Below are positions 1-25,794 of a stretch of DNA of 25,794 nt, piece after piece. Location: positions 17,048-42,841 of the forward strand of contig CAYLZE010000038.1 in the NCBI GenBank assembly GCA_964388035.1. The letters run 5' to 3'. The DNA is from an uncultured archaeon. Lineage in GTDB: Archaea; Asgardarchaeota; Lokiarchaeia; Sigyniarchaeales; SOKP01. Positions within the stretch are counted from its first letter, which is position 1. Every line of letters begins with the position of its first letter. The translations under genes and the position numbers were made by a program. The notes beneath the pieces were generated by a model. The model did not search any database. It was given only the letters and a program-made list of their open reading frames with translations, and was not told the origin of the DNA.

Positions 1-2
1 TA

Positions 3-572
3 GAAAACCGCACTAAGATTCTGATAGAGATTTATAATGCAATACGAGAAAAAGTGGGAAAATCATTTCCTATAATAATCAAGTTACAGACACAAGATTT
101 TGTTCCAAATGGATTAGAACTAGCAGAAGGGAAAGAAATCGTCAAACTATTAGTTGAAGCGGGATTTGATGCAATTGAACCTAGTGGTGGGATAGGGGAC
201 ACGCAAACAATTACTAAAAATCCATATCCTAGCAGATTGATAAAAAATAAAGAAGATGAGAATTATTTCTTGCCCACTGCTATTGAATTAAAACCATTAA
301 TGAAGGATACTAAACTCGTCCTAATGGGAGGGATAAGGGATCCTATTTCTGCAAATGAAATAATAAGAAATGGAAATGCTGATTTTATATCCATGAGCAG
401 GCCTTTTCTCCATGAACCGCACCTTGTTAATCGGTGGAAAGAAGGAGATTTAACACCAGCTAAATGCATTAGCTGCAATTCTTGTTACATGACTCTAATG
501 TCTGGAGAAACCTATTGCGTGGTTAAAAAGAAACTGGACAGAAAGAAAAAGAGAAATGAACTTAAGAATTAA
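3..572 (+). CDS. NADH:flavin oxidoreductase / Old Yellow Enzyme family, 5'-truncated by the window edge
   Basis: Frame is open from nt 3 (ENRTKILIEIYNAIREKVG.FPIIIKL). Has AGFDAIEPSGG, GGIRD, ADFISMSRPF..EP and a C-terminal CISCNSC...C Fe-S motif typical of OYE/DCR-like enzymes. Confidence 0.9.
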   Translation, partial: ENRTKILIEIYNAIREKVGKSFPIIIKLQTQDFVPNGLELAEGKEIVKLLVEAGFDAIEPSGGIGDTQTITKNPYPSRLIKNKEDENYFLPTAIELKPLMKDTKLVLMGGIRDPISANEIIRNGNADFISMSRPFLHEPHLVNRWKEGDLTPAKCISCNSCYMTLMSGETYCVVKKKLDRKKKRNELKN

Positions 573-584
573 ATTAGGAAAAAT

Positions 585-860
585 TTACCAGGTTATCGAG
601 ATTGCTTTTTCAGGACAAACTTTAACGCATTTAAAGCATCTGGTACATAAAGATCCCCAAATAGGCGTGATTCTCCAATCTTGAGGATCATAACGATCTT
701 TTTGTTCTTTTTCGGTTCCGATAGTTTCATGCATGATAAATACTGCAGGGTCGCAGGCTTTCAAGCAAAGGCCACAATCTCTTGGGTCAATCTTACCTTT
801 TTCCCCGCATAATGAATAATCAATTTCGATTTTGGTTCTTCCTTTTTTCTTAGATAGCAT
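585..860 (-). CDS. small 4Fe-4S dicluster ferredoxin-like protein
   Basis: C..(x9)CGLCLKACDP and CTRCFKCVKVCPEKAI motifs. GGAG-type RBS (AAGGAGGAG on - strand) just upstream. Confidence 0.85.
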   Translation of the reverse strand: MLSKKKGRTKIEIDYSLCGEKGKIDPRDCGLCLKACDPAVFIMHETIGTEKEQKDRYDPQDWRITPIWGSLCTRCFKCVKVCPEKAISITW

Positions 861-876
861 TAACTACTCCTCCTTA

Positions 877-1746
877 TTAATATTCTCCCGTGAATCCCGG
901 ATATTCTTCTCTTGGAATCAATTTTAGAGCTCCATTTTTACAAGCATGTCTACAAATTCCACATCCAAAACACTTATCATAGTCAATTATGACCCTTCCG
1001 ATGGAAGGGATAAATCGAATTGCATTAAATTGACACATGGATACGCATTGTTTACATCCTTGACATTTATCTTGATCCAAATCAATGATATATTCTGCTT
1101 TATACATGGCTTTTAATCCAAAATTGGTTCTCAACGTTAACCCTCCGCACTCCGGAGCTTCACAAGAACAAATAGCATTAATATACGGTACGGGTTGAAA
1201 CCAAACGGAAGCAATGTAACCTTTTTTATTGAACTCTTCCAATTTTTCCATTGCAGTTTCCCTATCAATGCGAACGGTTCTTTCTTTGGGGATAAACCGC
1301 GGAAGCTTTTCAATTACTTCGGATAAAACGCCAAAATTGATGCAAACCGCTTCCTTTTCTTTCCTTTGCATCCATCGGCACATGCAATAATTGCAAATGA
1401 TAGGTTCCGCAGCCAAATCTTCCATGATTATCTGAGCATCTTCCAAGGGAATGACTTGACCAAAATGACCGTCTGCCCTTACCGGATTTCGATTCTTGGC
1501 TTCTGAATGAATCATTTTTTCTGCTTGCCATCTTAATATCCTCCCAATTATAGGAAGCTGGAGTTTGTATCCCAAATCTTTAGAGGAAAAACCCATTATC
1601 TTGCGGATAAATACTTGCTCGAAATTCATCCATTGTTCCGTTAAATACTCTTTCATGTTATATTCTTCAGCCAATTCATTGGAATAATTTCGAGCGTTCA
1701 TGTACCACTTTTTCCCGGCTCCATGCTTCATGCACCATTGACACAT
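877..1746 (-). CDS. 4Fe-4S binding protein (C-terminal 2x[4Fe-4S] ferredoxin domain plus Cys-rich N-terminal domain)
   Basis: CQGCKQCVSMCQF and CFGCGICRHACK. Additional Cys motifs MCQWC..HG, CxCR, C, ICSC...C. Confidence 0.85.
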   Translation of the reverse strand: MCQWCMKHGAGKKWYMNARNYSNELAEEYNMKEYLTEQWMNFEQVFIRKIMGFSSKDLGYKLQLPIIGRILRWQAEKMIHSEAKNRNPVRADGHFGQVIPLEDAQIIMEDLAAEPIICNYCMCRWMQRKEKEAVCINFGVLSEVIEKLPRFIPKERTVRIDRETAMEKLEEFNKKGYIASVWFQPVPYINAICSCEAPECGGLTLRTNFGLKAMYKAEYIIDLDQDKCQGCKQCVSMCQFNAIRFIPSIGRVIIDYDKCFGCGICRHACKNGALKLIPREEYPGFTGEY

Positions 1747-1914
1747 ATTTCTTACCGTGATTTAATTTAATTTTTTTTTAAGTATAATATCTAACTTTTA
1801 GCTTTTAAATTATTTAAACTTTTTAATTTATCGAGATAAGTAAAATAGCTAGTCTCAATTTTTTAGTGATTATAATTCTTTTTAGCTTTATGATCATTAA
1901 GCAAAAAAGGAAGG

Positions 1915-2835
1915 TTAAATATTAGTGGTTCTCAACTGCTCTGCCATTCCCGAACCGATCTCTCCTGTATTCAAATCCTTCATGATGACCATTTGCTCAA
2001 ACAATTCGGTATATCCTCCCGGGAAATCTCTCGCAAAACGGATAAATGAATGTTTCTGTATAAGTCTTGTCTCAATTTTAAATTGCTTTCCTCGTTCATC
2101 AGTGATAGAATAAGTGGTTACTAAGGGACTTTGATATTCATCTTCAATATAAATAGTATCAACATCCAAATGGGATAATTGATAACTTCCATTCGGTTCG
2201 GCAACATAACCTGAAAGGTCTACTTTCCCTTTAATATAATCTTTCCTGAATCCACAAGTCCATTCTTTGAACTGAAAATGCCCTGCATACCACTTATCAA
2301 ATTCATGCCAATTTCTATGCCCCCAACTTTTATCTCTTTGTCCAAATCCCGTGACTTTTTTTACTTTCCCATTCTTGTATTTTATTTCACCCGTTATATC
2401 ACCGGAGCCCTCAAAATGTTGATGCCAAGAAGATGAAGAACCTACTCCAAAATAGTGATGCGGAAACCGGGCATTAAATCTAATGTTAAAGGTGTATTTA
2501 TGGGATTTAAATGCGATTTCCCAGGTTTTAAGGGGTTCAATCAAATCATAAGAGAGTTTTTTATCTCTCAGCATCGATTTTATGTCTTGATCGTACTTTT
2601 CTAAGGGTGGTTCCCGGTAATATGCCTCCCTCTTATCATCCGTGAAGAGAAAGAAAACTAATTCTCTACGTTTTTCATTCGGAACGATTCCAATCGTAGA
2701 AAAACCCGAAATCTTATTGTCCAAATCCACCCAATTGAAATAATAGGATTCTCTCCATTTCAAACTGGTATCCGGAAGGTGAAGGAGATCATCCTCAGCA
2801 TTCTCTACAATAATTTCATTTTTATGATTGTTCAT
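1915..2835 (-). CDS. tocopherol-cyclase/CrtC-like beta-barrel hypothetical protein (DUF7064/7065-like)
   Basis: WRESYYFNWVD, HFEGSG.ITG.I and GFGQRDKSWG.R.W motifs. Starts 2 nt after the stop of the upstream gene, so probably co-transcribed. Confidence 0.6.
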   Translation of the reverse strand: MNNHKNEIIVENAEDDLLHLPDTSLKWRESYYFNWVDLDNKISGFSTIGIVPNEKRRELVFFLFTDDKREAYYREPPLEKYDQDIKSMLRDKKLSYDLIEPLKTWEIAFKSHKYTFNIRFNARFPHHYFGVGSSSSWHQHFEGSGDITGEIKYKNGKVKKVTGFGQRDKSWGHRNWHEFDKWYAGHFQFKEWTCGFRKDYIKGKVDLSGYVAEPNGSYQLSHLDVDTIYIEDEYQSPLVTTYSITDERGKQFKIETRLIQKHSFIRFARDFPGGYTELFEQMVIMKDLNTGEIGSGMAEQLRTTNI

Positions 2836-2837
2836 TT

Positions 2838-4016
2838 CTACTCCTCCTCCGGAAGTAAGTATAATGATGGTCCTTCTTTTTTCTTTTGCCTCTTGGTTCT
2901 AAAGAAGCGCGTAATAGCTTGATCATAATCGGATTCCATGAAAATTGGAACATAGGTATCCATTGTATGTTCGGTAATGTTCCAATCTATTTCCTCCGTA
3001 ATTCCTACAACATTAGTATATCGGGCAAATCCATAACAATACGCATAAACTCCCGCTAATAATCTCTGCCTTCGATCCCATTTATAAAATTTCTTAAACA
3101 ACTCTTTATTTCCCTCCGCAGCATACGCATTAAATGCTTCTAAGGCGTCAAAATTGATGATCTTGACCGTGTCACCTTCTCTCGTGAAAAATGCTGCTCC
3201 CGTGATATTTTGAGTGAAATTTGGTGGATTTGTAGTCATTGTCGCTATATTATCTATGGAGACCTCCAAGTCTTTAACCTTTAACGCAAACGCTATATTT
3301 TTATGGGGTGCTTTTATTTTTGTTTCAGACCAAGGGAAATGGGGTTTTCCTCCTGTATATAAATGAGAGATTTCTCTAAATATCAAGGATTCGTGATCGT
3401 TGATTTTATAAGGGCCATGATCGTGGAGCTTCGCTCTGGCCTCGCATTCATCTAAAAACGAGAATAATTCAAGATTTGCCATGGTCTTCTTTAATTTGGT
3501 TGCATCATCCTTCGAAATTGCTTTTATATTCTCCATGGTCCAATCAATATCATCTTGATTTAAAGCAAGATTCTTACCGCCTGCATCTTCCACGCATAAA
3601 GCACCCTCGAGATGATAGGAAGAAGCTAATCTTTTCCAAAAATCAAGAACAAACATGGTTTCCTCTCGTTTCTGTTTACTTTCAGCATGAGGGTCTCCTC
3701 CATTTTGATGGATGTATCCCATCCGTCCAGGGAGATAGTAGAGGGGTATATAAAAAATAGATAATGCATGAAGTTCGGATAAGATTTTCCTACTATCCTT
3801 TCCCATTTTTTCCGGAGTAGTTTTTTCTGAAATCTTTTTCAAAATATCGTATAAAAAATCATACGTATTATAAAAAGAAACGCAAATGTACGCCGTGACA
3901 GGAAATAATTGGGATGCCACGAGCCCACGTTTATTTACCTGGTTATCGATAATCTCCGACAAATGGAGAAGTACTTCGTTGGTTTCTTGCACGTTCACTT
4001 TTAATGTTCCTCCCAT
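2838..4016 (-). CDS. conserved hypothetical protein, candidate substrate-binding subunit of a split PEP-utilising phosphotransferase
   Basis: 392-aa ORF with a globular-looking sequence (FLDECEARAKLHDHGPY). Divergent from the PEP His-domain gene. Function is inferred from context only. Confidence 0.6.
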   Translation of the reverse strand: MGGTLKVNVQETNEVLLHLSEIIDNQVNKRGLVASQLFPVTAYICVSFYNTYDFLYDILKKISEKTTPEKMGKDSRKILSELHALSIFYIPLYYLPGRMGYIHQNGGDPHAESKQKREETMFVLDFWKRLASSYHLEGALCVEDAGGKNLALNQDDIDWTMENIKAISKDDATKLKKTMANLELFSFLDECEARAKLHDHGPYKINDHESLIFREISHLYTGGKPHFPWSETKIKAPHKNIAFALKVKDLEVSIDNIATMTTNPPNFTQNITGAAFFTREGDTVKIINFDALEAFNAYAAEGNKELFKKFYKWDRRQRLLAGVYAYCYGFARYTNVVGITEEIDWNITEHTMDTYVPIFMESDYDQAITRFFRTKRQKKKEGPSLYLLPEEE

Positions 4017-4130
4017 GAGTTGTAATTAAAAAAACTTTTAATACTAACTTCAATTTCTTTATTAAACTATTACATGCTTTCTGTAAATTAAATATTCGGG
4101 ATTATTAAAATTAAATGAGTGATCGATATC

Positions 4131-4487
4131 ATGAAAAAAATTGGTGAAGGACTATCTTGCTCTTCTAAGGAAGAAGTCTTGGGAGATTTAGTGTATATTA
4201 AAGAATTAGATGATGTCATTAATTTATTTGATAATGCTTCGGGAAAGATTTGCCTCATAGATGATGACGGAACCACGACCCTTAGCCCAATATTATCAGA
4301 ATTAACTGCGGTTGTATGTACCACGGGTGGGATGGGCTCGCATCTTGCCATCGTCTCACGAGAATTTGAAATACCCTGCATAATGTCTACAAAACTCGAG
4401 ATCGCGGATCTAACCATGCTTAATAATAAAAAAGCCAAGATCGTTACGGAAGGAGACCAGAAAGGAATTTTATATCTTGTAGATTAA
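4131..4487 (+). CDS. stand-alone PEP-utilising enzyme mobile (phospho-His swivel) domain
   Basis: AVVCTTGGMGSHLAIVSREFEIPC matches the PEP-utilisers T..GG..SHAAIVARE.GIP signature (His codon 4341-4343). ATG 4131 preferred, GTG 4119 possible. Confidence 0.9.
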   Translation: MKKIGEGLSCSSKEEVLGDLVYIKELDDVINLFDNASGKICLIDDDGTTTLSPILSELTAVVCTTGGMGSHLAIVSREFEIPCIMSTKLEIADLTMLNNKKAKIVTEGDQKGILYLVD

Positions 4488-4496
4488 ATTTAAAAA

Positions 4497-5258
4497 TTAT
4501 AGTTTTTGAATACAAAATAGCTTCTCTTTTCCTAAAAAAATTAAATTAAACTCGTCAATAAAGTTTTTTCCAATTAACGCTTGGATGGGTAATGGACCAC
4601 TAATATTTGCATGCGTAAAATCTAATTCAAGAATTTCCTCCTCATACTTAAAAGGTGCTCTATAAATGTTTTGTTTCATTACTCCATTGGCAGTTAAAAT
4701 GGATTTTACTCCTATTTCCTTTAAATCCATCTCCTCAAATACTTTATCATCAATTAGCATAATTGAAGCCCCGGTATCTACCAAACCTAAAATCTCTCTC
4801 TCTTTTCCATTAAGATATATCGCAAATTTCAGAATTGGATAATAATTATTTTCAATTTCAATTTGTGGATAACAATTTGTATTTTTAGCTGAAAAAAATG
4901 AGAAAATAACTTCAAATTCTTCAATTTTTTTTCCTTTTCGAATTATACCTGCAGCGGATTCAGGAAATTTTTCATATAAAATTTTCATAACTTGTTCAAT
5001 GCTATCTCCAGTTGTTACTATCGTATTCCTCGAAATTCCTAAATATTTTCCATCTGGGATAAAATCAGGAATTTGAATCTTATCTAAGTCAATTGGGGGA
5101 TTCTTCTCAATAAATTCATCAATTAATTTTTGAAGATTTAATTTATCTTCAATAGCATTCCGAATAAATTCACTAACACTTTTAAATCCTTTAATTTTGG
5201 CGATTTCTTCAATTTCTTTCTTTTTTTGGTCGTCGACTTTAAAATTGATGGTAGTCAT
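4497..5258 (-). CDS. ribbon-helix-helix + DUF5678-like + retropepsin-like (clan AA) aspartyl protease fusion
   Basis: N-terminal TTINFKVDD..KKEIEEIAK..GFKSVSEFIRNAI (CopG/RHH). Middle GKYLGI...IV..GD. C-terminal GLVDTGAS, TANG, ALIGKNF. Confidence 0.75.
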   Translation of the reverse strand: MTTINFKVDDQKKKEIEEIAKIKGFKSVSEFIRNAIEDKLNLQKLIDEFIEKNPPIDLDKIQIPDFIPDGKYLGISRNTIVTTGDSIEQVMKILYEKFPESAAGIIRKGKKIEEFEVIFSFFSAKNTNCYPQIEIENNYYPILKFAIYLNGKEREILGLVDTGASIMLIDDKVFEEMDLKEIGVKSILTANGVMKQNIYRAPFKYEEEILELDFTHANISGPLPIQALIGKNFIDEFNLIFLGKEKLFCIQKL

Positions 5259-5458
5259 ATGAATAATACTTTTTTTAAATATAAGGTAACACTATTATTA
5301 TATACAGTTAAGTTTTTTTATATTTTTTATGAAGCATATCTAAAAATTAATTTATGACTTAACTATCAATTTAATCAGAAAAACTTGGCTCCAACTTACT
5401 TTTTTAAATATTACTTGAAGGAAAATATTTATTACATTCTCTTCCTTATCTATTTTCT

Positions 5459-6439
5459 ATGAATAAGAGCGAGTATATCACCTTCTTTATCGAAGGAATT
5501 ACTAATCCCAAAATCGTGGGTGGAAAAGCTGCTAATATTGTTAAACTTTTCAACTCATCGATTGCAATTCCCTCGGGGTGTATTCTTACTACTCACGCCT
5601 ATGACTACTTTATTGAAAATTCATTTTTCAAAAATGAACTTATCGAATTATTAACAAAAAAATATCTACCAAAAGAAGTTTTAGATCTTTCCCAAAAAAT
5701 ACAAGCCCTAATAGAGGCATCTGAATTTCCCCCCGATCTTAGAATGGAAATACAAAATGCTCATGAAAAATTAGAACAGAATTTCAATTATCAAGGATTC
5801 TTAGCTGTTAGATCTTCCGCAACTATTGAGGATGCCAAATTAACATCTTTTGCGGGGCAATTGGAAAGTTTCTTGTATAATATTACGGTTGAAGACGTGT
5901 TATCGTCCATAAAAAATTGCTGGAAATCTTTATTTTCCCCGCAAACACTTTTGTATCTACTTAAAATAAATCGAAATGAAAATAACAGAAATTTAACAGA
6001 TATTAAAGTTGCGGTTATCATTCAAGAACTGATTGAACCGGAAATCGGAGGCGTACTATTCACTGCTAACGTCCTAAATAATGATTTAAACCAAATGATC
6101 ATTAATTCTACCTGGGGTTCATGCGAAACTATTACTGCTAATAAGATTAATCCTGATATGATTATCGTGAACAAAGAAGACTTTAAAGCCATTAAAACGC
6201 ATGTAGGGAAAAAAGAAAAGATTGCGGTTCCTAGTCTGAACTTCCAAGGAAGTATCTTAAAAGAAATGGCCACCAAAATGAGAGAAAAATGCTCGTTGAA
6301 TGAGATCCAGATTAGAAATCTATGCAAAATGGGAATGGAACTGGAACTTAATTTTAATCATCCTCAAGATATTGAATGGGCAATTAAAGATGGGAAAATT
6401 TATGTGTTACAATCTCGCCCAATTACAACTCTAAAATAA
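5459..6439 (+). CDS. PEP/pyruvate-binding (PPDK_N, ATP-grasp) stand-alone domain protein
   Basis: VGGKAAN, LAVRSSATIED...SFAGQ, AVIIQE, GGVLFT, PQDIEWAI....YVLQSRPIT. Ends right after QSRPIT with no His or pyruvate-binding domain. Confidence 0.9.
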   Translation: MNKSEYITFFIEGITNPKIVGGKAANIVKLFNSSIAIPSGCILTTHAYDYFIENSFFKNELIELLTKKYLPKEVLDLSQKIQALIEASEFPPDLRMEIQNAHEKLEQNFNYQGFLAVRSSATIEDAKLTSFAGQLESFLYNITVEDVLSSIKNCWKSLFSPQTLLYLLKINRNENNRNLTDIKVAVIIQELIEPEIGGVLFTANVLNNDLNQMIINSTWGSCETITANKINPDMIIVNKEDFKAIKTHVGKKEKIAVPSLNFQGSILKEMATKMREKCSLNEIQIRNLCKMGMELELNFNHPQDIEWAIKDGKIYVLQSRPITTLK

Positions 6440-6524
6440 TTAAAAGAACGTTATTTTATGTCTTTAATAACATAACTAGAAAAAGAAGTCAGAAAAAGAA
6501 GAAAAAGATAAAAGGTAAAAAACT

Positions 6525-6977
6525 TTATTTTAAAAACGCTCTCTTTCCTAAATAAATGAATAGCTCGCCTAACTCAAAAAGGGTTAAGGGTCGAATCATT
6601 AGGGCCATGTTATTGCGAAGTTCCTGCTTATCTTGCCCAGCAGTGATTAGCTTCTTAATATCTTCAACGTAATCATCCATATTGAGAAACAGGATTTCTA
6701 TCTTTGCCACACCCGTCAGTTCTTCTATATCTTTATGCAAATGAGCTTCTATCTCATTTAGTAAGTCTAATTTCAAGGTGGGTTCCAGCTCATATTCCTT
6801 TATTAGTCTGTTAATCTCCTCCAAGACCACGTTAATTGTAAGGTTAAAATCATCCGTTTCTTTATATTTGGGGATCAAAATCTCGCTAATGACGGTCTCA
6901 AATAAAAGTTTAGGATCTTTTTCGTCAAACTCTATTTCCTTTAACGTGCTTAATTTGATAGTTTTTCCCATTTTCAT
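6525..6977 (-). CDS. hypothetical helical protein
   Basis: Open frame with charged helical composition. ATG at 6977 or 6971 is more plausible than the track's start at 7088, which runs through an AT-rich, promoter-like region. Confidence 0.6.
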   Translation of the reverse strand: MKMGKTIKLSTLKEIEFDEKDPKLLFETVISEILIPKYKETDDFNLTINVVLEEINRLIKEYELEPTLKLDLLNEIEAHLHKDIEELTGVAKIEILFLNMDDYVEDIKKLITAGQDKQELRNNMALMIRPLTLFELGELFIYLGKRAFLK

Positions 6978-7338
6978 AGCCTCTTTACTAAATATACTAA
7001 TCTTATTAATTAATAGACTCCGCATATTAATATTTTTGTAATGTATTTCGAACTTATTCCATGATGACATTGACCTCTTTTTTATCAAAATTAGTGGAGT
7101 AAAAAATAATTTGGAATATATTTTGAACTACAATTCTTTTCTTTAATTATTTGAAGATTACCTTATATATATAAAATAGGAATCCAGATAATACATCTTC
7201 TAAATAATTAATTCACGGAGTTCCAATCAATACCTTCAATTTTGACAATTAATTGTGATTCAATTTTAAAAGTTTAAATAATATAAAATCTAATTAATTA
7301 ATCAATAATCCCTTTGGTATCCATTTATTGTTGTTATA

Positions 7339-9753
7339 ATGACGAATTCAAATCTAAATAACGATAATGAACGTGAACATTTAAAAATTAGAAAGAAATT
7401 TCTCGGAAAGTGTGTAATATGTGAAAGTAATGATGCAATTAGATCAAAGGAAATAAGATATGCTGAACTCGAATTCTGTCCATATCATAAAGAACAATTT
7501 GATGCAATTTGGAAGTACTATCAAATCGCATTTTTTAAGTCAGAAAGATGGATAGATAGATTCAAGGGCTTTTTATTTCATAAAAGCAAGTACTTTTCGT
7601 ATTTTTTGTTATCCTTGATATTTGGATTATTTTGGATAGCTTGGATTATTCCAAATAATTTAAGCTTTATATATCCTCAATATGATTCATCTAGCATGGT
7701 TTTGATATTGTTTGGGTATTTCCTTTTGGTACTTTTGAAATATAGTGGGAAATCCGAAACATCAAATCATCAATATCAATACTATATTCATGAAGGCAAG
7801 GGTATAATAGTATCTCGTGGAAGGAATGATTCCGATTTTTTAATGCCTATAATTAAAGAATTGCTCGGCACAGTATTTATATTTTTAAATGGTATGGTAT
7901 TATCTGAATTTATTTTAGTGTATTTCCTTTTAGGAAAGGCATGGCTCTCTAATCTCTTAATGATTTTGTTAATATTTAGTTTATATGTACTTTATATTTA
8001 TTATAACGAATATAAAGGAAGAATGAGAATATATTTTGAAAAGGGTGAATTAGTAGACAATTATAAAATAGAAAATTTATACTTGAATTATAAAGAAGAA
8101 AGAGAACATCATACAACTAAGTCTAAAAATCCAATTGGAAAAATTAATACCTTTATCTTAGGACTTATCTTTTTATTCTTGGCAATTCTTTCATTGTGGA
8201 TTGAAATATATTATTTGACAGGTCTGTTTGAAATTCTAACACTGTGGTTTTTTTTCTACGATATTAATATTCCAAAAGTATTTTTTAAAAAAGAAATTCC
8301 TCACTTGCGCCGATTAATGCCGGTAGTTTTTATTTATTTTTGTTTCTTTATTCGTTTTTCAATAGAAGGTATTTTGACATCATTAGGATTAATAACTGAG
8401 GGAGATAATATTTGGTTACAGTTAGTTTTTTTTGATCATACTCCTAGCTTAGACGAATTTGTTATTTCTATTAGTATAATCACTTTTTTTGTGGTTTATT
8501 TGCTTTTATTAATCCCTAAAATATACTCTATGCAAATTGTTAATTATAATTTAGCAGAATTCAGGGATTTCAAATATGAGAAAGTAATACAATATCAATC
8601 TTATATTTCAGAGAGAGCAGATTATTTTTTAATTATCAATTTAGAATTTATCGGGATAATTGTTGTTTTTCCAATTATTTTCGGAATGATTACAAGTTTA
8701 TTGGTCTTGTTGATTATTTGGATTATCCAAACAGTCATCCTTGCTAGAAAAAAAATCCATGATTTTTTAAAGATTAAATATGATTTTTGGAGAGATATTT
8801 TCACGCATATTAGAAAATCTTCTATCTGGTTAAATTTAGTTCGATGGACTCCTTTAACATTTTTTTTAGCTCTGGCTTCCTATTTTTGGTTGCCTAAAAT
8901 TATGTTATGGGATTTTAAAATAAAAGTGACTGGTATCGAGTTGATAATTAAACCATTCAATACATCATACATCCCAAATTTAATTGGATTTGTGTTTATG
9001 TTTATTCCATTAATTCTTCTTATCTATTATGTTTTTGAAAGTAAATCTATTACTAAATTAAGTTTTTATCAACAACTTTATTTAGCTGGCTCGATGACGA
9101 CATTCTTTCTTTTTCCTATTATTACACCTTTTCCATTTTTTATTAGAAACTATATTTCCCTTTTAGCTCTATTTCAGCTTATCGGTTTATTTCAATTTGT
9201 TTATCTATCTTATTGGTTTTGGGCATTCGGGAGAAAGGCTAAGTTAATTGGAAAACGAAATCTTACACACAAAAAAGTTATAAGAGAAATACACCCAAAA
9301 ATGCAGTCTATTTGTTTACAAATCTTATTATCTTTTAACGAAATGATAATGATCATTAGTCTAGTAATCAATAACGAATATTTTATTGTATTAACATTTA
9401 CATTTTTTTTGGCAGGTATCATTTATCTTTCGATTCAAAAGAAAAATTATGTCGATATTGTTCTTCTGACTCATCATCAAAAGGAAATGCAAAACTCTTG
9501 TATTCAATGTGGTAAACCGACTTCTTATACAGATATTACTTGTAAGGATTGTTTTAACTGGTTAGATAGTTTTGATTTCTATTCTCAATATGGAGGAAGG
9601 ATAAAAAAGAAACTTAAAAAAGCTAATCAAATCACCAAGCTTAAGAAAATTTCTCCACAAGAATATGAAAAAAGAAAATTAAAAGTCGAAGGTAATAAAA
9701 TAATCCAAAAATTCGAAAATAAATATAATAAAGAAAAGAAAAGACGAAAATAA
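7339..9753 (+). CDS. large polytopic membrane protein with terminal Zn-finger-like motifs
   Basis: 804 aa with many hydrophobic segments. N-terminal CVIC...CPYH and C-terminal CIQC...CKDC. Basic tail. Confidence 0.7.
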   Translation: MTNSNLNNDNEREHLKIRKKFLGKCVICESNDAIRSKEIRYAELEFCPYHKEQFDAIWKYYQIAFFKSERWIDRFKGFLFHKSKYFSYFLLSLIFGLFWIAWIIPNNLSFIYPQYDSSSMVLILFGYFLLVLLKYSGKSETSNHQYQYYIHEGKGIIVSRGRNDSDFLMPIIKELLGTVFIFLNGMVLSEFILVYFLLGKAWLSNLLMILLIFSLYVLYIYYNEYKGRMRIYFEKGELVDNYKIENLYLNYKEEREHHTTKSKNPIGKINTFILGLIFLFLAILSLWIEIYYLTGLFEILTLWFFFYDINIPKVFFKKEIPHLRRLMPVVFIYFCFFIRFSIEGILTSLGLITEGDNIWLQLVFFDHTPSLDEFVISISIITFFVVYLLLLIPKIYSMQIVNYNLAEFRDFKYEKVIQYQSYISERADYFLIINLEFIGIIVVFPIIFGMITSLLVLLIIWIIQTVILARKKIHDFLKIKYDFWRDIFTHIRKSSIWLNLVRWTPLTFFLALASYFWLPKIMLWDFKIKVTGIELIIKPFNTSYIPNLIGFVFMFIPLILLIYYVFESKSITKLSFYQQLYLAGSMTTFFLFPIITPFPFFIRNYISLLALFQLIGLFQFVYLSYWFWAFGRKAKLIGKRNLTHKKVIREIHPKMQSICLQILLSFNEMIMIISLVINNEYFIVLTFTFFLAGIIYLSIQKKNYVDIVLLTHHQKEMQNSCIQCGKPTSYTDITCKDCFNWLDSFDFYSQYGGRIKKKLKKANQITKLKKISPQEYEKRKLKVEGNKIIQKFENKYNKEKKRRK

Positions 9754-10145
9754 TATTTAACTAAATTTTACACTCATATAATAAATATTTTAGTCAGCTA
9801 AAATGACAGAAAAATAATAAAAAGGAGCGAAAAAATTGGAATCCATGACCATTAATAAAAACTTAAAGAGGAGAAAGACGTATTATCTAATAACAGGGTT
9901 AAGGGTTGAGGTATTCATCCGATCACTCGGATTGGTATAAGAATATATTTTGCAATGTCATGGTCTTCCAACTTTTTATACAAGTAAATATTGTTTCAAC
10001 ACTTATTTAAATCTTGTCCTTTTTGTAATGGGAAAAAAAGGAAGTGTGAGAAAAACCCCTATTTTTGGGAAAAGAAGCTTTAAGGTGCTAAAAATGGTAA
10101 AGAGAAACCTAATAGGAGTGACAAAAATGAGATATTTTATTAATA

Positions 10146-11354
10146 TTATTTAGAATGCATCTTCTCTCTTAAGGTAGGTAAGTATCTTTCTTCATTAATG
10201 GAGATTAATTGATCTCCATATTCAATCATTTTCATGGCGATTTCGGGATGAGCAAGTAATTCCACTTCGACTTTATCGTTTCTATCCCATAAAGAATAAG
10301 GGGTATCCTCATGGGGTACTTTTTTTTTTACTTCCTCAACCCAGCTTGCTGGTAATTCATTATTGAGCTCAACATCAAGCATTTTAGCCAGAAAAATAGT
10401 CCAAGCTCTCGGTACCACGGATAATAAATACCCTCCTCCTCCCACGGCTAACCATTTATCATTACAATATTCCAGGGCACATGTTTTTAGAGTTTGAGCT
10501 GTATGGCGATATGCCTCTAATGACAACCCCATCTGCGTGAGGGGGTCCCTGTAATAGGTATCCACTCCTAATTGGGTTACTAATATGTCGGGTCTGTATG
10601 TCTCGAGGATTTTTGGAACCGTTGCTCTAAAAATTTTTAAAAACATTTTATTATTCGTGTTGGGTAAGAGCGGAAAATTCAAGGAAAACCCTTCCCCTGC
10701 ACCTGCTCCCGATTCCTTGATAAATCCCGTCCCCGGAAATAGCCATCTGCCATCTTGATGAAAAGAAACCGTCAAAACATTAGGATCCTCATAGAAAATT
10801 GCTTGGACGCCATCACCGTGATGGCAGTCAATATCCACGTAGGCTACACGGATGTCTTTCTTCAATTTTTTAAGATGCTTTATAGCAACGGCTATATCGT
10901 TGAAAATGCAGAAGCCCGATGCTTTATTAGCCATGGCATGATGGAGTCCCCCTGCGGGATTAAACGTTACTCGAAAATTATCATCCGTCCATACCTTATC
11001 TGCAGCTGTTAGACTCGCACCGCACACCAAGGCAGAAGCCTCATACATTCCTTTAAAAATGGGATTATCTCCGGGACCTAAACCGTATAAATAGGGTTGG
11101 ACGGATCTGTCGTTAGGATTTTCACTTAATTTCTTAACCACTTCTACGTAGCTGGCAGTGTGTACCATTTTAATTTCGTTTTCCGTAGACATTCTCGGAG
11201 TAAGTATTTCAAGTAGTTTATTTTCTAACAATCCCAATTTTTTAAATAAGCTGTACGTCAATTCAATTCTCAATGGTCGTAGGGGATGATCAGGCCCAAA
11301 ATCATACTTGTCGAAATCTTCGGTGTAGATAAGTCCAACTTTTTTATACGCCAT
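10146..11354 (-). CDS. acuC: acetoin utilization protein AcuC / class I histone deacetylase family
   Basis: YDFGPDHPLRPLR, GPGDNP.F, GGLHHA, ASGFCIFND, VAYVDIDCHHGDGVQ, FPGTG, QLGVD...DPL, GGGGY. Confidence 0.92.
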   Translation of the reverse strand: MAYKKVGLIYTEDFDKYDFGPDHPLRPLRIELTYSLFKKLGLLENKLLEILTPRMSTENEIKMVHTASYVEVVKKLSENPNDRSVQPYLYGLGPGDNPIFKGMYEASALVCGASLTAADKVWTDDNFRVTFNPAGGLHHAMANKASGFCIFNDIAVAIKHLKKLKKDIRVAYVDIDCHHGDGVQAIFYEDPNVLTVSFHQDGRWLFPGTGFIKESGAGAGEGFSLNFPLLPNTNNKMFLKIFRATVPKILETYRPDILVTQLGVDTYYRDPLTQMGLSLEAYRHTAQTLKTCALEYCNDKWLAVGGGGYLLSVVPRAWTIFLAKMLDVELNNELPASWVEEVKKKVPHEDTPYSLWDRNDKVEVELLAHPEIAMKMIEYGDQLISINEERYLPTLREKMHSK

Positions 11355-11737
11355 GATAGTATGCCTTAGAAATCGGTGTTATTTTCATTATCTATGAATA
11401 AAGATCAGTTTAATTCGTAATAAAGCTATTCATGATAAATCATTAATCTATATGAAAAGTTGCGCTTCTTCCAATTGTTTAAATGAATTATATTTTTTTA
11501 TCTGAAAGAGGTTACTTCTTATTTAAAAAAATTAAAAATAGCAAATTAGAGGATATTAATAGTTAAGTCATGCACAAGGAATAAATTGTAATGTATGGTT
11601 TTTTATTTTTACTATCCTTCTTGAGTCGATGATAAATAAATTTATTTGACATTATCGAAATAATATATTATATCAATAATACTCTTAAAAATAAAGATTA
11701 TTTAGATTAATAATATTAAACTACCTCTGCAAGAAGC

Positions 11738-12292
11738 ATGAGCATTCGTTTCAAGGACTTCATCAAAAGAGTAGCACGCGAAAGCGAGTTCAAACCATTA
11801 AAGAATAGGCTCTTGGATTACCTCAAGGAAGAAAGCATACAGAAATATAAAAATTACCCCCGGCTTTTAGCGATAATGAAGAAATACTGGCCCGAATATA
11901 GCGATCGCAGCCGTATCTCTCATCTCCTGAAAGATCATCATGAAGAAATATTTTATTTCTATTTAAATACTATCTTTCCTTTCAGGAAGCGCGGACTCGA
12001 ATTTTCCGATGCTGAAGCGCCTACACCCGTCGATTTCAAATTGGTTTATACCTATCATTATAATTTAAAAGAGATTGCAGCGGTAGAAAAAATAAAAAAA
12101 GAATTGAATATCGAGGGGGCAACTGAAAGCCTCTTAAAGCGGCTCTTAATTTTTGCGGTTAGTTCATTTAGTCCCATGGTGGAAGAAGTATTTCAGAGAC
12201 CTTTTGCTTTTCAATTCTCAAGCATCGATTCCGAGCAATTAGAGAATGGAGAAATAAAAGTAGTTGCTGTGATTTCTGCTCGGGAGCAATAG
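11738..12292 (+). CDS. hypothetical protein
   Basis: 184-aa ORF with ATG start after an AT-rich intergenic region. No recognisable motif. Confidence 0.65.
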   Translation: MSIRFKDFIKRVARESEFKPLKNRLLDYLKEESIQKYKNYPRLLAIMKKYWPEYSDRSRISHLLKDHHEEIFYFYLNTIFPFRKRGLEFSDAEAPTPVDFKLVYTYHYNLKEIAAVEKIKKELNIEGATESLLKRLLIFAVSSFSPMVEEVFQRPFAFQFSSIDSEQLENGEIKVVAVISAREQ

Positions 12293-12327
12293 GATATTTT
12301 AGATTAACTTATTTTGGTTAGAAAATT

Positions 12328-13338
12328 TCACTCTGCCGCGTTCTTATTTAATAAATAATATAGCAATGCCTTTATCGTATATAATCGATTTTCAGCTTGA
12401 TCATAAATGATAGAATGAGGACCATCAACTACCTCGTCGTCAGCTACGATGTTTCTTCTTATTGGCAAGCAATGCATGAAAATCGAGTCTTTTTTCGTTA
12501 AGTCTAAATGGTGGGTTCCTATTCTCCAACTATCCTTATAGGGGATTCTTAACTTTTTTTCTTCTTTTGGATCCCCATAATATTCTCTAGATCCCCAACT
12601 TTTGATATAAACAACCTCCGCATCAGTATATCCTTCTTCTATGTTATTTGAGAAACTTAGATTACCTCCTGATTCCTTAGCATTGTTTTTCGCCATGGTT
12701 AAAATTTCCTTATCTAATTCAAAATGTTTAGGATGGGTTAAAGTCACATCCATTCCAAAGCGCGTGGCTATTAGCAGAATGGAATTGGGAACGCTTAGAG
12801 GCAATGGTTTTGGATGGTAAGCCCAGGATATCACGATCTTTTTATTTTTGGCGCGTCCGAGTTTTTCTTTTATAGTATATATATCGGTAAGTGCTTGAAG
12901 CGGATGAAATTGATCATCTTCGAAATTAATGATGGGAACTCGCGAATGTTGAGCAAACTCACGCAAAATGCGATTTCCTTCCTGATAAATCCATTTGACG
13001 GATACGGGGAATATGCGAATACCAATAGCATCATAATACCTTGCCAGTACATTGGCTGTATCTTTAATAGATTCGGATTTATATCCTATCCAAGAATCTT
13101 TAATACTATTAAAAGTAGGATGCATTCCTAATTGATATGCTGCTACTTCCGTGGAGTTGCGGGTTCGGGTGGATGGATTATAAAAGAACATGCAAAGTGA
13201 CTTTCCCATTAGCTTATTATTAAACTTTCTAGAAGAATGTTTAATTTCACGTGTTAGGTCAAGTAAATGATCCAATTCTTCTCGAGTCCAATCTTGGGTG
13301 CTTATAAAATCTTTTTCTATATTGGTGATTGAAGTCAT
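12328..13338 (-). CDS. argF': N-acyl-ornithine carbamoyltransferase (ArgF'; N-acetyl- or N-succinylornithine type)
   Basis: FYNPSTRTR, HPLQAL, SWAYHPKPLPLSVPNS, KSWG, HCLPIRRN, QAENR. The HPKPL and HCLP.RRN motifs distinguish AOTCase/SOTCase from OTCase. Confidence 0.85.
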   Translation of the reverse strand: MTSITNIEKDFISTQDWTREELDHLLDLTREIKHSSRKFNNKLMGKSLCMFFYNPSTRTRNSTEVAAYQLGMHPTFNSIKDSWIGYKSESIKDTANVLARYYDAIGIRIFPVSVKWIYQEGNRILREFAQHSRVPIINFEDDQFHPLQALTDIYTIKEKLGRAKNKKIVISWAYHPKPLPLSVPNSILLIATRFGMDVTLTHPKHFELDKEILTMAKNNAKESGGNLSFSNNIEEGYTDAEVVYIKSWGSREYYGDPKEEKKLRIPYKDSWRIGTHHLDLTKKDSIFMHCLPIRRNIVADDEVVDGPHSIIYDQAENRLYTIKALLYYLLNKNAAE

Positions 13339-13470
13339 GGGGTTCGATCTCGTTTAATTTTATAAAGGTTGGTTTAATCGCAGAATAATAAATATATTTT
13401 CCAGATTTAATACTAAAAGTAATGTATAGAATTGGGGTTTTAAGAATATTATGTTTTCTTCAAATCACTA

Positions 13471-13902
13471 TCATTTTTCTTTAGTTAAATAGGACCCCAA
13501 GTCTTGAATCTCGTCCCCTCTTTTAACTTTAATGCTACCTTTTATTCCTTTGATTTGCCTTTCCAAATACATGATTACATCAAGGGGGATGCGTCTCAGA
13601 ATACCTCTTTGCCTTTGGATAATAGCTATTAAATAATCAATATTCCTAATGACCTCTGGGCTGACGAGCTCGTTAAATATTTGTTGATATACTTGAGGTT
13701 CATTTTGTTTTAATTGATTAAAGTAAGAATAAGCATCGGGATTTAAGACGGTCTTTAATACAAATTCAATTTTATCTTGAAAGTTATCTTTAACATCTTC
13801 TTGTTGCTGTTTCCTTTTCTGAGCTTCAAGCAACATTTTCATTTTTTGTATTCGAATTTTTTCTAACTCATGTGATTCGTCAATATTTTCGTTATCTGTC
13901 AT
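13471..13902 (-). CDS. PDCD5-like double-stranded DNA-binding protein
   Basis: ELEKIR..KM..L, Q-rich helix, VLKTVLNPDA (cf. ILRQILTPEA) and C-terminal IKVKR resemble the archaeal PDCD5 family. Confidence 0.65.
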   Translation of the reverse strand: MTDNENIDESHELEKIRIQKMKMLLEAQKRKQQQEDVKDNFQDKIEFVLKTVLNPDAYSYFNQLKQNEPQVYQQIFNELVSPEVIRNIDYLIAIIQRQRGILRRIPLDVIMYLERQIKGIKGSIKVKRGDEIQDLGSYLTKEK

Positions 13903-13927
13903 GATTTATTAACTTCCATCATTTTAA

Positions 13928-14836
13928 TTAATTATTACTAATATTTAAGGCTAATTCTAATACTTGAATTCCTTCCTCTAAGGTCACTTTAGGTGTTTCA
14001 TATAAAAAATTATAAATTTCACGTCGTAAAGGTTCTTCATTACTTAAGGGATCGTACTCCAGCACCTTAGTTAAAGGATTCTCACCTTGTAAATCTACTC
14101 CCGTTCTAATCGATATTTTTTGACTGAGGAAATCTACTACGATTCCCCCTAATTCTCCATTCACGTCCATTCTACGAAACTTTGAAGGAGTAATCCAATT
14201 AGATTCAATATGTCCAATAGCATCCCCAAAATCTAAAATAATGAAGGCAGCGTCCGCGTGCATGGTATCTTTAAAACACCTTTTATAACATAAAGTATTT
14301 TTAACTTCCTTTCGAAAAATCCGTTGTTGAAGATAGAGATCGTGAATGGATAAGTCTAAAATCACCCCCATTTGCCAATCTCTTCGAGGATATAATCCCA
14401 CCCTTTTAGAAGATACGGTATAAATCTGACCAATCTCTGGTAAATGATTTAATAATTTCTCAAAAACGGGATTGAATATTTCAATAAAACCTGGCATGAT
14501 ACATATATCGTATTTTTGCAATTCCCGTAGTTTTTCAACTTTTAATGCCATGGGTTTTTCCATTAATATATCAATTCCGGCTTCTGCCAAAGATTTTGAA
14601 ACAGAAGGCATCTCTTTAGGAGGTATAACTACACTTGCCGCATCTATATCTTCATTTCTAATCATTTCTTGAACATTTGTATAACTATTAACATTCTCTA
14701 AATGCATTGAGGAGATTTCTAATTTATCTTTATTGATATCACATATCGCTACTAATCTTGACAAATCAAGGAAATTCCGTATATGAGCCCTTCCAAACCA
14801 GCCTGTACCGATAACTGCCGTTCTTTTTTTTTTCAT
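13928..14836 (-). CDS. Gfo/Idh/MocA family oxidoreductase (nucleotide-sugar dehydrogenase-like)
   Basis: AVIGTGWFG..H, LMEKPMA, GFIEIFNP, GVILDLSIHD, ESNWITPSK.R, EPLRRE. Confidence 0.9.
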   Translation of the reverse strand: MKKKRTAVIGTGWFGRAHIRNFLDLSRLVAICDINKDKLEISSMHLENVNSYTNVQEMIRNEDIDAASVVIPPKEMPSVSKSLAEAGIDILMEKPMALKVEKLRELQKYDICIMPGFIEIFNPVFEKLLNHLPEIGQIYTVSSKRVGLYPRRDWQMGVILDLSIHDLYLQQRIFRKEVKNTLCYKRCFKDTMHADAAFIILDFGDAIGHIESNWITPSKFRRMDVNGELGGIVVDFLSQKISIRTGVDLQGENPLTKVLEYDPLSNEEPLRREIYNFLYETPKVTLEEGIQVLELALNISNN

Positions 14837-15072
14837 TGATATATTAACTTGCTTTAATATAGTAAAATTCCCCCTAAATAATTAATTTTTCTTAGGAAAT
14901 AAAAAGATTAAAGATTTAAAAAATGAAGAAGCAAAAAAATGAAATATATAAAATTTCAAATTAGCATGCTTTAAATTAAACAAATTTATAAGAAAAAATA
15001 TGTTGAAATAACTTAATTACAAGATGTAATCAATTTGATCAAAATAAATAATATAACCAAACCTTCTTTCTC

Positions 15073-16389
15073 ATGGAACGCTTAAAATCAATAAAAAACA
15101 GTAAAATTAGAGCATTGTTTAGTGAAATAAGTTCGGCTGAATATTTTTTAATTTTAGTACCTTTTGCTTTATCCCTGGTAACTTTATATGGAGGATTTAC
15201 TCTAATTGTAATGTTAGTATTTATGGGATTATCTTTATTGTTTTTATTTGGAGCAAGATGGAGAATTCTTTATTTTGGTATTTTAATCTACTTTGGTCTT
15301 TTTATATTAATAAAAATAGGAAGACCTGACCTGATAGTACTTGGTGCAGATAGGGAATCTGCAATACGAGCTGGAATTGATGCGATTTTTACTGGACAGA
15401 ATCCTTTTAAGTCAACAACACATTTAGGGCATAATCCCTCTCCCTTGCCTTTTACTTATTTCTTTTATATTCCTATTTATTTAATATCGGGGGGTTATAC
15501 TTCTTACATGACATTAGTAATGTTTTGTATATTTAGTTCAGTATTATTCTACAAATTTATTGATACCAAACAGAATGTCATGGTTCTTCCCGTGATCTCA
15601 TTTATTGTAGCTTCACAGTCTTTTTTACATGAAATCTTAATACAGAGTGATTTGATTGTTACGGGAATGTTACTCTGCCTTACTTTATTATTACTCCCAG
15701 ATCAAGTGTCAAAACCGAAAAGGTATGAAAAACTGAGATTCATTAAATTTATTCCAGAAGAGCCAAAAGAAATTGATCGAAATGTAATCATTTTTGCCAT
15801 ACTTTTTGGTTGTTTATTAGCCATGAGAATTCATAATTGGTTAATAGTGGGGGTGGTTGCTTTATACGTTCTCAAGATTTATGGATTTAAGAGAACGTTG
15901 ATTTTGGGATTAATAACCATCGCAACCTTTTTAGCAATCATGTTGCCGTTTGTATTACAAGATCCAAGTTTTTTTTGGGGGGTAAATCCGATTGCCCATA
16001 ATTCGGGTAAATTTGCTATATGGCGTAACTTTCAACCTTTTGATCCACTTTCAAGACTTAGTTATCTTTTCGTAAAGACTTTTTTTGATTATGGGTTGGA
16101 AAATAGTTTTATTCTCTCGATATCTATAATTCTCTTTTCGATATTATTCGGGCTCATTAAATGCGAAAACAAATTTCATCTATTCCTCATTATCACTTAT
16201 TGTTTTTCAGCATTAATATTCTTCTACTTTTTCACCATATATTTTGCAATTATTAGCGATTACATTAGCATTGTAATGATACCTTTTATCTTTGCATTTT
16301 TATACACTAACTTTGGAGTCTCCAATTCAAAACGAAATCCTGCTGCTTTAAACACCGATGATTCTGCTACTTTATGTGAAGAAAATTAA
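15073..16389 (+). CDS. multi-pass membrane protein, probable GT-C fold glycosyltransferase (GT87-like)
   Basis: Many TM segments. Lumenal loop ADRESAI....G.NPF....G..PSPLP resembles the GT-C first loop with acidic residues. Confidence 0.55.
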   Translation: MERLKSIKNSKIRALFSEISSAEYFLILVPFALSLVTLYGGFTLIVMLVFMGLSLLFLFGARWRILYFGILIYFGLFILIKIGRPDLIVLGADRESAIRAGIDAIFTGQNPFKSTTHLGHNPSPLPFTYFFYIPIYLISGGYTSYMTLVMFCIFSSVLFYKFIDTKQNVMVLPVISFIVASQSFLHEILIQSDLIVTGMLLCLTLLLLPDQVSKPKRYEKLRFIKFIPEEPKEIDRNVIIFAILFGCLLAMRIHNWLIVGVVALYVLKIYGFKRTLILGLITIATFLAIMLPFVLQDPSFFWGVNPIAHNSGKFAIWRNFQPFDPLSRLSYLFVKTFFDYGLENSFILSISIILFSILFGLIKCENKFHLFLIITYCFSALIFFYFFTIYFAIISDYISIVMIPFIFAFLYTNFGVSNSKRNPAALNTDDSATLCEEN

Positions 16390-16621
16390 TTAACTTATTT
16401 TCAAATTTAGTTTTATTCAATAGTTTAAAAAGTATTAAAAATTCTCTTTTTCTACTCGATCTATTCAATGAATTACATTCATTCTAAAATAGTCTTATTT
16501 TTACTGCGAGATTTTTTAGAAAAGTTATTCAATCCTCATGATTCGTGAGTTAAAATCAAATTATGTTTAAATCCTTTTAAAATACGTGATATAAAAGAAA
16601 AAAATGGTCCCCTCTGCCGGC

Positions 16622-16653
16622 TTATCATCCATGGTGATCTCAAGCACGTGGAT
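16622..16653 (-). other. tRNA intron at non-canonical position 59/60 in the T-loop (32 nt, strict BHB)
   Basis: GCCGG-ATCA-AA|A-TCCA...TGGA-TGAT-AA|G-CCGGC: outer helix, 4-bp central helix, two 3-nt bulges and inner helix. Mature T-loop is ATCAAAG. Confidence 0.9.
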
Positions 16654-16675
16654 TTTGATCCGGCGACCGCTCGGT

Positions 16676-16729
16676 GTCCTGCTGACATATTTTCATTGGA
16701 ATAAACTCCTTGATATGCGATATGATTAT
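16676..16729 (-). other. tRNA intron at canonical position 37/38 (54 nt, relaxed BHB)
   Basis: CTGT (32-35) can pair with intron GCAG. 5' bulge is AG|A and the 3' side is GAC|A before CCGAG. Excision gives the anticodon loop CTGTAGA. Confidence 0.85.
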
Positions 16730-17092
16730 CTACAGCCGAGCACTCTACCAGTCTGAGTTAAGAGGGGTTATAAAAAAAATATTTATGATGAGTACAATAA
16801 TTATTTAATACATTTATTTTTTTTGATTGATCCATTATCTTGAGCTCTGCTATCAACTCCTCTTCACCTATTGCAGAACATAGCTGTACTTATAAAAATG
16901 ATTAGTTCCCATGCTATTCCATATTTTTTTTATGCATGGAACATATTAAGTTAGTATTCCATGTTATTAAATAAAGTTTAGAAATTACTATCTAAAAAGA
17001 TTTAAAAAAATATTAGGAATCAAAAATTTTAATATCTAAAAGTATTACTAGATAGATAACATTTTATATGAAATTTATGGAGAAAAATCAAA

Positions 17093-17632
17093 ATGCGAGA
17101 AGAAACGGATTATACTGAGGCATTAGAGGTCTTTAAAGACGATGAAAACGTGATCTTGGAACCATGGGGGAGAAGTATTGATCATTTACGATTGACTATT
17201 ATCGGGAAAGAAGGTACGCCATATGCTAAAGGAAAATTTGTATTCGAAATTAAATTTCCTGACAATTATCCTTTTCAACCTCCATTAAATTAGTCTAGTC
17301 GACTAATTTGGAGAAATGCATATGCGGTCACCTTGATGTGGCATCCCAACATAGATTCTTCAATCCCACCGGGAAAATTAAATATCTGCTTGGATCTACT
17401 CAATCCTGATTTAGTCGGGAAAGTTGATGCGGCTTCAGGTGCTTCAGGTTGGACCCCTAGCAAGACTCTAACAAATATTATTGAAGCATTAAAAGGAATG
17501 ATGCACATGGAGCCACCCTTTTTCAATCCCGGAGATCCTTTAAACCATGAGGCGGGGGAGCAATATTTTCGTTCTCAAAAAAAATTTATGGATCAAGCGA
17601 AGAAGTGGAAGGACAAGTACGCCATGGATTGA
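17093..17632 (+). CDS. ubiquitin-conjugating enzyme E2, join(17093..17285,17316..17632), 169 aa after removal of a putative 30-nt intron
   Basis: The two track ORFs are in the same frame. Motifs: G..GTPY..G.F...I.FP..YPFQPP, WHPNI, NICLDLL (Cys codon 17387-17389), W.P..TL, P.DPLN.EA, A..W..KYA. Confidence 0.9.
17286..17315 (+). other. putative BHB/BHL-type mRNA intron (30 nt) containing an in-frame TAG
   Basis: CTCC-AT|T-AAATTAGTC-TAGTC-GACTAATTT-GGAG-AA|A: 4-bp helix, 3-nt bulge and perfect 9-bp stem. Cutting after the 2nd bulge nt on each side restores the frame and the E2 motif spacing. Confidence 0.8.
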
Positions 17633-17655
17633 TTAACTAAATTAAAACCCAATAG

Positions 17656-17671
17656 TTCTTTTTTTTATTTT
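17656..17671 (+). terminator. U-rich archaeal terminator candidate after the E2 gene
   Basis: TTCTTTTTTTTATTTT about 25 nt downstream of the stop. The genome is AT-rich, so support is weak. Confidence 0.35.
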
Positions 17672-17734
17672 CGTTTATTATATATAGAGAAATTTTGATT
17701 CATTTAATGCTAGGAATCTATTTTTTATATTGCC

Positions 17735-18334
17735 ATGAGTCTATTGTCTGCTTTATTTAGAAAGAAATTGATTATTTTTGATTTAGATGGGACTCTAATT
17801 GATTTAGCTGTTGATTGGTCTGCATTAAAAAAAAAATTAAGCATGATGTTTTCCAAGCATTATGGAGATGATTGTAGCTTTAATAGTATCTCCAAATGCT
17901 TGTCGCATATTGTTGATAAGCGGGATGAGCCCATATTAAAGGAATTCTTTCAAGTTATTGAAGAATATGAAAATAAAGAGATCGAAAAGAGTCAACCCAT
18001 TGAAGAATCAATCTATTTCCTTAACCATTTGAGCGAGTTTGTAGAAAATAACACCGTTAAAATAGCAATCATGTCATTAAATACGAGAAGAACCATACAA
18101 AATTCTATTAATTTAATGAATTTAAATAATAAAATTGATTTTTACGTGGGAAGGGAAGATGTCAGGCGTTGGAAACCCAATCCTGATGGACTTTTGAAAA
18201 TCTTGGAACATTTTAATATCAACAAGTTGGATGCAATTTATGTTGGAGATATGAAAAAAGACTTGATTGCGGGAGAAAAAGCGGGAATTGATTCATATTT
18301 AATTGAAGATTTAAAAGAAATAGTTAAAAAGTAA
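17735..18334 (+). CDS. HAD family hydrolase (phosphoglycolate phosphatase-like)
   Basis: IIFDLDGTL, SLN, KPNPDG, YVGD...D..AG..AG. Confidence 0.9.
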   Translation: MSLLSALFRKKLIIFDLDGTLIDLAVDWSALKKKLSMMFSKHYGDDCSFNSISKCLSHIVDKRDEPILKEFFQVIEEYENKEIEKSQPIEESIYFLNHLSEFVENNTVKIAIMSLNTRRTIQNSINLMNLNNKIDFYVGREDVRRWKPNPDGLLKILEHFNINKLDAIYVGDMKKDLIAGEKAGIDSYLIEDLKEIVKK

Positions 18335-18408
18335 GAAAGGCTGAAAAAAACTTTTTTCGATAAGGATTTTTACCAGTATTTATTGATCTAGTTTTTAATC
18401 ACATGTAA

Positions 18409-19995
18409 TTACATGTAAGTAATAATCGCATTATATTTTTTTATTTCGGAATTCTCACGAGCTTTCCCTAAAGGAGTTATATAAATAATATCATTGCTCT
18501 TAATATTTAACAAGCTAAGTTTATAAGTAGGATCTTTAAACTTCTGCATGAGGGGATTCCATATGATTTCTTTTGTTATAGAATTCGTTATCATCCAAGA
18601 TTCTGGGTCTAAGCTTTTATCGATCATCTCCAAGGCTTTGAAAATGTATCCTACATCGGCGTTGAATGGGACTGCTAAGTGAATTGTTTCTTCTCCTTCA
18701 ATTTTTCCGCATGCTAAACAATTTTCTCTCTTAATGATATCGAGCACGTCAAATTGCCCATATACTCCATTATAATTCACGTAAGGAGGATACATGGGTT
18801 CACCAATGTTTCTTCCTTTAACACGAAATAGCAATTTTAATGCCTCTTGAGATTGAATGCTTGCTATGATAGAACTAACGGATTGAATAGCAGGAATCTT
18901 ATTTCCCAAGATATTTTCCATTTCATGAAATTGATAATCCGGGCCGAAGGTGGTTTTAACATTTTCTTTCCATTTTGAAAGTTCCTCTGCACTTAATTTA
19001 TCTCGTTCTTCGGGAGGTATATTTTCTTCAAGAACGCGCTGCCTCAACTTTTCTAATTCCTCTTGTGCTAATTGTTGTAATAACAATACATCTTCGTCTT
19101 TTTCTAAATCTGGCTTTCGCTCAAATTTTTTCTCGAAGTTCACTTCAGCCTTAATAACACAATCATTTCTATTTCTGGGAAGACCTTTTAAAGTACAAGC
19201 GGCGACGAGTTTGTCATCGGGTGGGGGTATTGGAATTAAGCATCTATAACATGGAGTTTGATCCAAAATATTGGGGGCATAGTTTTGTGCAAAATCAGCT
19301 TCTGCTTTGGCTCTCAATTGTTCTTGGAGGGGGTAGATTTTCTCTCTCTTGATTTTCTCGATACTATCTTCTAATTCTTCAATTCTCTTAAGTGCTTTAA
19401 AATATTCGGGATGATCCTCCTCTTTTAAGTTCCATAGTTCCTCTTCAGCTAATCTTTCAATTTCTTTCTCTTCATTTCCATATTTTATTCCACTTCCTTT
19501 AGGAATGATGATTTGCACGTGCCCTTCAAATCCCACCGTTCCTCCTTCAATCATGGGCTTTTTTACTCGTAATGCCAATTTATTTAAATCTAATCGGGCA
19601 TTAAAATTATCTAATGCTGCAATAATCACATCAGATTCTTCATATAGGGAAATAGGTAAATTCTGAAGCTTTTCAAAATGATATTCAACATCTAAATAGG
19701 GATTCATTTCTTTCAGTCTTTCAGCAGCAACTTGTGCTTTTGGCTTTCCCTCATCTCCTGACCGGAATAACATTTGACGGGACAGGTTTGAAGTTTCCAC
19801 CGTATCCAAATCTACAAGGATGAGTTTCTTTATTCCCATTAATGCAAAATCTTTCGCAATTTCACATCCCAGAGCTCCGACGCCAACAATCATGATACAA
19901 CTGGTATTTAATACTTCTTGATCCCATCCTTCAATAAGTTGTTGTCTTGCAAACATTCGTGCTTTAAATAATTGCTCGTTCTTTTTAGAAGACAT
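18409..19995 (-). CDS. ubiquitin-like activating enzyme E1 (ThiF adenylation domain plus catalytic-Cys domain, UBA3/UBA2-like)
   Basis: GVGALG, DLDTVETSNLSRQMLF, ALDNFNAR, TPCYRC, CTLKGLPRNRNDC (catalytic Cys 19197-19195), IPAIQSVSSIIA, CLAC, and a C-terminal possible ubiquitin-fold domain. Confidence 0.9.
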   Translation of the reverse strand: MSSKKNEQLFKARMFARQQLIEGWDQEVLNTSCIMIVGVGALGCEIAKDFALMGIKKLILVDLDTVETSNLSRQMLFRSGDEGKPKAQVAAERLKEMNPYLDVEYHFEKLQNLPISLYEESDVIIAALDNFNARLDLNKLALRVKKPMIEGGTVGFEGHVQIIIPKGSGIKYGNEEKEIERLAEEELWNLKEEDHPEYFKALKRIEELEDSIEKIKREKIYPLQEQLRAKAEADFAQNYAPNILDQTPCYRCLIPIPPPDDKLVAACTLKGLPRNRNDCVIKAEVNFEKKFERKPDLEKDEDVLLLQQLAQEELEKLRQRVLEENIPPEERDKLSAEELSKWKENVKTTFGPDYQFHEMENILGNKIPAIQSVSSIIASIQSQEALKLLFRVKGRNIGEPMYPPYVNYNGVYGQFDVLDIIKRENCLACGKIEGEETIHLAVPFNADVGYIFKALEMIDKSLDPESWMITNSITKEIIWNPLMQKFKDPTYKLSLLNIKSNDIIYITPLGKARENSEIKKYNAIITYM

Positions 19996-20052
19996 TTTTA
20001 AAAGCCACCATCCTTTATAATATTATAAAAACTCACCTATTAAGTCTTTTAG

Positions 20053-21624
20053 TTGGCAAATTTGAAAAAGAAGTCTCTTTTCCTGATCTCATTTATATTA
20101 TTAATATTTCCTGGCTTTTTAGTTCTCATTGAATTTAATCACTCTGAGCAAGTAGTCTCTCTGAATTTAAACGAATCTTATAAAAATAAGGAATTCCTTG
20201 ATAATGGTATAAAGAATTCCTACATGACCGGTTCAATCCAAAATTTAATGCAATTTAAAGCACGAGATTATATAAAAATACCAGAAAACTCAGGATATGA
20301 CTATTTTACGGGAAAAGGAGTCACGGTGGCTGTATTAGATACGGGAATTTATTCACACCATGAAACCGTTACGAATGACGGCAAAAATAGTTGGAAAAGA
20401 AAAATAATTGAATTTTATGATGACCGTATTAATGGGACTGCGTCTCCTTATGATATCTCATGGCATGGCACGTGGACGGCATCCATTCTCGGAGGTAAGT
20501 GTAGTAATTATGATGGAGTTGCCCCCAATGTTAATTTAGTAATATTAAAAATATTTGAAAATGAGAATGGGGAAGTAGTTTCTGATTTTGAGAAATTAAA
20601 TAATGCTGTGAATTGGATCTTGGCAAATAAAGATAAATATAATATCAAAGTGGCAAGCATGAGTTTCGGAATTGAATACAATTCTGATTATGAAAGTCTT
20701 CTCGATCAGATAAATGATGCTATTGAAAAACTCGTGCAAAATGATATATTGGTTGTTGCTGCAGCAGGTAATTACGGAAATCAACCCGATCAAGGAAAAA
20801 TAGGAACTGTTTCATCACCGGGCTCAGCTAAATCTGCTTTAACTGTTGGGGGTATTGTTAATGAAAATACCATGTATCAATTAAGCGGAAAGGGGCCAAC
20901 TCATGAAGGTGCAATGAAACCCGATACTTGTGCCCCCGCCCAAAATATATATGGTGCTACATCTTCAACTACTAGTAGCTATGCTCGTTATTCTGGTACT
21001 TCCGGATCTACTCCAATGGTGGCAGGACTTGCAGCTTTAATGCTGGAAAAAGTTCCTAATTTATCTGCTTTAGCTATGAAAAATATCATTTCATTTACTT
21101 CGTATAAGACAATAGATCCTCTCATAATTCGAGATAACAATCAAGGATGGGGTATAGTACAGGGATATGCTGCGTTAGATGCTCTTAATATACCCATTAA
21201 CATGACATTTACAACTAGAATCGATTTTAGTTTGGGAAAAGAAAAAAATGTCTTATGCATCCCTATTAATTTAATTCCCAATCATTATTTTTTCAAACTT
21301 GAAGAATTAAATACCGCTGATGCAGAAATGTATTTATTTGACACACAGCCGGATAAGTATGGAAATCCCATTTTAATTGCCAATTCAATCAATGAATTCA
21401 CTACTCATAGTAATTTAAAAACCATGGGCTTTTATTCCCAGCAAGCAAAGAATTATTATTTATTGATTAAACTAATACCTGATACGGGTTTAGGTGATTT
21501 TAGCCTTTCAATTTCATTTGATGCAAGACTGAGCGTTCTTTTTATCCTAGTAGCATGTAATGTGGGTGGTTTAATCTATATCTTAAGGAGGCATCATTCA
21601 ACATTAGTAAGAAAAGTTAATTAA
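20053..21624 (+). CDS. S8 subtilisin-like serine peptidase, membrane-anchored
   Basis: VAVLDTG, HGT..AS, AAAGN, SGTSGSTPMVAG catalytic motifs. N-terminal signal/TM and C-terminal TM with basic tail. TTG start. Confidence 0.9.
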   Translation: MANLKKKSLFLISFILLIFPGFLVLIEFNHSEQVVSLNLNESYKNKEFLDNGIKNSYMTGSIQNLMQFKARDYIKIPENSGYDYFTGKGVTVAVLDTGIYSHHETVTNDGKNSWKRKIIEFYDDRINGTASPYDISWHGTWTASILGGKCSNYDGVAPNVNLVILKIFENENGEVVSDFEKLNNAVNWILANKDKYNIKVASMSFGIEYNSDYESLLDQINDAIEKLVQNDILVVAAAGNYGNQPDQGKIGTVSSPGSAKSALTVGGIVNENTMYQLSGKGPTHEGAMKPDTCAPAQNIYGATSSTTSSYARYSGTSGSTPMVAGLAALMLEKVPNLSALAMKNIISFTSYKTIDPLIIRDNNQGWGIVQGYAALDALNIPINMTFTTRIDFSLGKEKNVLCIPINLIPNHYFFKLEELNTADAEMYLFDTQPDKYGNPILIANSINEFTTHSNLKTMGFYSQQAKNYYLLIKLIPDTGLGDFSLSISFDARLSVLFILVACNVGGLIYILRRHHSTLVRKVN

Positions 21625-21629
21625 AAATC

Positions 21630-23126
21630 TTATTTCTTCTTCGAAACTTCATCAAGCATTTTTGCTATCTCATCCAATTGTTTGCGATCCTTTTTTTCTT
21701 TAATGATTTCCACTTTATCCTTCTCTACCATTTTAGCTTTCCTTAATTCTTCCACAAATTCCTTTTTTAGATCCATTAAATCTCCCACTGACTTGCTGAA
21801 TTCTGCTGCTCGGACTTTTATGTTTTCCTTTCTTTGTTGTTCTCTAATAGTTATACCTTTTTTACTTTCTTCCATCATACTGGTAATGTTATCGGTTAAC
21901 GTCTCCAAATCATCCATGGTTTTTTCAATATTTTCATTCATGGTAGATGTTACTATCTTTTCCTCTCTTTCCCGTCTCTCATGTTCTTTTCTCTCCATCT
22001 CCTTTCTTTGTTCTGCTTGAATCTTCTTTTCTCTAATTTGATTAATTTGGATTACGATAGGATCAATATAATCATTCCAACCGACTATTTTCAATAATTC
22101 AATGGCTTCTTTTAAATTCTTAACCGCTTCATCAAACTGTTCTGCCCTTTCTTGTTTATTTGCTGAATCAATTAATTTAAATGCATTATTTTGTATTTCT
22201 TCCTCTTTTTTCCTCTTCTCTTCAAATTCTAATATAGTATGTTCCCTAAATCTTTCATGGGATTCCATCTCTATAGATTTTGCCTCACCATTTTCAAGAG
22301 AAACTTCTGAGGACGAAGTTTCTTGCACTTCTACGCTCTTGCCTTCTTGAATTTTCCTCTTTAACACTGCAATTATCTCCCCAATTTTTTGGGTCTGTAA
22401 ATTCCATCCAATGGAATTTAAAAGTTCCATTGCCTTTTGATAATTCAAAATAGCCTTCAAATAATCTTCCGCACTTTCTTGTTTCTTTGCTTCATCTAAA
22501 TATTCAAAAGCTTGAGTTTGAAGTCCTTCCTCTCTTTTCTTTTTTAATTGAAATGCTTTTATATTTTCATCGTGTATTTTTTCCTCAACTGCTTTTTCAC
22601 CTAAAAATCCCTCCTCTGCTTGAATTTTTCCTGACCTCATTTTAACTTGTGAATCAGCTCTTTCAACGGATTCTTGCTTCCTTTCTCGAGCTAAATATTG
22701 ACGTTCAGGTCTTTGTTCTAATGCCCGCAATTTTAAAGTTAAGTTCTTGAGTTGCTCTTCATTCCATCCTGCTTGTCTTAATTGCTTGATAGCAGAGGTA
22801 TAATATTGAATGGCCTCTTCCAGTTCATGCCTTGCTTCTAATTTTTTAGCTTTTTGAATGGCATTGAACGCCTGCAATTGAAGTTGATCTTTTTGTTCTT
22901 GAGAATCAACTTGTTGATACATGGTTTCGATATTAAGATGTTTTTTAAGGTTCTCAATGATTTTATTGATGTCGTCCACTCTATTTTCCATTAATCCACT
23001 TTGCTTGATTAAATCTGCTGCCTTTTGATAATACTCAATTGCCCGTGTAATATCATTATCTTTTTCAAAATCCTCGGCTAAAGATAAAGACTTAAGCGCC
23101 TTTTCTGCTAGATCATATTTTTGCAT
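21630..23126 (-). CDS. helical repeat (TPR/MIT-like x4) and coiled-coil protein
   Basis: Four repeats of A...(I/L)..A...E......A...Y..A..L....GW separated by charged linkers, then a C-terminal coiled coil. Confidence 0.75.
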   Translation of the reverse strand: MQKYDLAEKALKSLSLAEDFEKDNDITRAIEYYQKAADLIKQSGLMENRVDDINKIIENLKKHLNIETMYQQVDSQEQKDQLQLQAFNAIQKAKKLEARHELEEAIQYYTSAIKQLRQAGWNEEQLKNLTLKLRALEQRPERQYLARERKQESVERADSQVKMRSGKIQAEEGFLGEKAVEEKIHDENIKAFQLKKKREEGLQTQAFEYLDEAKKQESAEDYLKAILNYQKAMELLNSIGWNLQTQKIGEIIAVLKRKIQEGKSVEVQETSSSEVSLENGEAKSIEMESHERFREHTILEFEEKRKKEEEIQNNAFKLIDSANKQERAEQFDEAVKNLKEAIELLKIVGWNDYIDPIVIQINQIREKKIQAEQRKEMERKEHERREREEKIVTSTMNENIEKTMDDLETLTDNITSMMEESKKGITIREQQRKENIKVRAAEFSKSVGDLMDLKKEFVEELRKAKMVEKDKVEIIKEKKDRKQLDEIAKMLDEVSKKK

Positions 23127-23304
23127 TCTGGCTCATGCTCTTGTAATTTTACTTTGTTTTTAAATAGATTATAGAAATCTAATTGAAACACTTCTACTTT
23201 ATTCATGGAAATATATAAATTTATTTCTATTTTTCCTAAAAAAAATTAGGTCATTTCGCAATATCAATAAATTAAAGATTGATTAATTTTTAAACAAATT
23301 AAGA

Positions 23305-25263
23305 ATGGCTAATAATAATCAACACGTTATTGTGGATTTCGAACCCATCTCAAGACGAATACAATTCGTTCCCAAAAAATCCATTTATGAGACATTAATA
23401 TCGAGTGGTATTCGCATCAGGTCGTTATGCGGCGGATTAGGTACGTGCGGTAAGTGTAAACTAATCATTCAAAAAGGTAATGAGGGGTTAAATCCCCTTT
23501 CTTCTTCCGAACTGAAATTACTAGAAAAGGAAGAGATTGAAAACAATTTCCGCTTAGCTTGTCAAACCTACTTGAATGAGCAAAAAATTAGTGAGCTAAA
23601 AAAATTTGACCTCCCACATATCAGGATTTTCTTGCCGGATGAGATGCTGGTAGAAGATTTTAAAATCCTAACGGAGGGAATTCAAAAGAAAATTAAAATT
23701 AACCCGACCATAGAAAAGCTATTTTGCATCGTGGATAAACCCACTTTAATGTCACCAGTACCCGATTTAGAACGAATTTTAACAAAGCTGGAAATTGAAC
23801 CCCCTTCTCTCGAAAATAATTTTCATATCGAATACGAAACACTAATAAAAATCCCTGCTCTTTTAAGAGAAAGCCAAGAAGGAATCACCCTCACTCGATG
23901 GAATAATCACTCCATTATTGATCTCGAACAAGGAAATGAAGTAAAAAATAATTTTGGGATTGCATTTGATATCGGAACCACCACGGTAGTAGGCTACTTG
24001 ATGAATTTAAGTGATGGAAAGACCTATGCAGTTTCCTCTAAATTAAATCCCCAAACCGCTTTTGGAGAGGATCTAATCACCCGAATTACCTTCATTCGAG
24101 ATAATCAAAATGGCATGCAAGAACTACATGAAGCAATCATTAATGCCATGAATGAAATTATAGCGAAAGCATGTACCGCCGCTGGAGTTAAACCTTCCCA
24201 GATTTATGAAGCAAGCGTGGTAGGAAACTCCGTAATGCATCATATTTTTTTGAAAATAGATCCCTCCTATATTGGATTAAGCCCTTATGTTCCTGCAGTT
24301 CAGCGAAGCTTGAATCTTGGTGCCAGAGATTTAGGATTAAAAATGAATGCAAGAGGCAATGTCCACGTGCTACCCCTCATAGCGGGATTCGTAGGTGCAG
24401 ATACCATGGGCGTGATCCTAGCCTCCCGCATTGATAAAGAAGAGGAATTAACTTTAGCCATTGACATAGGAACTAATGGAGAAATCGTTGTAGGCAATAA
24501 AAATGTATTAGCTACGGGATCTTGCGCTGCAGGATCCGCTCTTGAAGGAGCACACATAAAAGATGGAATGCGAGCGGCTTCGGGGGCCATTGATACCGTA
24601 AAAATCGATCCTAAAAATCTCGATGTTAAATATACCACGATAAAAAATAGGCCCCCTATAGGGATATGCGGTTCGGGATTAATTGATGTCGTTGCTGAAA
24701 TGCTAAGAGCTAAAATAATAACAAGAAGTGGAAATTTCAATAAGGAATTGGTAGATCACGAGAGAATTATTAAAACGGATAAAGAATTCAAGTTCATCGT
24801 TGCAAAAAAAGAAAATACCTCCTTAGAACGAGATATCACCATTTCCCAATCCGATATTAGGCAAATACAAATGGCAAAAGCTGCCTTTTACTCGGGAATG
24901 CGAATTATCATGGAAGAATTAAAGGAAAAATCAATTGAGCAAGAGATTACGCAAATTTTTCTCGCTGGTGCATTTGGAAATTATATCGATAAAGAAAATG
25001 CCAAATTTATTGGAATGATCCCTGATATTCCAACAGAAAAAATATTTCAGATTGGAAATGCAGCAGGAACGGGAGCAAAATATTGCCTGATTAATAAGAA
25101 CCTGAGAAATAAAGCTCAATCTCTGGTCCAAAAGATATCTTATATTGAAATTGCCATTAAAAAAAGTTTTCAAAGAGAATATGCTCAAGCCATGTACTTT
25201 CCCCACATGAACCTCGATTATTTCCCCAATTTAAAAGAATATCAAGATATTCCCAAGAGATAA
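23305..25263 (+). CDS. ASKHA-domain reductive activator of corrinoid proteins (RACo / DUF4445) with N-terminal 2Fe-2S domain
   Basis: CGGLGTCGKC...RLACQ, AFDIGTTTV, NPQ..FGED.ITRI, GFVGAD, IDIGTNGE, GICGSG, LAGAFG, GNAAG.GA. Confidence 0.92.
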   Translation: MANNNQHVIVDFEPISRRIQFVPKKSIYETLISSGIRIRSLCGGLGTCGKCKLIIQKGNEGLNPLSSSELKLLEKEEIENNFRLACQTYLNEQKISELKKFDLPHIRIFLPDEMLVEDFKILTEGIQKKIKINPTIEKLFCIVDKPTLMSPVPDLERILTKLEIEPPSLENNFHIEYETLIKIPALLRESQEGITLTRWNNHSIIDLEQGNEVKNNFGIAFDIGTTTVVGYLMNLSDGKTYAVSSKLNPQTAFGEDLITRITFIRDNQNGMQELHEAIINAMNEIIAKACTAAGVKPSQIYEASVVGNSVMHHIFLKIDPSYIGLSPYVPAVQRSLNLGARDLGLKMNARGNVHVLPLIAGFVGADTMGVILASRIDKEEELTLAIDIGTNGEIVVGNKNVLATGSCAAGSALEGAHIKDGMRAASGAIDTVKIDPKNLDVKYTTIKNRPPIGICGSGLIDVVAEMLRAKIITRSGNFNKELVDHERIIKTDKEFKFIVAKKENTSLERDITISQSDIRQIQMAKAAFYSGMRIIMEELKEKSIEQEITQIFLAGAFGNYIDKENAKFIGMIPDIPTEKIFQIGNAAGTGAKYCLINKNLRNKAQSLVQKISYIEIAIKKSFQREYAQAMYFPHMNLDYFPNLKEYQDIPKR

Positions 25264-25495
25264 TTTTATTTTATTTCAATTTTTAATCACAAACTTCTTA
25301 AATACCACGATATCCCCTCCCCTAAACATTATTTCATGACGGACTTAGAGAGGAAATATCAAAATTTATAAAAGAGAAATTGTATTAGTATTTTTAAGCA
25401 AAACAAATCAAATGCTTAAAAAGAAGTAGATAAATTCTTAAATAAATAATATAATATTTAATATATAACTAAATTAAATTACCCACTATTTATCC

Positions 25496-25794
25496 ATGTC
25501 AAGTTTCAAATTAAAGGTCTTACTGACTGGCGCAGCAGCCGTCGGGAAAACTTCACTCGTACAAAGATTCATAAAAAATAGATTTGCCGCTAATTACAAG
25601 CTAACCGTTGGTGTAGACATTTTAACTAAAGACGTCGAATTCAAGCCCGGGGAGGTCGCTACACTCTCTATATGGGACATAGGGGGCCAGCAGCGCTTCG
25701 AATTCATCCGATCCACGTTCTACAAGGGCGCAGCAGGCGCATTATTAGTGTTCGACCTCACGCGAGAGCAAACCTACACGGAGACGCGAAAATG
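25496..25794 (+). CDS. Rab-like small GTPase, 3'-truncated by the window edge (absent from the ORF track)
   Basis: Hand translation: MSSFKLKVLLTGAAAVGKTSLVQRFIKNRFAANYKLTVGVDILTKDVEFKPGEVATLSIWDIGGQQRFEFIRSTFYKGAAGALLVFDLTREQTY... Shows G1, G2, G3 and RabF-like motifs. Confidence 0.93.
   Translation, partial: MSSFKLKVLLTGAAAVGKTSLVQRFIKNRFAANYKLTVGVDILTKDVEFKPGEVATLSIWDIGGQQRFEFIRSTFYKGAAGALLVFDLTREQTYTETRK

What the first reader, a model, noticed from the sequence alone, without database searches (positions are those of the whole stretch)
17280..17316. tRNA-type (BHB/BHL) intron interrupting the mRNA of a ubiquitin-conjugating E2 gene
Seen in sequence: both E2 halves are in one frame, separated by TAG (17291-17293). 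The unspliced reading has 15 residues between PP and T-x-x-WHPN, whereas canonical E2s have 5. The extra 30 nt fold as CTCC(17280-83)/GGAG(17310-13) 4-bp helix, ATT 3-nt bulge, perfect 9-bp stem AAATTAGTC/GACTAATTT with 5-nt loop, then AAA. Established: the archaeal splicing endonuclease EndA cuts after the 2nd nt of each bulge. Applying that rule removes exactly 17286-17315, deletes the stop and gives CCA TAT GCA = PP-YAYAV-TLMWHPN, a 169-aa E2. Structure and protein alignment independently give the same 30 nt. The outer helix is weak, so this is the relaxed BHL form. Archaeal mRNA introns of this type are best known from crenarchaeal cbf5. I am not aware of one in an Asgard ubiquitin gene but cannot check the literature. 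Inference: a pre-mRNA spliced by EndA/RtcB that annotation pipelines would call a pseudogene.
Basis: partly seen in the sequence, partly recalled or inferred. Interest (0 to 1): 0.95.

Follow-up and report, generated by a model that had tools for sequence, protein, structure and literature searches.

The report
tRNA-type mini-intron splits Asgard E2 gene
The ubiquitin-conjugating enzyme (E2) gene of this Loki-type Asgard archaeon is broken by a 30-base insert shaped like the introns archaea cut out of tRNAs, and comparison with about 100 relatives indicates that the message is cut and re-joined at exactly the predicted points, a kind of splicing that the papers I could search confirm inside only one archaeal coding sequence (cbf5).

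Summary
Observation confirmed. Window 17286-17315 is a 30-nt stop-containing insert in a single-copy E2 orthologue of a Promethearchaeota (Lokiarchaeia) genome; contigs of three DNA runs carry it unchanged. All 96 distinct intronless alleles encode Tyr65, and only the bulge-helix-bulge (BHB) cut gives it. Relatives carry 29-39-nt inserts at seven sites of this gene; 21 of 25 have the BHB shape at the homology-defined junction (0.09 expected from shuffles), with compensatory stem changes, and many shift the frame, which excludes read-through. The two same-genus genes sharing this insert show pN 0.026 against pS 0.73, so this is no pseudogene. The genome encodes a two-subunit splicing endonuclease with the broad-specificity loop, and RtcB. 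Nine more such inserts in eight other genes of this genome (actin twice, nadE, cdhA) are absent from orthologues. Not shown: spliced RNA for this organism (no RNA run listed) or enzyme cleavage. The exon-exon helix is absent (HBh' form), and a one-base-slipped register is predicted slightly more stable. The scan has reported the same phenomenon, including E2 introns, on other Asgard genomes, some with RNA support I could not recheck. Verdict: new variant of a known kind.

The parts
17093..17285 (+). E2 exon 1 (codons 1-64 plus the first base of Tyr65)
   Evidence: Pfam UQ_con profile 19-62; collinear with 507-nt intronless orthologues
17280..17283 (+). 5' strand of the 4-bp central helix (exonic, within the Pro-Pro codons)
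   Evidence: pairing probability 0.95-1.0
17284..17286 (+). 5' three-base bulge; predicted cut between 17285 and 17286
   Evidence: BHB rule; the only placement compatible with Tyr65 in 96 intact alleles
17286..17315 (+). 30-nt BHB-type (HBh') intron, no ORF, with in-frame TAG at 17291-17293
   Evidence: absent from 96 distinct intact alleles; 30-32-nt inserts at the same site in 8 other sequences; present in three DNA runs
17287..17309 (+). intron hairpin: 9-bp stem 17287-95/17301-09, loop 17296-17300
   Evidence: stem kept and loop changed in the same-genus genome G001
17310..17313 (+). 3' strand of the central helix (intronic)
   Evidence: G001 has a G-U wobble variant
17314..17316 (+). 3' bulge/loop; predicted cut between 17315 and 17316; no exon-exon helix beyond it
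   Evidence: outer pairs 0 of 5
17316..17632 (+). E2 exon 2, with the HPN motif and the catalytic Cys89 codon at 17387-17389
   Evidence: Pfam UQ_con profile 67-139; C89 invariant in alignment A1
16605..16767 (-). context: divergent tRNA-Tyr(GUA) gene with an anticodon intron of about 54 nt (about 16676-16729, borders less sure) and a 32-nt canonical BHB intron in the T-loop (16622-16653)
   Evidence: ARAGORN calls tRNA-Tyr only after both are removed; tRNA-Tyr called near E2 in 16 related loci

Best explanation
The insert is a protein-free mini-intron removed by the archaeal tRNA-splicing pathway. The pre-mRNA folds locally so that four exon bases pair with four bases at the intron's 3' end; the (alpha-beta)2 splicing endonuclease, which carries the loop that tolerates relaxed motifs, cuts after the second base of each bulge (17285/17286 and 17315/17316); RtcB joins the exons; the message then encodes the normal 169-aa E2. 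Unspliced message would stop after 66 residues, before the catalytic Cys. Shown: the insert, its borders, its structure and covariation, selection on both exons, the enzymes' genes. Inferred: that cutting and joining happen in this cell, and by these enzymes. The intron is most likely a tolerated, nearly neutral passenger, one of some dozens in the genome, gained and lost repeatedly at sites that can form the helix.
For: Junction fixed independently by 96 intact alleles. 25 distinct inserts of 29-39 nt at seven sites of this gene (CDS 169, 171, 193, 222, 380, 388, 436), up to three in one gene; 21 meet a strict BHB test at a homology-best placement against 0.09 expected (kin are not independent, but seven sites are). 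At this site the first intron pair is A-U, G-C or U-A in different carriers and 4 of 9 inserts are 31-32 nt. G000 against G001, both carrying the insert: pS 0.73, pN 0.026, in each exon separately, while the insert stays about 80% alike. EndA alpha with the Tyr/His/Lys-bearing catalytic motifs, a second structural paralogue, and RtcB; best PDB match is Aeropyrum pernix EndA, with the K44/R46 loop kept, the loop that lets the enzyme cut bulge-helix-loop substrates (PMC3241643; in Asgard EndA per PMC5829648). Nine further inserts in eight other genes of this genome are absent from orthologues and BHB-shaped, whereas about 75 ordinary in-frame indels are not. A T-loop BHB intron in the neighbouring tRNA-Tyr shows the cell must splice at non-canonical sites.
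Against: No spliced RNA was seen for this organism and no cleavage assay exists. The exon-exon helix is missing and a slipped register is predicted to dominate 3:1; cutting in that register would remove 28 nt and shift the frame. His-tagged A. pernix EndA cut the 3' site of the cbf5 BHL motif poorly in one study (PMC3241643). Four of 25 related inserts fail the strict test, one badly (1 of 4 central pairs, L127 at CDS 380).
Confidence: 0.93

Rival explanations
1. Pseudogene: a hairpin-shaped insertion killed the gene, and the second E2 paralogue does the work.
For: In-frame stop before the catalytic Cys; an intact paralogue at 39% identity exists on C42; no RNA seen.
Against: pN/pS below 0.04 across a near-saturating synonymous distance between two insert carriers; the same kind of break in actin, nadE and cdhA; most relatives keep both E2 paralogues; random insertions would not sit in BHB register.
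Confidence: 0.02
2. Translational recoding: the ribosome reads through TAG (pyrrolysine or suppression) or hops over the hairpin, as in T4 gene 60, with no RNA cutting.
For: This insert is a multiple of three with a single TAG, and a stable hairpin follows the take-off point.
Against: Same-site inserts of 31 and 32 nt, including a strain variant in run X1, break the frame; the junction falls inside a codon (phase 1), so there are no matched take-off and landing codons; no PylS over cut-off; ARAGORN's tRNA-Pyl call has a tRNA-Gln body with a 37/38 intron; no intact orthologue has a 10-residue loop here.
Confidence: 0.02
3. The intron is real but acts as a regulatory switch: splicing is rate-limited (weak motif, slipped register) and tunes E2 levels, in the manner of HAC1/XBP1.
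For: Relaxed motif with two near-equal registers; the insert has been kept across a long synonymous distance; a Haloferax 5' UTR intron affects expression (PMC7714728).
Against: About 85% of family members lack any intron in this gene; the positions vary over seven sites and carriers are scattered (one clade rejected, AU p 0.0006 and 4e-51); affected genes share no pathway.
Confidence: 0.1
4. Excision from DNA, or an assembly artefact.
For: Near-identical alleles (about 98%) with and without the CDS-388 insert exist (L238, L239).
Against: Contigs of three DNA runs carry the insert and no joined form was listed (contigs drop rare variants); no terminal repeats or other copy in the genome; the fold is strand-specific, using G-U pairs in relatives.
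Confidence: 0.01

Closest known systems
cbf5 pre-mRNA intron of Desulfurococcales and Sulfolobales (Watanabe 2002; Yokobori 2009, PMC2738675)
   Same: Short ORF-less intron inside a coding sequence, relaxed BHB border, cuts between the second and third bulge bases, hetero-oligomeric EndA with the crenarchaeal loop.
   Different: cbf5 is one gene, one position, gained once and sometimes lost. Here: another phylum, seven positions in one gene, up to three introns per gene, at least nine genes in one genome, carriers not one clade; splicing not yet shown for this gene copy.
Non-canonical tRNA introns of Asgard and Thermoproteales (PMC11291895; bioRxiv 10.64898/2026.10.13.758758)
   Same: Same motif, same size (about 30 nt), repeated independent gains at sites where the motif can form, no general route of arrival found.
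   Different: Those papers treat tRNA genes only (the preprint never uses the word mRNA) and focus on Atabeyarchaeia and Freyarchaeia-type lineages; this intron lies in an mRNA of a Lokiarchaeon.
BHB intron in the 5' UTR of Haloferax volcanii HVO_1309 (PMC7714728)
   Same: EndA-cut intron in an mRNA.
   Different: Untranslated region, 46 nt, not needed to restore a reading frame; homodimeric EndA.
Eukaryotic non-spliceosomal mRNA splicing, HAC1/XBP1 (from my own knowledge)
   Same: Endonuclease cut plus tRNA-ligase joining of a short intron (XBP1 26 nt, RtcB).
   Different: Cut by IRE1 at two stem-loops, regulated by stress; not the tRNA endonuclease, not a BHB.

Membership tests
Archaeal BHB (EndA-spliced) intron | 4-bp central helix between exon 1 end and intron 3' end | tested here: met
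   4 Watson-Crick pairs, probability 0.95-1.0; 4 of 4 in 23 of 25 related inserts
Archaeal BHB (EndA-spliced) intron | Cut sites after the second base of each 3-nt bulge coincide with the true borders | tested here: met
   single homology-best placement, CDS 193, is the BHB placement
Archaeal BHB (EndA-spliced) intron | Intron-side helix h' | tested here: met
   9 bp, compensatory changes among carriers
Canonical hBHBh' motif | Exon-side helix h closing the 3' bulge | tested here: not met
   0 of 5 pairs here and in nearly all carriers at this site; so it is the relaxed HBh' form, not the strict one
Archaeal BHB (EndA-spliced) intron | Host encodes EndA able to cut relaxed motifs, and a ligase | tested here: met
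   two EndA-family genes, K44/R46 loop kept, RtcB; activity inferred from PMC3241643
Archaeal BHB (EndA-spliced) intron | Spliced RNA and circular or linear excised intron | not testable with these tools
   no RNA holder listed
Archaeal BHB (EndA-spliced) intron | Cleavage by EndA in vitro | not testable with these tools
   bench test
cbf5 intron family | Located in cbf5 at the catalytic Asp codon, in Desulfurococcales/Sulfolobales | tested here: not met
   host gene is UQ_con, host is Promethearchaeota
Group I/II or spliceosomal intron | Ribozyme core or GT-AG borders | tested here: not met
   30 nt, borders TA..AA, no Rfam match
Ubiquitin-conjugating enzyme E2 (PF00179) | HPN motif and catalytic Cys in a UBC domain | tested here: met
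   81-89% identical to most intact family orthologues; activity not tested

The most novel reading that the evidence does not exclude
Loki-type Asgard archaea run routine, multi-gene mRNA splicing with the tRNA endonuclease and ligase: dozens of protein genes per genome, including actin and the ubiquitin E2, carry about 30-nt introns that are still being gained, lost and probably exchanged between lineages at recurrent hot spots, giving the closest prokaryotic relatives of eukaryotes exon-intron genes (micro-exons included) without a spliceosome.
Probability: 0.7. Interest if true: 0.9.

Novelty: new variant of a known kind. Interest (0 to 1): 0.8.

Why it matters
The papers I could search give cbf5 as the only confirmed archaeal coding-sequence intron (PMC2738675, PMC7714728) and describe Asgard introns only in tRNAs. 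If this holds, mRNA splicing is a normal step in an Asgard lineage, so 'pseudogenes' and split or truncated eukaryotic-signature proteins in Asgard annotations need re-reading. It bears on whether the host lineage of eukaryotes already tolerated interrupted genes and coupled translation to splicing, and on the roots of RtcB-dependent mRNA splicing. This small gene, with seven recurrent sites and near-identical alleles with and without an intron, is a compact test bed for the open question of how BHB introns arrive.

Tried and rejected
RNA: the look-up of sequencing runs listed no RNA holder; this is no evidence either way. No spliced near-identical protein turned up among database clusters (best 92-94%). 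A 172-aa member among 115-aa ones (P0121) looked like a spliced form but the short ones are start-codon miscalls. A homology-free genome scan for BHB plus frame restoration did not beat frame-shifted controls (358 against 366 and 377) and missed the E2 intron itself, so I used it only for leads and verified three against orthologues. No second copy of the intron in the genome within 7 mismatches, so recent copying inside the genome is not supported. Rfam gave nothing relevant; the sigma-70 scan is not suited to archaea. ARAGORN at lowered threshold was mostly noise. One search used wrong coordinates and is ignored; one search had too strict a threshold. The Marck and Grosjean paper was not held, so the HBh' term rests on my knowledge and PMC5829648.

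Full report
Observation. The window encodes an E2 from 17093 to 17632 in one frame, broken by TAG at 17291-17293; the halves match successive parts of Pfam UQ_con. Contigs of three DNA runs from three salt-marsh studies span the insert without differences, and one run also holds a strain with a 31-nt version, so it is genomic. Named relatives are Promethearchaeota (Lokiarchaeia) MAGs.

The borders are fixed without using the structure. Among the loci fetched, 96 distinct alleles are intact 507-nt genes, and all have T then A as first two bases of codon 65, i.e. Tyr. Sliding the 30-nt deletion by one base either way gives Asn or Phe. Scoring placements against a profile of intact alleles leaves a single best one, CDS position 193, which is the placement given by cutting after the second base of each bulge; a shuffled insert meets the motif there in 1 of 4000 trials.

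The gene is a hot spot. In a search of 135 genomes of the family, 16 have an interrupted copy and about 100 an intact one. With four metagenome contigs I obtained 25 distinct inserts of 29-39 nt at seven positions (CDS 169, 171, 193, 222, 380, 388, 436); two genes carry three each. Of the 25, 21 show four central pairs and at least four of five inner pairs at a homology-best placement; 0.09 are expected from shuffles. Related carriers are not independent, but seven positions in different exon contexts are. At the window's own site nine distinct inserts exist, 30-32 nt long; the 3' end stays complementary to the Pro-Pro codons while the inner stem changes with compensation (first pair A-U, G-C or U-A) and the loop is free. 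Four of the nine shift the frame, which rules out stop read-through as a general solution; there is also no PylS over cut-off.

The interrupted gene is alive. The same-genus genome G001 has a 31-nt insert at the same site. After removal, the two coding sequences differ at 73% of synonymous but 2.6% of non-synonymous sites, and each exon shows this on its own, in the range of intact control pairs. The inserts themselves are still about 80% alike, with the changes in the loop and as wobbles. A dead gene would not behave so.

The machinery is present. The genome has two EndA-family genes and RtcB. The 205-aa one has the catalytic motifs, and its best solved relative is Aeropyrum pernix EndA, with the crenarchaeal loop and its Lys44/Arg46 kept. 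That loop confers cutting of bulge-helix-loop substrates (PMC3241643), and Asgard EndAs are reported to be (alpha-beta)2 with this loop (PMC5829648). Head to head with E2 lies a tRNA-Tyr gene that becomes callable only after removing an anticodon intron and a 32-nt textbook BHB intron in the T-loop (lead from e1-5630329), so the cell must splice outside the anticodon loop.

It is not a single case. I compared about 780 genes of this genome with 1.3 Mb of a relative. The four well-aligned frame-breaking inserts (Zn alcohol dehydrogenase, a creatininase-like gene, a thiolase-like gene, cdhA) were all 29-31 nt and all BHB-shaped, as was a 33-nt in-frame insert in Lokiactin; about 75 ordinary in-frame indels were not. 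Orthologues confirmed inserts in nadE (30 nt), a roadblock gene (32 nt), a nucleoside phosphorylase (30 nt, shared in varied form with G020) and a second, 31-nt actin insert that leaves a micro-exon. That makes ten inserts in nine genes; the survey rate of about 0.7% suggests a few dozen per genome (estimate; conserved genes may be enriched).

Caveats. No RNA was available for this organism, so splicing is inferred. The exon-exon helix is absent, making this the relaxed HBh' form. The BHB register is not the most stable one: a one-base slip gives a 5-bp helix 0.7 kcal/mol lower, about 75% against 24%. The enzyme would have to select the minor form; carriers with a G-C first pair have no such ambiguity and the same borders, so I take this as a possible cost in efficiency, not a refutation.

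History. Carriers of the CDS-193 and CDS-388 inserts do not form clades in a tree of the spliced genes (AU p 0.0006 and 4e-51; one gene, partly saturated), and several have intronless sisters with high support. Two contigs about 98% alike differ by the CDS-388 insert, with four of their few other differences packed within six bases of the junction, which looks like recombination with co-conversion. Repeated gain, repeated loss and lateral exchange all remain possible; I found no donor copy in the genome.

Comparison with what is known. It works like the cbf5 intron but is not that family. PMC2738675 says splicing was confirmed for no other archaeal protein gene, and PMC7714728 (2020) adds only a Haloferax 5' UTR intron. 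Asgard intron papers found concern tRNAs; five further searches gave no report of Asgard mRNA introns, within a library that lacks most subscription papers. This scan has noted the same phenomenon on other Asgard DNA many times, including E2 introns with claimed RNA support; these are AI notes that I could not recheck and do not count as evidence. Verdict: real, very probably spliced (0.93), new variant of a known kind, interest 0.8.

Noticed in passing
window 16605-16767 (-): tRNA-Tyr(GUA) gene with two introns (anticodon about 54 nt; T-loop 32 nt, canonical BHB), missed by ARAGORN and Rfam; tRNA-Tyr lies next to E2 in many relatives.
   Followed up: partly
G000 C5:43890 region (L210:1391-1423 and 25 nt further on): Lokiactin gene with two BHB-type inserts (33 and 31 nt) around a micro-exon; four relatives lack both.
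   Followed up: yes
G000 C45:19136, C66:9415, C32 about 9854 (-), C50:19070, C50:21722, C65:26311, C199:1791: 29-32-nt BHB inserts in nadE, a roadblock gene, a thymidine/AMP phosphorylase, a Zn alcohol dehydrogenase, a creatininase-like gene, a thiolase-like gene and cdhA, absent from orthologues.
   Followed up: yes
L238 against L239: Two E2 alleles about 98% identical, one with and one without the CDS-388 insert; four differences cluster at the junction, suggesting co-conversion.
   Followed up: partly
E2 orthologues L003-L136: At the aligned first codon 54 of 112 orthologues have ATC or ATT, often behind a GGTG-like box: apparent non-standard start codons, which make gene callers report truncated 108-115-aa proteins.
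   Followed up: partly
G000 C7:54735-54839 (-): ARAGORN's tRNA-Pyl call has the body of tRNA-Gln(CUG) with a 32-nt 37/38 intron whose 3' end matches the last six bases of the E2 intron; the interiors differ.
   Followed up: no
L031, L119, L123, L131, L134: Several E2 introns at different sites and in different genera share a loop motif ATCTC or ATCTT, hinting at a common source or loop preference.
   Followed up: no
window 18409-19995 (-): 528-aa ThiF/E1-like gene converging on E2 and a HAD hydrolase (17735-18334); no ubiquitin-like gene recognised among the window proteins I scanned.
   Followed up: no
X1 and X3 loose ends at window 17515: Another organism in the same salt-marsh samples carries the CDS-388 insert seen in G146.
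   Followed up: partly
G118 (L127, L128): One genome bin holds two E2 orthologue copies, one with three inserts and one with a different single insert; possibly mixed strains.
   Followed up: no
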